Source: Escherichia phage FV3
Reading direction: 5' to 3' (one strand)
Sequence record: NC_019517.1
DNA: 64,000 nucleotides
Part shown: in pieces, positions 1 to 64,000 of the stretch
How the letters are laid out: each line of letters opens with the position of its first letter
How positions within the stretch are numbered: the stretch's first letter is position 1
Made by a program: the position numbers and the translations under genes
Notes under the pieces: generated by a model
The model's input: only the letters and a program-made list of their open reading frames with translations
The model's database searches: none
Told to the model about the DNA's origin: nothing

Positions 1-396
1 GGGAGATTTAGGAGCCTTCTTGTCCGTTTCCACACATAAACTTTAACCAAACTCGCGCGGGAGTCTCTCAACCGACTCCTTACGGCGCTGGCAAGCTTTC
101 GTCGGTGGTCCACATTAGTGCTCGGCCTTTGGCCTGCGCTATCGCTTCGCTCCCACACATGTTAACAGTCCTGCATGTATGCACTCCTGTTATTGTGTGC
201 ACTATGGAGGCCCGGCATCTCGCCCCTCGTAGGCGAGTGCCAATGAGGGGCCGACACTACCCATAATAAGTAATAAATTTAAAACATGGTACTTAGGATC
301 TAGTATATTCTACATAAGTTAAGTATATGTACTTTAGTACCATAAGTACTAGATCTTTTATTTTTATTATTTAGTTATTTTAGTTATATTCTTTAT

Positions 397-482
397 GTGT
401 CCGTATTGCGGACAGTTAGTGTCCGTATTACGGGCAGATGTGCCCGCGTGACGGACAGTAGTGTCCGTATCACGGACAGTTA
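397..482. repeat. three tandem copies of an imperfect palindrome GTCCGTAT-N-ACGGAC; middle copy carries a nested CGGGCA/TGCCCG palindrome (coordinates approximate)
   Basis: read directly from the sequence; lies in non-coding DNA 3' of the minus-strand operon. Confidence 0.6.
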
Positions 483-553
483 CTATCCTCTGCTCTTGGG
501 TGGACATAAAACATACGAATCCTTATAGTACAGATATTTAAGTTTTTACTGGT

Positions 554-904
554 CTAACCAGTTGTTGACATTAGAATAACCTCTTCTGGTGGCAAAACTT
601 TGGAAAATGTGCATCTTTTACCTCTCCCTTGTGTGGATATTTCAACCACTCCTGCACATTCTAAAGTTTTAACGCACGCTGCTGCTTTTGTTTTCTTTAT
701 CCCAACATCTGCTGCAATTTTCCTTGTGCTTGGTGTGAAGCGTGAATTTCCTCCAAGCTTATACCAGTTGTGCAGGTAGCAGTATACGATCTTGTCATAT
801 AAGTCAAGAACAACAACCTCCCCGGTTGTGTCATTCAAAACTTTTGACATAGACAGTATTTCAAGGGGGACTTTAAGATATAGCAGCTTATCCCCATCTT
901 TCAT
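554..904 (-). CDS. hypothetical protein, possible winged-HTH DNA-binding protein (116 aa)
   Basis: track ORF, last gene of minus operon; basic helix-rich C-terminal half; no firm motif. Confidence 0.4.
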   Translation of the reverse strand: MKDGDKLLYLKVPLEILSMSKVLNDTTGEVVVLDLYDKIVYCYLHNWYKLGGNSRFTPSTRKIAADVGIKKTKAAACVKTLECAGVVEISTQGRGKRCTFSKVLPPEEVILMSTTG

Positions 905-951
905 ATCTCCTGATTCTCCTTGTGTGGCAATTTTCTTTAAAATAGCAGGGA

Positions 952-1506
952 TTACTCCCCGCTGTCAATAGCAAGACTCATTGCAATACGGTATGCCTCT
1001 TCTAATGGTAAGAGTCTCCCCCACACATCCCAACCGACATCAAACTGCCTGCCAAACAACTGCTGTGTGGTTCCGTGAGCATGACCGAACAGTTGGACTG
1101 ATCCGTGAGGCTTTCTGTTCCACTTTGCAAACTGGTAATGGCTCATACAGATCAAATTCTTGTTGTGGCGAAGCTCGTAATAATCTACAACCTCATGACC
1201 GAACTCTTTCATAATTCTGACAGTCGTCCTTGTGTCATGGTTACCACGAACAAGAATAATATGTCCGTTCAACATATTTAGAACATCTGGGAGCAATTTG
1301 TTGATATTCTTATCCTTAGTGCATGCAATATCGCCCAAGTGAAACACAGTGTCTTCCGGTGACACAACAGAGTTCCACTCGGCGATGATTCCTGCATTCA
1401 TACTGTCAAGATTGCGATCATACTGAGATCTGTGTTTTTGACATGAATCAAACTCCATGACTCGCTGGTGGAGAAAGTGTGTATCGCTTGTTACAAAATA
1501 TTTCAT
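952..1506 (-). CDS. calcineurin-like metallophosphoesterase (Ser/Thr or polynucleotide 3'-phosphatase)
   Basis: motifs DTHF, GDI, GNHD, GHAHG typical of the calcineurin/lambda-phosphatase superfamily. Confidence 0.8.
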   Translation of the reverse strand: MKYFVTSDTHFLHQRVMEFDSCQKHRSQYDRNLDSMNAGIIAEWNSVVSPEDTVFHLGDIACTKDKNINKLLPDVLNMLNGHIILVRGNHDTRTTVRIMKEFGHEVVDYYELRHNKNLICMSHYQFAKWNRKPHGSVQLFGHAHGTTQQLFGRQFDVGWDVWGRLLPLEEAYRIAMSLAIDSGE

Positions 1507-1513
1507 ACATCCC

Positions 1514-1924
1514 TCATTTTAGTTTAATGCAGTTTTTAAGCTCACGCTCCATACGGTCCACAACCCTATTTGGAACATCATGAATGCTCTTATTACCGTG
1601 GCGGTTTTCAACCACGATCACAGTATAACTATACCCATGACTGATTGCCATGTCAACATATTCTTGCACATGTTTTTCTTTTGTAAACGTATTACTTACC
1701 ACGACACGGTCGTATCCCATACGCATCATATCTTCTACGTTATCTTTGCACCATTTTGCTGCAAGTGTTACTTTACTTGCATCCCAGTTGTAATTTCCAT
1801 CGTCGTCGTACCAGAACATGTCGTTCTCAAAATGTGGGTACAGCCCCTCTAAAGATAGTGCATTTGCCAGTGTTGATTTGCCAGAACCTGGTAGACCACG
1901 CACGATATATAGCATTTTAGACAT
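1514..1924 (-). CDS. P-loop kinase, polynucleotide 5'-kinase-like
   Basis: Walker A GLPGSGKST at N-terminus; size and layout like the T4 Pnk kinase domain; SD GGAGG upstream. Confidence 0.6.
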   Translation of the reverse strand: MSKMLYIVRGLPGSGKSTLANALSLEGLYPHFENDMFWYDDDGNYNWDASKVTLAAKWCKDNVEDMMRMGYDRVVVSNTFTKEKHVQEYVDMAISHGYSYTVIVVENRHGNKSIHDVPNRVVDRMERELKNCIKLK

Positions 1925-1952
1925 AGTATTCCTCCGTTTTAATTTTAATGGT

Positions 1953-1981
1953 AGTATACATAACTCTTTTGTTCATTTCAA
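1953..1981 (-). promoter_or_regulatory. sigma70-like promoter for minus operon (TTGAAA-N17-TATACT on minus strand)
   Basis: hexamers read on reverse complement, about 25 nt upstream of the kinase ATG. Confidence 0.5.
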
Positions 1982-2024
1982 GTGTTGACACGAGTTTATT
2001 TGTGTGGCAAGATAGAGTGACAAA

Positions 2025-2960
2025 ATGGCAAACGAGGAATGTATGATGAAGTATTTTAATGCAGATGATTTGGTGGATAAAGGTCTTGTAACCAGTCGGT
2101 ATTATCCAGATCTTGGATTAAAGATCTATAAATATGCCAGAAAAGTATTCTACAACAATTTATGGCATTTGTCTCCGCGTTTACTAGAGTGCCGAGGAAT
2201 TGTTGTCGGTAATGAAGGAAATGTTGTGGCATGGCCCTTCACAAAAGTGTTTAACTTGGGAGAAAATTCCACCAACCTGCCTGACAATAAACTTGTGACG
2301 GCGGTAGAGAAAAAGAACGGATTCCTTGGTGTGGTATCATCTCACAAAGGTGAACTGTTGTTCTCAACAACCGGGTCTCTTGATTCTCCATATTGTAACC
2401 TTGCAAAGGAAACAATCCAGGAGCAATGTGGTAATTTAGATCTTATCAAGAAGGTTATGGGCCATGAAAACATGACATTCATGTTTGAAATTTGTCACCC
2501 TTCAGATCCGCATATTGTTCAGGAAGATCATGGCGCATATTTGATAGGTTTCAGATATAATGATTCTGGAATAATGCTACCAGAAGCAGCTTTAGATGGG
2601 ATTGCCAAATACCTTGGTGCAAAACGTCCTCACACTGTGCGTGAAATTCCGTTCAGCTATGCAAAAGAATTAGCTGCAGAAACAAGAGGTGAAGGGTATA
2701 TGATTCGTAAGCCTTACTACCCTTATGATCTGCAGCTGAAGATCAAGTCTCCATACTATTTGGCACGGAAGGCCGTAATGAGGGGTAAAGCTTGGAAGAT
2801 TTGGGATAATGATATCTTTAAACGTGTTGACGAAGAGTTTTACGGCATGGTAAACTTCATTCGTAGAAACTACACAGAAGATGTGTGGAATTGCCTCCTG
2901 GAGCAGGAACGCCGTGAGATACTTGACTGCTATTTCCACAACGAGGACTATATGCAATGA
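2025..2960 (+). CDS. RNA ligase, Rnl1-like nucleotidyltransferase
   Basis: motif I KKNG (Lys about residue 97, as in T4 Rnl1 Lys99), motif IV EGYMIRK, motif V LKIK. Confidence 0.6.
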   Translation: MANEECMMKYFNADDLVDKGLVTSRYYPDLGLKIYKYARKVFYNNLWHLSPRLLECRGIVVGNEGNVVAWPFTKVFNLGENSTNLPDNKLVTAVEKKNGFLGVVSSHKGELLFSTTGSLDSPYCNLAKETIQEQCGNLDLIKKVMGHENMTFMFEICHPSDPHIVQEDHGAYLIGFRYNDSGIMLPEAALDGIAKYLGAKRPHTVREIPFSYAKELAAETRGEGYMIRKPYYPYDLQLKIKSPYYLARKAVMRGKAWKIWDNDIFKRVDEEFYGMVNFIRRNYTEDVWNCLLEQERREILDCYFHNEDYMQ

Positions 2961-3307
2961 AGAAGTTGATTGTGTGGCTGGATGACTTGAGAGATCCGTC
3001 AAATTATGGGCTCCCAGATGCTCTTTGGCTAAAGAATTCCTCTGAGTTTATGGATTTTATTAACGATAAGGGAAAGCTCTACAGGCGCGTTTCTGAGTGG
3101 CACATGGACAACGACCTTGGAGAGGTATTTGAAGGGTACGATTGCCTATCTATGCTGGAAGAAAAATTTGTATTTGGTAAGCCTCCTGTAGTTGACAACG
3201 TGAAGATTTTCGTGCATACTTCTAACCCATCAGCCGCTCGTAAATTCATGCTTGCTGCTGACTCGTTTAAAAAGTTTGGAATAGAGATTAAACAAAACAT
3301 CTACTGA
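2957..3307 (+). CDS. hypothetical protein (116 aa)
   Basis: track ORF overlapping stop of upstream gene; no recognised motif. Confidence 0.4.
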   Translation: MKKLIVWLDDLRDPSNYGLPDALWLKNSSEFMDFINDKGKLYRRVSEWHMDNDLGEVFEGYDCLSMLEEKFVFGKPPVVDNVKIFVHTSNPSAARKFMLAADSFKKFGIEIKQNIY

Positions 3308-3315
3308 GGACACTT

Positions 3316-4077
3316 ATGCGACGACTGATCATTATCTCCGGTGCTGGTTTGAGCGCTGAATCTGGTATCCCAACTTTCCGATCTGGTGGCACTGCAATGT
3401 GGGAGAATTTCAGCATCGATGAGGTGTGTAACATCCACACCTTTGCCAAGAACTACTATAAGGTACATGACTTTTACAATGCACGGCGTGTAGCTTTGGG
3501 GAGTGTTGAGCCTAACCTTGCACATCTCCGGATCGCTGAGTGGTATTCCCGCTGGTCTGGTCGTGTGATCAACCTGACCACCAATGTAGATGATTTGCTG
3601 GAGCGTGCTGGTGTAAAACATGAAGATATTTTGCATGTCCACGGGTATTTGCCAGAAATAGTTTATGAGGATGATGAAGGGAATGACGTCATTAAAGACA
3701 TTGGATACTCTGAGGTAGATGCAAGCGAGTATACTTGGGTCAAGCCTAATGTAGTGTTCTTCGGAGAAGTAGCTCCAAAGTATGTAGACATGTATGACCT
3801 GTTGACTTCTCTGACGAGCAATGATATGGTTATCCTTGTAGGGTGCTCCAACACAGTTATCAATTTTAACTGGGAGCTATTCCCTGCCTGTAATAAGGGG
3901 ACTAAACTACTGATCGTTAACAAATACGACTCACAGCATTTAGGGGAGAATGGCATTTCACGTAGTGACATTTACCAGTATGAGGATCGCGGAATCCCAG
4001 TTTGGTTTAACGGGGCGGTTGACGCTTTCTCTGATAAAACATTCATTGACATCGTAGAAAACTTTATGGAACTGTAA
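3316..4077 (+). CDS. Sir2-family NAD-dependent deacylase / ADP-ribosyltransferase
   Basis: sirtuin motifs GAGLSAESGIPTFRS, TTNVDDL, HVHG, PNVVFFGE; no Cys4 zinc-ribbon seen. Confidence 0.85.
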   Translation: MRRLIIISGAGLSAESGIPTFRSGGTAMWENFSIDEVCNIHTFAKNYYKVHDFYNARRVALGSVEPNLAHLRIAEWYSRWSGRVINLTTNVDDLLERAGVKHEDILHVHGYLPEIVYEDDEGNDVIKDIGYSEVDASEYTWVKPNVVFFGEVAPKYVDMYDLLTSLTSNDMVILVGCSNTVINFNWELFPACNKGTKLLIVNKYDSQHLGENGISRSDIYQYEDRGIPVWFNGAVDAFSDKTFIDIVENFMEL

Positions 4078-4091
4078 GCGGAGGCCTTTTA

Positions 4092-4805
4092 ATGCTGAAT
4101 ACTAAACTGATCGACAACCTGGAAAAACTGTCTCAGCCTGAAAACTACCTTTGGTCTGCCAACTGGGTGGAAAATTGGAACCGTGTAGCAGCTAAAGTGA
4201 AAAAATCATACACACCATTCGAACTTCAGCTGAGTTTCATTGAGGAAGAGTTCAATGAAGTTTTGGAAGAGTTGGAGAAAGGTGATGGTGGGGATCATCT
4301 CCTAAAAGAGGCCTGCGATCTTCACGTTGTCACAAGTTATGCCGCTTATCTTGTTAACGATAACCATGAAAAGTGGTCAAACCTGTTTGATAATCCGCGA
4401 GGTCTTAAGTTTAAGATCGGTGAATTTTATGATACACTGATCGCTGCGAAAAATACCTCTAAGCAAAGAGCGTCTGCTTACCGCTTAGCAGAGTTGTCAA
4501 CAGCTTTGCTGTTCCAGCTTCGCGGTGATGTGTGCGGGATGATGCGGAAGGTTCTAAAATCTAATGACAGCAAGTTTGCACGCGTCAACCATCTGCGGTA
4601 TTCACACGGTGCCAGTGCAGATATGCCTGCTGAACAACTCATCGAGTTGGAGATTAAAGATCTTGAGCGACGCTTTGATGGTCGCTATGAAGGTTTTGTT
4701 GCTAAAGAAGAATTCTACAACGGAAATAAAGTTATCATATTCCTCGACAGTAAAGGTAAGATTATGAAGCCTTCGAGCTTCAAGGATGTAACAGAATATA
4801 TTTAA
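4092..4805 (+). CDS. hypothetical protein, possible MazG-like NTP pyrophosphohydrolase
   Basis: EEEFNEVLEELEKGD...KEACDLHVV resembles the EExxE...ExxD pattern of MazG/all-alpha NTP-PPases; weak. Confidence 0.4.
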   Translation: MLNTKLIDNLEKLSQPENYLWSANWVENWNRVAAKVKKSYTPFELQLSFIEEEFNEVLEELEKGDGGDHLLKEACDLHVVTSYAAYLVNDNHEKWSNLFDNPRGLKFKIGEFYDTLIAAKNTSKQRASAYRLAELSTALLFQLRGDVCGMMRKVLKSNDSKFARVNHLRYSHGASADMPAEQLIELEIKDLERRFDGRYEGFVAKEEFYNGNKVIIFLDSKGKIMKPSSFKDVTEYI

Positions 4806-4811
4806 TAACAT

Positions 4812-4840
4812 AGCCGGGGTGATCCCGGCTTTACTTGTTT
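4812..4840 (+). terminator. rho-independent terminator
   Basis: hairpin AGCCGGG-GTGA-TCCCGGCT followed by T-rich tract just after stop at 4805. Confidence 0.6.
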
Positions 4841-4869
4841 CGGAAAGTATGCAAGTGAGGTAGAAAGTT

Positions 4870-5178
4870 ATGTACAAGCACTCTAGAGATCTTGAAAACG
4901 ATGCTGTGTTTGGTGATCAGATGAAAGAATTGGTTAAACTTATAGGTAGGATAGAGGATAAGTTTGACACTAAGATCTACATCGACAGCAAAGTATTCAA
5001 CCACAAAATATGGACAAATTTGTGTGTTGGACTACATGGGGATAAAGATGTGGTAAATTTAGTTGTAATTAAGTTCATAGTGTGGCAGAATAAGACTATA
5101 AGTTATTACGATCCGCACCTGCTTGTTTACCCGATAAAAGACCTATTAGAGAAGGAGGACTGCAATGCCGTTATTTAA
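4870..5178 (+). CDS. hypothetical protein (102 aa)
   Basis: track ORF with SD; no motif. Confidence 0.35.
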   Translation: MYKHSRDLENDAVFGDQMKELVKLIGRIEDKFDTKIYIDSKVFNHKIWTNLCVGLHGDKDVVNLVVIKFIVWQNKTISYYDPHLLVYPIKDLLEKEDCNAVI

Positions 5179-5434
5179 TCTTGCTAAACCTGTAGAAGCA
5201 CACCAGTTTGACGGAAGCTCTTCATCAGTATCTGATCTGCAACGGTGGATTGATACAGGTGTGTTTACATCGTCACCTGTTCGAACCAGAGATATTCTTC
5301 GCATGTGTGAGCTTGTCGAGCCGTTTGGTAACCTGGTCTTGTACCAAGGGGATTGGTTAGTTGACTTTATGGGAGACTGGTTGGTAATGAGCAAAGAAGA
5401 GATGTTTAAAATTTTTAAGGAAGAGGCTGAGTAA
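5165..5434 (+). CDS. hypothetical protein (89 aa)
   Basis: track ORF, SD AAGGAGG upstream; no motif. Confidence 0.4.
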   Translation: MPLFNLAKPVEAHQFDGSSSSVSDLQRWIDTGVFTSSPVRTRDILRMCELVEPFGNLVLYQGDWLVDFMGDWLVMSKEEMFKIFKEEAE

Positions 5435-6717
5435 TGCATCAGATCAAAACAACACTGTACGCACTGAACAAAGATGGCAGCTACCAACAGTGGAAAGTAT
5501 TCACGGATGGTGATAAGGTTATCGTAGAGTTTGGCAAGCTTGATGGTAAACTGCAATACAAAGAGACGATCTGCACACCTAAGAACGTGGGTCGTGCCAA
5601 TGAAACTACAGCTGAGCAACAGGCTGAGCTGGAAGCGATCAGTAAGTGGGAAAAACAAGTCCGTCTGGGGTATGTTGAAAATATGGAAGATTGCGAGCAG
5701 GGCGTTGACCTTTTACCCATGCTGGTGCATGACTACCTGAAGCGTGGAAAGGCACTTAAATTACCTTGCTGGATCTTGCGTAAGTTAGATGGCCTTCGTC
5801 TACTTGTTGTTTTCCAAAATGGGGAGCCTAAATTTATTTCCCGTGGTAATAAGTCCTACCCTATTCAAGGAAAGCTTCTGGAGCAACTTCGTTCTTTCCA
5901 CTTCACCACCGGGATTAAACAGCTCGACGGAGAGATCTATATTCATGGTCTGCCTCTGCAGAAAATAGTGTCTCTTGCTAAACGGTGGCGCACACAGGAA
6001 GAGATTCAGGCCGAGATCGATAAAGACTACGAGGCAGATAAAAAACGCCGTCATGCCGCAATTAAGGCAGGCTTATCAACATACAAAAACTTCAATAAGG
6101 TAGATATCCCTGTTGATGTTGAGCCTGTTCGTGATGATTTGCGTTACGGAGGGTACTGTAGCTATGACTTAGAGTATCATATTTTCGACATCCCTAGTGA
6201 CAAGGTATGGTGGGATCCGGAAACAGAATCTGGACGATGCAAGGATCTTATGGATGCAGAAGATACCATTACCACTCTGATGCTTGACCATATCAAGGTT
6301 GTTGACGCAGAGCTTGCGTACACAGCTGATCATTGCGAAGAATCTGTTGGTGTATTCATGTCCGAAGGATATGAAGGTACTATCATGCGTAACTTCTGTG
6401 GTAAATACGAATACGGTCAGCGAACATCTGAAGCATTGAAATGGAAAAAGTTCAACGACGCAGAGGTGAAAGTTATTGACGTTGAGAAAGATAAGAATGA
6501 TGAAGGTGTTCTTATCTGTGTTGACAAGGAGGGTGTTGTTGTTAAAATGAAGATGAAAGGCACGCACGAGGAGCGTAGCTATGACAGGATGCAGGAAATG
6601 ATCGGCAAGTTTGTCACCTTCAAATATCAAGCAAGGACAGAAGACAACAACTACCAATTCCCGGTCGGTATCTGCGTCCGAAATGTTAATCCAGACACTT
6701 GGGAGGTGCTGGAATAA
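5434..6717 (+). CDS. ATP-dependent ligase (covalent nucleotidyltransferase), probably DNA ligase
   Basis: motif I KLDG, motif III LDGEIYIHG, motif IV EGTIMR, motif V LKWKK. Confidence 0.65.
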   Translation: MHQIKTTLYALNKDGSYQQWKVFTDGDKVIVEFGKLDGKLQYKETICTPKNVGRANETTAEQQAELEAISKWEKQVRLGYVENMEDCEQGVDLLPMLVHDYLKRGKALKLPCWILRKLDGLRLLVVFQNGEPKFISRGNKSYPIQGKLLEQLRSFHFTTGIKQLDGEIYIHGLPLQKIVSLAKRWRTQEEIQAEIDKDYEADKKRRHAAIKAGLSTYKNFNKVDIPVDVEPVRDDLRYGGYCSYDLEYHIFDIPSDKVWWDPETESGRCKDLMDAEDTITTLMLDHIKVVDAELAYTADHCEESVGVFMSEGYEGTIMRNFCGKYEYGQRTSEALKWKKFNDAEVKVIDVEKDKNDEGVLICVDKEGVVVKMKMKGTHEERSYDRMQEMIGKFVTFKYQARTEDNNYQFPVGICVRNVNPDTWEVLE

Positions 6718-6868
6718 TGTAGGTATGTTTAGTAGATAACGGTAGCCAATTGAATGAGTGTTTTCAATTGGCACCTGCATATGCCCTGATGTATGCACTG
6801 TGCAACATAGCCACACTATGTAGTGGTGCTGATCGGGCTCGTTATGAGTGAACTGGAGAGTATGAAAA

Positions 6869-7357
6869 ATGAAACTTGATAAAAATGTTCAACGAAAAGC
6901 TTTCTTGGATATGATCGCATATTCAGAAGGCACAGATAATGGTAGACAACCTACCAATGATCGGGGATACGATGTTATAGTCGGTGGCAAGCTGTTCAGC
7001 GATTACAGCAAGCATCCGGGTGTTTACGTTAAGCTAAATGCTAAACTTACCTCTTCTGCTGCTGGGCGTTACCAGATTTTGGAGAAGTTTGCTAAACACT
7101 ACATGAAACAGTTAGGATTACCAGATTTTGGCCCTGCCAGTCAGGACAAGATTGCGTTGCAACTGATCCGTGAGTGTAAGGCGCTCGATGATATTGATGA
7201 AGGTCGTATTCACCAAGCTATTTATAAATGCCGCAGCCGCTGGGCAAGCTTCCCACCACCGCCAGGGGCTGGAAAGCTGTACAATCAGCGAGCAGAAAGT
7301 ATAGACAAGATGCTGGATATCTTTAAGAAGTCAGGTGGAGTTGTTACGGATGAGTAA
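6869..7357 (+). CDS. endolysin, lambda R-type lytic transglycosylase
   Basis: near-identical blocks to lambda R: QRKAFLDM, SEGTDNGRQ, GYDVIVGG, GRYQ. Confidence 0.9.
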   Translation: MKLDKNVQRKAFLDMIAYSEGTDNGRQPTNDRGYDVIVGGKLFSDYSKHPGVYVKLNAKLTSSAAGRYQILEKFAKHYMKQLGLPDFGPASQDKIALQLIRECKALDDIDEGRIHQAIYKCRSRWASFPPPPGAGKLYNQRAESIDKMLDIFKKSGGVVTDE

Positions 7358-8033
7358 CGTGATTGACTGGTGGAGTGTCTTTAGATACGACACAGGCACT
7401 GGAAGGTTGTTTTGGAAGGACCCGCCAAAAAACAAACCTCAACTAGTGGGAAAGGAGGCTGGATGTACTAACATGGACGGGTACAGGGATATAGTCTATC
7501 GTGGCGTGCATTACTACAGGCATAGATTGGTGTGGGAGATGCATTATGGACCAATCCCAGAAGGGTATGAAGTTGATCACATAAAGCCACTTTTCTATTC
7601 CGATGGTGTTGCTGATGATAGGGTAGAAAACCTACAACTGTTAACACCAGAAGAAAACGCAAAAAAGGCGGCAGATGACGGATGCCTGGCACGTAAGATA
7701 CCTAAATCCAATACTGGACACTTGGGTGTATATTTTCATGCTAGGACTGGAAGGTATGCTGCTTTTGGTAAGGTAGGTCATTACTATAAGAAAGACCTAG
7801 GGGAGTACGATACCTTAGAAGAGGCCATTGCTGCTCAAAAGTCTTTTGAAAGTGGCACGTTTGTCAGGGAATATCGTGGACATCCTTTAGGGAGGGATAA
7901 ATCTAGAGGTGTCAGATTTGAAGCAGATAGAGGCAAATGGAAAGTAACTTTCAGAGGAAAAACGTTAGGTAGGTTTGACACCAAAGAGTCTGCTGAAGCG
8001 TGTTACGCAAAGGCTCTTGCTGAAAGATTGTAA
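7335..8033 (+). CDS. free-standing HNH homing endonuclease with AP2-type DNA-binding repeats
   Basis: HNH block EVDHIKP...DRVENLQLLTPEENAKK; two AP2-like repeats (GVYFHARTGRYAAFGK, GVRFEADRGKWKVTFRG). Confidence 0.8.
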   Translation: MELLRMSNVIDWWSVFRYDTGTGRLFWKDPPKNKPQLVGKEAGCTNMDGYRDIVYRGVHYYRHRLVWEMHYGPIPEGYEVDHIKPLFYSDGVADDRVENLQLLTPEENAKKAADDGCLARKIPKSNTGHLGVYFHARTGRYAAFGKVGHYYKKDLGEYDTLEEAIAAQKSFESGTFVREYRGHPLGRDKSRGVRFEADRGKWKVTFRGKTLGRFDTKESAEACYAKALAERL

Positions 8034-8041
8034 CAGTATCA

Positions 8042-8070
8042 TTGACATAACCACACGGACGTGGTATTGT
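8042..8070 (+). promoter_or_regulatory. sigma70-like promoter TTGACA-N17-TATTGT
   Basis: consensus -35 and spacing, about 30 nt upstream of ORF 8102. Confidence 0.5.
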
Positions 8071-8101
8071 TACCTCATAGAATGTTCAGGAGGATTTAAC
8101 T

Positions 8102-8308
8102 ATGAAAGATTTTCTGTTGGCAATTTTGTTCATGGCTGCATGCCTTGCCTGTGGTGTCGTGTTTGCAGGTGAGACAGCGTACCTTGTAGATGTATATCGG
8201 GACAATGGTAAACGTATTTGCATTTATGAGACAAGCCAAGGTGAGCTATATGAGCTTGTGAAGCAAGGTGAGGCAGGTTCATGCCCTCGCACCCATTTCT
8301 TTGAATGA
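8102..8308 (+). CDS. small secreted protein or lipoprotein (possible spanin-like lysis accessory)
   Basis: N-terminal signal peptide with Cys-containing LAC/AAC segment; location after endolysin. Confidence 0.45.
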   Translation: MKDFLLAILFMAACLACGVVFAGETAYLVDVYRDNGKRICIYETSQGELYELVKQGEAGSCPRTHFFE

Positions 8309-8317
8309 GGAGGATAC

Positions 8318-8782
8318 GTGGAAGACGGACGTTTAATGAAGTCTGAACGCAGACTTATTGTGCAACTAATCCCAGAAACAGCTTGGTATAATAACCTCAG
8401 AAACGCTGTGAAGAAGAGTGAGTGGGATAAGATCCGTAAGAAGTGCTACAGAGAAGCTAACTACACTTGTGAGGTGTGTGGCGGTAAAGGCAGCAAACAC
8501 CCAGTGGAGTGTCATGAACTTTACACTTTCGAAGATGGGGTGATCCGGCTTGTCGGACTGATAGCTCTGTGTCCAGATTGTCACACATCGGTGCATCCTG
8601 GGTTAGCAAATATCCGTGGGAAGTATGCTCAGGCAGTTAATCAGTTGGCTAAGGTGAATAAGATCACCAAGGGTATGGCGGAGGCGTATTACCGAGACTG
8701 CTTTGCAGAGTGGCGTGAGCTTAGTAAAGTTCCAGAATGGAGAACTGACTTTTCGTGGATAGAGGGTTACCTTGATGGCTAA
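8318..8782 (+). CDS. hypothetical Zn-binding protein, possible HNH-type nuclease
   Basis: CEVCGG...H...CPDCH cysteine/histidine cluster. Confidence 0.35.
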   Translation: MEDGRLMKSERRLIVQLIPETAWYNNLRNAVKKSEWDKIRKKCYREANYTCEVCGGKGSKHPVECHELYTFEDGVIRLVGLIALCPDCHTSVHPGLANIRGKYAQAVNQLAKVNKITKGMAEAYYRDCFAEWRELSKVPEWRTDFSWIEGYLDG

Positions 8783-9065
8783 GAAACCTGTAAAAGAGAA
8801 ATTTGATAAGACAGCTTTTGTATTCGATACACCTCTGGACGACATTATTAGGGGTATGCAATCGTTGTATCGGAAGGCTGAATCTGAGCAGTTGTCTGAA
8901 TCAGAACTTTACTGGCTTGGTTGGTGGGAGTTAAACCTGCCTAAAGCTGAAAGCTCTTGTCTGAGAACTGTTAAAACGTGCGCCCAAGAAAACGCTGCAC
9001 TTGGAATCTACCACAAACGGAAAAGATCAACAAAAAGCTCTCCAAGGAAGACTAAAAAGTCTTGA
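8772..9065 (+). CDS. hypothetical protein with basic C-terminus (97 aa)
   Basis: track ORF; no motif. Confidence 0.35.
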   Translation: MMAKKPVKEKFDKTAFVFDTPLDDIIRGMQSLYRKAESEQLSESELYWLGWWELNLPKAESSCLRTVKTCAQENAALGIYHKRKRSTKSSPRKTKKS

Positions 9066-9091
9066 CAAAAGTGTTATTAATCTGATATTAT
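9062..9091 (+). promoter_or_regulatory. sigma70-like promoter TTGACA-N17/18-TATTAT
   Basis: consensus hexamers upstream of ORF 9125 with SD CAGGAGA. Confidence 0.55.
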
Positions 9092-9124
9092 CGTTCAGAT
9101 ATTTATAAACCAGGAGAACTAGAT

Positions 9125-9433
9125 ATGCTTAAAATTTTTATTGTTGAAGATAAAGATATTGTCCAGTTGTATGCAAACGAGAATCATAAAGGTATGATCC
9201 TGAAGAAGGCAAGCAACCTTCATGAAAACACAATTCAACCTGGTGATGTAATTAAGATCTCTGGTTATCTGATACCAGACTCCTTGATGAAAATAACTCA
9301 TCATTGGGGTTCCAATCCGTTCCTTTTTGAAAAGTATTGGGATGTTGAGTCACTTATTGCAGAAAGTGATGATGCATTCCATTACAGCATCCAACCATCT
9401 TGCAGAATAACTAACAGGAGGGTCTTTGAGTAG
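9125..9433 (+). CDS. hypothetical protein (102 aa)
   Basis: track ORF with promoter and SD. Confidence 0.45.
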   Translation: MLKIFIVEDKDIVQLYANENHKGMILKKASNLHENTIQPGDVIKISGYLIPDSLMKITHHWGSNPFLFEKYWDVESLIAESDDAFHYSIQPSCRITNRRVFE

Positions 9434-10565
9434 AGAATATCCACTTATTGAGTCCATAGATTGTCTTGCCGATCTTCTTGAACCTGACGCTATAGTCTAT
9501 TATGACTTCGATCAGGTTGCATATCAAGCTGCAGCAAGTTGTGAAAAAAGGACAATTGAGGTAACACATAAAGCCTCCGGACGTAAGAAGGTGTTCAAAA
9601 CACGAACAGAGTTTTGGGGGAGGCAGAAGAACGCAGTTGGCGGTTGGTTAAAGGCCGAGAACACCAACCGTGAAGCTGCATGTAAAAAAGCTGGCAAGGA
9701 GTTTATTCCGTGGACACGTGAAGATTTCGATGTCTTGGATATCCAAACCCCTGATCCTGTAGAGAACTGCTTGCACACAATTAAGTGTAAAGCTAACGCA
9801 GTCCTTAACTATCTTGGTATTCCTGAAGATCGGTGCGTAGGAGTGCTTGGAGGCACAGGTAATTTCAGACTAGATCTTCCCATGCCGGAACGATATAAAG
9901 CCAACCGTAACAATACTCTTCGACCACTGTTGCTTGAAGATGCAAGACAGTATCTCCAAAAGCAGTATAACGCTCAGGTGATCAACGGTATTGAAGCTGA
10001 CGACTGGTTAGCTATCCAGCAATTTGAAGGTTGGAACCACTACCAGAAAACAGGTAAGTTCAACAAGTTTATTATCTCTATAGATAAGGACCAGCGAACA
10101 CTTCCTGGGCTTGTATTCGATCCGATGAGGAACGATAAAGGTGATTTTGTAAGAGAAACTCCTATGCTTATTGATAACGGTATGGGTAACATATTCATGA
10201 AACCAAACGGAGATGTTGGTGGGTATGGAATGTTGTTCTTCGGTTATCAAATGCTATGTGGTGACTCAGCTGACAATATTAAGCCTTACCAAGGTCTTAT
10301 TGGTAAAGGAAAGTTTGGAGATGCATCTGCATTCTCCTTGCTGTCTCAGTGCAGCACACCGAAGGAGATGTGGTTAGCAATCATTGATCAGTATAAAAAA
10401 TGGTTTCCGAAAGGTGCCGTTAAGTATACTGATTTCAATGGTATTGACCGTAGGATTTCCGTAGGTCAGTGGATGAGTATAATTTTCGACTGTTTGTATA
10501 TGAAGCGATCATTCAATGACCAAACAAAACTTGTTAATGTTCTTAGAAATGTTGGAGCAATTTGA
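9426..10565 (+). CDS. 5'-3' exonuclease / flap endonuclease (RNase H-like)
   Basis: FEN motifs IVYYDFDQVAY, GIEADDWLAI, LCGDSADNIKPYQGLIGKGKFGD; TTG start in track. Confidence 0.8.
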   Translation: MSREYPLIESIDCLADLLEPDAIVYYDFDQVAYQAAASCEKRTIEVTHKASGRKKVFKTRTEFWGRQKNAVGGWLKAENTNREAACKKAGKEFIPWTREDFDVLDIQTPDPVENCLHTIKCKANAVLNYLGIPEDRCVGVLGGTGNFRLDLPMPERYKANRNNTLRPLLLEDARQYLQKQYNAQVINGIEADDWLAIQQFEGWNHYQKTGKFNKFIISIDKDQRTLPGLVFDPMRNDKGDFVRETPMLIDNGMGNIFMKPNGDVGGYGMLFFGYQMLCGDSADNIKPYQGLIGKGKFGDASAFSLLSQCSTPKEMWLAIIDQYKKWFPKGAVKYTDFNGIDRRISVGQWMSIIFDCLYMKRSFNDQTKLVNVLRNVGAI

Positions 10566-10888
10566 TGACTAAAAACTCTGTAGATAATGCAATTATGGAA
10601 GCTGTTTTTGAGGATGACCATACAACAGGCACCATTAAAACAAAAAATACATTTATTGTTGCCACAGGTATGTGGCGGTTGTATGAAGATGACACTATTG
10701 CATACATCTTGTATACTGATGATTACGCAGATGATCGTGTATGGTCTGCTGTTTTAAAAGAGGACTGTGAGCTGATCGAGGGTGAGCGGTTATGCATGTT
10801 TACCAGTGTGGAAACAGATGTTAAGCTTTGCTCTCTTGTGTTGTTCAAAGACAAAGCTTATGCCCCAGATGAAGAGGAAACAGTATGA
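10562..10888 (+). CDS. hypothetical protein (108 aa)
   Basis: track ORF; no motif. Confidence 0.4.
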   Translation: MMTKNSVDNAIMEAVFEDDHTTGTIKTKNTFIVATGMWRLYEDDTIAYILYTDDYADDRVWSAVLKEDCELIEGERLCMFTSVETDVKLCSLVLFKDKAYAPDEEETV

Positions 10889-11514
10889 GAGAAAGACTGC
10901 TGTCTATAGACCAGTCTCTTACCCACACGGCCTGCGTTGTATGGGACGATGGTAGGCCTGTTCATAAGGTTGTGTTACGAACCCAAAGCTCGTCTGCAAA
11001 AGAGAAGAAACCAGGGACGGTTTCTTTTGCAACAGCTGCTGAGCGTATTGACTGGATCTGCAAACAGGTTAGATATTATATCCACACGCACCACGTTGAC
11101 ACCGTGGTCATGGAAGGGCTCTCCTTTGGATCGCGAGGAGATGCCACACGTGAACTGGCTGGGTTGTTTTACGGTCTTGAAGTTATGCTCTGGGATGCTT
11201 TAGCAGATTGTGAAAATGACGGCCTGTTTAAGGTCCACACAGTGACACCAACAACTGCCAAAAAGTTTGCTCGTAGTCATCTTCCTGAAGAACTTGCTTT
11301 TGAGGAGAAGAAAAAGCTTGACAAAAAGACGGGTAAAGAGCATACTGTGAAGAAGCCTGTTACGATGGATAAAAAGTTGATGGTTAAGGCCTGTGAAGTA
11401 TCTGAACCTGGGTTCCTAGATGGGATCAATTTGGTACAAGGTAAGGCCGATCTCGCAGATGCTTATTGGATAGGCAGGGCGCATCTGGAGGGATTATCGC
11501 AAAGCGTAAAATAA
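10885..11514 (+). CDS. hypothetical protein, possible RuvC-like (RNase H fold) nuclease
   Basis: LSIDQSLTHTACVVWDD and VVMEGLSFG resemble RuvC/YqgF motifs; weak. Confidence 0.4.
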   Translation: MRERLLSIDQSLTHTACVVWDDGRPVHKVVLRTQSSSAKEKKPGTVSFATAAERIDWICKQVRYYIHTHHVDTVVMEGLSFGSRGDATRELAGLFYGLEVMLWDALADCENDGLFKVHTVTPTTAKKFARSHLPEELAFEEKKKLDKKTGKEHTVKKPVTMDKKLMVKACEVSEPGFLDGINLVQGKADLADAYWIGRAHLEGLSQSVK

Positions 11515-12041
11515 GAAAGAAAGCTGTCAAAGCCCCCGTTCATAACGGGTGGCTAAAAGATTCTAAGGATATAGCCAACTTTCGGAAAGAATTGTCAGAA
11601 GAGCAGGATGGTCTTGATCCGATCTTGTGCGAACCACTTCGTAAGCCTTGTTTAGATCATGATCATCTGACTGGTCGTTGCAGGGGTGTTTTGTCCCAAT
11701 GCACTAATACCTTTGAGGGGTATGTGCTTAAATACTGGATGAAATACTGTAACGAGTATACAGATTGCAGTTTATCAGAGGCGTTGCGCCGGATGGCTGA
11801 CTATCTGGAGAAAGACTACAGCGACTTCCCGCTCCACAAAAACTACAGGGACGATATGACAAAGTTCTTGAGGAGATGCTCTAAAGCTACGATTATTGCA
11901 CGGGCAGAATCGGATCTCGATCTTGTCATTAATTCAGAGTACACCAAGCATGAGGCTATTGAGGCCTACATGCAGGAGTTTATAAAGAAAACTGAGGAGA
12001 GAGATTTCTATGGAGACGAAAAAGGTATTCAATCCTTGTGA
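11466..12041 (+). CDS. endonuclease VII-like Holliday junction resolvase
   Basis: CEPLRKPCLDHDH...GRCRGVLSQCTNTFEG matches T4 gp49 HLDHDH...RGLLCNLCNAAEG core; start uncertain (overlaps upstream ORF). Confidence 0.75.
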   Translation: MDRQGASGGIIAKRKIRKKAVKAPVHNGWLKDSKDIANFRKELSEEQDGLDPILCEPLRKPCLDHDHLTGRCRGVLSQCTNTFEGYVLKYWMKYCNEYTDCSLSEALRRMADYLEKDYSDFPLHKNYRDDMTKFLRRCSKATIIARAESDLDLVINSEYTKHEAIEAYMQEFIKKTEERDFYGDEKGIQSL

Positions 12042-12231
12042 TTCAGTTCTGATCAGGATGAAATACCGTAACTGGAAAGGTGTTGTTGCAGATCGCTGCG
12101 TTACTGAGCCTAGTTTATGGTTTGGCTCTACAGATTATCATAAAGAAGATCAGTGGTTGATGCATGCATTTGATGTAGACAAGGGCGAATATCGTGACTT
12201 CGCTTTAAAAGACATTCTTCAGTTTTACTAA
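12010..12231 (+). CDS. hypothetical protein (73 aa)
   Basis: track ORF; no motif. Confidence 0.35.
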   Translation: METKKVFNPCDSVLIRMKYRNWKGVVADRCVTEPSLWFGSTDYHKEDQWLMHAFDVDKGEYRDFALKDILQFY

Positions 12232-12243
12232 GGAATCTTAACG

Positions 12244-13227
12244 ATGATGACAAAGTTAACTCTTGAGCAAATTTTAACACTAAAGCAACAGGGATACACC
12301 AATAGACAAATTGCTCGTGAATTTCTAGGTCGTGAGTCACGTGAGAGCTGGATCCGGCTACAGCTTAAACGTGCACAAGAGAATATGTCAGAGATTGTAG
12401 GAGAGGCAACGGAGCGCTTCCTTGAAGAACACAAAGGTGCTAAAGTTTGGGTGTATGATACAGAGACATCCCCAACAAACGGCTGGTTCTTTGGGCATTA
12501 TAAGACCAACATTCAAACCTGCGGTATTGAAATTATGCCCTATATGCTAACTTTCGCAGGTAAATGGTTAGACAGCCCCAGTGTGGTTGACTGTGCTCTT
12601 CCTGATTACAAAATGTGGGGCGAGGATATCCACAACGATCTTGAGCTGATTCAAGATTTGTGGTATTATCTGGATAAATGTGATGTAGCAGTAGCACACA
12701 ACTCTGGTTTTGACTGTGGGTGGGCCAACCAACGATTTGCATTTCACGGTTTGCCGCCAACAAGCCCATACAAAGAGGTTGACACCCTCAAGATGATTAA
12801 AAAGGCATTCCGTTTGAATGCAAACACGTTAGAGTATGCATGTAAATACTTCCAACTGGCCCGACAGAAACTAATTGACCACACATTTGAAATGTGGATC
12901 AAGTGTGTTCATGGTGATCTTGAGGCGTTTAAACAGATGCGGGAGTATAATGTTGGGGACATCTTGTCTCTGGAAGGCCTATATTTGCTGGCGCGTCCGT
13001 TTGCTAAGCAGCACCCCAACATGTCGTTGTACTACCAAGATGAGGAGTCAAAAGTTCGTTGCCCACGTTGTGGTGGAGAACACCTTCACGAGGAAGAGGC
13101 TTTGGCGTATACTCAACTGAGTGCATTTAAAACCTACCGCTGCGAAGGTTGTGGATCTGTTGTTCGTGATCGTAACAACATCCGTACCCGAGAAGAGATG
13201 AAAAACACCCTGATTCAGATAATCTGA
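12244..13227 (+). CDS. DnaQ-like 3'-5' exonuclease with N-terminal HTH and C-terminal Cys4 cluster
   Basis: Exo I VWVYDTET, Exo III AHNSGFDCGW; N-terminal GYTNRQIAREF HTH-like; CPRCGG...CEGCG. Confidence 0.6.
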   Translation: MMTKLTLEQILTLKQQGYTNRQIAREFLGRESRESWIRLQLKRAQENMSEIVGEATERFLEEHKGAKVWVYDTETSPTNGWFFGHYKTNIQTCGIEIMPYMLTFAGKWLDSPSVVDCALPDYKMWGEDIHNDLELIQDLWYYLDKCDVAVAHNSGFDCGWANQRFAFHGLPPTSPYKEVDTLKMIKKAFRLNANTLEYACKYFQLARQKLIDHTFEMWIKCVHGDLEAFKQMREYNVGDILSLEGLYLLARPFAKQHPNMSLYYQDEESKVRCPRCGGEHLHEEEALAYTQLSAFKTYRCEGCGSVVRDRNNIRTREEMKNTLIQII

Positions 13228-13235
13228 CAAGTAGA

Positions 13236-13260
13236 GGGAGGCTTGCGCCTCCCTTTTCAT
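13236..13260 (+). terminator. rho-independent terminator
   Basis: hairpin GGGAGGC-TTGC-GCCTCCC followed by TTTTCATTTT after stop 13227. Confidence 0.6.
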
Positions 13261-13272
13261 TTTGGAGGCACC

Positions 13273-14079
13273 TTGAGCAAGAAAGAGTCCAACGACAAAT
13301 ATTACACAGACCCTGAGTATGCAGAATATCTTGTTGGTAAAGTAAAAGTTAGGTATGGGAATTGTGCATACGTTGAGCCTTCTGCTGGAAAGGGTTCTTT
13401 TTCAAAACTATTTTCAGAGATACTGTCGTACGATTTGGTACCAGATCCTGAATTTGAAGGCCCAACACCGTGTATTAAGGCAAACTTCTTAGAGGTGTAC
13501 CCTAAGGCTGATGTCTTCATAGGTAATCCTCCATTCGGCAAAAATTCGTCTTTAGCTTGCAAGTTCTTTAACCACTGTGCATCATTGCTAGAGCCTGGCG
13601 GGGCTATAGCCTTCATCTTGCCACGGACATTTGAAAAAATATTTTTTGCAAACAAGCTGGACATGTCAATGCACCTTATCTACAGCGAAAGGTGCCCCAA
13701 GAACTCGTTTTTACTTAACGACAAACCTTATGACGTGCCATGTGTTTTCCAAATTTGGGAGAAAAAGGTGTGCAATAGGGATCCTGTAGAGATTGGGGAG
13801 AATAAGTTATTTTCTTTTAGCACACCAGATGACTACGACTTCTGCATAAGACGTGTTGGGTATAATGCTGGAAAAGTATTGGGGGAGGATGACCCAAAAT
13901 CTGAAGAATCAACATATTTCATAAAATCTTTAGTTGATGGTGTTGACAGAGTGTTTGCTGAATGCTATTCTTCTTTTCAAGAAGAAGCAGGTAAGACTGC
14001 TGGAATGAAGAGTATAGGCAAGAAAGAACTACAATACATTTTGGAGACTAGGTATGATCAAAAGTATAGACTTGACTAA
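13273..14079 (+). CDS. N6-adenine DNA methyltransferase
   Basis: catalytic motif IGNPPFG; probable TTG start with SD GGAGG (track ORF begins 13243 inside the terminator). Confidence 0.65.
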   Translation: MSKKESNDKYYTDPEYAEYLVGKVKVRYGNCAYVEPSAGKGSFSKLFSEILSYDLVPDPEFEGPTPCIKANFLEVYPKADVFIGNPPFGKNSSLACKFFNHCASLLEPGGAIAFILPRTFEKIFFANKLDMSMHLIYSERCPKNSFLLNDKPYDVPCVFQIWEKKVCNRDPVEIGENKLFSFSTPDDYDFCIRRVGYNAGKVLGEDDPKSEESTYFIKSLVDGVDRVFAECYSSFQEEAGKTAGMKSIGKKELQYILETRYDQKYRLD

Positions 14080-14512
14080 AGAGCTTACTGATGCAAAGGC
14101 TTTTGGTGAGACAGCCGTGCAAAGGGGACAGGCTATGGGGCTGGCACTACCTTTTGTCTTAAAAGAGCATTTTACAGATTTTCAGCTTATCCGGGGCGAA
14201 AAGGGGATGCTTATTCTGGAACATAAGCTGAGTAAGAAACGTTATAAAGTTGTTTTTAATTCTAAAGCTCCAACAAAACTTGGATTCAGAACTTACAATC
14301 TCAACCCTTCCTATACTAAGGGTGTTGGAAGAGTTGAACAGCAGCATCTCAGTGCTAGAGCTTCTTTAGCCCCTTTGATGCTAAATTTCTCAGGTGTGGC
14401 TTTGGGATACCTGGATAAGAAAAGAGTTCTTCATGTTCGTTTTACAGACTTTGTAACGCTTTTAGCTAACAACGAAGTAGATGAAAAGGGACGTGTAAAA
14501 ACAAACTTCTAA
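14054..14512 (+). CDS. hypothetical protein (152 aa)
   Basis: track ORF; no motif. Confidence 0.4.
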   Translation: MIKSIDLTKELTDAKAFGETAVQRGQAMGLALPFVLKEHFTDFQLIRGEKGMLILEHKLSKKRYKVVFNSKAPTKLGFRTYNLNPSYTKGVGRVEQQHLSARASLAPLMLNFSGVALGYLDKKRVLHVRFTDFVTLLANNEVDEKGRVKTNF

Positions 14513-14527
14513 TAACGTGCAGTATGA

Positions 14528-14731
14528 TTGGAGACCGCAATGACACCAGAGTTAACAATTCCAGACAGCTTTTCAGAAAACTTTATCCCAGAAATGATGA
14601 ATAAGATGCGATCATTGCTTGATCAGATTGAGGAGGCTGTTTGGGAAGACGATGCCGTAGTAGCTAACGAACTGGTAGATAAGTGTAAAAGTATTATTGA
14701 TGCAGTTGAAGAATACCACGGAGGTTTTTAA
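14528..14731 (+). CDS. hypothetical acidic protein (67 aa)
   Basis: track ORF; ATGA overlap with next gene. Confidence 0.4.
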   Translation: METAMTPELTIPDSFSENFIPEMMNKMRSLLDQIEEAVWEDDAVVANELVDKCKSIIDAVEEYHGGF

Positions 14732-15333
14732 TGGATATTATTGTTCTTAATGCTCCACCAAGTTCTGGAAAAGACCATATCGCAGATCTTTTGTTGGAAG
14801 CCATTCCAAACTCGCATCACCGCGAGGTAAAGGAAATGCTATTCAGTGTGGCAATTAAGGCAGCTGGTATTTCACCACAGTTGTGGAATGCACTCTATGA
14901 TCGCCGCTACAAAGAAGAACCGTGCCCGTTCTTAATGATAGACGGCAAGCATGTTTCTCCGCGAGAATGGATGATCCATTGTAGTGAAAATCTGATCAAA
15001 CCTATCTTTGGTGAAGATGCTTTCGGTAAGGCCGCAGTCGCATCCTTGAAGAAAGATTTCCCTGAAGGTAAAGGGGTTGTTGTTTACTCCGATGGTGGCT
15101 TCAAAGAGGAGCTGGCATGCCTTGGCGAGTACGCATCCATCACAGGTGGCGATCTTCTACTGTTCCGTATCCACCGTGAAGGATATGATTGGGGAAATGA
15201 TTCCAGAACTTACCTTAGCCTAGAGAAGAACGGGATAAAAGGTATTGAGTTTGATGTTGTTAACCCAGAGGGAGCTCCTTGGGAGTGCGCATCTGAGATT
15301 GTGTGCAAGTATATTGATGCTAAAGAGGGCTGA
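14731..15333 (+). CDS. deoxynucleoside monophosphate kinase
   Basis: N-terminus IIVLNAPPSSGKDHIADLL resembles T4 gp1 LIFLSGVKRSGKDTTADFI. Confidence 0.65.
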   Translation: MDIIVLNAPPSSGKDHIADLLLEAIPNSHHREVKEMLFSVAIKAAGISPQLWNALYDRRYKEEPCPFLMIDGKHVSPREWMIHCSENLIKPIFGEDAFGKAAVASLKKDFPEGKGVVVYSDGGFKEELACLGEYASITGGDLLLFRIHREGYDWGNDSRTYLSLEKNGIKGIEFDVVNPEGAPWECASEIVCKYIDAKEG

Positions 15334-15338
15334 GAACA

Positions 15339-15932
15339 ATGCTGATCGGAATTGATGTAGATTTAACACTGGTAGACTCAGGAACAGCATGGTGGGAGTG
15401 GCTAGAGCGTTTATATGGTCCAGCCAGCAAGACAGTCGCTAAACCTTCTAACGGACTGATGTATTACGATCTGTCAAAGTATTGGCCTGATCGCCCCAAA
15501 GAAAACATCATAGGGCCTTTTGATTTCTGGAGTGACCCGTTCCTCTACGACTTTCTTAAGCCTGAAGAGGGGGCTATTGAGGTTATGAAAGATTTGGTGG
15601 CTCGTGGTCACAAGCTTGCATTTATCTCTGTATGCAAGAAAGGTCACCTTGCATCTAAATCAAGGTTCTTAAAGCGTTGGACCAGCGATTTTATGGATCT
15701 TGACGATCACACCCAGGGTCACGGCTTCTACGCCACACATTTCAAAGGTAATGTGGCTGTAGATGTTATAATTGACGACAGGCATGAATACCTGAACCAA
15801 TTCGCTTCACGCCCTGAAGTTATTAAAATCTTAAAAGACACTCCTTATGAGCAATTCGAGGAGTTGAAGGTTAGTGTTGACTATACCGCTAACAGCTGGT
15901 ATAAAATAGGGAAGTTTTTAGAAGGTATTTGA
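15339..15932 (+). CDS. HAD-family phosphatase, 5'(3')-deoxyribonucleotidase-like
   Basis: HAD motif I IGIDVDLTLVDS. Confidence 0.55.
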   Translation: MLIGIDVDLTLVDSGTAWWEWLERLYGPASKTVAKPSNGLMYYDLSKYWPDRPKENIIGPFDFWSDPFLYDFLKPEEGAIEVMKDLVARGHKLAFISVCKKGHLASKSRFLKRWTSDFMDLDDHTQGHGFYATHFKGNVAVDVIIDDRHEYLNQFASRPEVIKILKDTPYEQFEELKVSVDYTANSWYKIGKFLEGI

Positions 15933-15933
15933 A

Positions 15934-16134
15934 ATGGGCAGATGTTCTAAAGGTGGCGATCCTGTAGTCAGATACGGTGACTGGCTAGAGGTGTATGATC
16001 TGGGTGGTAAGCTGGTGTACGCCTCTAGGATCACCCAAGATATGTGCTCCGATATGTTTAACAGATACCTTGCATTTAAGGCCAACATAAACCCAGACGA
16101 AATTTCCAAAATTAAAACAAGGAGAGCTAAATAA
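15934..16134 (+). CDS. hypothetical protein (66 aa)
   Basis: track ORF; no motif. Confidence 0.35.
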   Translation: MGRCSKGGDPVVRYGDWLEVYDLGGKLVYASRITQDMCSDMFNRYLAFKANINPDEISKIKTRRAK

Positions 16135-17117
16135 TGCTAAAACTGTGCACTGCAAAGATTATTGCCGACAGCATTTCCGAGAAAGGTAAGCGTATCACTA
16201 CTTTTGAGCTAGAATATCCTCGAATTATTCACTCAGAGCTTATGACACATCGAATGTTCAGCCGAAACGCTATGTCTTCTCGTGCAGTACCTGTCAGCAA
16301 GATGCTGCAGCAAATTGTGGAGAATCCGGCAATGCCAGTTCGCTTCGGTGTAAATAAGCGAGGAATGGAAGATGGAGGGGAACACGATCAAAAGATCCGT
16401 GTAGAATACACTGACATGGAGATGACCCCTGAAGAGTTTTGGAAAGAAGCTGCAAAAAACGCCGCTTGGCATGCAGAGAAGTTCGCCCTTGCTGGTTACC
16501 ATAAGCAAGTATGTAACCGCTTAGTAGAGCCGTTTCAGCGCATGAAAACAGTTGTAACAAGCACCGAGTGGAATAATTTTTTCCACCTGCGTTGCTGGCA
16601 CGATGCGGATCCTACGATTCAGATGTTGGCTAATTGCATGCAGGATGCTATTATGAATAGCACTCCTGAAATCCTTAAACCGGGTCAATGGCACACCCCA
16701 TATGTAGAGCATGTTTATTTGGACGGAGAGTTTAACTACGCTGTACGTGACACAGAAGGAAAGCTCTGCATTCTCGATACTAAAGAAGCTCTGTCTATTA
16801 GTGCTAGTTGCTGTGCACAAGTATCTTATCGAAATATTGACAGCACGTTTGAAAAGGCAGACAGTGTTGCTAAAAAATTGATTGGTGGGGATCGTATTCA
16901 TGCAAGCCCTTACGAGCATCAGGCAACACCTATGGATCACGATAACGCAATGGAACGTTTAAACTACTACCTGTCTTCATGTGAAATCACACAGGACAGC
17001 TGTGTTTGGCAGGAAGGTGTAACCCATCAAGACCGCGACGGTAAATTCTGGTCTGCCAACTTTTGTGGGTGGGTTCAGCACAGACAGCTGCTTAATAACC
17101 ACTTCATGAAAGGTTAA
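16134..17117 (+). CDS. thyX: flavin-dependent thymidylate synthase
   Basis: ThyX signature RHSELMTHRMFSRNAMSSRAVP (RHR...SxR). Confidence 0.9.
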   Translation: MLKLCTAKIIADSISEKGKRITTFELEYPRIIHSELMTHRMFSRNAMSSRAVPVSKMLQQIVENPAMPVRFGVNKRGMEDGGEHDQKIRVEYTDMEMTPEEFWKEAAKNAAWHAEKFALAGYHKQVCNRLVEPFQRMKTVVTSTEWNNFFHLRCWHDADPTIQMLANCMQDAIMNSTPEILKPGQWHTPYVEHVYLDGEFNYAVRDTEGKLCILDTKEALSISASCCAQVSYRNIDSTFEKADSVAKKLIGGDRIHASPYEHQATPMDHDNAMERLNYYLSSCEITQDSCVWQEGVTHQDRDGKFWSANFCGWVQHRQLLNNHFMKG

Positions 17118-17118
17118 T

Positions 17119-17145
17119 CCTATCGCAGCGATAGGTAACTTTTGT
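17119..17145 (+). terminator. possible terminator hairpin
   Basis: palindrome CCTATCGC/GCGATAGG followed by T-rich run after thyX stop. Confidence 0.4.
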
Positions 17146-17146
17146 G

Positions 17147-17175
17147 TTGACTAATAGTATTAGATAATCTATAAT
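17147..17175 (+). promoter_or_regulatory. strong sigma70-like promoter TTGACT-N17-TATAAT
   Basis: near-perfect hexamers; followed by 5'-UTR hairpin GGCTCAC...GTGAGCC and SD. Confidence 0.65.
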
Positions 17176-17215
17176 AATGGCTCACTTTGTTGGTGAGCCA
17201 GAAATGGAGACAGAT

Positions 17216-17677
17216 ATGAGTAATGTTATGATTCCTAAAAAGACATTTATTTCAGTTACTTTAGATTTCCTATCTACTGTTCCCGGGTTTAACGTTCGCA
17301 CACGAAACGGTCTCCGAGCTGCACTCTTTGCTGTAGGGTTTGATTTAAAAAATATTGATGTTCTTCGTGGAAAAAACGTTAGATGCAAAAATAAGCCAAC
17401 CCATTATCGAAAGGCAGATGTATTTGCTGGTGTCATGCGTGCAGACTTTAGATACCCGCAGATGTATAACGGTGTAGATATTTTAGATGTAGATAAAGCA
17501 CCCGGTGAGGCAATGCTTGTTCAAGATCTTCCGTATGATATCCCCGTAGAAGATCGTGTTAATGTGAGAAAGTATACAAAACAATCTGAAAAGGCTGAAG
17601 ATATTCATATTGTTGATGAACCTTTCAATTTTGAAGATCTGCATCGCCTGGAAAAATTATTCGGTATTGAAAGCTAA
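17216..17677 (+). CDS. hypothetical protein (153 aa)
   Basis: in-frame ATG with SD GGAGA after the 5'-UTR hairpin; track ORF begins earlier at 17177. Confidence 0.45.
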   Translation: MSNVMIPKKTFISVTLDFLSTVPGFNVRTRNGLRAALFAVGFDLKNIDVLRGKNVRCKNKPTHYRKADVFAGVMRADFRYPQMYNGVDILDVDKAPGEAMLVQDLPYDIPVEDRVNVRKYTKQSEKAEDIHIVDEPFNFEDLHRLEKLFGIES

Positions 17678-17687
17678 GGTGGTGAAG

Positions 17688-17918
17688 ATGAGTCATAACT
17701 CCAAGTGGAAGGATCTTGGTTTTGCAAGTCGGGCAGAGTATGTTGGTTGGCTTTGGTTCAACGGTCTGACAAACGATATTAAAATGTATGATGATGTTTA
17801 TTATGATGAATATACAGGTAAAATTATAAATATCTCTGTAGAAGAGGATACTTTTATCCAACAAGACACTGATACCTGCCTTGATAAATACGTTGATGAA
17901 GTGGAGGAAGCAAATTGA
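17688..17918 (+). CDS. hypothetical protein (76 aa)
   Basis: internal ATG with SD AAGGTGG; track ORF 17610..17918. Confidence 0.4.
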   Translation: MSHNSKWKDLGFASRAEYVGWLWFNGLTNDIKMYDDVYYDEYTGKIINISVEEDTFIQQDTDTCLDKYVDEVEEAN

Positions 17919-20230
17919 TCACCAAGGTAATTAAAAGCAACGGATGTGAAGTGGCATTCGATCCAGAACGTTTAAATAAGGCAGCTATTTTCGGTGACGA
18001 CGGTAACGGCAATTGGTCACATATTGCACTTGATGCATACAAACGGCTGTATGATGGGTGTACAACCAAAGAAGTTAACCAAGCTATCATAGACTCCTGT
18101 GTTAGCCGTAAAGACGAAGCTCATTCTCGTATGGCTGGTCGTGTTCTTATCGGTCAGATTTATAAAGAGGCTTTTGGAGGATTTACAAAGATCCCTTCCT
18201 TACCCTCATTTTACAATACCATGGTTGATAAAGGGTATTGGGAGGATATGGGTTATAGCTTTACCGAGTTAAACACTTTAGACGCTGTTATTGATCACAG
18301 TAAAGATCTCGGTTATGGCTATGCAGTCCTTAAACAGTTTCGCGACAAATATGGGATCAAGGATACTCTTAAAGACACCCTGTTTGAATCTCCCCAGATG
18401 ATGTTTATGGGGATAGCAATGGCTGTCATGAAGAATATGCCGAAAGAACGTCGTATCAACGATGTTGTAAAATTATACACTTATCTGTCGGACTTGAAGA
18501 TTAATGCCCCGACACCGTACTTAAACGGTCTACGCACAGGTAAGACAGGGTATGCATCTTGTTGCGTAATAAAAGCTGACGATACAGCAAAATCTATTGG
18601 TGTGGCACGTGAAGTTGCGTACACAATGACGGTTAACCAAGCAGGTATTGGCTACTATCTATCATCAAGATCTGCAGGTGATGGTGTTCGTGGTAACACT
18701 ATTAAACATATGGGCAAGCTTCCATATTATCGAGGCATTGATGCTGGGGTTAAGGAGAATAGACAACAATCACGCGGAGGTTCGGCAACGGTATCATTCC
18801 TTGCGCTAGATCCCCAGATTGATGAACTGATCCGTTTGAGAAACCCTATGACTGTTGCTTCAAAAAGAATCAACACTATGGACTACTCTATAGGTATTAA
18901 TAGATCATTTATCAACCGTGTGGCTAAGAATTTAGATTGGATGCTTGTTTCTTATAAGCACGCACCTCAACTGCACGAGGGTATCTTCACCATGTCTATG
19001 GATGAGTTTGATGCAGAGGTTGATCGTATCGCTAAAGATGACAGCATTCCTAAAACATGGATCCGTGCTAGAGACCTTGCTGTTGAACTGATCACGCAGC
19101 GTACCGAGGTAGGCAGGCTGTATGTGTACTGGACAGATGAGATGAATAGGCATACACCTTTTAAAGATGTAATCTATTCAAGTAATCTGTGTGCAGAGAT
19201 AGCCCTTCCGACAAAAGGCTATTCAGATATGCGTAATATCTTCAAGTACGATGCTGATGATGGTGAGGTTGCATTGTGCTTCCTATCATCCCTTGTAGCT
19301 GGAAGGGTTACCCCAGAGGAGTATGAGGATGTTGCATACTACACTGTGCTTATGATTGACAATGTTATGGAAATCATGACATATCCGTATGAAAATATGG
19401 AGAGCACTGTTAAAAAACGCAGATCCATCGGGGTTGGCCTTACCAATATTGCACATTTTATTGCCAGCCACAAGGTTGCTTACGGGTCTCCTGAAAGTAA
19501 ACAGCTTGTTCACGATCTTGCAGAGCTTCACAGCTACAGCTTGCATAAGGCAAGTTTACGATTGGCAAAAGAGCGTGGTGTCTGCGAGTGGATGCATAAA
19601 ACAAAATACCCAGAGGGTTGGTTACCAATCGACACTTATAACAAAGAGGTCGATAGTGTGGTGAAAGATCCTTCTCTTAAGCAGGATTGGGAAGGGTTAC
19701 GTAAAGAAATTATTGAAAACGGTGGACTACGTAATAGCGTTCTTGAAGCATATATGCCTAATGAAAGCTCCTCGTTGGCAACAAACACAACTAACGGGGT
19801 TTATCCTGTCCGTGAGCACATTATCTTTAAAAAGTCGCCACAAGGACAGGTGCTGTTTATCGTTCCTGAATATGATGAACTGAAAGAGTATTATACCTCG
19901 GCTTGGGACGTTGATACTAACGACATGATTGATATGTATGCTGTGATTCAAAAATTCACAGGACAGGCAATCAGTGCTGACCTATATATTGATTACACCA
20001 AGTTGAAAGATGGTAAAATTTCAATGAAGGAGCAGCTTGGGTATCTTATCCGTGCTACTAAATTCGGGATGAAGACATGGTATTACTTAAACTCTCGGGT
20101 TGGTGCTGGTGACTCTTTGACAGAGGAGCTTCACGCGAAGAAACAGGCTGAAGATGAAACCAGAAAGAACTATCCTTTGATTGCAGATAGTTCAGTTGAA
20201 GATCCGTATTGCGAAAGTTGTGCACTGTAA
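17915..20230 (+). CDS. nrdA: ribonucleotide reductase class I alpha subunit
   Basis: 771 aa; N-terminal ATP cone, active-site NLCAEI block, C-terminal CESCAL. Confidence 0.95.
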   Translation: MITKVIKSNGCEVAFDPERLNKAAIFGDDGNGNWSHIALDAYKRLYDGCTTKEVNQAIIDSCVSRKDEAHSRMAGRVLIGQIYKEAFGGFTKIPSLPSFYNTMVDKGYWEDMGYSFTELNTLDAVIDHSKDLGYGYAVLKQFRDKYGIKDTLKDTLFESPQMMFMGIAMAVMKNMPKERRINDVVKLYTYLSDLKINAPTPYLNGLRTGKTGYASCCVIKADDTAKSIGVAREVAYTMTVNQAGIGYYLSSRSAGDGVRGNTIKHMGKLPYYRGIDAGVKENRQQSRGGSATVSFLALDPQIDELIRLRNPMTVASKRINTMDYSIGINRSFINRVAKNLDWMLVSYKHAPQLHEGIFTMSMDEFDAEVDRIAKDDSIPKTWIRARDLAVELITQRTEVGRLYVYWTDEMNRHTPFKDVIYSSNLCAEIALPTKGYSDMRNIFKYDADDGEVALCFLSSLVAGRVTPEEYEDVAYYTVLMIDNVMEIMTYPYENMESTVKKRRSIGVGLTNIAHFIASHKVAYGSPESKQLVHDLAELHSYSLHKASLRLAKERGVCEWMHKTKYPEGWLPIDTYNKEVDSVVKDPSLKQDWEGLRKEIIENGGLRNSVLEAYMPNESSSLATNTTNGVYPVREHIIFKKSPQGQVLFIVPEYDELKEYYTSAWDVDTNDMIDMYAVIQKFTGQAISADLYIDYTKLKDGKISMKEQLGYLIRATKFGMKTWYYLNSRVGAGDSLTEELHAKKQAEDETRKNYPLIADSSVEDPYCESCAL

Positions 20231-20237
20231 TTTAAAA

Positions 20238-20257
20238 GGGGCTTCGGCCCCATTTTA
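20238..20257 (+). terminator. rho-independent terminator
   Basis: GGGGCTTCGGCCCC hairpin followed by ATTTT. Confidence 0.65.
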
Positions 20258-20268
20258 GAGGTAGAATA

Positions 20269-21357
20269 ATGTCCGTATTTAATACTGAGAACACTGCTCA
20301 TAAAACTGGTGATTATCCGCTGTTTCTAGGACAGCAGATGGGGATGTACGACTCTATTAACAAAAAGTATCCACAGCTGTTTGAACTATACAAAAAACAA
20401 AAAGAACAAGATTGGGCAGAGGACGAAGTAGATTTGTCACAGTCTATTTCTGATTTCGTAACATGCTCAAAGTCAACTTACGATGTGATGGTGCAGACAC
20501 TGATGTGGCAATGGGAGGCAGACAGTGTTGCAGCAAGATCTATCATTTGTCTGTTTTCACCATTTATCACCAACAGTGAGCTTTTCACCTTGTTGATGAA
20601 GCAGTCTGAGATTGAGGTTCTTCATGCACTAACTTACTCAGAGATTGTTAGACAATGCCTTCCTAATGCTCGCGAGATTATAGAAGAGATTCAGGAAAAC
20701 CAGAACGTGCTGAGCAGATCTGGAATTATTGTCAAATATATGCAAGAGCTTGAGGTTATTGGTGCAAAATACCGACTGGATCCTTCCAGTGTTGAAGAAG
20801 ATGTTGTACGGAAATGTATCCTTAGAGCACTTTTTGCACTTTTAGCGCTAGAAAGTATTGAGTTTATTGCAAGTTTTGCATGTACGTTCGCAGTAGCTGA
20901 GCAAGGTATTTTTGTTCAAGTGGCACAACTTGTTCAAAAAATTATGCTTGATGAAATGCTGCATTCGAAAGGTGATTTTGCTATCATCGATATCCTGCTT
21001 GATGATCCTGCATGGGAGCAAAGCTTCCTTGAGATTAAGGGTGAGTTAAAAGAAATTCTTGACGAAGTGCGGACCAAGGAGTACGGTTGGAGTGACTATA
21101 TTTTCAGCGAAGGAAGAGCAATTATAGGTCTTAACTCACCATTACTTAAAGAATGGGTTGACTATAACTGCTCACCGATTTATGATTACTACAACATCGA
21201 CAAAGACTTTGTGCCGCCAACAAAAGACCCGCTACCGTTTATGCAGGTGTGGATGAAACCTTCACTGCAACAGACGGCTAACCAGGAAATGTCTAACACT
21301 GACTACCGCGTCAACACAACTGTTAACGACGCTGAAGAAGAAATTTGGGAGTTTTAA
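20269..21357 (+). CDS. nrdB: ribonucleotide reductase class I beta subunit
   Basis: 362 aa directly downstream of nrdA; conserved E/H-rich helices. Confidence 0.9.
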   Translation: MSVFNTENTAHKTGDYPLFLGQQMGMYDSINKKYPQLFELYKKQKEQDWAEDEVDLSQSISDFVTCSKSTYDVMVQTLMWQWEADSVAARSIICLFSPFITNSELFTLLMKQSEIEVLHALTYSEIVRQCLPNAREIIEEIQENQNVLSRSGIIVKYMQELEVIGAKYRLDPSSVEEDVVRKCILRALFALLALESIEFIASFACTFAVAEQGIFVQVAQLVQKIMLDEMLHSKGDFAIIDILLDDPAWEQSFLEIKGELKEILDEVRTKEYGWSDYIFSEGRAIIGLNSPLLKEWVDYNCSPIYDYYNIDKDFVPPTKDPLPFMQVWMKPSLQQTANQEMSNTDYRVNTTVNDAEEEIWEF

Positions 21358-21360
21358 TAT

Positions 21361-21639
21361 ATGAGCTGCGAAAAATCTTTTTTCATCATCATTTACGGTA
21401 AGGATAACTGCCCACATTGTGTAAGAGCAAAAGAATTTGCAGTCAGTAAAGGCATACCTTTCGTATACAAGACGCTAGGTGAAGGATACACAAAAGAAGA
21501 GCTTATCGAGAAGTGTAGCCCATTTGTTCCCAGAACGTTGCCTCAGATCTTCTTGGAAAGCAACCTTGACAGTATCCACATAGGTGGTGCTGACGATTTC
21601 ATCTCTTTTGTTAAGAATGGTTTTGGAGAGAAAAAGTGA
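21361..21639 (+). CDS. glutaredoxin/NrdH-like redoxin
   Basis: CPHC active site near N-terminus, 92 aa, between nrdB and nrdD. Confidence 0.75.
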   Translation: MSCEKSFFIIIYGKDNCPHCVRAKEFAVSKGIPFVYKTLGEGYTKEELIEKCSPFVPRTLPQIFLESNLDSIHIGGADDFISFVKNGFGEKK

Positions 21640-22496
21640 AAGTTGTAAAACGGGACGGTAGAGAAGAGTTTTATAACGGAATTAAGGTGATCAAGGCGGC
21701 AGAGTCCGCCTTACTTGAGTCTGGACATACTGAAGAAGAAGCTTACCGGATTGCCTGTGCGGTTAATGAAGTTGTTGCCAACAATCTGCCAACTGACCAG
21801 TGCACGATCTCTGTAAAAAATATCCATATCCTTGTTGAAGATGCTCTTATGGATATGGGTTTAAAATGTGCAGCCAGAGAATACATCCAGTATAGACAGA
21901 CAAGAGATAATAACAGAGAGGCAGGTGGAAAACTGCTTGCCGATATTAGTGGCTTCTTGGATCGTACTTGTGATGAATTTACAAAAGAAAACGCAAATAA
22001 GCCTACTAATCATGTACACACTCATCGTGACCTGCTTGCAGGAATCCTTAGCAAACATCTTGCATCAACACAGATCCTGCCAGACCGTGTCTCAGAAGAG
22101 CACAACAAAGGCTTCATCCATGTGCATGATCTTGACTACCTGATCAGTCCGTTAACAAACTGTTGTTTGGTGAATTATCCGGATATGCTGGAAAACGGAT
22201 TCAACATTGGCAACGCCCATGTCAGTAAGCCGAAGTCAATAGGGGTTGCAACAACAATCCTTAGCCAAATCTCTAGTGCAGTAGCTAGTGCTCAATATGG
22301 CGGTCAGACCATGAGTCATATTGATCATTATTTGGCACAGTATGCTGAAGCAACTTATGAGAAGAACCTTAAATTTTGTCAGGAACATTGGTTGCCAGAT
22401 GCTGAGACTGTTGCAATGCAAATGACAGATAAAGACGTGTTTGATAGTATGCAAACTTTGCTCTACCAAATCAATACGTTAACTTCTGTCAACGGT
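21636..22496 (+). CDS. nrdD: anaerobic ribonucleotide reductase NrdD, exon 1
   Basis: ATP cone VVKRDGREEFY; ends ...INTLTSVNG; track stop TAA is the first three intron nucleotides. Confidence 0.8.
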
Positions 22497-23294
22497 TAAC
22501 AAACTGGCCGTTGTAAAACTCTCCTAACCTCATAAGAGGGGTCGGTAAATCCGGCTAACGGGGAACGCTAAGGCGAAAGCTATGCCAATCCCGTGACTAG
22601 TTCTTACAGGAGTTGGAACGGTTGTAACGACTAACGAAAGGCAGAGATGCTTGACAAACATTTCTGAACCGAGTAGTGTAGGGGTTAGTTGAAATACTAA
22701 CTTCGAAAGGGAGAGACTCTATGAAAAAGATCATTCTTAATGGTGAAGAATCGAACTACGTGATTGATGAGGTGGGAAACGTATACGGAAAACGTGGAAT
22801 GCTGCACCCCATATTGTGGGGAGGTTATGGAAAAGGTAACAAGCATGTTAAACGCCGCTATATGTATTCTTTCAACCACAAAGGTAAGAAGATTCGAATC
22901 CAAACTTCAAGGGTTGTTGCCTTGTATTGTTTGCCAGATGTCCCAGAAGACCCTGAAAACTGGGAAGTGAATCATAAAGATGGCAATACATTGAATGATC
23001 ATCCGTCTAACCTAGAGTGGGTTTTGCCGGAAGATAATAAGAGACATGCTTTCCGAACAGGGCTTTGTCCAGGCAAGTGCTACAGGAAAGTGCAGGCATA
23101 CCAAGGGAAAACCTTGGTGGGTGAATATCCTTCACTCTATGCCTGTGCAAAAGCCTTAAATTTGAACGTAGGGAACGTCCATAGGGCTATCGAAGGAAAT
23201 GCCGAAGGTAAGCATCTCACAATAAAGGGTTATTATCTTATTGAAGTAGAGTAAGAGATAGTCTGGCCCTGTGGAAACACAGGGGTGGAGACAG
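22497..23294 (+). mobile_element. group I intron in nrdD carrying an HNH homing endonuclease ORF
   Basis: P1 pairing CAACGGT with GGCCGTTG, R-like GACTA and S-like GAGATAGTC elements, P9 hairpin with GAAA loop, terminal G; boundaries inferred. Confidence 0.65.
22721..23254 (+). CDS. intron-encoded HNH homing endonuclease
   Basis: HNH block EVNHKDGNTLNDHPSNLEW; C-terminal DNA-binding module; SD GGGAGAG. Confidence 0.85.
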   Translation: MKKIILNGEESNYVIDEVGNVYGKRGMLHPILWGGYGKGNKHVKRRYMYSFNHKGKKIRIQTSRVVALYCLPDVPEDPENWEVNHKDGNTLNDHPSNLEWVLPEDNKRHAFRTGLCPGKCYRKVQAYQGKTLVGEYPSLYACAKALNLNVGNVHRAIEGNAEGKHLTIKGYYLIEVE

Positions 23295-24554
23295 CAGACT
23301 CCATTCATCACATTAAGTTTAGGGCTGGATACTTCGGTCTTTGGTAGAATGATTACCAAAAACTACTTGAAAGTTCACAAAATGGGTCTTGGTGAAGAAC
23401 GGATCACACCTGTGTTCCCTAAAGTGCTGTTCTTCTTAGAGGAGGGTGTCAACATGAACCCTGGGGATCCTAACTACAATTTGAAACGATTGGCCCTAGA
23501 ATGCTCTGCAGAGCGGATTTATCCTGACTTTGTTTCTGTTCCGCTAAATCGTAAAGTGACAGGTTCAACAGACGGCAAAGTAACAAGCATGGGATGTAGG
23601 TCGTTCCTTGGCAAATACGTTACCCCGGAGGGTGATGAAAAATACCTTGGCAGATTCAACTTGGGTGTTGTTAGCCTTAACCTACCAATGATTGCGGCAA
23701 AAGCTAAGACGGAAGGTATTGATTTCTTTGCAGTTCTTGACGAATACTTGGATCTTGCATACGAGGCTCACCTTGTAAGGGTTAACCGTCTAAAAGGAAC
23801 AAAGGCAGGGCAGAACCCTATCATGTGGTGTGAAGGAGCTCTTGCTCGCCTGGATCCTGAAGAGAGTATCGATAAACTCTTCTATGACGGGTACGCTTCC
23901 ATCAGTATTGGGTATATTGGTGTGTATGAAACCTGTCAGATTTTGGGCAGAGAGGGTGACAAGGCTTTAGCTCTTGGAATCCTTCAGCACATGAAAGATG
24001 CTTGTGATCGATATAAGAAGGAAAGTGGACTAGCATTTAGCTTGTACGGCACACCTTCTGAGAGTTTATGCTATAAAGCTGCAACCTGTCTGGATCGTGA
24101 ATACCCAGAAGTGTTGAAGCACGAGCATGAATACCTCACCAACAGTTTCCATCAGCCGGTATGGATCAATAGCTCGCCTTTTGATAAGTGGAAGTATGAG
24201 GAAGGTTTTGCTATGATCTCCTCTGGTGGCAACATTGGGGACATAGAGACACCGAATCTGAAAAACAACTTAGATGCTTTAGAAGCTCTTGTTGATTTCG
24301 GATATAAACATATTATGTATTTTGGTATTAACCAGCCTGTGGATAAATGTCTTAAGTGTGGATTCTCTGGCGAGTTCAGTGCAACAGCTAAAGGCTTTGT
24401 ATGCCCAGAGTGTGGAAACCATGAAGAAGGAACGATCAGTGTGATCAGACGCGTATCCGGGTATCTGTCCAGTCCAAACTCCCGCCCTTACAATAAGGGT
24501 AAGCAAGCTGAGGTTATAGAACGGGTTAAGCACTACGGAAGTTGTGGTTGCTGA
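23295..24554 (+). CDS. nrdD: anaerobic ribonucleotide reductase NrdD, exon 2
   Basis: QTPFITLSLGLDTS aligns with E. coli NrdD QVPFSSLNFGTDTS; Zn ribbon CLKCG...CPECG; glycyl radical motif RVSGYL. Confidence 0.8.
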   Translation, partial: QTPFITLSLGLDTSVFGRMITKNYLKVHKMGLGEERITPVFPKVLFFLEEGVNMNPGDPNYNLKRLALECSAERIYPDFVSVPLNRKVTGSTDGKVTSMGCRSFLGKYVTPEGDEKYLGRFNLGVVSLNLPMIAAKAKTEGIDFFAVLDEYLDLAYEAHLVRVNRLKGTKAGQNPIMWCEGALARLDPEESIDKLFYDGYASISIGYIGVYETCQILGREGDKALALGILQHMKDACDRYKKESGLAFSLYGTPSESLCYKAATCLDREYPEVLKHEHEYLTNSFHQPVWINSSPFDKWKYEEGFAMISSGGNIGDIETPNLKNNLDALEALVDFGYKHIMYFGINQPVDKCLKCGFSGEFSATAKGFVCPECGNHEEGTISVIRRVSGYLSSPNSRPYNKGKQAEVIERVKHYGSCGC

Positions 24555-24557
24555 TAC

Positions 24558-24586
24558 TTGACAAAAGCCACAAGGATGTGGCATAT
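24558..24586 (+). promoter_or_regulatory. possible sigma70 promoter TTGACA-N18-CATATT
   Basis: consensus -35, weaker -10, upstream of micro-ORF and nrdG. Confidence 0.4.
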
Positions 24587-24617
24587 TGTTGTCACACAGT
24601 AAACTAGGAGGTGCAGT

Positions 24618-24734
24618 ATGTCTACAGGTATTTATAAAATTTGCAAGTGTGGTTGTCATTGCAATCTTCGTTGGTGTAAGGCACTGGACGATTTTATTTG
24701 GCATTGTCCTAAATGCGACGCGGAGTATGTATGA
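24618..24734 (+). CDS. Cys-rich micro-protein (38 aa)
   Basis: SD GGAGGTG, then MSTGIYKICKCGCHCNLRWCKALDDFIWHCPKCDAEYV; TGA overlaps nrdG ATG. Confidence 0.4.
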   Translation: MSTGIYKICKCGCHCNLRWCKALDDFIWHCPKCDAEYV

Positions 24735-25204
24735 ATATTGCCGGGTATACAGAGATATCTTACACCGAGGGACCAGGTATTAGGACAGCTTTGTGGGTAT
24801 CTGGGTGCCCACACGCTTGTCCTGGTTGCTTTAATCAAGCATTTTGGTCAAAAGATAAAGGAAGAGTGTTCACCGAAGAAGATTTGCAGAAAATTTTGTC
24901 GGATTTAGACAATGAATCTGTATGCGGTATTTCTTTACTAGGTGGAGAGCCTTTGGCTACTTATAATGAGCCAGGTATTATTGACCTTATGAGGAGAATT
25001 AAGGAAAAGTTTGGTGACAAGAAAACTATTCTTGTGTATACTGGGTTCACATTTGAGCATATCTCTAGTGATGTTCTTAAACTGGCTGATATCGTCATTG
25101 ATGGAAAGTATGTAAAAGATTTACCAACCAAGAAACCATTCCGAGGCAGCGATAACCAAAGAATGTTTAAAAAGGTAGCAGGAGGTTGGGTTCAGGTTGA
25201 CTAA
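24731..25204 (+). CDS. nrdG: anaerobic RNR activating enzyme (radical SAM)
   Basis: CPHACPGC (CxxxCxxC) cluster; follows nrdD. Confidence 0.85.
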   Translation: MNIAGYTEISYTEGPGIRTALWVSGCPHACPGCFNQAFWSKDKGRVFTEEDLQKILSDLDNESVCGISLLGGEPLATYNEPGIIDLMRRIKEKFGDKKTILVYTGFTFEHISSDVLKLADIVIDGKYVKDLPTKKPFRGSDNQRMFKKVAGGWVQVD

Positions 25205-25207
25205 TTG

Positions 25208-25237
25208 TTGACAAAGTCTTGTTAAGTTGGTTATAAT
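25208..25237 (+). promoter_or_regulatory. sigma70-like promoter TTGACA-N18-TATAAT
   Basis: perfect hexamers. Confidence 0.55.
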
Positions 25238-25266
25238 TAGCGTAATGAAAGCAGAGGAGGTGCCAA

Positions 25267-25380
25267 ATGGCTAAAAAGGCCTTGAAGAAGGCGTACAAAA
25301 AAGAGATTGCGCTTGAGCTTAAGAAAAAACACAAGCGTGAAAAGAAACATCATGAGGATGAAGAGGGGGTGCAACAGTGA
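25267..25380 (+). CDS. highly basic micro-protein (37 aa)
   Basis: SD GAGGAGG, then MAKKALKKAYKKEIALELKKKHKREKKHHEDEEGVQQ. Confidence 0.35.
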   Translation: MAKKALKKAYKKEIALELKKKHKREKKHHEDEEGVQQ

Positions 25381-25727
25381 CACAAGAACGTATCGATTTG
25401 GCTAATAAGTTTGTAGATCTCATTTTGCCACGGTTAGTTACTCAACATGCGGACGCTATTTCTACTAATCTTGATGGCTTACGCCTGATGCTAAATCGCA
25501 CAGATGACCCTCGTATCCGGGCTGATTTAGAAGCCTCTGCCAACAAACTGGAAAAGTTCTTGCAAGTAGACACGCAAGAAGCCTTACACAAGATTATGGT
25601 GGAAGGTTTCTCTAAAGAATTTACCATTAAAGAGCTTAAGGAGCTGATCCACCAAGAAGAGATGAATATCCGAGTTCAGGCTGTTGCAAGCAGCATGGAA
25701 GCGGCTATTGAAAAACTATTGCAGTAA
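25377..25727 (+). CDS. hypothetical protein (116 aa)
   Basis: track ORF, GTG start; no motif. Confidence 0.4.
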   Translation: MTQERIDLANKFVDLILPRLVTQHADAISTNLDGLRLMLNRTDDPRIRADLEASANKLEKFLQVDTQEALHKIMVEGFSKEFTIKELKELIHQEEMNIRVQAVASSMEAAIEKLLQ

Positions 25728-25765
25728 AAGTACTTGGCACATCTCAATCTGAAAGGAGTCCCAAC

Positions 25766-26554
25766 ATGGGTCGAGCTAAAGAAACAAAACGCATGCGTGA
25801 TGAAGCTAGAGAGGCTCGCAAATCTGATCGCCTGCGTAAGGCTGCTGAAAAATTTGCTGACGAACGAGAGCACACCGCTCCAGCTCTCCGACCAATGAAT
25901 AAAAAGCAGCAAAAGTATCTTGATTATCTAGGGTCGCGTAAGATTATCATTGTAAACGGTGTGTTTGGATCCGGTAAGACATTCATGGCATCTGCATATG
26001 CAGGTGATCTTCTGCGCAAGAACGAGATTGATAAGATCATTGTTGCACGTCCTTACGTTCAGACAGGAAAGACTTCAGGATTTAAACCTGGAAATGCAAT
26101 GCAGAAACTGTGGCCCTATCTTCGAAGCATGATGGACACTATTTGTCGTCGTGTTGGCAAAGGTGCTTTTGCAGCAATGCTTGGGGACGGTCAGAACAGC
26201 CGTATCGAGATTTGTGAGGTTGAAAGCATTCGTGGTCGTAGTTTTGATGAACGATGCTTTGTCCTTATTGATGAAGCACAGCAAACTAACCCTGAAGAAA
26301 TGTTGTCAATTATCACAAGGATCTCTGATCAGGCCACCCTTGTAATTATGGGCGATAACAGCCAACGTGACATCCCTGGTAAATCTGGCCTTGCATGGGT
26401 GACAGATTTCTTTACTCGTCATCCAGATCCTGAGGTTGGAATGATTAGCTTTGATAGTCCAGACGATGTCGTTCGTTCCGGGCTGGGTCGTCAGATTGCA
26501 CTCAATCTTATTGAGGATCGTGCAAATCATATTTGGACTCCTGTTTCCGAGTAA
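25766..26554 (+). CDS. phoH: PhoH-like ATPase
   Basis: Walker A VNGVFGSGKTFMA and downstream PhoH blocks. Confidence 0.9.
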   Translation: MGRAKETKRMRDEAREARKSDRLRKAAEKFADEREHTAPALRPMNKKQQKYLDYLGSRKIIIVNGVFGSGKTFMASAYAGDLLRKNEIDKIIVARPYVQTGKTSGFKPGNAMQKLWPYLRSMMDTICRRVGKGAFAAMLGDGQNSRIEICEVESIRGRSFDERCFVLIDEAQQTNPEEMLSIITRISDQATLVIMGDNSQRDIPGKSGLAWVTDFFTRHPDPEVGMISFDSPDDVVRSGLGRQIALNLIEDRANHIWTPVSE

Positions 26555-26558
26555 TACA

Positions 26559-26586
26559 GAAGGGTGGTTATTCCACCCTTAAATAT
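26559..26586 (+). terminator. rho-independent terminator
   Basis: AGGGTGG-TTATT-CCACCCT hairpin after phoH stop. Confidence 0.6.
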
Positions 26587-26598
26587 CTAAAACAGTTG

Positions 26599-26627
26599 TT
26601 GACAAACAGGTGAGCTTTAGATATTAT
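26599..26627 (+). promoter_or_regulatory. sigma70-like promoter TTGACA-N17-TATTAT
   Basis: consensus hexamers. Confidence 0.6.
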
Positions 26628-26657
26628 TATTGGACAAAACAAGGAGAAGGACACAGT

Positions 26658-26969
26658 ATGGCTACAATACAAGAGAGACTGAATAAAATATACTGCCTGT
26701 TTGTCTATAACGGTGAGACAATTTTGGCAAATAAGGGATCCAAGAGTGTGTGGACCAAGGACAGTGGTGGTAACATAATCAACTTAGCGTTGCTACGTGA
26801 GCGCAGACACAGATTCTTTATCGAGTCTCGGATTATTGAAAGCAGCACCTGCTACAGAACAGGCGATAAAGTAATTGTTGACAATGATACGTGGTATGTG
26901 GTAGACTGGCAATCATTGAGCTGTGATGCTTCTGACAATCGTAAGTATTCTATAGTGATTGCTAAATAA
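26658..26969 (+). CDS. hypothetical protein (103 aa)
   Basis: ATG with SD AAGGAGAAGG; track ORF begins inside the promoter. Confidence 0.45.
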   Translation: MATIQERLNKIYCLFVYNGETILANKGSKSVWTKDSGGNIINLALLRERRHRFFIESRIIESSTCYRTGDKVIVDNDTWYVVDWQSLSCDASDNRKYSIVIAK

Positions 26970-27029
26970 AGGTAAATGTGAATCAGGTTTAAATAAATAG
27001 CTTTCAACTTCCAATATTAAGGATTTCTC

Positions 27030-28079
27030 ATGAATTTAACACCTCGCAGCACCATGGTACACGGCATGAAAGAAAAACAGAACGGTTTCGAACCTATGAG
27101 TAACAAAATGTTTGGTATGCCTGGTGGTATTATGGAAACATACAGCTACCCAACACCTGTTGTTGACCACGTTCTTTATATCGACGATTTGGACGACCTA
27201 CAAGATCATATGTCTCGTCTACAGACGATCCGTATGGCTCAGCCAGAAGAAAGTATCCGTGTAATCATTAACAGCCCTGGTGGTTGCGTTCACATTGCTA
27301 TGGCGTATTTGCAGGCATTCCGCGAGTCTCAGGCAAGCGTTGTTGTACACGCTGAAGGGATGTGCTGTTCAGCAGGAACAATCTTATGGCTAGGTTGCAA
27401 AGAACGAACTGTGGCTCCGGACACAGAATTTATGTTCCACTATTATCAAGGTGGCACTTATGGTAACGGCGTGAACATGAATACCCAGGTCAACTACTGG
27501 AAGAAACGTTTTGAACGCCTGATCGAAAAATACTACGGTGGGGTGTTAACAGAAGATGAGATCGCATCCATCACAGCTGGCGGTGAAGTGTGGTTAGATG
27601 GAGAAGAGCTGGCATCTAGAACTGGTGCTATCATTCTGGACGATGAAAACATTCAGCGCATTCAGAATGGACAGAAACCGAAAAAGCTTTTGGCAAAAAG
27701 TGATGAAGAAGGTGTGCTAGGCGAAGCAGGCCTGCCAGAGATTCACCAATGCACATCTTTGGACGAGCTGGTTCATGCTGTTGAGTCTGCAAAAGAAAAT
27801 GGTATGAAAGGTGATGTTCACACTGTGTTCCTGAATCTGCAGATGGAGAGTGGTGAGACCGTTAAGATTGCACTGGGTGAGATTACCTCGGAAGATCTGC
27901 AGCGATTCTCTGTGGTAGAGCTTCAGGACATTTTGTCCCAATTGAAAACTACCCTGAACGGAGGTGAAGAAGTTCAGGTGAAAGATAAGACTCGCAAGCG
28001 TCTGGTGGACAATATTATTAAAACAGCAAAAGAGCTCAATGAAAAAATCCTGGGCGCAGGAATTGTCGAAGAAGCTTAA
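27030..28079 (+). CDS. ClpP-like serine protease with C-terminal extension
   Basis: INSPGGCV, catalytic-Ser context MCCSAG, His context FMFHYYQGG; about 150 extra C-terminal residues. Confidence 0.7.
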   Translation: MNLTPRSTMVHGMKEKQNGFEPMSNKMFGMPGGIMETYSYPTPVVDHVLYIDDLDDLQDHMSRLQTIRMAQPEESIRVIINSPGGCVHIAMAYLQAFRESQASVVVHAEGMCCSAGTILWLGCKERTVAPDTEFMFHYYQGGTYGNGVNMNTQVNYWKKRFERLIEKYYGGVLTEDEIASITAGGEVWLDGEELASRTGAIILDDENIQRIQNGQKPKKLLAKSDEEGVLGEAGLPEIHQCTSLDELVHAVESAKENGMKGDVHTVFLNLQMESGETVKIALGEITSEDLQRFSVVELQDILSQLKTTLNGGEEVQVKDKTRKRLVDNIIKTAKELNEKILGAGIVEEA

Positions 28080-28090
28080 ACATTAATTCT

Positions 28091-28116
28091 AAAGCCCTCT
28101 TCGGAGGGCTTTTATG
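28091..28116 (+). terminator. rho-independent terminator
   Basis: AAAGCCCTC-TTCG-GAGGGCTTT followed by TAT. Confidence 0.7.
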
Positions 28117-28130
28117 ATCTGGAGATTTGC

Positions 28131-28664
28131 ATGACTTGTGCTAGAAAACCTGATGAACAACGTAACGCTTACGACGAGTATGTGACACCGGAGTGGTGTG
28201 CAGAAGGGCTGTATGACCTTATTCCGTTCCCAGAAGACTGGACCTACTTAGAGCCTTGCAGGAATAGCGCTTCAGGTGTGTTCTACTCCCGTATGCCGTT
28301 AGGATCTGCATGGGGAGAAATTCAAGAAGGTGTTGACTATCTGAATACAGAATACAACCATGTTGACTGTATTATCACCAACCCGCCGTACAGCCTGGCT
28401 CGTGAGTTTGTGGACAAGGCGTTGAAAGATGCCGACGTAGTTATTATGCTTTTGCGTCTTAATTTTCTGGAAAGCAAGACCAGATTTGAATGGTGGCTTG
28501 ATAATGCACCTACCACTGTGATCACAATATCTAAGCGTCCGTCATTCCAATCCAATGGTAGAACGGATGGGCAGGCATATGCCTATTTTGTATGGGACAA
28601 GAAAAACCGTCTAGGCTTGCCGCCATTTATGTGGTTGGCACCACCAGAGGCAGACTTGAAATGA
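28131..28664 (+). CDS. small N6-adenine DNA methyltransferase
   Basis: motif IV DCIITNPPY. Confidence 0.7.
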   Translation: MTCARKPDEQRNAYDEYVTPEWCAEGLYDLIPFPEDWTYLEPCRNSASGVFYSRMPLGSAWGEIQEGVDYLNTEYNHVDCIITNPPYSLAREFVDKALKDADVVIMLLRLNFLESKTRFEWWLDNAPTTVITISKRPSFQSNGRTDGQAYAYFVWDKKNRLGLPPFMWLAPPEADLK

Positions 28665-28945
28665 AAATAAGTGCTAAGGACAAGTTGCACCAGTTAGCGC
28701 TAAAACGTCCTGTAACGCTTCCTGACGAGCTTAACTCTATTTATGATGCGATTGTAGGGGAGATACAAAATAAAGCGTTAGCAGGCTTTCTGGGATGCGG
28801 ATTTTCGATAAATCTTCCATCGCACCTCTCAGACTACTTCCCACACATCGTTGGGGATTTGAGGGCAGGAGGTCTGCAGGTGGATGTTGTTGGCATCTCT
28901 CCGGAGAAAAATAACACGGTTGCCTACTTGACAGTAACCTGGTAG
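28661..28945 (+). CDS. hypothetical protein (94 aa)
   Basis: internal ATG overlapping upstream stop; track ORF 28592..28945. Confidence 0.4.
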   Translation: MKISAKDKLHQLALKRPVTLPDELNSIYDAIVGEIQNKALAGFLGCGFSINLPSHLSDYFPHIVGDLRAGGLQVDVVGISPEKNNTVAYLTVTW

Positions 28946-28982
28946 TGGTGTATTTTGTTTTCAACAAGAGGGGGTGTCATCT

Positions 28983-29222
28983 ATGTACAAGTCATTTTCA
29001 ATCTACTCAAGACAGGCAAAACACTACACGGAGATTCTGATCACTCAGAAAAAGTCTGTAGAAGGTGAGTGGGAATATCATCATAAAATGTTGCGTCCAG
29101 ACTGGGTTTTTGATAGACTTATTGCTATGATTCCTCTTGGAGAAGTATACCCTCTGACAGGTCATAGGGATGCTTGGGATTTAATTGATTACATAGATTC
29201 ATTTAAGGAGCCTGGTGTATGA
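28983..29222 (+). CDS. hypothetical protein (79 aa)
   Basis: track ORF 28974..29222, ATG start preferred. Confidence 0.4.
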   Translation: MYKSFSIYSRQAKHYTEILITQKKSVEGEWEYHHKMLRPDWVFDRLIAMIPLGEVYPLTGHRDAWDLIDYIDSFKEPGV

Positions 29223-29617
29223 AGATTGAGATCACTAAAGAAGGTAAGAAAGTGTCTGGCGATTATGCAACAGTAATTCGGGATGTAATGTTTGAAGTAA
29301 CCCAGATTGGTACGTCTAAGGTTGGTCAAACGGTAAGTGTGCAAGGTAATATTGCCACAGGTGAAAAGATAATCATTGTGATCAAAGGACAAGACCCTGT
29401 GGAAGGAACAGTGGGCCGAGGAGGCTACCTGTGCATTTCTGAAGAACCGCGTATGCTGGTTGCTGATGACTCCACAGGTAAAAAGCGGGTATGTAACACG
29501 GACGAGGTGATGATTATCTATCCAGTCAACCCAGATGATCCGGCAACATGGATTGTGGGAAATGAAATCTTCTCTTTAGAAGAGTTATCCTTCCCAGCTC
29601 CGCGCTCTGTTCAGTAA
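29219..29617 (+). CDS. hypothetical protein (132 aa), N-terminus MKIEIT
   Basis: track ORF. Confidence 0.45.
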   Translation: MKIEITKEGKKVSGDYATVIRDVMFEVTQIGTSKVGQTVSVQGNIATGEKIIIVIKGQDPVEGTVGRGGYLCISEEPRMLVADDSTGKKRVCNTDEVMIIYPVNPDDPATWIVGNEIFSLEELSFPAPRSVQ

Positions 29618-29656
29618 TAATTTATCTTACCAGGGACGGTAGAAGTAGGAGGTAGC

Positions 29657-29890
29657 ATGAAAGTTAAATTTCTTACAGATTTAGGGTACCCTTCCTTGGT
29701 TGACTGCGTTGGTAAAATTGTGGAAGCAAAACGACTATCTGCAAACGATAATGTTGTCATGGTTAAGGGAAAAGATTTACTATCTGCAGGTGCAGAGTCT
29801 GGCAGGATCTCTCCTGACTATACGTATTACCTGTCTTTAAGTAATCTACCAGAACGAGGCGGCAAAGGCCTTGAAGTTGTGGAGGAGTGA
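29657..29890 (+). CDS. small acidic protein, paralog family A
   Basis: MKVKFL...KGKDLLSAGA...LEVVEE; SD GGAGG. Confidence 0.5.
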   Translation: MKVKFLTDLGYPSLVDCVGKIVEAKRLSANDNVVMVKGKDLLSAGAESGRISPDYTYYLSLSNLPERGGKGLEVVEE

Positions 29891-30414
29891 CAGGTATGCT
29901 GCTAGTTGATTGGAAAGATTTTTATGGCGATAAAGACCCGAAAGCCTTTATATATAAACCTTGGAGATACTCAGAGAGTCAAATTGCTGCAATAAACCTT
30001 ACAGCAAAGCGCCGAAAAATTATCGAAAGTAAATACAGGTACGCTCAGCTAGTGGCTGGTGTTTCTCCACAGGTAGAGAGTTTTGTGCTTAAACTGTACG
30101 AAAAGTTTATGAGTTACGATCTGTCATTCGTGAAGGTGGGTGAGGATTTATCCCCTGGTAACAACGTAACACGTTGGAAAGTTTCATGCGACAAAAAACT
30201 TCCGGTAAGTATTGAGGTGTGTCGATACTGGGGGTATCATGAGTGTGGCTTTTATGACTACCATGATGTAGAAATAAAGCCACGCAATCATCTAAGCGAC
30301 CCAGAAAAAGATTACTTGAAGCATGTGATTCTTTCCATGTTTGGAGGGTATATCACAGAGAAAAATAGCGAAGACAGAATATCCTTTCTTAACAGTTTGA
30401 ACCGGGAGATGTAG
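29887..30414 (+). CDS. hypothetical protein (175 aa)
   Basis: track ORF. Confidence 0.45.
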   Translation: MTGMLLVDWKDFYGDKDPKAFIYKPWRYSESQIAAINLTAKRRKIIESKYRYAQLVAGVSPQVESFVLKLYEKFMSYDLSFVKVGEDLSPGNNVTRWKVSCDKKLPVSIEVCRYWGYHECGFYDYHDVEIKPRNHLSDPEKDYLKHVILSMFGGYITEKNSEDRISFLNSLNREM

Positions 30415-30415
30415 T

Positions 30416-30652
30416 ATGACTATAGACACTGTGCTGGTTTGGTATTGCGCATTGACCTTTCTGACAATGGTTGTTTTAGCAACTCTTTGCATCATATCTT
30501 GTAGAAAAATTAAGTTTGACGACTTTATAACTATAATCACTGCCGCACCTTTTTGGCCTGTTGTTCTCTTCATTGCGGTTATGTGCTTGGTGGATCACTG
30601 TAAAACCGTCAGGAAAATGAAGGAGGCAGATAAGAATGGTAACAGTGACTGA
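30416..30652 (+). CDS. small membrane protein (78 aa)
   Basis: two hydrophobic helices. Confidence 0.45.
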   Translation: MTIDTVLVWYCALTFLTMVVLATLCIISCRKIKFDDFITIITAAPFWPVVLFIAVMCLVDHCKTVRKMKEADKNGNSD

Positions 30653-30854
30653 AACTGTTTATACTGTTCTTAGGGAGATTGCATTCTATACAGACCTTAG
30701 TTCAGTATCTTCATGGGAAAAGAGTGTGTATTTAAAATGGTGCGTGAAATTAGAGGGGACCTTCTAATGTTTCAAGCCATGTTTATTGAAATGCTCTCCG
30801 GAGTATTACTGCTGGTAGCCATTTTGGGTGGTGCGGCGCTAATGTATAATTATC

Positions 30855-31058
30855 TTGAAAAAGGGGACAGTAATGACAAAAAATAAATCCTTAGAACAGG
30901 CTGAAAACCTTCTCCACGAGCTGGTAAAGGAGTGGAAAGTTGAATACTCAGATTTTAATGCAAGAGAGGGGGAAGATTATTGGCCTACGGAGCGCTCAGA
31001 GGGAGAGTGGTATCAAGATTTCATAGAATGGTTATATCAGACGTGCGATGAGGGGTGA
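30855..31058 (+). CDS. hypothetical protein (67 aa)
   Basis: track ORF. Confidence 0.4.
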   Translation: MKKGTVMTKNKSLEQAENLLHELVKEWKVEYSDFNAREGEDYWPTERSEGEWYQDFIEWLYQTCDEG

Positions 31059-31516
31059 CGATGTTTGTTAAATATGTAAAAACGTGCCTCAACAACCTTG
31101 GTAGAGAGCATTGGTACACCTTGCTTGAAAAAGGAGAAATTTTAACAAAATCTGGAAAGATAACTCTGATACCTTTGGATGATAAAGACCCGTCACTACT
31201 TGTCATAGATGATTACGTTACAGGTGTGTCGTACGAGGTCTCTGTGGAGAGGTTAATACGCAGATCTGGAGGGCCTTATGACCGAAGAGAGTATGTTTTC
31301 GATTCTGTTACAGAGAAGGAGGATCCGTCTCTAATGTTTAGGATGGTAATCAGGGATATGAAATCATCTATAAATAGGATTGTAAAGGACATTAAGGAGC
31401 CTTTTAGGGTAAAAGTTAAGAAGTTTTTTGATTCTAAGATTAACATACTCGCCGTTGTGCTAGGCGTAATTCAACTTCTGTTAATTTTGCACTATCTTGA
31501 ACTGTTGTTCAAGTAG
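31055..31516 (+). CDS. hypothetical protein with C-terminal TM helix (153 aa)
   Basis: track ORF. Confidence 0.45.
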   Translation: MTMFVKYVKTCLNNLGREHWYTLLEKGEILTKSGKITLIPLDDKDPSLLVIDDYVTGVSYEVSVERLIRRSGGPYDRREYVFDSVTEKEDPSLMFRMVIRDMKSSINRIVKDIKEPFRVKVKKFFDSKINILAVVLGVIQLLLILHYLELLFK

Positions 31517-31576
31517 TGTGCAACAAGGCACAAAGGATGTGCCATGATTAAATAAACTAAGAAAGAGGTAGAGAGA

Positions 31577-31924
31577 ATGCCAAAGATTAAGTCGATATTA
31601 ATGTGGGCAGCTGTTGTGGCTTTTGTAGGATACTGGACTTGGGAAACTGAATTAAAAGATATCGGGTATACCAGTCTTGAGAGCAAGGCATGCATTGGCA
31701 TAACCGATGCATTCAGGCAAAATGCTATGGATCACGAATGTGTCGATGCAGATATAGATGAGAAACTGTCTAAGGACAAGGATTTTTACCATGGTCATGC
31801 CTTGCTTGATAGTGGTGACACTGTAGAATTCTGGTCGTGGTTCCGTGAAGATGGAACAATAAAGACAGCAGTAAAGATTTCCAACAAAGAGTTAATGCTG
31901 TTGCAGCAGAAGGAGGTGCAATGA
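31577..31924 (+). CDS. hypothetical membrane-anchored protein (115 aa)
   Basis: N-terminal hydrophobic segment. Confidence 0.45.
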   Translation: MPKIKSILMWAAVVAFVGYWTWETELKDIGYTSLESKACIGITDAFRQNAMDHECVDADIDEKLSKDKDFYHGHALLDSGDTVEFWSWFREDGTIKTAVKISNKELMLLQQKEVQ

Positions 31925-32208
31925 TCTGGATATCCTACACTGATGGCACCATGCTGTATACTGCAGGTACTAGGTATGAAGTTCAGGAGGACGATAAAAA
32001 ATTTATCGTAAAAACATTTGACAAGGACGAAAACCTTTTGTTAGAATTGACTTACAAGGTTGGGGAGGTATCTAGCATCCAATTGGATTGCGGTCATAAA
32101 GATAACCCACTCAAGAAACCTGGGGTAGGTAAAGCTTCAGAAGAACGCCTGTCTCGTATTGCAGAAAGCGTTTCTGCACAAAAATCTAAGAAGGGGACTA
32201 GAAAATGA
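31921..32208 (+). CDS. hypothetical protein (95 aa)
   Basis: track ORF. Confidence 0.4.
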   Translation: MIWISYTDGTMLYTAGTRYEVQEDDKKFIVKTFDKDENLLLELTYKVGEVSSIQLDCGHKDNPLKKPGVGKASEERLSRIAESVSAQKSKKGTRK

Positions 32209-32399
32209 AAAACTTACGTTTTAACACTTATTACTACAACACTTTGAATGATTTGTATTATATTATTCGAAGTAAAAGTCCTGAAACAGTCCTATTCTGC
32301 CGCGAACCTTTCAAAGGGGAGGAAGTAGAGTCTGAGATGAATGTTAGCCATATTACCTCTTTGTTGCTCTCAGGTGCAATGGAAGAAGCAATATTCTAA
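32205..32399 (+). CDS. hypothetical protein (64 aa)
   Basis: track ORF. Confidence 0.35.
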   Translation: MKNLRFNTYYYNTLNDLYYIIRSKSPETVLFCREPFKGEEVESEMNVSHITSLLLSGAMEEAIF

Positions 32400-32417
32400 A
32401 CCAGGCGGGAGGGTTTT

Positions 32418-32603
32418 ATGAAGCACTATTGCCTGTTTGGTAGGATGGGTGTAGAGTGTGATTGGGTTTTCTTAAAACTTGTCAGCATCCGAGAGTCAAT
32501 CCCAGAGGAAGAGCAAGAAAGTGAGCTGATGTCATGGATCAGCTATTACGGCAACACTTTCCGGTATGTCAAAATGGAAGGGCTGCCAAGCGAGGATGAT
32601 TGA
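32418..32603 (+). CDS. hypothetical protein (61 aa)
   Basis: track ORF. Confidence 0.35.
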   Translation: MKHYCLFGRMGVECDWVFLKLVSIRESIPEEEQESELMSWISYYGNTFRYVKMEGLPSEDD

Positions 32604-32698
32604 TTATGATTGCATCAATATTAACGTTTATGGGTGGCGTGGCGGTCGGATTCATTATTTGCCTGTTTATAGTGATTATGTCTATGCGAGGCTGACTT

Positions 32699-32983
32699 AT
32701 GAAACTGTTCGAGTGGTTTAAAAAGTTTAAATACCGGGCCGTTGCTGTATCGAAATGGACTGTCCGCTGGGTGGACAATGATGGAACACAAATTCCAGGT
32801 GATCAGGATACCGGATACTGGGTTATGATGGAGAACGGATTTGGGAAAAGGAAGTTTAAATGTGTTGGTGCTCCTACCCTTTTAAATGTTAGAAGTGTGC
32901 CAGGGTACAGCACTCTGGTTGTTTGGGAGCTATCCGGTGTTCCTCCTGCCAATGTGCAATACTTGCCAAATTCAGAAAAATAA
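32699..32983 (+). CDS. hypothetical protein (94 aa)
   Basis: track ORF. Confidence 0.4.
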   Translation: MKLFEWFKKFKYRAVAVSKWTVRWVDNDGTQIPGDQDTGYWVMMENGFGKRKFKCVGAPTLLNVRSVPGYSTLVVWELSGVPPANVQYLPNSEK

Positions 32984-32995
32984 AAGGAGAAAATA

Positions 32996-33280
32996 ATGAG
33001 CAATGGTATTAGCAACAATGCTGCAGAGTTTAAAGTGATCTGTAAAGGCACTTATTGGATAGTGAAACAGAAGGTGTACCTATTCGGTTTCATACCGTTT
33101 TGGCAGAGATTTTGCTGGGGAGCTAACGAGCTTAAGAGATACGCCACCAAGGCTATGGCACTTATTGGTATAGCTGAATACATTGCTGCCAGGGACAGAG
33201 AGGGGAAAACTTGTTACTACACTGCTGACGAGATTCGTAACAGTGTTTACGTTCCACAACCGCCCGATGGAGACCGCTGA
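32996..33280 (+). CDS. hypothetical protein (94 aa)
   Basis: track ORF. Confidence 0.4.
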   Translation: MSNGISNNAAEFKVICKGTYWIVKQKVYLFGFIPFWQRFCWGANELKRYATKAMALIGIAEYIAARDREGKTCYYTADEIRNSVYVPQPPDGDR

Positions 33281-33504
33281 TGAAAGTGAAAGTTTTAGAT
33301 TCAAACTTCTATATTGGTCAAGAGCCTTTAGTTGGAAAAGTGTTTACCGCTATCCCTAACGAAGATTATCCTGACCTTTTAAAAATAAAAGGGGAAGATC
33401 TTATTGCCGCTGGCGCGTCTCAGGAATGCTTTGACAGTCAGTGGGCCTACAACTTTGCCCTAGGGGAGGATGTGGAGATAGTGGAGGACGATTATGAAGG
33501 TTAA
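33280..33504 (+). CDS. small acidic protein, paralog family A
   Basis: MKVKVLDSN...GEDLIAAGA...VEIVEDDYEG; net charge about -11 in 74 aa. Confidence 0.5.
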   Translation: MKVKVLDSNFYIGQEPLVGKVFTAIPNEDYPDLLKIKGEDLIAAGASQECFDSQWAYNFALGEDVEIVEDDYEG

Positions 33505-33748
33505 AATTCTTGACTCTAACGTCTACTTGGGACAATCATTCCTGAAGGGAAAGGTAGTACCTGCTGTATACTTCGAAGGGTTGCCGTGGGATGATCCTGT
33601 GCGGCAAAATCACAGCTATGTAGGCCACAATGTGGTGTTCATTTTGGGATCAGACCTGATCGCGGCTGGTGCTCCGGAATATTATTTCGGAGAGGACTCG
33701 TATTATGCCTTTGGGGTAGGGTCAGATGCAGATATTTTAGAGCCGTGA
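33494..33748 (+). CDS. small acidic protein, paralog family A
   Basis: MKVKILDSN...GSDLIAAGA; adjacent tandem paralog. Confidence 0.5.
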   Translation: MKVKILDSNVYLGQSFLKGKVVPAVYFEGLPWDDPVRQNHSYVGHNVVFILGSDLIAAGAPEYYFGEDSYYAFGVGSDADILEP

Positions 33749-34159
33749 TTGGGGACTGTTGTGAAAAATAAACTGTTCAAAGTTACAATGAAAATTCGCG
33801 GAGCTTGGAGCGTAAAGCAAGGGCGTATCCCGGAATTTGAGAAAGACTTCTACGTAGTCTCCACCTCTGAAGAGGCTGCATGCTGGCAGGCTGGCTATGC
33901 CTATGCAAGAACTTGGTACGAAGGGTACCAAACTGGGGGCTATGACGGAGAAATTGTCAGTAAGGGTGTGGAAGAAATTAATGTGTTGACAAGTGAAAAA
34001 GTTTTTGTTATAGTGCATCCTGATTCCAGAGTGAAGCATTACTGGAATGCCAGAACAAAAACCTGGACACCATTTGCAGATTCTGCTACACCACTTTTAA
34101 ACCAGAAAGCTCTTGACTCTGCCCCGAGCTACGGGGTTGTTGAAGAAAAAATAAGCTGA
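33749..34159 (+). CDS. hypothetical protein, paralog family B
   Basis: shares VHPDSRVKHYWNARTKTWTP-like block with ORF 35963. Confidence 0.45.
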   Translation: MGTVVKNKLFKVTMKIRGAWSVKQGRIPEFEKDFYVVSTSEEAACWQAGYAYARTWYEGYQTGGYDGEIVSKGVEEINVLTSEKVFVIVHPDSRVKHYWNARTKTWTPFADSATPLLNQKALDSAPSYGVVEEKIS

Positions 34160-34176
34160 AATAGTGGGGTACTTAC

Positions 34177-34467
34177 ATGATGGATTTAGTTTTGGATACT
34201 GATAACACCGAATCGTTTAAAAAAGATGGTGTAATAAGCATGGACCAATCCTGCCATGCCAAGATTGACTCAAAATGGACCTACAAGTTTGACGGTGAGA
34301 TCTTCGCAAATGATGAGAAGGTTGTGGATGCTGTAGCCATTTTAAACGCTTTAGGGTATGACCCTGTGAACTCATTGATCAAGGATCCTGTTGAGTTTGC
34401 AGAGTATGTTCGTAAAATGGCAGATCTTGCAGTAGATATTTTAAAAACTATCGACGACAAGCTGTAA
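34177..34467 (+). CDS. hypothetical protein (96 aa)
   Basis: track ORF. Confidence 0.4.
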   Translation: MMDLVLDTDNTESFKKDGVISMDQSCHAKIDSKWTYKFDGEIFANDEKVVDAVAILNALGYDPVNSLIKDPVEFAEYVRKMADLAVDILKTIDDKL

Positions 34468-34473
34468 AAACTG

Positions 34474-34502
34474 TTGACACAACATTTGATCTTTAGTATC
34501 AT
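34474..34502 (+). promoter_or_regulatory. sigma70-like promoter TTGACA-N17-TATCAT
   Basis: consensus hexamers upstream of the HPF homolog. Confidence 0.55.
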
Positions 34503-34549
34503 TATTTCCAAAGAGGGTTTGGTTCCCTCTTCTTTAAAAGGAGCACGTT

Positions 34550-34867
34550 ATGCAGATTGAAATTACTGGCAACGTAGAGATCACTGAAGGTATGGTGTCT
34601 TTCATTTCCCACAAAATGTCCAAACTGGAGCGTTTGCACCCATCTGCCAACTATGCACGTGTGAGTGTAAAAGTTGAAAATGATCACCAGGAAGTTATGG
34701 CTTTTATTTTTGACAATTCTGGGAAAGAAGTTATCGCCAAAGCTAAAGGTAGCGATGCTTACGAGGCAACTGACCGTATGGTGGATGTTGCAGCACGCCA
34801 GTTGGCTAAATGCGGTGGAAAGAAAGGTAAGGGAAAAGGTAAAGTAAAGATTGACTTTTGGGATTGA
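34550..34867 (+). CDS. hpf: ribosome hibernation promoting factor / RaiA-family homolog
   Basis: MQIEITGNVEIT...KLE...VKVE...AKAKGSDAYEATDRMVDVAARQLAK aligns block-by-block with E. coli HPF; Lys/Gly-rich tail. Confidence 0.8.
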   Translation: MQIEITGNVEITEGMVSFISHKMSKLERLHPSANYARVSVKVENDHQEVMAFIFDNSGKEVIAKAKGSDAYEATDRMVDVAARQLAKCGGKKGKGKGKVKIDFWD

Positions 34868-35004
34868 GGTGCTACAATGAGTATGATTAAGAAATTAGTC
34901 CCAAATGTAGAGATTGCATGCTTTGAAATTATGTTTGCAATCGCAGTTGTAGTTAATGTGTTAGGTTACGACTATTAATATCAAATAATTGAGGAGACCT
35001 CTAA

Positions 35005-35274
35005 ATGAAAATTAAATTATTCAAAACTGAGCTGGCAGACAAAAACTGCGGACTGGTTGAAGGCATGATCGTTGAAGCACAACCAGTGGACTACATGAAG
35101 GTGGTTCGTGATGCTCTGGGTGAAGGTTTTGATCTGATGGAGCCAGCTCTGCGAGAAGATGTCATCGAGATGGCTAAAAAGCACACACCTGAAGGCTTGG
35201 TAGTGTTTGTTGCTCCAGGTAACGGAGAAGAGTTGATTGTAACTCCGGATGTGTATGAGGTTGTAGAGGAGTAA
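35005..35274 (+). CDS. small acidic protein, paralog family A-like
   Basis: MKIKLF...YEVVEE. Confidence 0.45.
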   Translation: MKIKLFKTELADKNCGLVEGMIVEAQPVDYMKVVRDALGEGFDLMEPALREDVIEMAKKHTPEGLVVFVAPGNGEELIVTPDVYEVVEE

Positions 35275-35362
35275 TCTTGGGTTAGCCATACTTCCTCGAC
35301 AAGAAAGGTTTGTAATTATTTGTGGGAAAGGAATCCCCATCTCTTACCAGAGGTGATACTGT

Positions 35363-35626
35363 ATGATTGTTTATTTTAAAACTTCAGGTGGATACCCTGA
35401 TTCTCAAAGCTTGATTGGAAAAACGTGCACAGCATACTCGCCTCTTGATGATGAGGTAAGTGATACCCTACGAAATATGTATCGGATTGATCCACAAGAA
35501 GCTTTTGATCAGAACCTTGTATTTGTCAAGGGCTCAGACATGAAGTCTTTGGGGGCATTTCCTGAAGCAGATGATAATGCTGTTTATTCGTTTATGACCC
35601 CTTTTGAAGCTATGGTTGTTGGGTGA
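35363..35626 (+). CDS. small acidic protein, paralog family A-like
   Basis: VFVKGSDMKSLGA block. Confidence 0.45.
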   Translation: MIVYFKTSGGYPDSQSLIGKTCTAYSPLDDEVSDTLRNMYRIDPQEAFDQNLVFVKGSDMKSLGAFPEADDNAVYSFMTPFEAMVVG

Positions 35627-35963
35627 GAATATGAAAGTACGCTTTATTGGTGAAACAATTCCTGTGCATCTCCGGTCGCCTGAGGATTCTGCAGATCTTG
35701 CATCTCAAAAGGCCAGAGGGTATGATAAGAAAGTAATCTCAACCGATGTAGAGCTTGAGGCTACCAGTCTGCCTGACCCTGCTGCATTCTTTAATCATTA
35801 TGGATACTATTTCAGCAATCTGATGAATATCGGTGAGCTTGTGTTTATTAGTGGTGGAGAAATAGTTAGCAAGCTTGGCGGCGATCCGGATGTCTTTCAT
35901 GAAACCTGCCCTTTTGCATTTGTGGTAGGTTCAGATGTGGAAGTTATTGAGGAGGTGCGGTAA
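35604..35963 (+). CDS. small acidic protein, paralog family A-like
   Basis: MKVRFIG...VEVIEEVR. Confidence 0.45.
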   Translation: MKLWLLGENMKVRFIGETIPVHLRSPEDSADLASQKARGYDKKVISTDVELEATSLPDPAAFFNHYGYYFSNLMNIGELVFISGGEIVSKLGGDPDVFHETCPFAFVVGSDVEVIEEVR

Positions 35964-36358
35964 TGGTAAGTCTATACCGTGTTGAGTATAGCTCAGATAC
36001 TGTATACAACGTAAGAAGCAAAGATCGTAGCGACAGAGTGCAAGAAATGTATGTTCTTGCCGACAGTCCGTTATCTGCAGCGTTTAAGGCAGGAGCTCTT
36101 GCATCTCGTTGGAAATTCGAGGGTGGATCTTTCTATGAAGAAACTCTTGAAGATTCTGTTGTTATTTCTTCTGTAGAGGTTTCAACTGACTACGAAGGGA
36201 AAAAGTTCGTAATGCGGCACCCACACAGCAACATTGCGTACTACTGGGATGTTCTGAACAACGAGTGGACTCCAGATCTTCAGAAGGCCACTGTTCTGAC
36301 TCCGTTCTTGGCAGATAAGTTCCCACCAGAAGGTAATTTATCTGCACTGTTTCAGTAA
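35963..36358 (+). CDS. hypothetical protein, paralog family B
   Basis: VMRHPHSNIAYYWDVLNNEWTP block shared with ORF 33749. Confidence 0.45.
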   Translation: MVSLYRVEYSSDTVYNVRSKDRSDRVQEMYVLADSPLSAAFKAGALASRWKFEGGSFYEETLEDSVVISSVEVSTDYEGKKFVMRHPHSNIAYYWDVLNNEWTPDLQKATVLTPFLADKFPPEGNLSALFQ

Positions 36359-36376
36359 TTTTATTCTACACAGGTG

Positions 36377-36405
36377 TTGACAACACCAACCCTGTGTGCA
36401 ATAAT
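36377..36405 (+). promoter_or_regulatory. sigma70-like promoter TTGACA-N17-AATAAT
   Basis: consensus hexamers. Confidence 0.5.
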
Positions 36406-36434
36406 ACCTTCATCTTAACAAGACAGGAGACTGA

Positions 36435-36695
36435 TTGATGAAGATTAAATTGAAAAACCTTGAAATGGCAGAGGTTCAGGAAGGTGTTGATTTCCGCTCT
36501 AAAGATGGCGACATCTTAGAGGCGAATATCCCGACCTATAAGTTGATTAAAGGTTTTGGCAACGTTCCTGAAGAGGATATTACAGACATTCTTATGATGT
36601 TGATCCTTGACGGGACCGTGTTTGTAGGTGAAGGTGAGAACGCTATTGCAATCCCAGGCCATTTTTATGAAGTAGTTGACGAAGAGGTGCTGTAA
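36435..36695 (+). CDS. small acidic protein, paralog family A-like
   Basis: MMKIKLKN...FYEVVDEEVL. Confidence 0.45.
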   Translation: MMKIKLKNLEMAEVQEGVDFRSKDGDILEANIPTYKLIKGFGNVPEEDITDILMMLILDGTVFVGEGENAIAIPGHFYEVVDEEVL

Positions 36696-37046
36696 ATGAA
36701 AGTAGAGATCACAGGTTTTGATATGAATGTGGTTCCGGAAGATATTTTAGCTAAACTTCCGGAAGGTTTTGGTAACGGTGTTGTGGTGGATGCTGTCCCT
36801 CCTACCAAAGACATTCTGCTGCAGTATGGTGTAGCAGAGGAAGATGTCGATAAAGTTCTTACAATGATGGCAATAGACCGTGTTGTCGTTGTTAAAGGTC
36901 TTGAAGGTTTTGATGACGATCCTCTGATTATTCGTGGTGATGACTATCGCATCATCGACAACGAAGGCCAAGAGTTCTACGAACCTTCTGCTGAAGATGT
37001 TCTTAACTTACTACTGGAAGCAGGCACCGAAGAGGAGGAAGAATAA
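36696..37046 (+). CDS. small acidic protein, paralog family A-like
   Basis: MKVEITG...poly-Glu C-terminus. Confidence 0.45.
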   Translation: MKVEITGFDMNVVPEDILAKLPEGFGNGVVVDAVPPTKDILLQYGVAEEDVDKVLTMMAIDRVVVVKGLEGFDDDPLIIRGDDYRIIDNEGQEFYEPSAEDVLNLLLEAGTEEEEE

Positions 37047-37375
37047 TGAAAATTGATCCGTTACTAAAGGCTCGTGCAGAAAAAGCATACACTATCAAGC
37101 TGACCTCTCTGGTCCCTACTTGTCATCCGGATGTAGGTTGGCCTGAAGGCCTGGTAGAGGGGACTGTAACAGCTGCATACCTTCCTAACATCAAATACCT
37201 CATGGAGATCTTGGAGATGGATGAGGAAACGGCAGAACAGTTCCAGTTAGACATGAAGCAAAGTGGGACTCTGGTTATTCACGGGTGGTATAATACTAAA
37301 GATGCAGAAGATCCCCTGGTAACTTCTAATCTGGCATATGAAATCTTAGGACCTTTGAACTTGGGGGAAGACTAA
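37046..37375 (+). CDS. small acidic protein (109 aa)
   Basis: track ORF; ATGA overlaps. Confidence 0.4.
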   Translation: MKIDPLLKARAEKAYTIKLTSLVPTCHPDVGWPEGLVEGTVTAAYLPNIKYLMEILEMDEETAEQFQLDMKQSGTLVIHGWYNTKDAEDPLVTSNLAYEILGPLNLGED

Positions 37376-37662
37376 TGAAAGGTTTGGTTAAGATCAAGAT
37401 TAAAGACACCAAGGGAGAACTCAGCCATTTTGGAATTAACGATGGTGACGAGCTGATCGCCCACCTGCCTACCAAGGAAGTTGTAAGCAAAGCTGTTGCC
37501 GGAGAAGAAGATGCAATGCAGGCTGCAGGTGTGGATGAAAACTATGTAGCAATGTGTATGTGCCGAGATCAGGTTGTTCTGTATAAAGCGTATCGACCAA
37601 ATGGAGCACCTGAGTGGCTTGTTTTCCGACCCGAAGGGTATGAAATTTTAGAGACGCTATGA
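37375..37662 (+). CDS. small acidic protein (95 aa)
   Basis: track ORF. Confidence 0.4.
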   Translation: MKGLVKIKIKDTKGELSHFGINDGDELIAHLPTKEVVSKAVAGEEDAMQAAGVDENYVAMCMCRDQVVLYKAYRPNGAPEWLVFRPEGYEILETL

Positions 37663-37751
37663 TAAATCTTGCCAAGGTTGCAACGGCACTGTTAATTATT
37701 TGCTGGATAGTGACCTTGGCACTATGTCTTGTATTTCATTAAGGGGGCTGT

Positions 37752-38015
37752 ATGAACATCCTGATGTGGGTTGTGGCAGTGGCGTTTGTTGCGTGCCTCT
37801 CTTGTTGGGTTGCTGTGAGGATTTCTATAGCCACTCTTCGGAAATTAGGGTTCTCAGAGTGGGATATTAATATCCTCTCTTTTCGCAATGAGACGATCTC
37901 AGCTGCCTTACTGTGCAAGAAGTTCAAGTGGAAACCTTGGGAGGTCATGAGCTATCTAAGAACAGGGGATATTCCTGAGAGATTTAAAAAAGTTCTTGAC
38001 GGCGAAGATAAATGA
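37752..38015 (+). CDS. small membrane protein (87 aa)
   Basis: N-terminal TM helix. Confidence 0.4.
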   Translation: MNILMWVVAVAFVACLSCWVAVRISIATLRKLGFSEWDINILSFRNETISAALLCKKFKWKPWEVMSYLRTGDIPERFKKVLDGEDK

Positions 38016-38170
38016 TAGTATAGTTACTAACAAGAGGTGAGGAATGACTGATTTTACTGAAGCTTTAATGATGGCCTTATCCGTTTTAGCGCTATCTGTG
38101 TGTTTTGGGGCGTTATTCACATCTCTGGTTAAAGTTTTACATACCATATTATCACCCAAGGAGCACAGTA

Positions 38171-38422
38171 ATGACGAAGATTGACTTAAATGCTGGAGAC
38201 CATGTTGTTGTCAAATGCATCGGAGATTATCTTGGATTCACAATCGGCAATACTTACGAGGCGGTAGTGGCGAAGGTTTACCATGATAAAGTCCTCAGCC
38301 TTGTATTTGACTGTGATGATGACGGAGATGACCGCTACGTCTGTGAGGTGCTGGCTCGTGACGATAGTGAAGACCAGAAATTCCTGGTTACCGAACTGAA
38401 CGGTATTTTTGTAGAACGTTAA
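38171..38422 (+). CDS. hypothetical acidic protein (83 aa)
   Basis: internal ATG of track ORF 38105..38422. Confidence 0.4.
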   Translation: MTKIDLNAGDHVVVKCIGDYLGFTIGNTYEAVVAKVYHDKVLSLVFDCDDDGDDRYVCEVLARDDSEDQKFLVTELNGIFVER

Positions 38423-38450
38423 TTTAAAACAATATAAGGAGACTCTTACT

Positions 38451-38756
38451 ATGGCTAAATCTAAAGTTGAACTGTTCACCTCTCTTCCTTCTGACACTGC
38501 AGAGCGTGATCGCCTCCGTAAAACAATTGAAGAGCTGGTAGAACTTCAGCTTCAGATTAAAGATCTGAAAGACGCTATCAAGGATATTATTCTTGTCGAG
38601 AAACAGGATCACCTGTATTCTCCTAAGTTTATCAAGTCCTTGGTGGCTACCGAATTCGATATCCGCTACGAGGCTGAAAAACGTCGAGCTAAAATCGAAG
38701 AAGAGGTTGAGCACATGTCTGAAGCAGACATTCTGTTCAAACGCTCTGCAGAATAA
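38451..38756 (+). CDS. hypothetical coiled-coil protein (101 aa)
   Basis: SD AAGGAGA; terminator follows. Confidence 0.45.
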   Translation: MAKSKVELFTSLPSDTAERDRLRKTIEELVELQLQIKDLKDAIKDIILVEKQDHLYSPKFIKSLVATEFDIRYEAEKRRAKIEEEVEHMSEADILFKRSAE

Positions 38757-38761
38757 CGACA

Positions 38762-38788
38762 AAGAGGGGTCTTGGCCCCTCTTTTTAC
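38762..38788 (+). terminator. rho-independent terminator
   Basis: GAGGGGTCTTGGCCCCTC hairpin followed by TTTTTACT. Confidence 0.65.
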
Positions 38789-38809
38789 TATCTATGAAGG
38801 AGATCAGAA

Positions 38810-39136
38810 ATGCTAATGCCGATTACTGTAAAAGAGCTAAATGAACGTGATGCAGGGGGCCTATGGCCTGCGCGGAAAATACGCTGCGTTTATATGAAAG
38901 AGAATCTTGAGCACCTTGATCAACAGATTGCGGTGGGGGATATTTTCGAAGTTTTCTATTCTAATCGCCGCAACTGGGAAACCATTCAACCTTCAGGTTT
39001 TGTTCTTGCCAAACTTGATACCGGAGAAGTGATTATCCCTGGGCTGGATATTGTCTTCGAAATTATCCAGGAGTGGGATCCTGATAAGATTAAATATGAA
39101 GAGTTATTCGGTGAAGGTATTATCAAGCCTGTGTGA
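38810..39136 (+). CDS. hypothetical protein (108 aa)
   Basis: track ORF. Confidence 0.4.
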   Translation: MLMPITVKELNERDAGGLWPARKIRCVYMKENLEHLDQQIAVGDIFEVFYSNRRNWETIQPSGFVLAKLDTGEVIIPGLDIVFEIIQEWDPDKIKYEELFGEGIIKPV

Positions 39137-39444
39137 GGTGGATTATGTCTACAACGACAGCTAAATACTCCTATATGCCAGCAACCTCCGCAGAAATAGA
39201 CTTCAGTTTCGATGTGTTTCCATTGTTTGAGATAGTCCTGGCATACCCAACAACTATATCTACTCCTGAATCACTTGTGCCTATTAAGTTGCAGAACGCT
39301 ATGCATTCCATGCACTACAACAATAAATGCAGGCACAGATGGTGTCAGGACGAGGAAAAAGATCTAGATAGTTTGAAAGATTTTGACAATCACCTTTTGA
39401 CCCCTTTCAGCTACTCTAACCTGGACAAGCCCTCATGGGTATAG
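39133..39444 (+). CDS. hypothetical protein (103 aa)
   Basis: track ORF. Confidence 0.4.
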   Translation: MRWIMSTTTAKYSYMPATSAEIDFSFDVFPLFEIVLAYPTTISTPESLVPIKLQNAMHSMHYNNKCRHRWCQDEEKDLDSLKDFDNHLLTPFSYSNLDKPSWV

Positions 39445-39468
39445 CAAAATATCAAATTTAAGGCACCT

Positions 39469-39497
39469 AGGACGCTCTGTGGCGTCCTTTTCTTTAT
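39469..39497 (+). terminator. rho-independent terminator
   Basis: AGGACGC-TCTGT-GGCGTCC followed by TTTTCTTT. Confidence 0.65.
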
Positions 39498-39657
39498 CTG
39501 GTGCACGATTGCATACCTTGGGTAGTTAATCTCATTACAGAGCGTTTAATAGCGGCCTGTAAACAGATCTCTATTTCGAGCGTAGCGAGAACGCACGTCC
39601 GTTTTGACCCAAATCACCATACGCTCGGATTTTAACCAAACCCTCGCGGCGTTTCTG

Positions 39658-39686
39658 TTGACACATTACCGCTCCTGTGATAGTAT
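39658..39686 (+). promoter_or_regulatory. sigma70-like promoter TTGACA-N17-TAGTAT
   Basis: consensus hexamers. Confidence 0.5.
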
Positions 39687-39706
39687 CCTCACATAGTTTG
39701 TAGAAT

Positions 39707-39808
39707 ATGAAATACGCAATGAAAACATTATCTGAGGTTTTAGTGGTGATCCTGATGATCATTACGTCCATAGCAGTTGTTGCCGGAATACTCACGGGTG
39801 GAACATGA
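39707..39808 (+). CDS. hydrophobic micro-protein (33 aa)
   Basis: MKYAMKTLSEVLVVILMIITSIAVVAGILTGGT; ATGA overlap with next ORF. Confidence 0.35.
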   Translation: MKYAMKTLSEVLVVILMIITSIAVVAGILTGGT

Positions 39809-39993
39809 CCAACACACATGCACCTAAAGAGACATCTGAAGAAGCGACTATAGAGAAAAACTTCAATTCTGAGGATTCTTTATCTCCGTCTCAGGTAGAT
39901 CCTGAGGCTGATGACCTGACGTGGGAAGACATCGTAGACATCTGGTTCTCTATCATGCCTGAGCACGAAGAGTTCAGAGGTGGGAGACTATGA
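39805..39993 (+). CDS. hypothetical acidic protein (62 aa)
   Basis: track ORF. Confidence 0.4.
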   Translation: MTNTHAPKETSEEATIEKNFNSEDSLSPSQVDPEADDLTWEDIVDIWFSIMPEHEEFRGGRL

Positions 39994-40112
39994 AGCACCG
40001 AGCCCACATAAGTTTATCATGCTAAAGCATGGCCTGAAGAGGCAAACGTGCATAATTCCAGTGCATTGGAACGTATAACCCTGTTCACACTCTCATTTCC
40101 AGAGGAGATTTT

Positions 40113-40328
40113 ATGAAGATAGAAATATTTGGTGGAGCTGACAACACTCGTGGCCTGATTTACCTTGAATTCGATGAATCATACCTGCCAGAGGTGTTAA
40201 ATATAGACTCTGTTGCTGAGGCTTTGGGAGTAAACCCTAAAGAACTCCACTCTTGTGCTGAGATCGATGGTTGGGAAGAGACCATGAACATTGATTTCAG
40301 TGAAGTAGAGGATGAACCGCTGGACTGA
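40113..40328 (+). CDS. small acidic protein, paralog family A-like
   Basis: MKIEIFGG...acidic C-terminus. Confidence 0.45.
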   Translation: MKIEIFGGADNTRGLIYLEFDESYLPEVLNIDSVAEALGVNPKELHSCAEIDGWEETMNIDFSEVEDEPLD

Positions 40329-40508
40329 CACACAATTAGCTGCCCGGCTAAAGTGCTGGAAGCACCTATAACACATCTTTCAACTAAATTTCCTACCACC
40401 ACAATCACTTACCTCCCACACATGACTGTTTGCTTGTTTAGTGAGCAGTCATTCCTTGACATTCTTGCCTATCCTGATAAAATTAAGTTCTTCTCTTTTC
40501 TTTTACCG

Positions 40509-40535
40509 AGTAATTCGGGTTTTCTGTTCTCTTCG
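40509..40535 (+). terminator. possible terminator closing the plus-strand block
   Basis: hairpin CCGAGTAATTCGG followed by T-rich tract (approximate). Confidence 0.35.
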
Positions 40536-42559
40536 GTTTGAAGGGGTATGGAGATACACCTGAGTGAACAGGGTGAACAACCGAACCTTTAGCTATGGCA
40601 TTAGCATGGCGAAGCGGACGGGTGACGAAAGAGGGGCCGGAGGACACCAGTCACTGCCATATGGTATATGGGTGATAACCTGAAGAGTCTGAATAAGTGT
40701 TTAAGTACCAGTCAGAGGAAAAGGTGAATGGTAGCCGAAGGGGGAGGGGGGTTTCTTGTATCTTTAATTTGTATACTTTATATACACTTGTAAACCAATT
40801 CAATTAGAATATGGATACCACACAAAGTGGATAGAGGCAAATATTCCCTATTAAACTTGAATTATTTATAGAAAATACCACAACACTGCTTAAGTCTTTG
40901 ATTTTACACACAAATATTACAAATATCCTGCCTCTATATTTAACATACCTGTAACATATTCCATACTCTCCCTGATTGATCAATTCCCCAACTACATCCC
41001 CATATTTTCCCTTCCTGTACTACCCCTGCCCCGCCGGGAGTCCCGTCATATCTGGCTTTCCAGCAAATATCACACCCACAAATATCATTGCCTGAAGAGG
41101 GTTTCATCCCATAATACCTGCCTTACCCGAAGAGCGCTTCATACACCACGTAAATTTTTTAATTGACCTGCAATTTTCCTGCAGACCCACCCCCTGCCCA
41201 GCCGGAGAGGTTGGCTTTTCCCACACAGGCCTGAAGAGTCAGCCAGAAATATCTGAAGGGGGTCCAGTTCTACCACGATTTTGACCTGACCTACAGGAGC
41301 GCTGCCAGGCGGACGAAATGGGAATACTTCTCATTCTTATAACAATTCTCAAATATCGGGGCAGTGAGGCAAATTAATAGGCGAGGCCGTTCACACAGTG
41401 GCACAACATTTGCAAGCTATTTTGCGGGGGTGAATGAGAATACCTATCATTGTGAGAATAGTTATCATTACGGGCAATTTAACATAATACCCATTATGCG
41501 CACCACTGGCGATACATACAGGGATTGATAACATGGGTTACTGTTTACGCATATAACAATTGTATTTCTTATTATTTGTGGGGGATATAGTTAGCAACCA
41601 ATAGATTAGTTATTAACCTGCGGACTTCTGACCGTCTAGACGTCCAAACGCCCACACCACAAGGATTATACATACACTCCTGCATGTAAACAGGGCCGCA
41701 AAAATGCTACCATACCAGTTTGTAAATTTTCCATGCAGCACTTGACAAAGAGGAGAAAAACTTGTCTGACACACTGGACACCTTATACACCTTATACACT
41801 TTCGATACAATAACGATTGTTATTATTTCATGTTTCACTGTTCACGTATAGATTGTTCCTGCATAGACTGTTTACGCCTGGATAGTTTACACCTTGACAG
41901 TTTACGCAGATATGATAAGCCATGACATTCGTTTGCATAGTTGCCTTATTGTTACAGGTAAAACAATTACATTGTTAACTATTTCTTATCTTTCTCTTAG
42001 TCATCTAATGATTCCAGTCAGTATAGTTATGTACAGTAAACATTAGACGACTAAATATTTCTCTGATTATAGTAACCTATCGTGACAATTTCTAACTGTT
42101 TACGAAAAATGTTGACACCTGGGCAGGTTTATGTTATGCAGTTTGTACGAATAATTATTTTGTACAGGTATTGACTATTCCGTTATTCTGTGGTTGGAAT
42201 AAATACTTTGCAGGCTATAGAATGGTGATCGTACGTGGATTCTGAGATCTGTCGGCTATAGTTACACCCGATTTTTCACGTAGGACACGCTTTTTGGTTT
42301 GTGTAAGTGTATGACTTATAAGGGTTTTTAATTGTTGACAGTATACTGAAGATGTGCATCAGGTTAAATTTTGTGCAATAGCTGCATTACGTGCAATTTT
42401 GGGAGAGAAAACGGGTAAAAATAGCACCGCTACCACACAATGAAAGGTTATGCAATAGCTATTTTACATGTATATTTGTACAGTGTGCGGGATTGATGGC
42501 TCGTCAATTATTCCACTTGTCAGGTAGGGCCGTTTATGGTAGGAAAAGAGCAGACAAAA
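40536..42559. other. gene-free repeat-rich region between convergent blocks; candidate origin, regulatory or ncRNA locus
   Basis: no credible ORF over 2 kb; motif CTGTTTACG in at least 5 copies (41540-42100), CCTGAAGAG x3, GAGAAYRNTTATCATT x2. Confidence 0.5.
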
Positions 42560-42590
42560 AGAAAGGGGCCTAAGCCCCCTTGATAATGTT
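42560..42590 (-). terminator. rho-independent terminator closing the minus-strand block
   Basis: on minus strand AAGGGGGCTTAGGCCCCTT hairpin followed by TCTTTTTGTC. Confidence 0.6.
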
Positions 42591-42593
42591 GTA

Positions 42594-42857
42594 TTATTTG
42601 TTGCTCATCCAGTTTTCCCAAGCTGCCTGATAATCTGCCTCACTGCGGCGGATCTCTTCTTGTTCTTCAAGCCGGATCTCTTCTTCCAGGTACCCAAGGA
42701 TATCGGATTTTTTGGTCTGGCGTAACATCCAATCATCTTTTTTACGAGTAAAGATCTTGTACGCTTTCTCGCAAACCTCTTTTTTACTACCTTTTTGGAC
42801 TTCAAGAACTTTGTAGGCCATGTACTGAACTAGTTTGAGCTGATCAAGACGTTTCAT
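42594..42857 (-). CDS. hypothetical protein (87 aa)
   Basis: track ORF. Confidence 0.45.
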   Translation of the reverse strand: MKRLDQLKLVQYMAYKVLEVQKGSKKEVCEKAYKIFTRKKDDWMLRQTKKSDILGYLEEEIRLEEQEEIRRSEADYQAAWENWMSNK

Positions 42858-42920
42858 GATGTTTACCTCTTTATGGGGTTCTGGTTTGGTGTGGGCCTTT
42901 TGGCCCGTGTCATTATCTTA

Positions 42921-43193
42921 TTACTTGCGGCGGCAAAATTCAAGCGTTTTTAATTGATAATCTTCCTCAGCCTGGAGTACAACCGCCTCGATCATTTCGT
43001 TGGCATTGGTGAAGCCATACCCTTTAGCGAACTCATCCGCGCCACCTTCGTGATCATGTTCTGCGTTCATCGCTTCCACAAAATGGAATTCCAGGTTATT
43101 GAGATAAGGGCTTGATGTTCCGTCCTCTTTTTCGATGAGATCCCAAATAGCATTAAAACGTGATTCGACTTCTTGGTTAATCCAGCTTGACAC
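42921..43193 (-). CDS. hypothetical acidic protein (90 aa)
   Basis: track ORF. Confidence 0.45.
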   Translation of the reverse strand: MSSWINQEVESRFNAIWDLIEKEDGTSSPYLNNLEFHFVEAMNAEHDHEGGADEFAKGYGFTNANEMIEAVVLQAEEDYQLKTLEFCRRK

Positions 43194-43533
43194 GGCGTTT
43201 TCCTCTCTTCTGGTTGTTGTGTGGGCACTTTTGCCCCTTCAAGGTAAATGCTACCCCACCACCCGGCAGATGTCAACGGTTTTTATAGTTTTTTATATAA
43301 CGGGCACCCCTGGTGATTGTCTCCCCCCGTCGCCAGGTGCCGCCCGTGAAACAAGTATAACAAAAAACAGGACCATTGCAAGCCCTGTTTATTATCTTAA
43401 AACCAGGTGCCAACCGTTTCCAATAGATCACTGACTATCAGGACAATACTGATCAGCACATACCTAACCATAAAGGGAAAGATCGCCAACATTGCCGCCA
43501 CGATCCCCATGGTGATAATTATCTTTCTCATGA

Positions 43534-43818
43534 TTAACGGGTCACGTAAGTTTTCCCGTTTACTGTTATCGGCAGATCCTCCAGGTCTGGATCTTCTTTA
43601 AGGTCGCGAGCAAGCTCACCGCACCGGATGCCCTCGAATCCGTAGTACTCTGTTGTGCCGTCCTGGAAAGTTTTTGCGGCAAGGCATAACCGATAAGTAA
43701 CACCGATTTGATTGACGGCATGGATATCAGTTAGATCTACCTCTTTTGCCAGCTCTTTAGCCATTACAGGCGCATTAAGTCCAATAACCAGGGCAACCAC
43801 TGCGATCATCTTTTTCAT
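43534..43818 (-). CDS. small secreted protein with signal peptide (94 aa)
   Basis: N-terminal MKKMIAVVALVIGLNAPVMA signal. Confidence 0.5.
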   Translation of the reverse strand: MKKMIAVVALVIGLNAPVMAKELAKEVDLTDIHAVNQIGVTYRLCLAAKTFQDGTTEYYGFEGIRCGELARDLKEDPDLEDLPITVNGKTYVTR

Positions 43819-43907
43819 GTTGTCTATCCTCTTTCTGCTGCGTTTAAGGCGGTTACCGCCGCCTGTTTATGCTTTGTTAGTTAATGGGGCGTACGGTATA
43901 GATTAAA

Positions 43908-44132
43908 CTATGCTGTACGCTCAACTATAACAACGGCTTGAGGGATCTCACCTTCCACCACTATCAAGGCTTTTTTCTGCGTGATAGATATCTTTACCCG
44001 CTTCAGCGTGGCGGTAAAATCTTTCATTTCGTCACGTGGTGTTTTAGTGCAATACCAGATCTCAGGCTTACCTATTTGCAAGCCGCGTAAAAATTCCGTT
44101 TTGCCTGTTTTGTTCGTGATCATTTGTTTCAC
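43908..44132 (-). CDS. hypothetical protein (74 aa)
   Basis: track ORF. Confidence 0.4.
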   Translation of the reverse strand: MKQMITNKTGKTEFLRGLQIGKPEIWYCTKTPRDEMKDFTATLKRVKISITQKKALIVVEGEIPQAVVIVERTA

Positions 44133-44310
44133 CTTACCCGATACCGTGGGAAGATAGGATCATGTTAGCCATAGTTGCAACCACTCCAACCGATAATGCC
44201 ATGCCAACTACTACAACCGTGAAAATTTTTTCTAACATGATTCCACCCTCATTAATGGGCGTTGCCTTATTGCCCCGCCCTATGTCGTACACTTTTCTTC
44301 TGATCCTCTG

Positions 44311-44574
44311 TTAGCATACGATAGCGATCACGCCGCCACAAATAAAAGGTAAATCAAAACTGTCTAACTTGCAAGCTATTTTTAAACGAAAGGCAACATA
44401 AAAGAAAAGTTGCAAACAATCGATCATTGTGTTAGCTGTTGAAACGCTGCCAGCATTAAACACCACCCCGCCCACGGCGTTAAACGTTGCGTTACTCACG
44501 AAAGTGAAAAGGCAAGCGATCACGGTGGCGATCATAATGTTGCGTTTTGTCAATCTGTAAATGATGTTTTTCAT
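44311..44574 (-). CDS. small membrane protein (87 aa)
   Basis: hydrophobic helices. Confidence 0.4.
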   Translation of the reverse strand: MKNIIYRLTKRNIMIATVIACLFTFVSNATFNAVGGVVFNAGSVSTANTMIDCLQLFFYVAFRLKIACKLDSFDLPFICGGVIAIVC

Positions 44575-44643
44575 TCTGTCATGTTGGCGGCATCATTGCC
44601 GCCCTACGAAATACATTCTACCCGATTTGTAATTGTTGTCAAA

Positions 44644-44868
44644 CTAATTTTTACAAGGGATCAGTAAACTTCTTGCTACTGCTTCGCGTAGTCCTTGACT
44701 TTTTATCAGATCTATTGTTGCAGGATGGCAAGTAAAAGCCTTTGACCATTTTTGATCCCCTGGTTTACGGGCAAAAATGTAAACTTCCCCGTCGATTTCA
44801 TCCCAACGAGTATTGCTTGTTAGTTTTTTAAGCGCCATGATGATTTCCCTTTTAGTTGTGAGCGGCAC
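44644..44868 (-). CDS. hypothetical protein (74 aa)
   Basis: track ORF. Confidence 0.4.
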   Translation of the reverse strand: MPLTTKREIIMALKKLTSNTRWDEIDGEVYIFARKPGDQKWSKAFTCHPATIDLIKSQGLREAVARSLLIPCKN

Positions 44869-44913
44869 TATTGCCGCCCTATGTGATACATCTTAAACTA
44901 ATTTAAAACGTTG

Positions 44914-45147
44914 TCAACACTTTTCAAAAAATTTTTCTGCCGTGATATTCTTCCCGGTAGGGTTCGCTACTTTCAAAATTTTATCATGCACTGGACGCCC
45001 AAAAGAATAAGCGCCGTACACAGTGCACCAATAATCGCCGTCAGGCTGTACTATTACCGCCGCATAGGGTACGCCTTTTTCGTTTTTGCTGACAAAATAG
45101 ATCACATTGCCATTAATAGCCTCAGCGCGTTTAATTTGTTCCATCAT
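44914..45147 (-). CDS. hypothetical protein (77 aa)
   Basis: track ORF. Confidence 0.4.
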   Translation of the reverse strand: MMEQIKRAEAINGNVIYFVSKNEKGVPYAAVIVQPDGDYWCTVYGAYSFGRPVHDKILKVANPTGKNITAEKFFEKC

Positions 45148-45213
45148 GATGATTCACCTATCTTTATTTTTTTTTCATAGTTTCAGGAGGGGCCTTTTTC
45201 GGCCCCGCCAGGC

Positions 45214-45513
45214 TTATTTATTGATGGCGTGCAGCGGGAAAGGTACGCCAGGTTGATAGATAACTTTTACAACCTCATCGGGGCAAAAGAAATTACAAAA
45301 TTCACCCCGATAAGCTTCATCTTCTTTTAATTCTTCATCAACATACTTAAAAAAGTAGTCGATGCTTGGATAATCCTGGCCGGGATTATAGTCGACCATT
45401 GTCAGGACTAGTTCAAGATCGTTGCGCAGGATATGCATACCCGCTTTTAAGTATTTTGCTTCCATTTCTACTACATCGCCAACGGTAACAATAGCCATGA
45501 TTTTAACTCCCAT
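45214..45513 (-). CDS. hypothetical protein (99 aa)
   Basis: track ORF. Confidence 0.4.
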   Translation of the reverse strand: MGVKIMAIVTVGDVVEMEAKYLKAGMHILRNDLELVLTMVDYNPGQDYPSIDYFFKYVDEELKEDEAYRGEFCNFFCPDEVVKVIYQPGVPFPLHAINK

Positions 45514-45724
45514 CTATCCGGTTAATGATTGGGGGGCCGCCCCCCCTGGCACGTCCTATTATCCATATTGTAGGGCTTGATGCAAGTACTTCTTTAAAAA
45601 TTTTTAAGCGCCTTGGGGGCCGCTGTAGCGCTAAAATAACAAAGGCCATGCAACCGCATAGACTTTATGTGATTATGTCGCTGCAGGCCCCGCCACGGGC
45701 CTTATTTTGCATCATTTGCCGGAA

Positions 45725-46045
45725 TTATCTGGAGAAAACATCGTTCACAATAGCGATCACAATGCCGCCCACCTTGTCACGGTCAACAATGCACAAATCA
45801 CCATAGATCATGTGGTAGTCTGGATGATCTTTCACGGAATAGTCAATGAGTGTCTTCTTATCGTCCAGCTTTTTGACTTCCATGGTCATTGTAATGAATT
45901 GATCGTTAAAGGCACTATTGCGGAAGACCATTACCTGGCCGCCTTGACATCCAGTGATCTCAACTTCCACGCCGTCTACGATCTGACCATCAAAGAAATA
46001 AAGATTATTGGCGGGTATAAACATGATCATTGCTCCTTTTTGCAC
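45725..46045 (-). CDS. hypothetical protein (106 aa)
   Basis: track ORF. Confidence 0.4.
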   Translation of the reverse strand: MQKGAMIMFIPANNLYFFDGQIVDGVEVEITGCQGGQVMVFRNSAFNDQFITMTMEVKKLDDKKTLIDYSVKDHPDYHMIYGDLCIVDRDKVGGIVIAIVNDVFSR

Positions 46046-46068
46046 TGATTATTTTAACAGGGTTTAAA

Positions 46069-46113
46069 TTTACTTTATTGATGGCCCTGGAGTCAAGGCC
46101 ATCTAAAAATAAA
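46069..46113. repeat. 45-bp conserved intergenic element, copy 1
   Basis: TTTACTTTATTGATGGCCCTGGAGTCAAGGCCATCTAAAAATAAA with GATGGCC/GGCCATC inverted repeat. Confidence 0.7.
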
Positions 46114-46115
46114 CT

Positions 46116-46316
46116 TTACAGGCCTACAATATCTTTAATTCGTTTTACTGCTGCCTCAGCGCCTTGAGGGTAAAAATTATGGTAACCAATCACGCGGGTA
46201 ATACTGATCGCCGCCTGATGATCTTCATAATACCCCTTGAATATTTCTTGACCATCAACCAGCACAGCAATTTTTTCTTCTTTTTTGAAGTTAATAACGC
46301 GGATATTGTTGCTCAT
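46116..46316 (-). CDS. hypothetical protein (66 aa)
   Basis: track ORF. Confidence 0.4.
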   Translation of the reverse strand: MSNNIRVINFKKEEKIAVLVDGQEIFKGYYEDHQAAISITRVIGYHNFYPQGAEAAVKRIKDIVGL

Positions 46317-46461
46317 TTTGTTTCTCCTTTTGGAACTTTGTCTGTGTGGTGGGGAGTGTCTCCCCGTTGATTGTTATTATCCATATTTTTGACCGGGTTG
46401 CAACACCCCGGAAGAAAAATTTTTTGAAAAAAGTTAGGCCCCCAGGGATCGGGGGCCGTTA

Positions 46462-46581
46462 TCAGTTACTTACAGCGATAAAATACATCCCTACGCCTAA
46501 CAATATTTCAAGGGCGATGATCTCAAGCCATACCATAACACGGCGCGCCTTATCGGTGCGGGGCTTATCCTTGGGTGTCAT
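46462..46581 (-). CDS. hydrophobic micro-protein (about 39 aa)
   Basis: minus-strand ATG after SD GGAGG; MTPKDKPRTDKARRVMVWLEIIALEILLGVGMYFIAVSN. Confidence 0.3.
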   Translation of the reverse strand: MTPKDKPRTDKARRVMVWLEIIALEILLGVGMYFIAVSN

Positions 46582-46800
46582 CGTCTCCCCCTTTCCTCCT
46601 GTTAGTAGTGACGTGGTTTACAATGGTCCCCAGGAGTACTATCGCCACGCACATTACGAGAAAAATTATTTCTTCCGTTGTTCGGTCCATTATTATAAAA
46701 GTCCTCAAGATCAGGCCTAAAAGTAAATCCTTCGTTATTGAATCCATCCCGCCAGGCGGCTGGCCTCAAATCTTCACTAAATGGATTAATTAACGTGGCA

Positions 46801-47205
46801 TTATTTAAACGGCTGGCCCACATATTTTCTATTCCTCTCAAATAGGCGATCCGCCTCAGTTAAACAAATCTCATGGGCGTGATCTCTGGTTTTAGCTTCA
46901 TCGAAAACCTGTTGTGCAAGGCTGCAACGTAGGGAGACTGGAAGATCGCTATAATAGGCGTTAACAAACGTTTGAGCGTCGTACAGGTCTGAAAATACTT
47001 TACCCTTTCTATTATTCCCCTTGTCAACAATTGCAAGGATAACCAATACAATAGTTGCAACCACCCCCAGGAAAATAGATATAATAAACCATAAAAAGGC
47101 GGATCTCCCCATCTTGCCAGCGATCCAGGCGTTAAACAAGGCAACCAATATAGCCAAAATAATAAATTCCATTCTATGTACCTCTTTTACAGTTCTGATC
47201 AACAA
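46801..47205 (-). CDS. membrane protein (134 aa)
   Basis: two N-terminal TM helices. Confidence 0.45.
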   Translation of the reverse strand: MLIRTVKEVHRMEFIILAILVALFNAWIAGKMGRSAFLWFIISIFLGVVATIVLVILAIVDKGNNRKGKVFSDLYDAQTFVNAYYSDLPVSLRCSLAQQVFDEAKTRDHAHEICLTEADRLFERNRKYVGQPFK

Positions 47206-47236
47206 TAAGGCGGCAAATATGCCGCCTGTTACCTGA

Positions 47237-47617
47237 TTAAAAATTATCGCCGTAAATCTTTCCGCTTTCTACCCATACCACCACGCGAGGCATACTATCC
47301 CACACGTCTTGTTTTAGATTGAGCGCGTGCAATTCTTCGGTGGTGCTCATACCGGGCACGGGCTGATTGTATACTGCAAAACGACCACCCGCATAATCAT
47401 AGGCCAGGGTTAAATCACACTGGATCATCTTTTTGATCATGGCATTAAGCATGGCGTTAGCCGCATACTGATCACGTTTTAAAGGCAACTCTTTGATTAG
47501 TTTGCGATAGTTTTCGATATGGTCGCACACTGTTTCACGCGGAAGATCTTTCATATCTTCACGGAATGTAACCAGGTTAAACATAACGGTGTCAATAGCC
47601 TTGGTAGTGTTTTTCAT
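47237..47617 (-). CDS. hypothetical protein (126 aa)
   Basis: preceded by promoter TTGCAA-N16-TATATT and 5'-UTR hairpin. Confidence 0.45.
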   Translation of the reverse strand: MKNTTKAIDTVMFNLVTFREDMKDLPRETVCDHIENYRKLIKELPLKRDQYAANAMLNAMIKKMIQCDLTLAYDYAGGRFAVYNQPVPGMSTTEELHALNLKQDVWDSMPRVVVWVESGKIYGDNF

Positions 47618-47705
47618 GATTTTATCCTCTTTGTTTTGTGTGGGGCAAGACGTTTGCCCCTTGAGTTTTAATATAGCAGGTTTTTAGATTATTGCAACAC
47701 TTTAT

Positions 47706-48329
47706 TTATGAAAAACTCATCTCCCCATATTCATCCACATCAAACCTCCAATCATTGGCCTCAATAAGGCCGATCAGGTTTTCGGTAGTGAACTGTTCTA
47801 GATAGGCCTCCTCCAGGTCTACGTAAACCTTGCGGGATAGCTCCCGTACCGTCTCGGTGATCAGCTCTTCCAGGTCTTCCACTTTGTTTTCTTGTTTAGC
47901 GGTCAGATCTAGCCATGTGGTATCAATGTACCCGCTTACAGTGTTTTCATGGCTGTAATGGCTGTACTTGTCGCGTTCAATACTGGCGGATAGTTCGCCA
48001 TCGTGCATTGTGCCGAACAAGTGACGAATTGATCTGAACTTGGTCAGGGCCTTGACTTTACGCAAGAATTTTTCTAAGTCTACATTTTCAGCACTGATCG
48101 ATGCGCCATCGCCTTGACACCAAAAGCCGGACCAATGTACTTCGGTATCTTCAAGGCCGTACTCTGGAAAAACTTGTTCTTTATAGTATTCAATTACATT
48201 TTCTGCGAAAAAATCATCCCCGCTGCGTTCTTCTCTTTCGCGGACCATTTCAATGGCTTTTTCTTTTTGTTCGTCGGTCAGCACGTCGAAAGATAAATTG
48301 TAACCTGTGGTAATGTTAACGGTGGTCAT
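47706..48329 (-). CDS. hypothetical acidic protein (207 aa)
   Basis: preceded by promoter TTGACA-N16-TATAAT (minus strand, about 48376-48404) and 5'-UTR hairpin. Confidence 0.5.
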   Translation of the reverse strand: MTTVNITTGYNLSFDVLTDEQKEKAIEMVREREERSGDDFFAENVIEYYKEQVFPEYGLEDTEVHWSGFWCQGDGASISAENVDLEKFLRKVKALTKFRSIRHLFGTMHDGELSASIERDKYSHYSHENTVSGYIDTTWLDLTAKQENKVEDLEELITETVRELSRKVYVDLEEAYLEQFTTENLIGLIEANDWRFDVDEYGEMSFS

Positions 48330-48403
48330 GATATTTTCTCCTGTTTTCTTTGTTAGTGGCGGGAAGTTTTCCCGCCTATGTTTTTAATTATACTTATTGA
48401 GAT

Positions 48404-48664
48404 CTACTTGTCAACACTATTTTTTAAATTATTGTGGCGCAAAATGTTTAAAATCTCCTCAACGTCATCAACACGGCGGCAATTTTTAAACGCTACCAAT
48501 TGCCCCATGATTTTAATCACTGGGCGGCCTTGCCAGTGCCCCTGAAGAAAGCGCGCCTTGACTTTATCGGTGGAACTATCACGCCACCAAATAGCCTTGT
48601 TGTTGCAGTAGTAAAAATTATTCAGGATAACATCAACTTTATCAAAATTTTTTAATTTACGCAT
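48404..48664 (-). CDS. hypothetical protein (86 aa)
   Basis: track ORF. Confidence 0.4.
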   Translation of the reverse strand: MRKLKNFDKVDVILNNFYYCNNKAIWWRDSSTDKVKARFLQGHWQGRPVIKIMGQLVAFKNCRRVDDVEEILNILRHNNLKNSVDK

Positions 48665-48883
48665 GGCGTTTACTCCTTTCTCTCTTTGATGTGGTTAGTA
48701 TAGCTAACCTGTTGACGATGTCAATGATATTTTTAACGCCATAAAACGGCCCTAGGCGATGCTTTCAGGTTAAAGGGGGGCGATTGCATAGGTGGGGGCC
48801 TTTTTGGCGCTTACAGGGCCAACCAGGGGCGCTATTCGTAGGATAGAAATAAAAAGCCCCGCACAATGGCGGGGCGTTGGTTG

Positions 48884-49081
48884 TTATTTGTCTTTATGGC
48901 GGTATCGTTCTGCCTGTCGTTCACGTTCCAAAAGTAGGCCGGGCAATTTACGATCATAATGATTCCGCCAGATCTTCCCAAACCTTTTTGGCTTATTCAG
49001 TTTATTGTTGCGCTGTCGGCGTTCTGGCAGCTCTTCGGAATCATGAGGGCGCTTTACAATTTTCTCGAAATTAATTTTCAT
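48884..49081 (-). CDS. highly basic small protein (65 aa)
   Basis: internal ATG with SD AAGGGGGG; track ORF 48884..49105. Confidence 0.4.
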   Translation of the reverse strand: MKINFEKIVKRPHDSEELPERRQRNNKLNKPKRFGKIWRNHYDRKLPGLLLERERQAERYRHKDK

Positions 49082-49424
49082 ATATTCCCCCCTTGCTAAC
49101 TTCAATATTGGCCTGAATAGCCCGGATACGGCGCTTTATAACTTCCTGATCTGTGTGGTCGTATCCCCAAAAGTCTACAATTTTTGCGCCCCCCGCCTCC
49201 AGGCGGTATAGTGTTTCCTGCATTTTGTAAGCCGGGATCGGTCGCGGTGTTACTTGGTCGCCTTCTTTATTTTTATACTTTATAATATAATCTTCGTTAT
49301 CGTTGAATGTCCAAAATGGATATTCTGCAAGGGCGGTACTTCCTCTTTCCTTTTTATCCTGGATCTTGTTTACAATTAAAGCCGTAGCAATAGCGCCAAT
49401 AATAAAACTAGCCCCGCTGATCAT
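49071..49424 (-). CDS. membrane-anchored protein (117 aa)
   Basis: N-terminal TM helix. Confidence 0.45.
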   Translation of the reverse strand: MISGASFIIGAIATALIVNKIQDKKERGSTALAEYPFWTFNDNEDYIIKYKNKEGDQVTPRPIPAYKMQETLYRLEAGGAKIVDFWGYDHTDQEVIKRRIRAIQANIEVSKGGIYEN

Positions 49425-49500
49425 GTGTACTTTCTCCTTTCATGGTGTTAATAAATTATCTTTATAGATGGCCCTGCAACCAGGACCACCGAAAAAATAA

Positions 49501-49746
49501 CTATTTCACAATGCCTACAAAACAGATCCCGCCTTCACCTATGTAAGCAATATCGGTAACTTTATAATTTGTCAAGATCTGCTTATTTAGTTCATTAATA
49601 AAATCGGTCATTGCGTTGGTGTAGTTGTCTTCCATGTCTAGGGAATAATCCCAGGCGTAGACCTTTTTACGCCCGAAGCCTTTTACCATGATACGGGCGC
49701 TTTTGGTGTTGGTGGGCGCATAATATTTTGTGATTAGTGCTGCCAT
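49501..49746 (-). CDS. hypothetical protein (81 aa)
   Basis: track ORF. Confidence 0.4.
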   Translation of the reverse strand: MAALITKYYAPTNTKSARIMVKGFGRKKVYAWDYSLDMEDNYTNAMTDFINELNKQILTNYKVTDIAYIGEGGICFVGIVK

Positions 49747-49787
49747 GGGTTTTAACTCCTCATTAGTTCAGTGTTAACAGTGTAAAG

Positions 49788-49832
49788 TTTACTTTATTGA
49801 TGGCCCTGGAGTCAAGGCCATCTAAAAATAAA
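49788..49832. repeat. 45-bp conserved intergenic element, copy 2
   Basis: identical core to copy 1. Confidence 0.7.
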
Positions 49833-49834
49833 TT

Positions 49835-50176
49835 TTACTCGTTTTCTTCCAGCTCTGAAAGCTCTTCTTTCACTTCTTCCAGCTCTGTCTGCAATTCCTG
49901 GTATTCTTCATCGTCCTCAATATCCAGGCTGTCGATGTAGTCGCTAAATCCGCAGCGGTAAGCGATAGGATCTAACTCCTTGAGGATACGCGACGGAAGA
50001 AAAGAAATGTTTCCGATCATAATTTCGCCGTAGATCTCGTCTAGCCATTCATCATAGTTTTCGTCGTACTTGTCCTCGTCGATTTCAAAGTTATCGATCT
50101 TGTTCTCAAGGTCTGCGATCTGTTTTTTCAGCGCGGCGATCTGCATAGCTTTTTCTGCGGCGGTCATAGTAGTCAT
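49835..50176 (-). CDS. hypothetical acidic coiled-coil protein (113 aa)
   Basis: track ORF. Confidence 0.45.
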   Translation of the reverse strand: MTTMTAAEKAMQIAALKKQIADLENKIDNFEIDEDKYDENYDEWLDEIYGEIMIGNISFLPSRILKELDPIAYRCGFSDYIDSLDIEDDEEYQELQTELEEVKEELSELEENE

Positions 50177-50409
50177 GGTGTTTTCTCCTTTTTTGTGTTT
50201 TGGGAAGTTTTCCCGTTTACGTGTTTAAGTATACCGATTTAGGTTAGCTTGTCAATTAAAAATTTAAGAAAAATTTTGCAAAACTGTTGGCGCTACTCAT
50301 TAACATTTGCGCCAGGATGTAACCGACAACGCAAACGATAATAGTTACCTTTGTGTATTGGCGTGTAGTGCTCATCTTAAAGCCCCCTTTTTCGCTTAGT
50401 TGAGACTAG

Positions 50410-50454
50410 TTTACTTTATTGATGGCCCTGGAGTCAAGGCCATCTAAAAATAAA
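50410..50454. repeat. 45-bp conserved intergenic element, copy 3
   Basis: identical core to copy 1. Confidence 0.7.
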
Positions 50455-50455
50455 C

Positions 50456-50860
50456 TTAATAAGTTTTCAGTACTTTCCCGTCCAACCTGTCAAGCTGGAT
50501 CTCGATAGCTGCAGAAAATCTATTGTACACCACGTCGCCCATAGAATCCAACCAATCTATGACGTTATATACCTGCTCTTTATTCTTACAGGTCCGGATC
50601 CGTTTCATGATGTAAGCCGGATCAATATTGGTACTCTCGTTGGTGTTCCCCTGTACCTGGTTTGCCGTATTAGTTACATCTTTAATGGCCTTTACCACCA
50701 CCTGGAATGGCTTTAAGGTGCCTTTTGCGTTCATCTCACGCGCTTTTGCGGCGCGGTTGTTGTATGTTACACAACGGCGGCAAATGTTGATCAAATGCAT
50801 GTCAATAATTTTTTCATCGTTTGCCAGCTCGTTCATGATGCGGCGTACGTTCTTATTCAT
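50456..50860 (-). CDS. hypothetical protein (134 aa)
   Basis: preceded by promoter-like TTGACA and 5'-UTR hairpin GGCGGGAA...TTCCCGCC. Confidence 0.45.
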   Translation of the reverse strand: MNKNVRRIMNELANDEKIIDMHLINICRRCVTYNNRAAKAREMNAKGTLKPFQVVVKAIKDVTNTANQVQGNTNESTNIDPAYIMKRIRTCKNKEQVYNVIDWLDSMGDVVYNRFSAAIEIQLDRLDGKVLKTY

Positions 50861-50942
50861 GATCTTTTTCCTTTATGTTGGCGGGAAACATTCCCGCCTT
50901 TTGTGCCCAGTTTACTTGAATTTTGCAGCGTGTCAACAATTT

Positions 50943-51341
50943 TTATTCGTGGGCGCATGTTACAATGTGCTTTTTATAGCCCAGGCGGTCAGCAAGTGCC
51001 GCCAAAAACTCTTCTTCGTAGATCCAGCCGTCGGCAGTGATCCCCATAGCATTTAATGCGCTCTCAAGTGCTGCGTTGGCTTTATCATAACCGTGACCGC
51101 TCGCCTTGCCGCCAGTATAGCCGTACTTATTGTTCTTGTTGTCGTGTATCCAAAAAACGCAGTAGTAAGTGTTCCCGCTGGCGGCGGCATAATACCGGAT
51201 CTCAGCTACTTCGTGCAAATTATTGTCATCGTCCAGGCCCACCAGATTATAGGCCTTGTAAAATCCACGATCACGGCGGCAGTTCTTGACATCAGAAAAA
51301 GAAAAGTCCGCATTATCAAAATTAAAGGTGGTGGTTTTCAT
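50943..51341 (-). CDS. hypothetical protein (132 aa)
   Basis: track ORF. Confidence 0.45.
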   Translation of the reverse strand: MKTTTFNFDNADFSFSDVKNCRRDRGFYKAYNLVGLDDDNNLHEVAEIRYYAAASGNTYYCVFWIHDNKNNKYGYTGGKASGHGYDKANAALESALNAMGITADGWIYEEEFLAALADRLGYKKHIVTCAHE

Positions 51342-51405
51342 GATTTTATCCTCTCAGTGTCTTTTGTGCTTTTAGTGTATTTGGTGTCGGCCTATATGTC
51401 AATAC

Positions 51406-51603
51406 TTATTTTTTATTAAACCAGTGGTTGATCTGGCCTTTTGTCAGGGCGCAACGATTAAGCTGTTGCCGGGTATAGCTCTGACCGCGACGGAATTTAT
51501 AAAGGCCTTGCCCGTTGTTGATGGTCACATCCACCTGGCAAATCATTTGATCGGTGACCACCTGGCGAGTGCTGCGACGTACTTTAATTCCGTAGGCGTT
51601 CAT
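51406..51603 (-). CDS. hypothetical basic protein (65 aa)
   Basis: track ORF. Confidence 0.4.
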   Translation of the reverse strand: MNAYGIKVRRSTRQVVTDQMICQVDVTINNGQGLYKFRRGQSYTRQQLNRCALTKGQINHWFNKK

Positions 51604-51899
51604 GATTTTTTATCCTCTCTGTTAATTAGTGTGGTGTTGTTCACCTTGCGAGGATAAGAATAACAAAAACTGTCCGAGCTGTCAACCACTAGTTAAAATT
51701 ATTTTTTGGGTAGAATTCTCCAGCCGCCGCCCCTGCCAGGTTGACCATCATTTTTTCGTACTCTTCTTTATGTTCCAACGCTTCCGCCATAGCCTTTTCA
51801 ACCAGGGCGATAGCCTCAGCGTTATTAATAGCTACATTTTCCAGGGGGATCCTATTACCTTTCATTTTTGTACCTCCTCTTCAATTGTTACCTATCCTA

Positions 51900-52838
51900 T
51901 AACATAGGCCCACCAGGCTGGCCCCGCCAGGTTGCAGCGGTTAGCGCATCAGGTTAGAATTTTTTTTTTTTTGAAAAGTGTTGACAGCGGCCCCGCCAGG
52001 TGGCACAATATACATATCGAAAGGACGGCAGGCACCGGTGACGGGGGAGACAACCACCGGGGATGGGCGCTGCATGAAATGAGAACGATTATCATTATCG
52101 TCTAAAAATTTATGCAAAAACTTCTTGCTTTCTTTGTCCTGTGTGATACTATAATAACAAGCCGGGGCAGTAGGGGCCGGGAGACAATCACCGGGGGTGC
52201 CCGTTATTCTGCAAACGAGAATGATTATCATTCAAAATTCTAAATGAGAACTTTTCGCATTTCATAAATTTAGTTAGCATGCTAATTACCTACCGTGACA
52301 ATTCTATATAAAATAATACCTCATAAAATATTCCCATATAGAAATTTTAAAAATCCATTTCTGAAAACGAAAAATCGCTTTCGTTCCCAAAAATTTTAGA
52401 TCTGGTGCTGGACCAATTTCAAGAAAATCCGATTCAGAAAACGAAAAACAGATCGAGTACCGAAAAATTTATCGAGAAAAATTTTCAGAAAATCCAATCT
52501 TTGAAATGAAAAACAGATCGAGTACTGAGAGAGATGTATCAAAACTTACTGATAATAATTAACTTATTGTCATAAAAGGCCGAAAGTAAGTTGGGAAAGT
52601 TCTGGTAGAAGGGTGAGAGTGTGTGCGGAAAATCTGGAACGGTGATTTGAAGTACGGTGCGAACGATAGGATGATCAGCACAGCTTATCGTGCCTGTCTT
52701 GAAAAAATCCATTTTAGTTTTCGATCCATTTTCTGATTTTCTAAGAATTTTAAAATATCCGGCCAGGTAAAATATCAAAAGGAGGAAATCCATTTTAGAA
52801 ATCCTCCTTATGTTTGATGTGCCAGGGATTTTCAAGTA
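51900..52838. other. second gene-free repeat-rich region; candidate regulatory, origin or ncRNA locus
   Basis: 14-T run, plus-strand promoter-like TTGACA-N17-CACAAT at about 51981, duplicated 70-bp unit, AAATCC(A/G)(T/A)T repeats, 22-bp direct repeat GAAAAACAGATCGAGTAC. Confidence 0.5.
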
Positions 52839-53168
52839 TCAACTATCTTTGTTTTTAGGCTTGTACATGCGTAGAGGTATAGTTTTTATAACATTCCATC
52901 TCCCCAACCCTTCCCAGTTCCAGTTGTGGGCGTGATACCCAGTTATGCATGCACTGCTGGAGTGATCATAGGCATAGGAGAACGCTATGCGTAACAGATG
53001 AGGCCAGTCTTTCCACGGCTGTGGTCCGTAAGCCTTTCTCCAACACCGACACAAACTAAATGTCTCAAGAATAGGCAGGATAACAAATCCATACACCACC
53101 ACCAAGATGATCAGCGCAATGATTGTCAGGAATACATACCCTGCAGTTGAAATGATGATCTCTGTCAT
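52839..53168 (-). CDS. membrane protein (109 aa)
   Basis: N-terminal TM helix. Confidence 0.45.
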   Translation of the reverse strand: MTEIIISTAGYVFLTIIALIILVVVYGFVILPILETFSLCRCWRKAYGPQPWKDWPHLLRIAFSYAYDHSSSACITGYHAHNWNWEGLGRWNVIKTIPLRMYKPKNKDS

Positions 53169-53368
53169 TTGTCATCCCCTTTACGAATATAGATGTGTGA
53201 GCCTGCCTGTATATAAATTTCTCGACCATCTTCTGCAAAAATATGGAATACACGGTCACCTTCGTATTCAATACGGGATATCTTCATAACGGTCTTCCCA
53301 CCCGGAATGCGGATCTCATCGCCTACAGCAATGTTCCATGCAGATTTAAGCTTAAACATCAGCACCAT
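53165..53368 (-). CDS. hypothetical protein (67 aa)
   Basis: track ORF. Confidence 0.4.
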   Translation of the reverse strand: MVLMFKLKSAWNIAVGDEIRIPGGKTVMKISRIEYEGDRVFHIFAEDGREIYIQAGSHIYIRKGDDK

Positions 53369-53597
53369 CCTTTGGTAGCTTGAACTCTGGCATAGCCATA
53401 TACGCTACAACAGGGTTGTGATCAAAGTAGAACTGACCATTAATTACCCCAGTTTTGTGCACATAGCCACCAGATCCTGCAAGAACAATCTCGCAAGCTC
53501 CGAAATCTACATTGCCATTCTTGTCAGCCATGGCTACGATATACTTTCCGAGAGGCATGTTTTCAACGCCGTCTACGAATGTCCACCCTTTGTTCAT
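53352..53597 (-). CDS. hypothetical protein (81 aa)
   Basis: track ORF. Confidence 0.4.
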   Translation of the reverse strand: MNKGWTFVDGVENMPLGKYIVAMADKNGNVDFGACEIVLAGSGGYVHKTGVINGQFYFDHNPVVAYMAMPEFKLPKDGADV

Positions 53598-53617
53598 ACT
53601 TTATCTCCTGCACTTTC

Positions 53618-53950
53618 TTAAGGTAACCAGTAAACAATCTCGCCTTTCAGCTTCATGTCGTTTCCAACATAAATTTCCCAGCCATCCATCTTAGCAACTG
53701 CAGGCCCAAAGTCATCAGCACCCCTTACTTCTTTCCAGGTACCGTAGTCAGGCTGCCAGATATAAAAACCGCCTTCCTTATCCCATGCACCTGCAACTAC
53801 GCCCAGTAGACTGCCCATTGCAACAATGGTGGGCCGTGGGAATAATACATCTACAGATGCGCCGCAATATCGGGTATCTTTTAAATTACAATCCCAAAAG
53901 ATGTCTGCCAGTGTAGCGGCAATAGCTTTACGTCTTTCTAATGTTACCAT
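53618..53950 (-). CDS. hypothetical protein (110 aa)
   Basis: track ORF. Confidence 0.4.
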   Translation of the reverse strand: MVTLERRKAIAATLADIFWDCNLKDTRYCGASVDVLFPRPTIVAMGSLLGVVAGAWDKEGGFYIWQPDYGTWKEVRGADDFGPAVAKMDGWEIYVGNDMKLKGEIVYWLP

Positions 53951-53957
53951 ATCATAC

Positions 53958-54149
53958 TCACTTGTTGTTAATAAGTTCTAAAACTTTCTGTCTTACTTTG
54001 TCAAGGTCTGTTGATTCAAAAACTGTGCGATATCCCCAACTTTGCCCATAGGAGTGACTGCAATCCCCGTAGCACCATTGCTCAATTTGATAGTATTCAA
54101 GGAACGGGTGCTGTCTAACTATGATACCATCCCGGTTAAAAATTACCAT
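53958..54149 (-). CDS. hypothetical protein (63 aa)
   Basis: track ORF. Confidence 0.35.
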   Translation of the reverse strand: MVIFNRDGIIVRQHPFLEYYQIEQWCYGDCSHSYGQSWGYRTVFESTDLDKVRQKVLELINNK

Positions 54150-54212
54150 AATACATCGCTCTCTGTTAGTTTATGAGTATATTATACACTGCAGTTTTCA
54201 GATGTCAACCTC

Positions 54213-54464
54213 TTACAGATTGCTCCAGTACAATCGGCATTTACATTTTGGGCAATGAGGTTCTTTTATGTAATAACCGTCAGTCTTTGGAACACTTTTT
54301 GGTGCAGTTTTAATATTGTACCTGGTAAAACATCGGAAGCAGGTTACCTCTCCGATCTGCTGATCGTTGATCCACTCGCCAGAGTAAAGCTCTTTCTTGT
54401 TTCTCATAATTCTCTCCCAAATCCTCTGCAATCTTATACCAAAATCTCCAGCCAGAAAGCACAC
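54213..54464 (-). CDS. small Zn-ribbon protein (83 aa)
   Basis: CFRCF...CPKCKC cysteine pairs. Confidence 0.4.
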   Translation of the reverse strand: MCFLAGDFGIRLQRIWERIMRNKKELYSGEWINDQQIGEVTCFRCFTRYNIKTAPKSVPKTDGYYIKEPHCPKCKCRLYWSNL

Positions 54465-54658
54465 GGGAACACTTTGAGGATTGAATCTTTACTTGGCTCG
54501 GAAGTTCTTTTTCCGTATGGTAGGTAGAAATACCCTCCTGCAGATTCGAATATAGCTCCTTCGGTTGTATCTACCACAGCAAGAATTAAGATTTTAGTCT
54601 CCACAGTGCTCTCCTCTCTTAGTTGTTGTGGAAACTATATCACCTCAGAAGATGGTCG

Positions 54659-55117
54659 TCAACACTTTTTGTACTCCACCACAATCACATCAATGTCTGT
54701 GGTGGCAAGATTAATGACGTCTTCCACGTGTTCCCACTTTAGACCACCAATACCGCATCCGATTTTAGGAATGTAGAACGGTAATGACATACCTTTGAAT
54801 ACCTCGTTGACTCGCTCAAAGCCTTTCATGATTGAGAAGTATTCAGCATTGGGCCCTGGGTAGAACTGGGTATACAGGTTGATTCCATATACGACCCTGT
54901 TCTTGGCAAAATGCTCCCAACAAGAAAACATGCCCAGCTTGTCTAGATTACCATAAGCAGTCTCTTTGTCGGCTGCCAGTGCTTGAGGGAACTCACGGGC
55001 AATATCTTTCGCTATACCTGCACCCATTGTGTGAAAGCAGTTACAACCGTGGATCATGTGGCCTGACCCTTTCTTGAAAATGGAGATTAGATCTCCACCT
55101 ATAGTATCAATAATCAC
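54659..55117 (-). CDS. TARG1/DarG-type macro domain protein (ADP-ribosyl hydrolase candidate)
   Basis: GDLI, HGCNCFHTMGAGIA and PKIGCGIGGLKWEHV align with human TARG1 GDLF, HCISEDCRMGAGIA, PRIGCGLDRLQWENV; likely GTG start with SD GAGGAG (track ORF runs to 55216). Confidence 0.8.
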   Translation of the reverse strand: MIIDTIGGDLISIFKKGSGHMIHGCNCFHTMGAGIAKDIAREFPQALAADKETAYGNLDKLGMFSCWEHFAKNRVVYGINLYTQFYPGPNAEYFSIMKGFERVNEVFKGMSLPFYIPKIGCGIGGLKWEHVEDVINLATTDIDVIVVEYKKC

Positions 55118-55532
55118 GGTATGCCAGCTCCTCTTCCGCAATTTCAAAAAACTCAGTCCAGCACTGTGGCATATTGGAGTTACCGAAGTGGCTTTCATAG
55201 TAAAGGTTCTCACCACTCGGAAGATAGAAATCTGTTACCTCGTAGAATCCACAATCGTCGCACTCACCTTCTTCAAACTTGGCCTCAACCTTGATACCGA
55301 GGAAGGTGAAAAGTTTATGGATATCTTCAGTTTCGAACTCCCAGTGAATGTTGTTTTCCGCATCGGTGTAGAACTGGATCAGCAGACCATTGTCCAGTTT
55401 ACCAAAATACTCTGTGAAGTAACTTCCTTCCCAGAAATCTTTATGACAAATAATATCCATGCGTTTGCCCATAATAATGGTGTGAGCGTTTTGGGCATCG
55501 TCACGAATCAGTTTTGGCATTTCATAGGTCAT
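55107..55532 (-). CDS. hypothetical acidic protein (141 aa)
   Basis: track ORF. Confidence 0.45.
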   Translation of the reverse strand: MTYEMPKLIRDDAQNAHTIIMGKRMDIICHKDFWEGSYFTEYFGKLDNGLLIQFYTDAENNIHWEFETEDIHKLFTFLGIKVEAKFEEGECDDCGFYEVTDFYLPSGENLYYESHFGNSNMPQCWTEFFEIAEEELAYRDY

Positions 55533-55600
55533 CTTAGTTCTCCGGGTTCAACAGGTGGTGGCGCTATAGGAAGATCATAAAACATGGCTATCACATCCTC

Positions 55601-55798
55601 TTACACAGGAATTGCTTCAAATAGACCGTTATCTATACCGTCCTTCAGATAGAGATTATATTCTATGTCGGTATCTGTATAAAGGGCAGCATCCAGCATT
55701 CTATCTGTGAGTCCATCCATCGGGTGGAGAAACCACCACCCACGCCAGTCAAAGTAACAGCCTGGTGCATCTTCTCTTACACGTATTCGATAAATCAT
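55601..55798 (-). CDS. hypothetical protein (65 aa)
   Basis: track ORF. Confidence 0.4.
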   Translation of the reverse strand: MIYRIRVREDAPGCYFDWRGWWFLHPMDGLTDRMLDAALYTDTDIEYNLYLKDGIDNGLFEAIPV

Positions 55799-55894
55799 GG
55801 GCAGTGGCCTCCTGTTAGTTATACATCCCAGTTTTCTTCGTTCATCACGTCCTCCCGTTCTATGAAGTTATAATTGCACACCTTTCAATCTGTG

Positions 55895-56311
55895 TCAACA
55901 GAAAACTTCAACAAATTCTTCCACAGTTTTAATGTCGTGGGAAAAAGGTTTACGGCTATAACGGGCAATAGCACTATCAACCATCGCCCGGTACTCCAAA
56001 TCTTCAGAATATTTCATGAAGCATTGTAGCGTCTCTGGACAGATAGCTAAATAGCTCCACCACCCCTCTTCAGATTGGTAGTCGAATCCCATACTCTCCA
56101 ACCATGAAGCATATACGCCTGCACCCTCAAGCCAGTGAGTATTTTCATCCAGAAACTTGTTAATAGACATGTGAGCTTCTAAGCATTTATCCAGCTCTTT
56201 CCCGTTAACCAGCCACGCACTGACAGTGGCGCATCCAAGGTCCACAGATTGAGTTGATAGATTGTATTGGTCATAGTTCTCAGGTTTAACAATGATATCT
56301 TCTAATGTCAT
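55895..56311 (-). CDS. hypothetical protein (138 aa)
   Basis: track ORF. Confidence 0.45.
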   Translation of the reverse strand: MTLEDIIVKPENYDQYNLSTQSVDLGCATVSAWLVNGKELDKCLEAHMSINKFLDENTHWLEGAGVYASWLESMGFDYQSEEGWWSYLAICPETLQCFMKYSEDLEYRAMVDSAIARYSRKPFSHDIKTVEEFVEVFC

Positions 56312-56373
56312 TTTTCAGATCTCCTTATACAAAAATGCCCCACCCTTTCGGGCAGGGCTATGTTAACTAGATG

Positions 56374-57600
56374 TTAAAAAGGAATGTCATCATCAAAGGC
56401 GTATTGTGCCGGATTCTGATCCATCGGGTCATCTCCGTCATCATCTACAGGAGGGGCGTCTACAGTGTTTTGCTGTGGAGTGGCTTCCTGTTTGGCAGCT
56501 TGAGGTTCTTGATGCTCAGTAGTCCCCGCACCATTCTTGATCCAATCGTACAACGGTTCAGCAAGATTAGTCAAGACATCTTTTGCCTCTGCAGTAATTG
56601 CTGCTGCAAAATCATCAACTTTCGTTTTCTTGTCAATACGGCGACAAGCGTTCAATACCGCGTTACCAACACTGGCACCTACTTCATCTTCAGTCCGGTT
56701 GGTGGCTTGAGCGTACTCTTTCTTAAGCTCGATGGTGACCACGTGCAATGTTTTAGCCACATCTAAAGGGCTGTCAATCTTAAACCCGCGATCCAGAATG
56801 ATCTGCAACGCATTGATACTGTGCCCTGTCTCTACACCAATGGGGTCGTAAGAGGATTTACGCTTACCACCAGAACCTTGTGTACCGTTCTCTGCTTTAG
56901 GCGGGTAGGCCTTGAAGCCGCTGATAATATTCCCGGTGTCTTTGTCAACAATAGCTGCAACACGACCGCCAACCACCAGGTCTTTAAGCTGCTCATCGGA
57001 GACAACCATAGCACCTTCGCCAATCTTGTGGTCATTGACAGTAACCACGTTACCAACAATCTGAGTCACATCACCATAGATGCGTAAAACGTCCTGATTG
57101 GCATTCTGCTGAGGTTTCTGCTTTTGGCCTTGTGATTGTGTGCCTTGTTGCTGTTTTTGTTGCTGTGGAGCTGCTGGAGCCTCTCCTGCCCCCAGCTTAA
57201 CCATTTTAGCCAATGAGCCTTTGTAGTAGGTCTTACCGTTATGCTCATTTGCCTTTAAAGGGATATTTACGATCCATCCTGGCGTTACTGTTTCCCACTT
57301 GTCATCAATTTTAACAGAGACGGAATCTTGATGACCAGGTTTGAGCAATTTATCACCCATGCTGATCCAAACTTCTTCACCACCTTGAAGTAGGTTATCA
57401 GAAGAATCCAGTTCAGAAATCAGTAAAGAGATGGTGTGACTGGACTCGATTTTCTTACCTTGCCACACAGTGGTTTTAATACCTGTTGTAGGATCAGCAC
57501 CTTTGATAGGTTTGATGCTGACACGTTTAATCATGCCGTGAGCCAGTAAAACAGTTTCACGCGGATTCATCGGGTTGGCAAATTGTTGAATAACGCTCAT
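56374..57600 (-). CDS. putative ssDNA-binding protein with host-SSB-like C-terminal tail
   Basis: ends ...DDDGDDPMDQNPAQYAFDDDIPF (E. coli SSB tip is DDDIPF); Gln-rich linker; start chosen at ATG overlapping upstream stop (TAATG). Confidence 0.45.
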   Translation of the reverse strand: MSVIQQFANPMNPRETVLLAHGMIKRVSIKPIKGADPTTGIKTTVWQGKKIESSHTISLLISELDSSDNLLQGGEEVWISMGDKLLKPGHQDSVSVKIDDKWETVTPGWIVNIPLKANEHNGKTYYKGSLAKMVKLGAGEAPAAPQQQKQQQGTQSQGQKQKPQQNANQDVLRIYGDVTQIVGNVVTVNDHKIGEGAMVVSDEQLKDLVVGGRVAAIVDKDTGNIISGFKAYPPKAENGTQGSGGKRKSSYDPIGVETGHSINALQIILDRGFKIDSPLDVAKTLHVVTIELKKEYAQATNRTEDEVGASVGNAVLNACRRIDKKTKVDDFAAAITAEAKDVLTNLAEPLYDWIKNGAGTTEHQEPQAAKQEATPQQNTVDAPPVDDDGDDPMDQNPAQYAFDDDIPF

Positions 57601-57965
57601 TATTTGTCTCCTTGTTCTTCGTTGGTGTTTGCTGTGTGTGCAAACCCTGCTTGAATTAATTTGTCCTGCACTTGAGCCAACAGGCCCATTGCAAAACTTG
57701 TCGTCCCAGAAAGGGCCATTAGCATATCTCGTTGCTGAGCTACCCAACCTAAGGCATAATCCAAACGACGATATTTTTCTTCTTCGCGCAGAGCCTGAAA
57801 TAATTGTTCAGCCTCTGGTTGTTGTGTGAGCTCCTGAAGTCTCCCCATGAAAGAAGAGAGCACTAGCAGGAGAGACACCTGATCTTTGCTTAACCCTAAG
57901 AAAAATTCTTGAGGTTGTTCTTGCTCGTTCATCGCAACCGACGCTTGATCGTTCATTTGTTCCAT
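57600..57965 (-). CDS. hypothetical protein (121 aa)
   Basis: internal ATG with SD GGAGA; track ORF to 58010. Confidence 0.4.
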   Translation of the reverse strand: MEQMNDQASVAMNEQEQPQEFFLGLSKDQVSLLLVLSSFMGRLQELTQQPEAEQLFQALREEEKYRRLDYALGWVAQQRDMLMALSGTTSFAMGLLAQVQDKLIQAGFAHTANTNEEQGDK

Positions 57966-58047
57966 TATGGAATCTCCGATTTTATTTGAACAACATAAAG
58001 GAGACACCATTTTAGCATCTCCTTCTGTAAATTACAACAGATATTTG

Positions 58048-58293
58048 TTAGCCAATTACTTCGAAAGTACCCCAACTCCCGTTCAGCAGGCAGGTGATCG
58101 GATCACCATCATCATCAATTATTTCAAAGTTTTCAACATCCAGAATATGGTCATCGAACACAATACTTTCGTCACCACCGCCAGAAACAACAGTGTATTC
58201 CTTACCTTGAGTCAAGTTTTGACACCCTTTGCCACCAAAACCCACTTCAACACAACGCACTTTCTGTCCTGCACGAGCAACTACTTCAGCCAT
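58048..58293 (-). CDS. hypothetical protein (81 aa)
   Basis: track ORF. Confidence 0.4.
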   Translation of the reverse strand: MAEVVARAGQKVRCVEVGFGGKGCQNLTQGKEYTVVSGGGDESIVFDDHILDVENFEIIDDDGDPITCLLNGSWGTFEVIG

Positions 58294-58310
58294 CTTAAGG
58301 TCTCCTGATA

Positions 58311-58631
58311 TTAATCGTCAAGTTCAAAATAGATTTTAACAGCTTCATCAAAGATTGGAATCCCGATGTTGTTGATAAGCTGCCAAACTACCATATCTTT
58401 ACCGGGATCTGGGAGAATGTCAACCTTTCTCCATGCACTGTAGACCCAGTTTGGACCACCTTCTGCGCTAATTGGAAGATTTTCACCAGCTTCCTGCAGA
58501 TACTTATACAGCAAAAGATATTCTGGGTACTCTAGAACACTATCCTCTGTGGTATACAATAGTTCACGGTATACTTTCAGGAATCCTTCTGGTGTAATGT
58601 TTTCAGTCTTCATTTGCTGCTTCTCCTGCAT
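58311..58631 (-). CDS. hypothetical protein (106 aa)
   Basis: track ORF. Confidence 0.4.
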   Translation of the reverse strand: MQEKQQMKTENITPEGFLKVYRELLYTTEDSVLEYPEYLLLYKYLQEAGENLPISAEGGPNWVYSAWRKVDILPDPGKDMVVWQLINNIGIPIFDEAVKIYFELDD

Positions 58632-59007
58632 TCATCAGATCTGCCATAGCGTCACCCACGAATAGGACAACCACGTCGTTGACAGCGTCAGCATCATCTT
58701 TATTAATGTTGCTGAATTTGGGGCACACTGCAATGACCATATATACCCCGTTGCCCAACTGAACAGTGCGTGTAGTGCACATCAGTGTGGTGTTTGTGCC
58801 TTCTTTAAAGGCAAATCCTTGCAGACGTTCTTCCAGAGAGTCGCCTGTTGATTTCAACAAGGCAAGATCGCCCAATGCGTAGGTAGTGTCCTCATAGGTC
58901 AGTCCAGAGGTCAGTGTTGCCTTTCCATCAGAAACTATAATAACCCCATCGGCACCGTCAAGCTCAGAGGCTTCAAAGATATTGATATCCCAAATGTTTT
59001 TCATCAC
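58603..59007 (-). CDS. hypothetical protein (134 aa)
   Basis: track ORF. Confidence 0.4.
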   Translation of the reverse strand: MMKNIWDINIFEASELDGADGVIIVSDGKATLTSGLTYEDTTYALGDLALLKSTGDSLEERLQGFAFKEGTNTTLMCTTRTVQLGNGVYMVIAVCPKFSNINKDDADAVNDVVVLFVGDAMADLMNAGEAANED

Positions 59008-59336
59008 TCTGCCTCATCATCTAAGTAATCATCAAGAGAGGTGAAGATTTCACCGAAGTATTCTAAGATTTCTAGCTCGCGTGTGGTGCAGCAAACATAA
59101 TCTCCCTGGTCGTCCTTGATAGTAGCCTCTTTACCCAGCACATCCACTTCAAATTCGTCGTTCAACAGGACGGCCCCTGTGTAAACTTTGTCAGCTGTGC
59201 AGTCCCGAAAAGCAGAGTCCTTTTCCAGATAGTCTGGCTTAACCTTGGCTTTAATTCGTTGATATTGTTTGGTCATTGCTGTGGTCCCCTTTCGTTTTGA
59301 TAGGGCCATTATATTAGGCCCCATCACTGTTGTCAA
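59004..59336 (-). CDS. hypothetical protein, KDDxG paralog group
   Basis: AFRDCT...KDDQGDYVCCT shared with ORF 59340. Confidence 0.45.
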   Translation of the reverse strand: MTTVMGPNIMALSKRKGTTAMTKQYQRIKAKVKPDYLEKDSAFRDCTADKVYTGAVLLNDEFEVDVLGKEATIKDDQGDYVCCTTRELEILEYFGEIFTSLDDYLDDEAE

Positions 59337-59339
59337 GTA

Positions 59340-59594
59340 TTAATGTTCAGGTTTTACAAAAACTACTTCATTAACAGTGCACCAGACAGAGTCTCCTTCA
59401 TCATCTTTAAAGGTAAGGCACTGGGCTGAGTTTTCCAGCTCATCAATCTCTTCTTGTGATAAAGGGGCCCCTTCTTCCAGAAGGGCTTTTACCAGAGGGT
59501 TCTCACAAAACTCTGCTTCATAAATTGCACCGACTGTGCAATCCTTAAAAGCTCGGTCATTTGCAACGCATTCTGGCTTCAAAGTAATTTTCAT
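59340..59594 (-). CDS. hypothetical protein, KDDxG paralog group
   Basis: AFKDCT...KDDEGDSVWCT. Confidence 0.45.
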   Translation of the reverse strand: MKITLKPECVANDRAFKDCTVGAIYEAEFCENPLVKALLEEGAPLSQEEIDELENSAQCLTFKDDEGDSVWCTVNEVVFVKPEH

Positions 59595-59670
59595 CTTGGC
59601 AGTCTCCTTAGTTATTTAAAAATCAACGCTCTGTTTGTGTGAAGCATCTTATATCCAATCTTACTTCTTG

Positions 59671-60042
59671 TCAATGGCTATTTTCAATCATCCACACAGG
59701 GTCGAGGTAAATTTGTTGGCGTTTTGCCCAATGACAAACTTCATTGTACATCTGAATCTCTTTATCTGTCAATTCACGAATAGGCTCATCTATGCCCTCA
59801 TTTTTGTGGTAATCCCAGTCGGCATCGATTTCCCACAACCATGACTTATGATCTTCACGCTTACGCACACAGAAGTCCCCAGGACGGCCTGCCAGTGCAT
59901 TTAAGAACTCGTTCTCCGCTCGCTCCTGGAGAATACTGAGGAGCAAAACGTTGGAGCACGACCGTAAGATATGCTTCAGCTCACAATCATCAATCTCAAC
60001 TTCAATACGTTGCTTGACTGTGTGGGTACCTTTTACTAACAT
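59671..60042 (-). CDS. hypothetical protein (about 123 aa)
   Basis: internal ATG of track ORF 59671..60069 avoids overlap. Confidence 0.4.
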   Translation of the reverse strand: MLVKGTHTVKQRIEVEIDDCELKHILRSCSNVLLLSILQERAENEFLNALAGRPGDFCVRKREDHKSWLWEIDADWDYHKNEGIDEPIRELTDKEIQMYNEVCHWAKRQQIYLDPVWMIENSH

Positions 60043-60052
60043 TCTGCCTCCT

Positions 60053-60247
60053 CTAGACAAACTCTGCAAGGGTTGTGTTGTTCACTGCACCGCAGTAGAT
60101 GGAATACCCCAACCCATTATGGTGCAGAAACCACGGCACACCTTGGTCATCCTTCACGTATACATCTCCATTTTCCGTAAAGGGCCAATACTCCTCTCCG
60201 ATGGTAAAATACCTACTCATACCTTCAGCCAGATACTTTACTTTCAT
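60053..60247 (-). CDS. hypothetical protein, KDDxG paralog group
   Basis: VKDDQGVPWFLHH. Confidence 0.4.
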   Translation of the reverse strand: MKVKYLAEGMSRYFTIGEEYWPFTENGDVYVKDDQGVPWFLHHNGLGYSIYCGAVNNTTLAEFV

Positions 60248-60471
60248 AGATCCTCTTCAACAGCTACAAACTTGGCAAGTAGGGTGGTTCCATAGATATG
60301 ATACTCACCATTTGCCAGATGGGAGATAAACCAGGCAACACCTTCCTCGTCTTCGATCATATTGTTCCTGCGATCCTTATCGTAGTAAACCTTGTAGACC
60401 TTACCTTCTTCAAAGAATGACAGGTCTGTCATCTTTTCTTCTACAAACGTCGCTTTAACCAAAGTTGTCAT
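60244..60471 (-). CDS. hypothetical protein, KDDxG paralog group
   Basis: EDEEGVAWFISHL. Confidence 0.4.
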   Translation of the reverse strand: MTTLVKATFVEEKMTDLSFFEEGKVYKVYYDKDRRNNMIEDEEGVAWFISHLANGEYHIYGTTLLAKFVAVEEDL

Positions 60472-60752
60472 TGATCTGCCTCCTTCTTGTTGAGCCGGAA
60501 CACTGCAATAATAGCATTTCCAAGATGCAGTGTCAAATCATTTCCCAGATACCATAACATTCCACGGTCATCTTTAATGAAAGGGTAACAATCCGGTGCC
60601 TTCCAGACATTATACACTTTGCCGACCTGAAAGAAATCAGGCCCTGTTGGAATTTTAGTACCTGGCCACACTTGAGACACCTGAACGCACTCTACCTGCA
60701 TAATAACAGGAATAGTCATGGAGGTAAATGTTTTTGTCGGTTCTACTACCAT
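60468..60752 (-). CDS. hypothetical protein, KDDxG paralog group
   Basis: IKDDRGMLWYLGN; start uncertain (track ORF to 60842 would overlap the polymerase exon). Confidence 0.35.
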   Translation of the reverse strand: MVVEPTKTFTSMTIPVIMQVECVQVSQVWPGTKIPTGPDFFQVGKVYNVWKAPDCYPFIKDDRGMLWYLGNDLTLHLGNAIIAVFRLNKKEADQ

Positions 60753-60801
60753 AAAAGTCTCCTCTCTATCTAACAACACTTCCGTGTGTTGATAGTTTAC
60801 A

Positions 60802-61155
60802 TTAGTGACAATCGCCCCAGTTACGACCACACAAGTATTCACCTGTGATCTGGAACGGAACGCCCATCATTTTAGAAGCTTGCCAGAAGCAATGCACCAC
60901 CATTTCGCCCACAGGGCTCCAGATAAGTTCAAGCTTTCCGTCCTCGTTCAAGATAGGATCGTATACCGTATTTCCATCCTTGTCAACCACTTCGTTTCCG
61001 TCCTCATCCTTGCGTGCCTTTTTGTACTTATGACCGTCGAACACATGAAGTTTGGCCTCCTGCTCTGCCTTAAATGCTTCCAGTTCTTCGATTGTGTCGA
61101 AGGTGTACACAGTCTTATACTTCGGTGTGTCAGGTACTTGAAGTTGGTACTCATC
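60802..61155 (-). CDS. DNA polymerase family A, exon 2 (C-terminal)
   Basis: begins DEYQLQ, completing motif C HDE; ends ...QITGEYLCGRNWGDCH like T7 gene 5 ...LDTEGKMGPNWAICH. Confidence 0.7.
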   Translation of the reverse strand, partial: DEYQLQVPDTPKYKTVYTFDTIEELEAFKAEQEAKLHVFDGHKYKKARKDEDGNEVVDKDGNTVYDPILNEDGKLELIWSPVGEMVVHCFWQASKMMGVPFQITGEYLCGRNWGDCH

Positions 61156-61997
61156 CAACAGTTCAGGTAGGTCGTTAAGCTACCCCGCACCATTACGTGC
61201 ATAGCCATACAGTTTCCCGTATGGATCGGACTATCTCACTGCCTTGTTACCAAGGCACCTCTCATTTCGACCGCACTTGCTGGCCTACTCTACTCGCTTC
61301 TTCACACCAAACTATGTTGGAGCTATGCTTTCGATAGTCTCTGAACGTTACTACCAGGTGTAGTTTTTAGAGATATGTTTCCACTGTCTTCTTTGCTTTA
61401 TGGCCCTGACCGTTTCATAAGGATACCCAAGATCCCTAATCTCACATTGTCGTAGACCGCTCTGTAACAGTTCGCAAATCTCAATTACCTCATCCTCGGT
61501 CAGCACAGCATTGGCATTATACTCGCCGACTGGCCTTACTCTGAGGTCATTATCGTAGGCGTGTTTGATATTTCCACCAGGGGTGGTCCACTCCAGGTTC
61601 CAGTATGCATTGTTGTACTTATTTCCATCCTTATGGTTCACCCATGTGAGCCTTTCAGGATCAGGGTTTGATACAAAGCATTCGGCAACTAAGTGGTGGA
61701 CACCTTTTGTGTACTGCTTCCCCTCTATGAACATGGTCACGCAAAGGTAACCTCGACCATTATCAAAACAAAACATTGTTGTATGATCACGTTTCGATAA
61801 AGGTATTGTTCCATCATCAAACACGGTATACCCGTGATAATCAGCTGATCTAGCCATTTTAACTACACCCCTTTAGTCTTCGCTGCGGATTAGCATATTG
61901 AGCTTTTACCATGTTTAGGTGTAAAAGTCAACTTAGCCTTCCCGTCAATTAAAGAGGTTTTCGACGTGCATCACTGCACGAAGCCACAATGTTATTT
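61156..61997 (-). mobile_element. group I intron in DNA polymerase gene carrying an HNH homing endonuclease
   Basis: on minus strand: P-like AATTGACGGGAAGG, Q AATCCGCAGC, R GTTCAGAGACTA, S GAGATAGTCC; P1 exon CCAT with GTGG; terminal G before exon 2. Confidence 0.7.
61351..61857 (-). CDS. intron-encoded HNH homing endonuclease
   Basis: HNH block WVNHKDGNKYNNAYWNLEW; paralogous to the nrdD intron endonuclease. Confidence 0.85.
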   Translation of the reverse strand: MARSADYHGYTVFDDGTIPLSKRDHTTMFCFDNGRGYLCVTMFIEGKQYTKGVHHLVAECFVSNPDPERLTWVNHKDGNKYNNAYWNLEWTTPGGNIKHAYDNDLRVRPVGEYNANAVLTEDEVIEICELLQSGLRQCEIRDLGYPYETVRAIKQRRQWKHISKNYTW

Positions 61998-64000
61998 ATG
62001 GTAATAAATAATACGACGAACACCTTCATCGTACCACCCACGCTTCACCATTTGGTGGTGCATGAGTATCCCAACTAAATCACACAACGATGCACCGCCA
62101 TTTTGTTGGTATGCATTAAGTAAAGAGTGTTTAGATCGGGTCCAGATGGCATGACCATCAAAAGAGTAGATAAACTTCTTACCAGTTGCTTCCCAGAATT
62201 TCTCCAGATCCTCTTTACGCCCCTTAAGACCGGGGTTGGCATCCCAAAGCGCATCGATTACCCTTTGCCCCAACTCTGGAGAGATATCCAGCATGTCTGC
62301 AACTTTATCTTTTTGTGCCCCGTACATAACCCCATACGTGATAGGTTTACCGTCGTTACGAGACACCTCTCTGCCTGCTACTTTTGTATATGCCTCAGCA
62401 TTGTTTTGGTGTGCGTCCCCGTTACTTACAACATCATAATACAGGCCGTTGTCAAACTCAAAGGCACCCCAAGCCCCGATAAGCTGCTCTAAGTTAGACC
62501 CGTCAATACCGATCTCAAAGTATCCTGGAGGAACACCCCACAGACTACGCATCTCTTTACCCATAACCACTTTAGGAGATGGTTTAGGCATGTTTGCACA
62601 AATACTGTGTTTCTGTCTGGAAGTGTTTGTTAATCCAGAACTTTTAGCAGGAAGCTTATGGTCAATCTTCAAACGTGGGTGATTAAGAAGACCAGTATCA
62701 ACCTTATCCTCCTTGATTGGATCAAGTACCGATCTACGGTTTCGCAATGATAACCACAAAACGATATCTTTAGCCATCTCTCCGTTCAATTTTTCAAGAT
62801 TAGGGCATAGGTGCCCAAACGTGTCTTTCAGTTGTGGAGAGGTAATAAGTGCTCTGGCCTTTCTACGTATCTTCCCAAACACTTCCTTTTTAACCCTTTC
62901 TGAGTTAGGGAAGCTTCGGAACTTATGCACAGTTGTCTGAAACTTGGCATCAGTTTTGTTCCAGAAGTTGATAATTAGGTCACAATACTCTGACTCCAAA
63001 AGCTCGTCCATATATGCATATACTCGTGCATCAACATCTGCATCAGGTAAAGCTTTCTTCTTGCTGTCTTTAGTTACATCCTTAGTTCTCCACATTGTTG
63101 GGAGCCAACCAGCACTGATCAGGTATCTCTTAATATCGTCCTGGTTGCTGATCTTCATAGGTATCTTGCAGTCAGGCATCCGCTTCTGCTGTAGATCACT
63201 TATTGCCTGGTCCATTAGCTCTTTAGGTAAAGGATGTGGTGTAGAGGTCCCTTTAATATACCCCCTTAAGAAATCAGCCATCTTATCGGGATCTTTGCAG
63301 CCCATCTCTTCACACCATTTTATCCCCATTTTGCTGACATCCCCTGTGGAGGTAAATGCTCGCTTAGGAGGAGCTTTGAACTCTAAAGCGCTCATGTCCA
63401 CAGGATAGCCAAGCTTGTCTTTTAACCATTTCCAACCATTATTGGAGATTGTCCCATCCTGGTTAAACGGCTTTTCAGGGAACTTAGGCCGCTGAGACAT
63501 TGATAACTCTTTTAAAGGAAGTTGTGGTTCAACACGATCAGCGATCTCTTTCATCCACGCATCGCAGCGGTCACGTAAAGCAATAGCCCCATCTATGTCG
63601 AAATACACACCCTGTCGAGCCTGCAGCTCCATCAGGAAATGCTGCAGCATGCCTCGGCGTAATGCATTCTTCCAGGTAATCTTCTTGAATCCTTTAGGCT
63701 TCTCTTTGGCAGGGTCATACATAAAGTTCTGCATGTCAGATTTGCCGTAGAATACACCTTTTGATTCCGCTACCAACTCTTTCCAGAGCAACTCCTGGAT
63801 GATAACGTCCTCGAACACACGATCCACATATTTCCACAGCGGAAGCTCACGCCAGTCATCGATTTGAACTTTCTGGTTACCAAGGGCGTAGCCCCATGCC
63901 ATAAGGCCATGAGGCCCAACAGGCTGCATTTTCTTGGTAACTGGATTAAATACTGCGTCCGGACAACCTTTTGGCAAAGGTCGGTCAGGCCACAAGATTC
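61998..64000 (-). CDS. DNA polymerase family A, exon 1 (partial; continues beyond window)
   Basis: motif B GKPITYGVMYGAQKDKVADML; FDGHAIWTRSKHSLLNAYQQNGGASLCD aligns with T7 DNAP LDGRKVHVRSPHAALNTLLQSAGALICK; ends ...RRIIYYH at motif C. Confidence 0.7.

Follow-up and report, generated by a model that had tools for sequence, protein, structure and literature searches.

A repeated promoter–hairpin cassette in the early region of an rV5-like phage may place a stem-loop at the 5′ end of early mRNAs

Nine minus-strand genes in the early-gene region of a Vequintavirus (an rV5-like coliphage) share one promoter-hairpin-leader expression unit, located between 43.2 and 50.9 kb of the window, by which we mean the whole stretch of 64,000 nucleotides analyzed. 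From 5′ to 3′, the unit consists of a σ70 promoter, a spacer of 9–13 nt, a GC hairpin, an A/C-rich and T-poor leader, an SD sequence, and a start codon; an A/T-rich tract precedes the promoter in each cassette. The pattern is genuine and lies far above chance expectation. The reading we favor, with somewhat less than even confidence, is that these cassettes are stereotyped early-gene expression units, each with a strong host σ70 promoter, in which a 5′-terminal stem-loop would guard the early mRNA from 5′-end-dependent decay, and that the repeated unit also acts as a recombination joint.

The nine promoter-bearing cassettes are given below; the –35 element starts at the higher coordinate of each.

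50858..50936 (–): cassette before gene 50456-50860; TTGACA(50936)-16-TAAACT, gggcacaaaa, hairpin 50898-50880 GGCGGGAAtgtTTCCCGCC, A-rich leader, SD, ATG 50860; fold ΔG –14.6, z –3.5
50174..50255 (–): cassette before gene 49835-50176; TTGACA-16-TATACT, spacer of 13 nt, hairpin 50214-50202 GGGAAaacTTCCC (weak, 5 bp); paralogous to the 48414 cassette at 78% identity (family D3)
48327..48414 (–): cassette before gene 47706-48329; consensus TTGACA-16-TATAAT, taaaaacata, hairpin 48376-48358 GGCGGGAAaacTTCCCGCC, leader actaacaaagaaaac, SD AGGAG, ATG 48329
47615..47697 (–): cassette before gene 47237-47617; TTGCAA-16-(TG)TATATT, aaaactcaa, hairpin 47660-47642 GGGGCAAacgtcTTGCCCC
46314..46403 (–): cassette before gene 46116-46316; TTGCAA-16-GATAAT, aacaatcaac, hairpin 46365-46351 GGGGAGacaCTCCCC, CA-rich leader
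45496..45585 (–): cassette before gene 45214-45498; TTGCAT-16-GATAAT, aggacgtgcca, hairpin 45546-45531 GGGGGGgcggCCCCCC; its promoter is a paralogue of the one at 46403 (family D12)
44836..44917 (–): cassette before gene 44644-44838; TTGACA-16-TAAGAT, gtatcacata, hairpin 44879-44860 GGGCGGCAatagTGCCGCTC with one G.U pair; family D2, the window version nearest the Phapecoctavirus/Justusliebigvirus consensus
44572..44642 (–): cassette before gene 44311-44574; TTGACA-16-TAGAAT, gtatttcgta, hairpin 44604-44586 GGGCGGCAatgaTGCCGCC; ATG just 11 nt past the hairpin, SD not clear
43191..43276 (–): cassette before gene 42921-43193; TTGACA-17-TAGCAT, ttaccttgaag, 5-bp hairpin 43236-43223 GGGCAaaagTGCCC, CA-rich leader, GTG start

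The stems comprise 5–8 bp, with a G arm followed by a C arm, and end 11–34 nt before the start codon. Their sequences are diverse (GGCGGGAA, GGGCGGCA, GGGGCAA, GGGGAG, GGGGGG, GGGCA) while their position is constant: the spacer between –10 and hairpin measures 9–11 nt in eight of the nine. An automatic scan of the minus strand from 42001 to 52000 returned 10 promoter-plus-hairpin units; 100 dinucleotide-shuffled versions gave 0.12 on average and 2 at most. Two of the 10 are promoters paired by chance with true terminators, and one cassette escaped the scan. Nine hairpins start 7–13 nt past the –10 region, and any other 7-nt bin holds zero to two. The same scan detected no such unit on the plus strand of 42001–52000 or within 52–64 kb.

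An earlier note had described this architecture from three examples, all of which we found to be exact: TTGACA-16-TATAAT, taaaaacata, and hairpin GGCGGGAAAACTTCCCGCC for gene 47706-48329 (12/12 in the promoter scan), TTGCAA-16-TATATT with an upstream TG and hairpin GGGGCAAACGTCTTGCCCC for gene 47237-47617 (9/12), and TTGACA-16-TAAACT with hairpin GGCGGGAATGTTTCCCGCC for gene 50456-50860 (10/12). It had also assigned the same layout to a plus-strand gene:

17147..17218 (+): plus-strand look-alike; TTGACT-17-TATAAT, hairpin 17178-17200, SD, ATG 17216

Here, the order of elements matches, but the hairpin begins 2 nt past the –10 region, so that a start site 7–9 nt downstream of the –10 would fall within the 5′ arm, and the layout is not the same. 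Four strong early promoters of the window (48724, 51402, 54208, and 59336) have short leaders without a hairpin, which indicates that the hairpin is dispensable for expression.

Within the spacer, position 7 is a C in 43 of 57 cassettes and position 8 a purine in 53. From this signature, the start site is predicted 3–4 unpaired nt ahead of the stem, a distance that applies to 47 of the 57 (range 2–6). The hairpin follows its own promoter, one for the host RNA polymerase, and so forms part of each early mRNA, at roughly +4 to +22 counted from the predicted start site.

Phages of the genera Vequintavirus, Phapecoctavirus, and Justusliebigvirus carry multiple copies of the cassette in their early ORFan regions. 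Ten related phage stretches provided 70 unique cassette sequences, and the hairpin lies 9–11 nt past the –10 in 55 of these and exactly 10 or 11 nt past it in 49; common descent of the copies could be a partial cause of this constancy. In ESCO13, the early region of 12 kb yielded 22 candidate units and the first 50 kb no more than background, and 0.95 Mb of arbitrary viral contigs contained neither the cassette nor an offset peak. In IMG/VR, a hairpin was completed in 35 of the 138 pattern matches with a spacing of 9–11, versus none of the 97 with a spacing of 24–26.

In folds of the nine predicted 5′ untranslated regions, the hairpin forms at the 5′ end and the leader stays open; z-scores are –2.6 to –4.7 for six of them and non-significant for the 50255 (z –0.8) and 45585 cassettes. 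Unique cassette sequences contain 33 internal G.U compared to 4 A.C pairs, an excess that arises from related copies and is not a tally of independent events. A metagenomic orthologue (GGTGGGAA..TTCCCGCC) carries a U.G pair, the orthologue of hairpin 47660-47642 is inverted as a whole in five of seven compared relatives, and another orthologous hairpin acquires a G-C pair. A sequence-based alignment of the cassettes gave no consensus structure.

The hairpins had been suggested to stabilize early mRNAs or to gate translation. We infer a stabilizing role, which is favored by the positional lock, the predicted tail of 3–4 nt, and the absence of a U-tract. Gating is not borne out, since the hairpin folds as a separate 5′ module that leaves SD and start codon unpaired in most of the nine leaders. 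RppH and RNase E require single-stranded 5′ ends, which is the established account of 5′ stem-loop stabilizers such as those of ompA and papA (PMC3997798). By analogy, a stem-loop with about 3–4 unpaired 5′ nucleotides would hinder the pyrophosphohydrolase RppH and the 5′ sensor of RNase E, resulting in longer-lived early phage messages. The hairpin would also sequester G/C-rich bases, keeping the ribosome-binding region open regardless of the upstream sequence. Emory, Bouvet, and Belasco are said to have defined a range of tolerated single-stranded tails, and the predicted 3–4 nt would lie at its upper edge. B. subtilis RppH is reported to require at least two, preferably at least three, unpaired 5′ nucleotides; judged by the figures for this enzyme, the leader borders on what blocks RppH, and protection is perhaps only partial.

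Alternatively, the hairpins could terminate or attenuate transcription arriving from the upstream gene, the intergenic region being a composite terminator-promoter. We regard this as unlikely. The region contains canonical intrinsic terminators for comparison (cf. rV5 t164, t181, and t184):

48856..48875 (–): canonical intrinsic terminator, GCCCCGCcattgtGCGGGGC + TTTTTATTT
47208-47227, 46437-46457, 43365-43390, 42563-42581: other canonical terminators

In these five, all from the same 9-kb region, 5–7 of the 8 nt that follow the stem are T, versus 0–3 after cassette-type hairpins, and at most one T is found there in 43 of 57 cassettes; the absence of a U-tract claimed in the earlier note therefore holds. 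The phage uses ordinary terminators at unit ends, an efficient terminator in the place of the hairpin would abort the transcripts of the cassette's own promoter at about +25, and termination needs no fixed distance of 9–11 nt from the –10. Nevertheless, the EdH4 and HdK5 records annotate the orthologue of 50898-50880 and other hairpins as “putative transcriptional terminator,” and the ASO2A record places a WebGeSTer terminator 11 nt past each annotated promoter. With a promoter ahead of nearly every gene, damping some read-through would make sense, and one promoter-early stem-loop (PeSL) of a T4-like phage reduced lacZ read-through as strongly as rrnB T1 (PMC2839356). In PeSLs of T4-like phages, the stem-loop is variable in position or lies upstream of the promoter, unlike the fixed offset seen here. 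The database labeling of the cassette hairpins as terminators is probably wrong.

Genome comparison supports a function of the cassette as a recombination joint through which related phages gain, lose, and exchange small early genes. Breakpoints of replacements and indels (44282/44295, 44595, 44645, and 44912) fall within cassettes and are flanked by the repeats TAGGGCGG and CATTAATGAGGGTA or by the –35 TTGACA. With so many copies, the conserved segments of the cassette also provide short homologies for such exchanges. One could go further and assume that the hairpin itself does little in expression, the unit persisting as a repeated recombination module spread and homogenized by exchange, a mobile regulatory element of the PeSL kind, with a geometry due to common descent. 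The breakpoints fit this idea, as do the paralogous cassette pairs (54–61 nt at 72–78% identity), the closely similar spacers and stems of ESCO13 and muut (gtatcacataGGGCGGCAAT..), and the matches of a single 86-nt cassette used as query, which hit 164 phage records at as many as 11 sites in one genome. We still consider it improbable: window cassettes with unrelated spacers and stems hold the 9–11 nt offset, stems survive inversion, pair gain, and G.U intermediates, and mycobacteriophages repeat the layout amid unrelated flanks.

Three hairpins of the same type lack a recognizable promoter:

44257..44280 (–): promoterless hairpin GGGCGgggcaataaggcaaCGCCC before gene 44134-44238
43848..43863 (–): intercistronic hairpin GGCGGcggtaaCCGCC ahead of gene 43534-43818, with neither promoter nor U-tract
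42893..42906 (–): intercistronic hairpin GGGCCaaaaGGCCC ahead of gene 42594-42857, with neither promoter nor U-tract

In EdH4, a full promoter (TTGACA-16-TAGACT gtatttcgta) precedes the 44280-44257 hairpin; in the window, gene 44311-44574 sits inserted at the TAGGGCGG junction by this hairpin. A second cassette type is a 63-nt repeat (family D1) with four minus-strand copies, in which the T-rich 5′ flank pairs with the A-rich 3′ flank:

50410..50472 (–): copy 1; TTGACT-18-TAAACT promoter whose –35 (TTGACT) lies in a 10-bp hairpin, GATGGCCTTGactcCAGGGCCATC
49788..49850 (–): copy 2 (84%)
49456..49518 (–): diverged copy 3 (60%); GGTGGTCCTGgttgCAGGGCCATC
46069..46131 (–): copy 4, the reference copy

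Because of the three promoterless hairpins, a role independent of a primary 5′ end is possible. The hairpins might be processing boundaries in read-through polycistronic RNAs, either blocking 3′-to-5′ exonucleases for the upstream cistron or capping a 5′ end made by RNase E (selective processing and stabilization). Promoters before almost every gene and few terminators would generate such nested RNAs, and in the second type the hairpin lies upstream of the start site and so acts on upstream transcripts only. As a general explanation we judge this to be quite unlikely, since it leaves the lock to the –10 unexplained; it is compatible with, and not exclusive of, the 5′-terminal reading.

Binding of the hairpin RNA by a phage or host protein, for antitermination of the boxB/N or put type or by a translational repressor shutting early genes, appears very unlikely to us. 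Lambda nut and HK022 put sites are likewise promoter-proximal, several cassettes have canonical terminators downstream, and the Phapecoctavirus and Justusliebigvirus copies conserve a core GCGG(G/C)AAT(A/G)GT plus flanks. However, loop size (3–5 nt) and sequence vary in one genome, the inverted orthologue turns the loop into its own complement, the window stems are too varied for a single sequence-specific binder, and the hairpins match no Rfam family. We give least credence to double-stranded DNA operators near +12, at which a dimeric phage repressor would turn early promoters off as at lac O1: the elements are indeed perfect palindromes at the beginning of the region transcribed from strong promoters, and a half-site recurs (GGCGGGAA / GGCGGCAA), but one genome contains at least six different half-sites, their spacing varies from 3 to 5, three copies are promoterless, and the 33 to 4 preponderance of G.T over A.C pairs is unexpected for recognition of double-stranded DNA.

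Among known systems, intrinsic terminators resemble the cassette hairpins as short GC-rich intergenic stem-loops, and prediction programs and GenBank records apply their label; the cassette hairpins differ in being without a U-tract and in following, not preceding, the promoter of the next gene. In the late leaders of T7, a phage promoter is likewise repeatedly joined to an extreme-5′ stem-loop and then a strong ribosome site, the φ10 transcript beginning with a GGGAGACCACAACGGUUUCCC stem-loop. However, T7 employs its own RNA polymerase and late promoters with a stem from +1, whereas host σ70 promoters and early genes are involved here.

The E. coli ompA and papA stabilizers (Emory, Bouvet and Belasco 1992, reviewed in PMC3997798) share a stable hairpin a few nucleotides from the 5′ end (predicted here), a stem whose position and not sequence matters, and an unstructured ribosome-binding region that follows. 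They belong to the leader of a single gene, in contrast to a multi-copy, promoter-fused phage cassette with a predicted 5′ end.

The closest known concept is the PeSLs of the T4-like phages RB49/phi1, PST, and nt-1 (Arbiol et al. 2010, PMC2839356; Comeau et al. 2014, PMC4122927). They, too, are intergenic units of about 80–100 nt with an A/T-rich upstream tract, a σ70-consensus early promoter, a G-run/C-run stem-loop, SD, and start codon, are clustered among small genes of unknown function, and hold the joints where close relatives have gained, lost, or replaced genes; a named subclass matches our second cassette type, with the hairpin over the –35. In RB49/phi1, five subclasses differ in hairpin position, which is mostly between the hexamers or over them, and the PST hairpin lies just upstream of the promoter, whereas the main type of these Vequintavirinae/Stephanstirmvirinae cassettes has the hairpin fixed 9–11 nt downstream of the –10 and hence transcribed from its own promoter. 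The PeSL authors proposed a terminator or attenuator role; here, the absent U-tract and the position argue otherwise.

Several minus-strand genes of the early block (42594-51603) had been described in the earlier note as preceded by a near-consensus σ70 promoter, a GC-rich hairpin without a U-tract, an SD sequence and a start codon. On reading the minus strand and all intergenic regions, we found the three examples quoted for this layout (47706-48329, 47237-47617 and 50456-50860) to be base-exact. Nine cassettes bear a promoter and are named here by the start of their –35 element; three hairpins of the same kind, taken from the intergenic listing, have no recognisable promoter.

Promoter-bearing cassettes and hairpins of the same kind
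50936, minus strand, –35 start, hairpin 50898-50880
50255, minus strand, –35 start
48414, minus strand, –35 start, hairpin 48376-48358
47697, minus strand, –35 start, hairpin 47660-47642
46403, minus strand, –35 start, hairpin 46365-46351
45585, minus strand, –35 start
44917, minus strand, –35 start
44642, minus strand, –35 start
43276, minus strand, –35 start
44280-44257, minus strand, hairpin without recognisable promoter
43863-43848, minus strand, hairpin without recognisable promoter
42906-42893, minus strand, hairpin without recognisable promoter

The –35 element of the nine promoters reads TTGACA, TTGCAA or TTGCAT and lies 16-17 nt from the –10 element, with 9-12 of 12 consensus positions matched; it is always directly preceded by an A/T-rich run (e.g., aaaaatagtgTTGACA, ttaaatttttaaTTGACA). 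A spacer of 9-13 nt (9-11 nt in eight of the nine) leads from the –10 element to a GC-rich hairpin whose stem is perfectly paired over 5-8 bp and closed by a loop of 3-5 nt, often built as a G-run followed by a C-run (GGGGGG..CCCCCC, GGCGGGAA..TTCCCGCC). Behind the stem follows a T-poor, A/C-rich leader of 11-34 nt and then the SD sequence and start codon. At least six different stems occupy the same offset within the window, where paralogous cassette pairs share 61 nt at 72%, 54 nt at 78% and 29 nt at 76% identity. The SD sequence, start codon and first codons are also repeated between otherwise unrelated genes (47603-47636, 51327-51360 and 51599-51622; GAGGATAAAATCATGAAAAaCACtACC, encoding MKNTT or MKTTT), and the shared module therefore seems to reach into the coding start.

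An automatic count on the minus strand of 42-52 kb returned 10 promoter-hairpin units, compared with a mean of 0.12 and a maximum of 2 in 100 dinucleotide shuffles; of these 10, two pair a promoter by chance with a true terminator, and one cassette goes undetected. The same count found nothing on the plus strand of 42-52 kb or in 52-64 kb, and three hits, at background level, in 2-39.5 kb. When the real promoter and hairpin positions were retained, nine hairpins start 7-13 nt past the –10 element; the remaining 7-nt bins between –70 and +76 contain 0-2 each. The plus-strand gene at 17216, which had been given the same layout, was rejected as a member on hairpin position: its hairpin (17178-17200) begins 2 nt past the –10 element, so that a normal start site would fall in the 5′ arm. 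Apart from this plus-strand example, the original observation is confirmed.

Sequence identity of the 9-kb stretch is 96.6% with Escherichia phage vB_EcoM_YN3 and 91-96% with dozens of rV5-like phages, which identifies the phage as a Vequintavirus. Genes in 42594-51603, including those served by the cassettes, are small, lie on the minus strand throughout and are all annotated as “hypothetical protein” in the eight annotated relatives. The region is part of the leftward transcription unit with rV5 genes 10-1-238-164, for which σ70 promoters matching those of the window (P168, P185, P186, P192, P194, P195 and P195A) and the ordinary terminators t164, t177, t181 and t184 are given (PMC3606486). 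The rV5 genome paper lists the promoters, does not mention the hairpins behind them and does not describe promoter-early stem-loops (PeSLs) (PMC3606486). A full-text literature search found no account of PeSLs in the Vequintavirus lineage, and the literature searched contained neither transcript mapping nor descriptions of the cassette hairpins for Vequintavirus, Phapecoctavirus or Justusliebigvirus.

The same scan, applied to seven Vequintavirus loci, recovered orthologous cassettes with informative differences in the stem. The 47660-47642 hairpin reads GGGGCAAACGTCTTGCCCC in the window and in YN3, whereas five further phages (EdH4, FFH2, HdK5, slur16 and pangalan) have the exact reverse complement, GGGGCAAGACGTTTGCCCC; slur16 shows a similar loop flip in its copy of the 50880-50898 hairpin. 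Such an inversion looks like a mutation of the template-switch or cruciform type that keeps the stem. Mangalyan carries one additional G-C pair in the stem orthologous to 47660-47642, the 46365-46351 stem varies between GGGGAG..CTCCCC, GGGGA..TCCCC with a different loop, and GGGGAaacaTCCCC, and a metagenomic orthologue of the 48376 hairpin contains a U.G pair. Stems with a single mismatch are seen in pangalan and one IMG/VR contig. Searching IMG/VR with the 207-aa protein yielded only two close loci, too few for statistics, and six distant homologues in other contexts without the cassette.

Beyond Vequintavirus, cassettes are packed more closely and vary less in Phapecoctavirus ESCO13 and Justusliebigvirus muut, both of another subfamily, Stephanstirmvirinae. 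The unit there reads TTGACA-16/17-TAnnnT, gtatcacata, GGGCGGCAAT(A/G)GTGCCGCTC or GGCGGGAA..TTCCCGCC, a short leader and an SD sequence, with at least ten clean copies in each early region. Under relaxed hairpin criteria, we counted 22 candidate units in the 12-kb early region of ESCO13 and 16 in 18 kb of muut, with only weak background in the first 50 kb of ESCO13. One 86-nt cassette of the window matches 164 phage records, at up to 11 places per genome. Pooled over all loci, hairpins start 10, 11 and 12 nt past the –10 element in 32, 22 and 23 cases, and almost never elsewhere; 0.95 Mb of arbitrary viral contigs (376 promoters, 1536 hairpins) showed no offset peak and two hits at 8-13 nt.

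We also searched IMG/VR for the pattern TTGACA-N16-17-TANNNT-N9-11-GGCGGSAA. The complementary arm completes the stem in 35 of 138 matches listed at this spacing of 9-11, versus 0 of 97 in the whole collection at a control spacing of 24-26. Unexpectedly, many completed matches are in mycobacteriophages, for example Thonko (99.5% identity) and Imvubu-like contigs. One example keeps the order of the parts (TTGACA-17-TAACTT tcattcgtgtga GGCGGGaaataCCCGCC gggaagg..ATG); the search pattern imposed the stem sequence but not the remaining layout. Several copies are found in these GC-rich genomes (Mycobacterium phage Thonko, record L033, and the retrieved records L083, L138, L025, L046 and L056), in which TTGACA-17-TAACTT/TAAAGT is followed after about 11 nt by GGCGGGaa..CCCGCC and directly by SD and ATG. 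One literature search for this mycobacteriophage cassette yielded no description of it, only an unrelated palindrome of Cluster O.

A pyrimidine-purine step is the signature of a σ70 start site, usually 7-8 nt from the –10 element. We compared the spacers of 57 unique cassettes, drawn from the window and from ten related phage stretches: 43 have C at position 7, and 53 have a purine (A or G) at position 8. Taken with the usual distance, this pattern puts the predicted start site where the stem would be preceded by 3 or 4 unpaired nucleotides in 47 of the 57 (range 2-6). When the nine predicted leaders of the window were folded from the predicted start to 15 nt inside the gene, they formed the 5′ hairpin followed by an open leader, with the SD sequence free in most; z-scores were –2.6 to –4.7 in six of nine, and the 50255 and 45585 cassettes were not significant. 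The earlier proposal that the hairpins gate translation is rejected as unsupported, since the predicted leaders leave both the SD sequence and the start codon free of pairing.

A scan against Rfam 15 gave nothing relevant: its single match, Clostridium-PBP, stays at 33 bits (E 0.25) below the gathering score of 94. MAFFT/RNAalifold found no consensus structure for 34 unique hairpins, since stems differing in length and sequence fail to align by sequence, and structure-anchored pair counts took the place of formal covariation. Within the stems, 33 G.U pairs stand against 4 A.C mismatches (in unique sequences, which are related copies rather than independent events), an excess that points to the sense-strand RNA and not to double-stranded DNA. 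Stabilisation of early mRNA, also suggested in the earlier note, fares best: a role as 5′-terminal stabiliser is the best-supported mechanism that we infer for the hairpin.

The principal competitor is termination, the reading adopted in database records. In GenBank, the EdH4 and HdK5 records label the 50898-50880 orthologue and other hairpins as terminators, and promoter-proximal hairpins are marked as rho-independent terminators in MK327930, MK373780 and MZ726793. The ASO2A record places, in intergenic region after intergenic region, a WebGeSTer “terminator” 11 nt behind the annotated promoter; the corresponding paper merely counts terminators. The same 9 kb contains canonical terminators for comparison.

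Canonical terminators (5-7 T in the next 8 nt)
48875-48856, minus strand, canonical terminator
47227-47208, minus strand, canonical terminator
46457-46437, minus strand, canonical terminator
43390-43365, minus strand, canonical terminator
42581-42563, minus strand, canonical terminator

As had been noted, the cassette hairpins have no U-tract: 0-3 T follow in the next 8 nt in all 12, versus 5-7 for these five. Normal terminators therefore stand at unit ends, and something else stands behind the promoters. In 43 of the 57 related cassettes, at most one T follows the stem. An intrinsic terminator is placed at the end of a unit, before the next promoter, whereas the hairpin lies 9-13 nt downstream of the –10 element of the next gene in nine cases. 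Termination is thus an unlikely reading, and the labels are probably systematic errors of prediction programs that accept a weak U-tract. Plus-strand (antisense) terminators were rejected as well: the T-rich sequence that follows some hairpins on that strand is the A/T-rich spacer and –10 element read in complement, several cassettes lack it, and no plus-strand gene is present to be terminated.

Breakpoints between close relatives were located by BLAST of the window against seven phages; few were found, and these were then read in the sequence. Four joints fall inside cassettes (44282/44295, 44595, 44645 and 44912) and two outside (43390/43397 and 45711/45712). In Mangalyan, a cassette with the hairpin GCGGGAAtacTTCCCGC precedes the small gene 44134-44238. 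In EdH4, this cassette instead drives an extra gene, which is followed by a second cassette (TAGACT gtatttcgta GGGCGgggcaataaggcaaCGCCC), with the repeat CATTAATGAGGGTA at both joints. The window and YN3 have gene 44311-44574 inserted exactly at gtatttcgtaGGGCGG, which leaves the downstream hairpin without a promoter and flanked by the repeat TAGGGCGG. In YN3, the module between two –35 hexamers (44645 to 44912) is swapped for a different gene. Joints such as these show cassette-mediated gene swaps.

The early block also holds a second repeated cassette of 63 nt, in four copies of 60-100% identity.

Second repeated cassette (by repeat identity)
46069-46131, minus strand, copy
49456-49518, minus strand, copy
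49788-49850, minus strand, copy
50410-50472, minus strand, copy

Its 10-bp hairpin GATGGCCTTGactcCAGGGCCATC holds the –35 element of a TTGACT-18-TAAACT promoter, and the T-rich 5′ flank pairs with the A-rich 3′ flank to give a bipartite stem of ~21 bp (dG about –26), with no U-tract on either strand. It fits the PeSL subclass with the stem-loop over the –35 element; alternatively, it could be a processing site of the RNase III type. Upstream of the 43276 cassette, 203 nt of the minus strand (43194-43396) contain no gene. Here, the terminator 43390-43365 overlaps a promoter-like TTGCAA-16-(TG)TATACT, and a long GC-rich hairpin (CGGGCGGCACCTGG...CCAGGGGTGCCCG), then TTATATAAAAAAC, lies just upstream of the cassette; the stretch might specify a small RNA or serve as a regulatory leader.

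Three other parts of the window stand out. Between the plus-strand block, which ends at ~39444, and the minus-strand early block, ~3 kb (~39500-42500) contain only tiny, doubtful ORFs and probably correspond to the “non-coding” box of the rV5 genome map. The 307-nt intergenic region 52232-52538 has the look of an iteron-like or regulatory array: a 17-bp A/T-rich hairpin accompanies direct repeats of 47 nt (two copies, 52350-52470) and 20 nt (three copies, 52077-52261). Adjoining the minus-strand gene 554-904, an 80-nt stretch (398-478) contains four short TGTCCG/CGGACA palindromes that overlap one another, possibly an operator array.

A bolder idea, which we regard as improbable, is that the position-locked 5′ hairpin is a “self” mark by which early phage mRNA escapes a 5′-end-dependent attack unleashed by the phage on host transcripts. 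Messages led by a hairpin would be spared when the phage triggers this decay, phage and host mRNA would be told apart independently of sequence, and the promoter/hairpin/SD layout of GC-rich mycobacteriophages would reflect the same strategy reached convergently. In T4, Srd stimulates RNase E activity on host mRNA (PMC4980113), and these phages carry a protein, rV5 gp11 (retrieved record L237:388-1323, outside the window), that is annotated as “Srd-like anti-sigma factor”, so that a 5′ hairpin could spare phage messages. Pfam contains no match to gp11. Among PHROGs, the top hit carries the label HNH endonuclease (E 9e-108), and the Srd (E 6e-9) and σ70-decoy (E 6e-12) families match the N-terminal part of gp11 only. 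The link between Srd and the cassettes is weak and speculative.

The main practical consequence is likely a systematic mis-annotation of the cassette hairpins. If they are 5′-terminal protectors, many GenBank “terminator” features of rV5-, phAPEC8- and phi92-like phages, which are widely isolated for therapy and biocontrol, would be wrong, as would transcription-unit maps that use them. The cassette also offers a compact, naturally optimised unit (consensus promoter, 5′ hairpin, open CA-rich leader, SD sequence) that could be reused in synthetic biology, and would make the survival of early lytic-phage messages during host mRNA decay directly testable.

The closest mechanistic precedent for the hairpin is the 5′-terminal stabiliser of ompA and papA, whose effect is attributed to the fact that RppH and RNase E require a single-stranded 5′ end (PMC3997798). 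In such stabilisers position matters and stem sequence does not, a trait shared by the cassettes with their at least six stems at one offset. As a described concept, the PeSLs of T4-like phages come nearest: they combine a σ70 early promoter with a G-run/C-run stem-loop in ORFan-rich variable regions, and roles as terminator/attenuator and as recombination site were proposed (PMC2839356, PMC4122927). The cassettes share the σ70 promoter, upstream A/T stretch, adjacent stem-loop and SD/start unit, the preference for variable regions of small genes with no known function, and indel or replacement joints between close relatives (four joints in, two out). They differ in lineage, being found in Vequintavirus instead of T4-like myoviruses, and in geometry: the PeSL hairpin takes five positions or lies upstream of the promoter, whereas the cassette hairpin is locked downstream of the –10 element. 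The terminator role of PeSLs fits poorly, and a terminator or attenuator is disfavoured by the missing U-tract. Our comparison carries the PeSL idea, regulatory cassettes as gene-shuffling joints, beyond T4-like phages: the cassettes of rV5-, phAPEC8- and phi92-like phages are a PeSL-like variant with a position-locked 5′ hairpin.

Follow-up and report, generated by a model that had tools for sequence, protein, structure and literature searches.

Four copies of an intercistronic RNA hairpin resembling T7 RNase III sites in an early-gene cluster of an rV5-like phage

The 64,000-nt window analysed here (NC_019517.1) belongs to Escherichia phage FV3, an rV5-like E. coli myophage of the genus Vequintavirus, and holds four copies of an element whose conserved unit is an RNA hairpin, not a promoter, as is supported by its G.U pairs, by compensatory changes and by the retention of the hairpin in a diverged copy. 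The best explanation of the whole, which I consider somewhat probable, is that the four copies form an RNase III-type intercistronic hairpin cassette within one early-gene cluster, that the promoter-like hexamers inside it are largely by-products, and that the copies recombine with one another.

The 45-mer TTTACTTTATTGATGGCCCTGGAGTCAAGGCCATCTAAAAATAAA matches the window exactly, with 0 mismatches, at 46069-46113, 49788-49832 and 50410-50454 (copies A, B and C), and occurred in none of 100 dinucleotide-preserving shuffles. An earlier sequence-only reading had described a 45-bp element present three times between minus-strand genes: the copies are indeed identical and each lies inside a gap between minus-strand ORFs, but the count of three was incomplete, and a diverged fourth copy, B', lies at 49456-49500 with ~60% identity to the others over 63 nt. 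As hairpins, all four are on the minus strand. Copy A (46067..46115) begins 1 base past the stop of ORF 46116..46316, with the next start codon (46024) ~38 nt downstream, while copy B (49786..49834), an exact repeat of A over the 45-mer, directly follows the stop of ORF 49835..50176 (113 aa), with the 81-aa ORF 49501..49746 ~35 nt downstream. The base of copy C (50408..50456), again an exact repeat over the 45-mer, overlaps the final nucleotide of the stop of ORF 50456..50860 (134 aa), and its end lies ~29 nt upstream of the 39-aa ORF 50256..50375. Copy B' (49454..49502; family D1) shares sequence with the stop codon that ends the 81-aa ORF, and ORF 49071..49424 begins ~25 nt downstream.

The hairpin thus adjoins the stop codon of the upstream gene in the coding-strand RNA, and it is built in two tiers. 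In A, B and C a GC-rich upper stem of 10 bp (GAUGGCCUUG/CAGGGCCAUC, with one U.G pair) is closed at the top by a 4-nt loop and separated by a 2x3 internal loop from an AU-rich lower stem of 10-11 bp, giving ~21 bp in total; in copy A the upper stem occupies 46080-46103 and carries the tetraloop ACUC. The pairing of GATGGCC with GGCCATC that had been read from the letters is borne out, but not as a 7-bp stem with a 10-nt loop, since the RNA fold gives 10 bp and 4 nt. Copy B' has an identical dot-bracket structure, with the upper stem GGUGGUCCUG/CAGGGCCAUC and the loop GUUG, and lacks TTGACT. Folding of the minus-strand RNA yielded -24.3 to -25.6 kcal/mol over all copies, with z-scores of -4.3 to -6.7 (A, -24.3 and z -4.25; B, -25.6 and z -6.65; C, -25.0 and z -5.65), and for B' the minus strand reached -24.6 kcal/mol versus -10.4 for the plus strand. 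A covariance model of the element (CM R1) was likewise strand-specific, with 75-85 bits on the coding strand versus 32-45 bits on the opposite one (A 84.9, with 40.3 on the plus strand; B 83.8; C 83.0; B' 74.5).

The element was found in 119 phage records of relatives, at about three places in each and with at least 97.7% identity, and was absent from the 5,426 E. coli genomes searched; its flanks are more divergent than its core. In its upper stem copy B' departs from A, B and C by three wobble-compatible changes, and two compensatory swaps set its lower stem apart from theirs. Across 67 copies from 19 loci, pairing was kept in 98% of cells versus 33-57% when the partners were slid, double changes occurred at four pairs, and most of the variation fell on loop positions 3-4: the A and C of the loop are kept, and the next two bases take all four values. 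Counting against the RNase III-type reading, single copies are dispensable, since one sequenced rV5 derivative is without copies A and C, and phage Gotham has a 5-nt deletion within copy C.

A function at the DNA level, either as a cruciform or as an operator at which a dimeric DNA-binding protein would occlude the -35, would account for the inverted repeat GATGGCC/GGCCATC flanking TTGACT and for the strict sequence conservation, yet it is highly unlikely. The G.U pairs are valid only in the coding-strand RNA and become A.C mismatches in the complement, folds of the plus strand (-17 and -10 kcal/mol) and of the DNA (-5.5 to -10.6) are much weaker than those of the minus-strand RNA (-24 to -26), and the differences between B' and A/B/C, as well as those among relatives, preserve RNA pairing and not DNA symmetry. 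Centre to centre, the half-sites are moreover separated by 17 bp, an unusual distance for helix-turn-helix dimers. Because the pairing is of the RNA type and specific to the coding strand, a DNA-level stem-loop is disfavoured, as is a phage DNA-binding factor.

The element reads best as an RNase III-type processing or stabilising signal, an assignment made with moderate confidence and supported by its geometry, by a covariance model trained on T7 alone and by a canonical UA/UG distal box below the loop. A geometry descriptor derived from T7 sites, which recovers six known T7 sites, matched all four copies and one further place in the window, versus 0.9 matches expected. The top four matches in the window to a second covariance model (CM R2), trained on six T7 RNase III sites only, are the four copies, with 27.1 (A, E about 0.001), 23.4 (B'), 21.9 (C) and 19.9 bits (B), although these copies are not independent and the E-values, at 0.001-0.06, are modest and come from a rough calibration. 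The background over ~270 kb of other DNA reached at most 16.9 bits; of the genuine T7 sites that were held out, two scored 34.3 and 15.9 bits and one was undetected. E. coli RNase III requires a distal box of U-A then U.G beside the loop end, the U.G being stringent, and prefers a proximal box with G-C at pb1 and A-U at pb3 (PMC1540722). In A, B and C the pairs below the loop are exactly G-C, U-A, U.G; the proximal box is partly canonical, in that A-U at pb2 fits and U-A at pb1 and G-C at pb3 do not.

The T7 sites R0.3, R0.5, R1, R1.1, R4.7 and R18.5 are similarly intercistronic, in early polycistronic mRNA made by the host polymerase. Their hairpins, too, have an AU-rich lower stem below a small asymmetric internal loop, and above that loop a GC-rich upper stem of 9-10 bp that ends in a tetraloop. 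The UA/AAU internal loop recurs identically in R1, and R1.1 has the U-A/U.G distal box beneath its loop-closing pair. Ahead of a homolog of the 81-aa gene in a T7-like Klebsiella phage, and equally far from it, stands a T7-type site that scores 39.7 bits. On the other hand, the element has no sequence homology with the T7 sites, its four copies are almost identical whereas the T7 sites vary among themselves, the match to the proximal box is incomplete, the structure is predicted and its cleavage putative, and the phage is a 137-kb myovirus without a phage RNA polymerase. Experimental 5'- or 3'-end data were found in the literature for no Vequintavirus. The T7 model and the element align in register, and by analogy with T7, where the cuts fall within the 3' internal loop just under the upper stem, the predicted scissile position in copy A is 46076..46077 on the minus strand, past the 3-nt 3' internal loop AAU, with equivalents at 49795/49796 (B), 50417/50418 (C) and 49463/49464 (B').

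According to the mechanism that I propose, host RNA polymerase would read through the small early genes, and each copy in the mRNA would fold into the ~21-bp two-tier hairpin, at the very end of the upstream gene. Host RNase III would most likely recognise it as it does the early processing signals of T7 and would cut the 3' side at the internal loop, leaving the upstream message with a protective 3'-terminal hairpin and freeing the downstream message with its own short A-rich leader.

Sequence conservation of the stem is greater than structure alone would need, so another sequence-specific reader is possible. The hairpin could then be the RNA site of a phage or host protein or of RNA polymerase, as in put/nut-like antitermination or a translational operator, with RNase III not its reader. 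Both stem strands are invariant in sequence across the 119 genomes, a comparison with Rfam matched no family, and this analysis found an unannotated family of large hairpins in Pseudomonas temperate phages and prophage-like contigs (phiPSA1, Medea1, psageK9, AUS531phi) with the identical apical stem (UGGCCUUG-loop-CAGGGCCA, U.G wobble included) in more than 150 contexts. Like the element, these hairpins form in the coding-strand RNA; they precede many unrelated genes and recur within some contigs, and in phiPSA1 and Medea1 one is downstream of cI, where lambdoid phages carry nutL. Their loops are GNRA (GCGA, GCAA) where the element has ACNN, their lower part is short, richer in GC and broken by 1-nt interruptions, and they lack a -10-like hexamer; they also belong to other hosts and phage types, and none scores with the T7-trained model. 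I consider a different factor unlikely: no candidate protein was identified, the wholly different loops make a shared loop-reading protein such as N improbable, and the element sits after genes within operons, not just after promoters. The invariant part is, besides, the U-A/U.G step, a known RNase III determinant, which is kept in 120/122 contexts of the Pseudomonas family while three other pairs covary.

RNase III has no tetraloop requirement, and the conserved loop A and C of copies A, B and C are therefore unexplained by the RNase III-type reading; they fit a -35 TTGAC better. The element might be primarily a sigma-70 promoter for the downstream gene (UP-like T-tract, TTGACT, 18-nt spacer, TAAAYT), with the hairpin incidental or modulating, a possibility that I regard as doubtful but the most serious of the alternatives. 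On the minus strand TTGACT lies at 46091..46096 (A), 49810-49815 (B) and 50432-50437 (C), and 18 nt past it follows the -10-like hexamer that the sequence-only reading had pointed out, TAAATT at 46067..46072 in A and TAAACT at 49786-49791 and 50408-50413 in B and C. That reading had also held the -35 to be inside a hairpin loop, which is true of ACU, whereas UUG pairs at the top of the upper stem, as U.G, U-A and the closing G-C; given the 4-nt loop and two-tier hairpin, TTGACT is half stem and half loop, and the lower stem has the -10-like hexamer as its 3' strand.

All three exact copies match the sigma-70 consensus at 9/12 positions, PhagePromoter calls copies A and B in the Gotham record, and the predicted start would leave a normal leader of 20-30 nt. 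TTGAC is retained in 47/50 A/B/C copies while the following two bases, the first of them hexamer position 6, take all four values, and the weaker U.G pair is retained though B' shows that C-G is tolerated. T7, too, has such an overlap, between RNase III hairpins and its minor E. coli promoters C and E. The sigma-70 starts of these two, at 3113 and 36836, are annotated inside the hairpin DNA of R1 (3102-3148) and R18.5 (36817-36867), a precedent for promoter-like hexamers that come from AU-rich lower stems, although the start of the element would fall just downstream of the hairpin. Against a primary promoter, B' keeps the hairpin through wobble-compatible and compensatory changes, loses the -35 and gives no promoter-like match in the scan, and a natural variant (L013:2768) has a 20-nt spacer between -35 and -10 with the hairpin intact. 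Matches of 9/12 are common by chance (38 found vs 22 expected per 10 kb), the 18-nt spacer is suboptimal, and the cluster already has strong consensus promoters at 50936, 50255, 48724 and 48414; the clear early promoters of the phage are of the TTGACA-N16/17-TATAAT type and sited elsewhere. TTG also corresponds to the UA/UG step together with the closing pair beneath the loop, a feature invariant in the unrelated hairpin family that lacks a -10, the -10 and the UP-like T-tract upstream are the two strands of one AU-rich lower-stem helix, and the paper on the type phage gives neither promoter nor terminator at this place. The idea of a promoter with a loop-held -35 as the primary function is consequently disfavoured, and that of a bifunctional promoter/processing site comes close to the evidence once its emphasis on the promoter is dropped: the look-alikes are largely by-products of the hairpin and would probably give three of the four copies a minor internal promoter at most.

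An intrinsic (rho-independent) terminator or attenuator is the least probable of the functions considered, even though the annotation of phage Murica marks copies A and B' as terminators and though the promoter-early stem-loops (PeSLs) of other phages, proposed terminators or attenuators, lowered downstream lacZ as much as rrnB T1 did (PMC2839356). No U-tract follows the hairpin on either strand (3' flank AAUAAAGUAAA on the coding strand, UAAAAAUAAA on the other); the U-rich tract lies upstream, paired within the lower stem. A terminator scan of the region lists hairpins at 46457, 48875 and 47227 but none of the four copies.

The copies recombine, as is seen in three relatives with exact copy-to-copy deletions of gene cassettes. 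The 622-bp B-C cassette (49833..50454, minus strand), which holds the 113-aa and 39-aa ORFs and the strong promoter at 50255, is deleted exactly copy to copy in phage ECP32 and in an IMG/VR contig, where the alignment blocks have the 47 nt of the element in common and the chimera joins the 5' flank of C to the 3' flank of B. In phage 241Ecol014PP the B'-B cassette (~310-330 bp, 49477..49788, minus strand; 81-aa ORF) is deleted by a crossover within the element, and the chimera consists of the 5' part of B and the 3' part of B' with a 21-nt overlap. Being identical over 45-59 bp, the copies serve as homologous recombination substrates that delete or reshuffle cassettes. The PeSLs of RB49/phi1, PST and nt-1 are comparable: they are repeated conserved intergenic motifs in variable early regions rich in small ORFans, their stem-loop, with G-T pairs, overlaps a sigma-70-like promoter, and recombination between copies deletes or exchanges the intervening cassette (PMC2839356, PMC4122927). 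However, PeSL promoters are near-perfect and strong, whereas the match in the element is weak and absent from one copy, and the PeSL stem-loop, a plain G(n)-loop-C(n) hairpin that mostly falls between -35 and -10 or covers the -10, is unlike the long, two-tier hairpin here that encloses both hexamers; the two have no sequence similarity. Elsewhere the window holds strict PeSL-like units, in which a strong promoter is followed by a GC hairpin.

The 45-bp element proved to be a genuine repeat: the exact 45-mer occurs three times in the window, at 46069-46113 (copy A), 49788-49832 (copy B) and 50410-50454 (copy C), with the minus strand as the coding strand, and did not occur in 100 shuffles. The sequence-only reading had reported three copies, each in a gap between minus-strand genes, and both claims were borne out, since A, B and C are all intergenic among minus-strand ORFs. 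Repeat search together with a relaxed palindrome search added a diverged fourth copy, B' (49456-49500, same coding strand), while a covariance model built on all four (model R1) found no further copy in the 64-kb window. At 92-96% identity, the region matches rV5-like E. coli myophages (genus Vequintavirus; genomes of ~137 kb), and the 45-mer is present in 119 phage records, typically at three places per record and with 97.7-100% identity, as well as in metagenome contigs of 137-138 kb, including one of human-gut origin. No match was obtained across 5,426 complete E. coli genomes, and a host origin of the element was rejected. Its GenBank annotations conflict, as it is called a terminator in Murica and a promoter in Gotham (a PhagePromoter prediction), and it is annotated as neither in the rV5 reference record and missing from the promoter and terminator tables of the genome paper. 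The region is also matched by 17 GenBank 'Campylobacter phage' records (MG0656xx; host field C. jejuni or Campylobacter), and those listed are 93-95% identical to the Vequintavirus region and contain the element.

Each copy was folded as coding-strand RNA, and the same structure was obtained every time: a lower stem of 10-11 bp that is AU-rich (AGUUUAUUUUU paired with AAAGUAAAYU), a 2x3 internal loop (UA and AAU), an upper stem of 10 bp with one U.G pair (GAUGGCCUUG paired with CAGGGCCAUC), and a tetraloop (ACUC, with a different loop in B'). The free energy of the coding-strand RNA was -24.3 to -25.6 kcal/mol (z-scores -4.3 to -6.7); the opposite-strand RNA folded far more weakly (-17.3 kcal/mol, and -10.4 for B'), and the element as single-stranded DNA reached just -5.5 to -10.6 kcal/mol. 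In all four copies the hairpin starts 0-2 nt from the upstream stop codon (0-2 nt overlap), with 25-38 nt between its end and the following start codon on the coding strand, and each copy has the intercistronic placement in a polycistronic transcript that is expected of a T7-type RNase III signal. The promoter-like hexamers described earlier were found as well, with TTGACT followed after 18 nt by TAAATT (A) or TAAACT (B and C) on the minus strand, a 9/12 match to the sigma-70 consensus. The claim that the -35-like hexamer sits inside a hairpin loop held only in part: given the anatomy of the RNA fold, the '-35' is therefore half in the loop and half in the stem, and the two strands of the lower stem are formed by the upstream T-tract (5' strand) and the '-10' (3' strand).

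The RNA hairpin is the conserved unit of the element. B' has lost TTGACT and has a dot-bracket structure identical to that of A, B and C; its three upper-stem differences all keep RNA pairing (A-U to G.U, C-G to U.G, and U.G to C-G), and in two pairs of the lower stem both partners are exchanged. The four-copy model scored 75-85 bits on the coding strand compared with 32-45 bits on the opposite strand. In an alignment of 67 copies, drawn from the window and from 18 related loci, standard pairs filled 98% of pair cells, compared with 33-57% when the partners were slid; double changes occurred at four lower-stem pairs, upper-stem changes were rare and mostly wobble-compatible, and all four bases were found at loop positions 3 and 4. 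The core of the element is less diverged than its flanks (at site A, for example, 0.025 compared with 0.067 and 0.096), and one variant with a 5-nt loop, an extra internal-loop base and a '-35 to -10' spacer of 20 nt has kept the hairpin. I conclude that the repeat is real and is a functional, predicted RNA hairpin on early transcripts. An Rfam search with the region and with copy A alone gave generic hairpin families only, at best 21 bits against a threshold of 55.

Ten T7 RNase III processing sites were folded at coordinates that are reportedly those of Dunn and Studier (1983); most of the ten fell within a hairpin, in its internal loop on the 3' side, which supports the coordinates. Two-tier geometry like that of the element was seen at 6 of the 10 folded sites, and all four copies of the element have the T7-type shape, a ~20-bp two-tier hairpin whose upper stem measures 9-10 bp, whose internal loop is small and asymmetric and whose terminal loop has 4-5 nt. 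The internal loop of T7 site R1, UA/AAU, is the same as that of the element. A resemblance of the upper-stem duplex to the R1 upper stem, with the loop at the opposite end, was set aside as evidence. A geometry descriptor written from the T7 sites matched nine places on the T7 forward strand, six known sites among them, and none on the reverse strand; in the window it matched the four copies and one other place, with 0.9 matches expected in the shuffled window. That other match (24779-24826, plus strand) fits the chance expectation and received no support from the T7-trained model. This second covariance model (model R2), built from six T7 sites only and with a structure that is 95.6% paired, placed the four copies first to fourth among its matches in the window, at 27.1, 23.4, 21.9 and 19.9 bits and with E-values of 0.001-0.06, all aligned at full length and in register. 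The next-best match in the window reached 16.9 bits, the highest background in other DNA, and the best matches were 14 bits in the remaining 75 kb of a close relative and 13.2 bits in 96 kb of unrelated viral contigs. Among held-out genuine T7 sites, R6.5 scored 34.3 bits and R1.3 15.9 bits, and R3.8 and R13 were undetected.

E. coli RNase III requires a distal box of U-A and then U.G by the loop end, the U.G being stringent; it does not require a tetraloop, and its proximal box preference is G-C, A-U/U-A, A-U, A-U/U-A, positions 2 and 4 being free of G-C/C-G (Pertzev and Nicholson, PMC1540722). Copies A, B and C have the distal box, reading G-C (closing), U-A and U.G from the loop where T7 site R1.1 reads C-G, U-A and U.G, and T7 site R0.5 has U-A and C-G below its loop, as does B'. 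The proximal box, in a register taken from R1.1, fits in part only: pb2 is A-U and fits, and there is no inhibitory G-C, while pb1 (U-A) and pb3 (G-C) are non-canonical and pb4 is an A.A mismatch within the internal loop, with no catalytic antideterminant. Natural T7 sites show proximal-box deviations too. A literature search found no transcript mapping or transcript-end data for rV5 or Vequintavirus. Going by sequence, model scores and analogy with T7, RNase III-type processing with 3'-end stabilisation is the best-supported mechanism and, on balance, a probable one.

The promoter that had been proposed from the hexamers is a rival explanation with evidence on both sides. TTGAC is retained in 47 of 50 A/B/C copies, with the next two bases variable, the U.G wobble is retained (though B' shows that C-G is tolerated), and PhagePromoter predicted a promoter at two copies. 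However, the sigma-70 hexamer match is near chance level in the window, A, B and C have an 18-nt spacer and the variant a longer one, B' is without a -35 and the promoter scan found nothing there, consensus early promoters are already present nearby (50936, 50255, 48724 and 48414), and the TTG is accounted for as distal box plus closing pair. The minor E. coli promoters C and E of T7 start within the R1 and R18.5 hairpins, a precedent for the overlap of a promoter with an RNase III hairpin. A minor promoter is possible, and real, secondary promoter activity of A, B and C has, in my estimate, appreciably less than an even chance. An intrinsic terminator was rejected because no T-run (U-tract) follows the hairpin on either strand, and the terminator scan listed none of the four copies.

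Early-region cassettes with a similar composition are known from T4-type phages, in which PeSLs (promoter-early stem-loops) are composites of a promoter and a stem-loop with G-T pairs, the stem-loop often overlapping the promoter (PMC2839356, PMC4122927). The element resembles them in its stem-loop overlapping or adjoining promoter-like sequence and repeated among small early ORFs (PMC2839356), and its copy-to-copy deletions are behaviour of the kind known from PeSLs, whose copies mediate insertion, deletion or replacement of flanked genes. PeSLs have a strong sigma-70-like early promoter with AT-rich sequence upstream; the candidate promoter in A, B and C is a near-chance 9/12 match with an 18-nt spacer, and B' has none. 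The element is probably of the kinds represented by T7 processing signals and PeSLs, neither of which has been described in this phage group. Elsewhere in the window, near-consensus sigma-70 promoters (TTGACA-N16-TATAAT-like) lie on the minus strand at 50202-50255, 48361-48414, 44582-44642 and 44857-44917, each followed within ~10 nt by a GC-rich hairpin; these units form two repeat families and come closer than the element to a PeSL as strictly defined.

Natural copy-to-copy deletions in relatives demonstrate that the element acts as a recombination handle. ECP32 and an IMG/VR contig lack the 622 bp between B and C and carry a single chimeric copy, the 5' flank of C being joined to the 3' flank of B, while 241Ecol014PP has a junction within the element, at which the 5' part of B continues as the 3' part of B', and lacks the 81-aa gene. 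For the B/C and B'/B deletions, the overlap of the alignment blocks is exactly the shared repeat. The rV5 derivative rV5_ev146 (LR699804.1) has lost two stretches, one of ~5.5 kb with copy A and one of ~0.5 kb with copy C and ORF194, and that part of the early region is therefore dispensable; these two deletions were rejected as copy-to-copy events, as neither ends at the element.

The 81-aa gene (49501-49746, minus strand) is flanked by copies B and B'. Homologs of this early protein were found in Seuratvirus siphophages, Pseudomonas Flaumdravirus myophages and Klebsiella T7-like podophages, so that the gene is an early gene widely exchanged between phage types. Its homolog in a Klebsiella T7-like phage is located in the early region and is preceded by a classical T7-type site (39.7 bits) that ends 34 nt before the start codon, the same hairpin-to-gene layout as at copy B. 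Only the T7-like phage had a hairpin at the equivalent site near an 81-aa homolog; none was found in KIL2 or WildeMaa.

Viral contigs were first scanned for exact matches to the 3' arm and lower stem, and mostly chance matches resulted. Exact scans with the upper stem recovered the rV5-type copies and a far larger, unannotated second family, in at least >150 distinct contexts (e.g. L076:3403-3445 and L092:3503-3545 among the extracted loci L040-L233), in 30-60-kb prophage-like contigs and in Pseudomonas temperate phages, among them phiPSA1, Medea1, psageK9 and AUS531phi. Its consensus, GAUUUC-A-CUG-G-CUGGCCUUG-GCGA-CAGGGCCAG-A-CGG-GAAAUC, forms an 18-bp hairpin with a GNRA loop, and the apical stem UGGCCUUG-GNRA-CAGGGCCA is common to it and the element (the GNRA loop being that of the second family). 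Many unrelated genes have one of these hairpins 10-25 nt ahead of their ribosome-binding site, and in phiPSA1 and Medea1 the hairpin is downstream of cI. When the family was gathered via its outer flanks with the apical 20 nt left free (122 contexts), pairs 1, 3 and 8 (the closing pair) covaried, and the U-A and U.G below the closing pair were each kept in 120 of 122 contexts. Judged by sequence, this conservation is a putative RNase III distal-box signature, and as U-A and U.G are kept across the family, the TTG of the '-35' is therefore a feature of the hairpin. The Pseudomonas-phage loci gave no meaningful Rfam match, the T7-trained model did not match the second-family hairpins, a literature search with the stem sequence found no paper on the family, and the proteins downstream of these hairpins showed no relation to the flanking proteins of the window.

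It is conceivable, if rather unlikely, that a single undescribed class of 'processing cassette', spreading horizontally, takes in both the Vequintavirus element and the Pseudomonas-phage hairpins. In front of newly acquired genes, its apical UA/UG-box hairpin would attract RNase III of the host, or else a different double-stranded-RNA-binding factor common to E. coli and Pseudomonas. The 50 bp of Vequintavirus would then also be a promoter, each cassette serving as transcript start, 3' end of the upstream message and recombination handle. Should the copies be RNase III sites, rV5-like phages, which are widely used in E. coli O157 typing, biocontrol and therapy, would process their polycistronic early transcripts into stable mRNAs of one gene each, in T7 fashion. 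The RNase III reading would, if true, settle the clashing GenBank 'promoter' and 'terminator' annotations and explain the origin sites of early-gene deletions in rV5-like genomes. The cross-family apical stem offers a candidate, open to direct testing, for an RNA module of general use that phages set beside accessory genes.

Two other repeats were observed in the window. A gene-poor stretch at 52341-52528 has three imperfect direct repeats of ~49 nt (spacing 74 and 65 nt) that are iteron-like. Four 17-bp palindromes (TGTCCGT-N4-CGGACA), 21-22 bp apart in the non-coding gap at 398-478 and upstream of the minus-strand ORF 554..904, look like an operator array, the four sites comparing with 0.8 chance matches expected in the whole window.

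Follow-up and report, generated by a model that had tools for sequence, protein, structure and literature searches.

A conserved non-coding region of rV5-like phages with predicted plus-strand early promoters and Fur-box-like operators

What is the role of a gene-free stretch of 0.97 kb that interrupts a block of minus-strand phage genes and carries a promoter pointing against them? The stretch lies in a 64,000-nucleotide window (the whole piece of DNA analysed here) from Escherichia phage FV3 (NC_019517.1), an rV5-like myovirus (Vequintavirus); the region is matched by 202 phage records, and the same architecture is seen in six related phage groups. We found nothing relevant in the literature on this locus, or on transcriptomes of these phages. 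An earlier note on the sequence had described the stretch as lacking genes, and this description holds with bounds at 51866-52838, between the minus-strand genes 51689-51865 and 52839-53168. The two open reading frames inside it, 51941-52231 and 52539-52835, which the note had discounted as genes, have no coding signature. Both are annotated in the rV5 record (ORF198, ORF199), and the first is open in most close relatives and matches phrog_14993 (E = 2e-63); PHROG 14993 was, however, built from the same annotated ORFs and is therefore not independent evidence for coding. Against their being real genes, the variable sites of ORF 51941-52231 are spread evenly over the three codon positions (11/15/12, versus 20/14/51 in the real neighbouring gene), and one relative (L149) has a 1-nt deletion in it. 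ORF 52539-52835 likewise has no third-position excess (47/35/50), and frameshifts or stops interrupt it in 6 of the 8 relatives compared. Annotation of the region is inconsistent among relatives, the same DNA being annotated in other genera on either strand or not at all. That the ORFs are real genes is thus extremely improbable; we regard 51866-52838 as conserved control DNA that encodes no protein and sits in the phage's early-gene block. What is filed as 'hypothetical proteins' in hundreds of phage records (rV5 ORF198, ORF199; PHROG 14993) would become a conserved regulatory locus. A tRNA-Met is annotated over the repeated unit in one relative; with ARAGORN, neither this place nor the rest of the window yields a tRNA.

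Conservation is concentrated in several non-coding blocks that are conserved above the flanking genes. Across nine Vequintaviruses, 51975-52265, 52340-52530 and 52700-52765 are nearly invariant, whereas the adjacent real gene accumulates third-position changes. In more distant genera, alignment (at 70-88% identity) is confined to box B and, ahead of it, the 3' portion of the unit B leader (about 52177 onwards), both described below. A host origin of the unit was considered and rejected: the core-plus-tail pattern was absent from Enterobacterales genomes, and only two matches, at chance level, were obtained, in Acidobacteria MAGs. Scanning viral contigs for GAGAAYGATTATCATT helped little, most of the contigs retrieved being unrelated.

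The conserved part begins with elements of transcription initiation on the plus strand. A run of T residues, previously counted as 14, is 13 long (51960-51972) and is followed by GAAAA, which gives an A/T-rich, UP-element-like stretch at 51960-51977 ahead of promoter PA. PA (51981-52009, plus strand) consists of TTGACA, the spacer GCGGCCCCGCCAGGTGG (88% G+C) and CACAAT, as the earlier note had read it (TTGACA-N17-CACAAT); it has 10 of 12 matches, a TG before the -10 element, and a nearly invariant sequence in nine Vequintaviruses. Together with the upstream A/T stretch, it fits the published early-promoter consensus of the subfamily, given for Certrevirus as AAAA-N3-TGTTGAC-N17-TATAAT (PMC7344957). 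A second promoter, PB (52125-52155, plus strand), can be read from the sequence either as TTGCTT-N16-TACTAT with an upstream TG or with N19-TATAAT. Each is followed by a G-rich leader of about 50 nt with the invariant block GAGACAAWCACC-N5-TG(C/G)(C/G)(C/G)G. The unit A leader occupies 52016-52076 on the plus strand, its start being placed from the position of the -10 element, and has the core GAGACAACCACC at 52047-52058 followed by GGGGA-TGGGCG; the unit B leader, also on the plus strand, occupies 52161-52211 and has the core GAGACAATCACC at 52181-52192 followed by GGGGG-TGCCCG-TTATTCTG. The duplicated unit is thus present in two copies here: GGGAGACAAYCACCGGGG is located at 52045 and again at 52179, GAGAAYGATTATCATT at 52081 and again at 52217, a spacing of 134-136 bp (about 137 bp in the earlier note). 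By chance, 0.05 copies of GGGAGACAAYCACCGGGG would be expected in 64 kb; three are found, one of them on the minus strand at 43308-43325. The orientation against the surrounding genes stands, and the promoter position is conserved: of 21 units (20 sources, six phage groups), 20 have a sigma70-like promoter whose end lies 28-33 nt before the invariant core, and across the 21 units scored there is no minus-strand promoter with a fixed position. PA and PB are predicted plus-strand sigma70 early promoters. A G-quadruplex in the leaders was discarded as a candidate, the G-runs not being conserved across phage types.

Behind each leader lies a palindrome that resembles the binding site of the host iron regulator. 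We compared it with the Fur consensus GATAATGATAATCATTATC, a 19-bp inverted repeat with a 7-1-7 or hexamer reading (PMC4506495), and with a position weight matrix (PWM) built from 11 published iron boxes. Box A, GATAATGATAATCGTTCTC on the minus strand at 52081-52099, agrees with the consensus in 17 of its 19 positions, where 0 such matches are expected in shuffled sequence; box B, TTGAATGATAATCATTCTC on the minus strand at 52217-52235, agrees in 15 of 19. Their PWM scores (24.5 and 19.8) are the two best of all positions in the window, and they also rank first and second in the complete 135,753-bp genome of a relative, in which about 0.17 matches scoring at least 19 would be expected. The operator of E. 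coli ryhB scores 21.6 with the same matrix, so that both boxes are about equal to it. A degenerate third palindrome, AATGAGAACTTTTCGCATT at 52243-52261, repeats the pattern and is not Fur-like (PWM -7.9); in relatives an intact box holds this position. All 14 relatives examined, which are phages of Escherichia, Klebsiella, Salmonella, Cronobacter, Enterobacter, Pectobacterium and Serratia, carry 2-6 boxes scoring at least 14 each, the homologue of box B included, and in these boxes AAT is invariant and the adjoining TCATT nearly so. The TTATCATT motif, unrecognised for what it resembles in the earlier note, is by its match to the consensus the core of a predicted near-consensus Fur operator and not an anonymous iteron. 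We found no literature on Fur boxes in lytic phages.

The palindromes could instead be operators for a phage-encoded DNA-binding protein, their likeness to Fur boxes being coincidental or competitive and the locus serving as an early/middle switch run by the phage. Such a reading would account for a consistent deviation from the Fur consensus (TTGAAT and not GATAAT at positions 1-3, C and not A at position 17), for the regular spacing of about 29 bp in arrays, and for weaker copies at 41454 and 41809. However, a 17/19 match to the host consensus is very unlikely by chance, the box positions that vary least among the phages coincide with those that carry most information in the Fur motif, the variant in phage 4MG (TGATAATGATTATCA) is closer still to the Fur consensus, and a candidate binding protein was not found beside the locus. 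We consider operators of a phage protein to be quite unlikely.

The reading that we prefer, although we give it slightly less than an even chance, is Fur-gated non-coding early transcription, possibly with the early transcript feeding an origin. Host RNA polymerase would start at the tandem promoters PA and PB, against the surrounding genes, and each transcript would open with its G-rich leader of some 50 nt and meet a Fur operator about 56-83 nt after the start. Fe2+-Fur on the boxes would gate transcription, so that iron-replete cells would make short leader RNAs only, and under low iron or scarce Fur transcription would run through an AT-rich trough and three GATCGAG repeats to a terminator at 52779-52809. 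Possible roles of the read-through transcript are activation or priming of an origin, and interference with read-through on the minus strand. Fur binding, the gating and the role of this transcript are inferences. The position of the boxes counts against gating because in classical Fur repression the box lies over the promoter: here, counted from PA and PB, they occupy about +56 to +83, with no overlap with the -35 and -10 elements or the start site. Relative to PB, box A precedes the start by roughly 60-80 bp, its centre being about 71 bp away, and gating by roadblock or from about -70 would be unusual. A ryhB-like minus-strand promoter across box B (TTGAAT-N18-CAGAAT), plausible in the window, would have put the box over a promoter, but its position is not conserved, and in the copies at the second locus it is split by an insertion. 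The presence of the core without a Fur box in unit C, the third copy, also counts against Fur gating.

Genera differ in box number, from 1 to about 7, and the boxes form arrays spaced by about 29 bp, a pattern more in keeping with titration or cooperative coating than with simple gating. More broadly, the virulent rV5-like phages (Vequintavirinae, Phapecoctavirus) may deliberately carry host Fur operators, 2 to about 7 at each locus, for iron coupling or Fur titration, an idea that we put forward tentatively and judge to be somewhat unlikely. Under the first use, early non-coding transcription, and perhaps origin firing, would be coupled to host iron status. Under the second, multiplying phage DNA would sequester Fur and induce the iron-uptake regulon of the host, a natural counterpart of the laboratory Fur titration assay that would feed the iron-dependent ribonucleotide reductases encoded nearby by the phage. 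If Fur binds, a host metal-sensing repressor would be wired into the early programme of widespread virulent enterobacterial phages. Several phages of the group are used in biocontrol and therapy, and the gut and infected tissue are iron-limited. Any dependence of phage behaviour on iron would matter for efficacy.

Known systems offer partial parallels. The phage sequence AAATGAGAATGATTATCATTC is close to GAATGAGAATGATTATTATTG of the E. coli ryhB Fur operator, but the ryhB box lies between the -35 element and the start, whereas the phage boxes lie downstream of the promoter and in a lytic phage genome. Lytic cyanophages carry boxes for host regulators, such as PhoB boxes and NtcA sites. As in those phages, a virulent phage would here keep sites for a host nutrient regulator and let its transcription follow host physiology; unlike the cyanophage sites, which stand in promoters of protein-coding auxiliary genes, those described here stand in a non-coding region, behind non-coding leaders. 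PrrF1 and PrrF2 of Pseudomonas aeruginosa and RyhB are Fur-regulated small RNA genes, and PrrF1/PrrF2 share with this locus two tandem, short, promoter-driven non-coding units, each with a Fur box. The phage units differ from PrrF1/PrrF2 and RyhB in having no sequence or Rfam match and no intrinsic terminator, in having the box off the promoter, and in an RNA structure that is unsupported.

These differences bear on the idea that small trans-acting or antisense RNAs are encoded by units A and B (and C), with a conserved loop, GAGACAAUCACC, that would pair with target mRNAs. The genome has three copies, every one of them behind a conserved promoter of its own, variable G/C-rich flanking arms can enclose the invariant 12-nt core in most types, and the tandem layout recalls that of the Fur-regulated PrrF1/PrrF2. 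The hairpin that had been proposed for the unit lacks statistical support: minimum-energy folds exist, but they are not clearly more stable than those with shuffled flanks (mean -14.1 versus -12.8 kcal/mol; individual z-scores from -2.4 to +1.3), and the core is enclosed by 9.6 pairs versus 7.7 in the shuffled-flank controls. Strand preference is not clear either, the plus strand folding better in 15 of 25 cases, and helix registers differ between phage types. 'Type-specific' helices with covariation, read by eye, had looked convincing, but the signal was gone after the shuffled-flank control, and clean compensatory changes in helices are nearly absent. Rfam gave no match at the gathering threshold for the window, chance-level hits only for the region at E up to 10, and none for five related loci. 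On the plus strand there is no intrinsic terminator beside units A or B, the first strong hairpin being that at 52779-52809, and all units lack a following one. Units A and B have no overlapping minus-strand coding sequence, nor is there any between the plus-strand promoters and this terminator, and plus-strand transcripts could be antisense only beyond it. Of the earlier suggestion of antisense or small RNAs, the promoter orientation is retained and the hairpin and bounding terminator are not supported; we regard small RNA genes as very doubtful. The Fur-gating reading, for its part, gives the invariant core no role.

A non-coding repeat locus transcribed during infection, with 36-nt repeats, has been described in the rV5-like phage phiTE as pseudo-ToxI (PMC3475682). 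It shares with the present region a repetitive, non-coding character and occurs in a related phage; homology, like a role here as a type III antitoxin mimic, was rejected, since the phiTE locus lies elsewhere (between tRNA-Tyr and phiTE_203, near the terminase gene) and its repeats are unrelated in sequence.

Downstream of the boxes, the sequence changes in character. An AT-rich trough of 23-25% G+C with the palindrome TTAGCATGCTAA occupies 52250-52400, and 52341-52528 on the plus strand holds a repeat of about 49 nt in three direct copies, at spacings of 74 and 65 bp (units of about 65-75 bp). Each contains an AAATCCRWT motif, and the last two end in GAAAAACAGATCGAGTAC / GATCGAG. The AAATCC(A/G)(T/A)T repeats reported previously are indeed concentrated here, with 5 of the 6 plus-strand copies of the 64 kb lying within 52351-52786. 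The direct repeat GAAAAACAGATCGAGTAC(C/T)GA is likewise present, at 52443-52463 and 52508-52528, although it measures 21 bp and not 22, and it forms the end of the longer repeat of about 49 nt that occurs three times. Every genus of the Vequintavirinae that was sampled has three or more repeats ending in GATCGAG at this place, at intervals of 63-78 bp; in the window, two copies are exact and one is degenerate. A fast-evolving spacer follows at 52530-52700, in which nine relatives differ by numerous substitutions and by indels of lengths not divisible by three, and then a nearly invariant block at 52700-52777 with AAATCCATT motifs and two AAATATC, repeats that are present in relatives too. Within this block, 52735-52751 is an inverted partial copy of the direct repeat. 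The region closes with a bidirectional terminator hairpin at 52779-52809, AAGGAGGA...TCCTCCTT (z = -4.0 and -4.6), in which one relative (L151) has a compensatory change and another (L001) a change that pairs, as G-U, on the minus strand only. This terminator ends the upstream minus-strand operon and is likely also the end of the plus-strand transcripts.

Such an arrangement raises the possibility of a replication origin. The tandem promoters would give activating or priming transcription, the G-rich RNA would favour an R-loop, the trough would be the unwinding element, and the three GATCGAG repeats with the AAATATC and AAATCC motifs would bind an initiator, Fur being at most an accessory protein. 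In phage T7, the primary origin comprises promoters 1.1A and 1.1B and an AT-rich stretch; oriF and oriG of T4 combine a promoter with an unwinding element, and the lambda origin has iterons. The layout here, with tandem promoters and then an AT-rich trough and direct repeats, recalls these origins, in particular the T7 primary origin and T4 oriF/oriG. The GATCGAG repeats are kept in all Vequintavirinae genera sampled, the trough lies directly 3' of the promoters, the non-template strand of the leaders has a positive G+C skew, and the non-coding blocks outdo the flanking genes in conservation. Unlike those origins, the locus has no DnaA boxes in the region and no initiator gene identified alongside, its neighbours being without known domains; its three repeat units are long (65-75 bp, not about 20 bp, typical iterons being 17-22 bp). 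In Phapecoctavirus the GATCGAG repeats are missing although unit and Fur boxes are retained, and cumulative G+C skew has no turning point here, its extremes lying near 2 kb and 40 kb. The earlier idea of a second iteron cluster gains some support from the conserved repeats and loses the TTATCATT motif, which is read here as the core of a predicted Fur operator. We judge an origin to be unlikely, and nonetheless regard the locus as the best current candidate for an unmapped origin, or for a control hub, in these phages. Two conserved, undescribed non-coding elements are added, the unit core and an 'element 1' in related genera.

The TTATCATT motif had also been taken to link the locus to another large non-coding region, at 40.3-42.6 kb. 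A link exists but is weak, consisting of 41436-41469 and a few short shared motifs, with the weaker box copies at 41454 and 41809 lying in that region. A strong link was rejected: significant similarity (E = 3e-9) is confined to unit C at 43.3 kb, and the other motifs are at chance level. Unit C, missed in the earlier note, is the minus-strand copy of the unit and occupies 43294-43390, with a terminator hairpin that holds the -35 element (TTGCAA) in its loop, then TATACT and the leader GAGACAATCACC-AGGGG-TGCCCG. No Fur box follows it in this phage. An iron link through the gene after unit C was dropped, the DUF2218 match being weak (E = 0.008) and below the cut-off, and solved structures and homologues giving no confirmation. 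Unit C is conserved at 80-87% in Phapecoctavirus, and the Certrevirus copy at the second locus has promoter, core and Fur box in this order, despite about 35 nt inserted between core and box.

The window comes from an rV5-like myovirus (genus Vequintavirus). Its stretch 51600-53200 has matches in 202 phage records and shares 97% identity with Escherichia phage EPFV3-03/2025. A putative control region (51866-52838) sits within the minus-strand block, a long run of small early genes, flanked by the minus-strand genes 51689-51865 and 52839-53168. The earlier note had considered this region gene-free; nine Vequintaviruses were aligned and each ORF was then inspected, which bore this out, as neither 51941-52231 nor 52539-52835 carries a coding signature. 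The rV5 reference record has ORF198 and ORF199 annotated here, and PHROG 14993 matches ORF 51941-52231; both ORFs are nevertheless ruled out as genes by frameshifts or stops, flat codon-position variation and inconsistent annotation. ORF 52539-52835 has frameshifts or stops in six of eight relatives. ORF 51941-52231 has stayed mostly open only through the near-invariance of the DNA. Its variable sites are distributed 11/15/12 over codon positions 1/2/3 (versus 20/14/51 in the real neighbour 52839-53168), and one relative has a 1-nt deletion within it. Homologous DNA in other genera is annotated on either strand, as tRNA or not at all. The region is non-coding, and neither tRNA genes nor Rfam families were found in the whole window, nor Rfam families in the region at relaxed thresholds. 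The neighbouring 58-aa gene 51689-51865 is frameshifted in four comparison sequences (L002, L008, L149, L151), at or beside short G or T runs; either the sequences are in error there or the gene is dispensable. At 51912, 48 additional nt are present in six of eight Vequintavirus relatives and absent from the window and EPFV3; they carry a minus-strand TTGCAA-N17-TATAGG promoter preceding this gene.

The plus-strand promoter TTGACA-N17-CACAAT is present at 51981-52009 (PA) and agrees with the early-promoter consensus published for the subfamily, AAAA-N3-TGTTGAC-N17-TATAAT (PMC7344957), which explains the T run (13 T, not the 14 first counted) and the GAAAA ahead of PA. Behind PA and the second tandem promoter PB (52125-52155) lie the duplicated units A and B, marked by GGGAGACAAYCACCGGGG (52045, 52179) and GAGAAYGATTATCATT (52081, 52217). 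Their number is far above the 0.05 copies expected by chance, and a third copy, unit C, which the first reading missed, lies on the minus strand at 43308-43325. The units share the invariant core GAGACAAWCACC. The AAATCCRWT repeats described earlier are present, five of them clustering in 52351-52786; the direct repeat is likewise real, at 21 rather than 22 bp, and is the end part of a longer repeat of ~49 nt in three copies. The hairpin ascribed to the unit lacks statistical support. Most versions of the unit allow a minimum-energy hairpin; with the core fixed and the flanks shuffled in 25 distinct units, real units folded at -14.1 versus -12.8 kcal/mol, with 9.6 versus 7.7 pairs enclosing the core, and the plus strand gave the better fold of the two in just 15 of 25 units. 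Because real units are hardly more stable than these controls, we claim no RNA structure.

The 'TTATCATT' palindromes that follow units A and B (box A, 52081-52099; box B, 52217-52235) are Fur-box-like sequences. Box A, read on the minus strand as GATAATGATAATCGTTCTC, matches the E. coli Fur consensus GATAATGATAATCATTATC (PMC4506495) at 17 of 19 positions, a match found in none of 100 shuffles. On a small position weight matrix built from 11 Gram-negative iron boxes (PMC10665472), box A reaches 24.5 and box B 19.8. These are the top two scores in the 64-kb window and also across the whole 135,753-bp genome of the 97%-identical relative, where 0.17 sites scoring at least 19 are expected. By comparison, this matrix gives 21.6 to the genuine E. 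coli K-12 ryhB operator, whose sequence GAATGAGAATGATTATTATTG closely resembles the phage AAATGAGAATGATTATCATTC. Each of the 14 relatives examined, from Escherichia, Klebsiella, Salmonella, Cronobacter, Enterobacter, Pectobacterium and Serratia hosts, has 2-6 boxes with scores of 14 or more. In these boxes AAT never varies and the TCATT beside it hardly does, these being the informative positions of the Fur motif. Multiple boxes in a locus lie ~29 bp apart, and a second-locus copy in Certrevirus keeps its box after the core despite 35 nt inserted between. In our judgement the odds on Fur as the ligand are considerably better than even. On the antisense strand of the ryhB promoter (L164 215-245, GATCGCGAGACAATAATAATCATTCTCATTCGC), the Fur box directly adjoins TCGCGAGACAA, 11 nt that are identical in the PVP-SE1-type unit, and GCGAGACAA is shared by Phapecoctavirus units; this could be coincidental, the expectation being roughly a few percent.

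Across the nine aligned Vequintaviruses, 51975-52265, 52340-52530 and 52700-52765 are nearly invariant, conserved above the flanking genes, and 52530-52700 is fast-evolving. Only ~52177-52271, the 3' part of unit B plus the palindrome, still aligns (70-88% identity) in more distant relatives, among them Seunavirus, Mydovirus, Certrevirus, a Serratia-phage group, Phapecoctavirus and two metagenomic lineages. These distant loci have a common plus-strand block set among minus-strand genes: often a small plus-strand ORF; a promoter leading into a GC-rich element 1; a second promoter leading into the unit B homologue; one to ~seven palindromes; often a further promoter; at least three repeats ending GATCGAG at 63-78 bp spacing; and AAATATC motifs before the next minus-strand gene. 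The GATCGAG-ending repeats occur in every Vequintavirinae genus sampled and not in Phapecoctavirus. Element 1 is absent from the window, where unit A, a second unit copy behind PA, takes its place. Downstream of the operators come an AT-rich trough (23-25% G+C) and three repeats, and a strong bidirectional terminator lies at 52779-52809 (z about -4 on each strand), with a compensatory change in one relative. Element 1 itself is a strongly conserved stretch of ~95 nt (ACAGRAGAG..CGCCACCCCACGGCGWAAAGGCGGGGCTAAC..GGAAGGTGGATCGCCGGTAG) with its own plus-strand promoter, just upstream of the unit B homologue (L139 1010-1130 and homologous places in the related sequences L015, L016 and L136-L147). 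It has no Rfam match, RNAalifold gives 15 pairs with one covarying (G-C to A-U, six sequences), and it could be an undescribed phage RNA.

The conserved order is promoter, G-rich leader with invariant core, and Fur-type operator, the operator lying 56-83 nt downstream of the start inferred from the -10 position and the centre of box A ~71 bp upstream of the PB start. Fe2+-Fur on the boxes might gate plus-strand non-coding transcription, which would yield short leaders with Fur bound and read-through over the repeats with Fur unbound. Such read-through could collide with minus-strand read-through or, as in the main rival reading, activate or prime an origin. All functional statements here derive from sequence, and gating by Fur is put forward tentatively, its chances slightly short of even, because the boxes are not at the classical promoter-overlapping position and their variable number would also suit a titration role.

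The best plus-strand promoter ends 28-33 nt upstream of the core in 20 of 21 scored units, and the position of the best minus-strand promoter varies; a promoter opposing the surrounding genes, as the earlier note proposed, is therefore real. This opposition is not intrinsic to the unit, since unit C shares its neighbours' orientation. The unit C promoter has its -35 inside the loop of a terminator; the arrangement is the same in Certrevirus, and Phapecoctavirus keeps the stretch at 80-87%. The gene directly downstream of unit C (42921-43193, minus strand) has a weak, below-threshold match to DUF2218, reported in metallophore gene clusters and here unconfirmed by homologues or solved structures. 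Many minus-strand early promoters of the phage are immediately followed by a GC hairpin, so a GC-rich start is a general habit of early transcripts. Such hairpins, short and within ~10 nt of many promoters in 44600-51700 (minus strand; e.g. CATAGGGCGGCAATGATGCCGCC, CATAGGCGGGAAAACTTCCCGCC), are probably 5'-end stabilisers of early mRNAs. The suggested link to the other large non-coding region is a weak one, made up of weaker Fur-like boxes at 41454 and 41809 and of unit C at 43.3 kb; nothing else significant is shared. That 2.3-kb region (40330-42593) lies where plus- and minus-strand gene blocks converge, the cumulative G+C skew peaks there, and it has a plus-strand early-type promoter near 42110 (GAAAAATGTTGACA).

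The region and related loci have no Rfam match, no Enterobacterales genome carries the core-plus-tail pattern, and a search of a paper library on lytic-phage Fur boxes turned up nothing relevant. Of the non-coding loci described in the phage group, the nearest, phiTE pseudo-ToxI, lies elsewhere in the genome and is unrelated. The finding is not categorically new, because host-regulator boxes in lytic phages are known from cyanophages and Fur boxes are textbook knowledge. Klebsiella phage vB_Kpn_K45PH128C2 (OY978796; L015 878-1573) has tRNA-Lys, tRNA-Ile and tRNA-Met annotated over the locus, where ARAGORN finds none, so that these features are probably an annotation artefact. Identity to the coliphage locus is 85-88% in sixteen 'Campylobacter phage' records (MG0656xx) and in one 'Acinetobacter' and one 'Pseudomonas' phage record, and the host labels of these records look doubtful.
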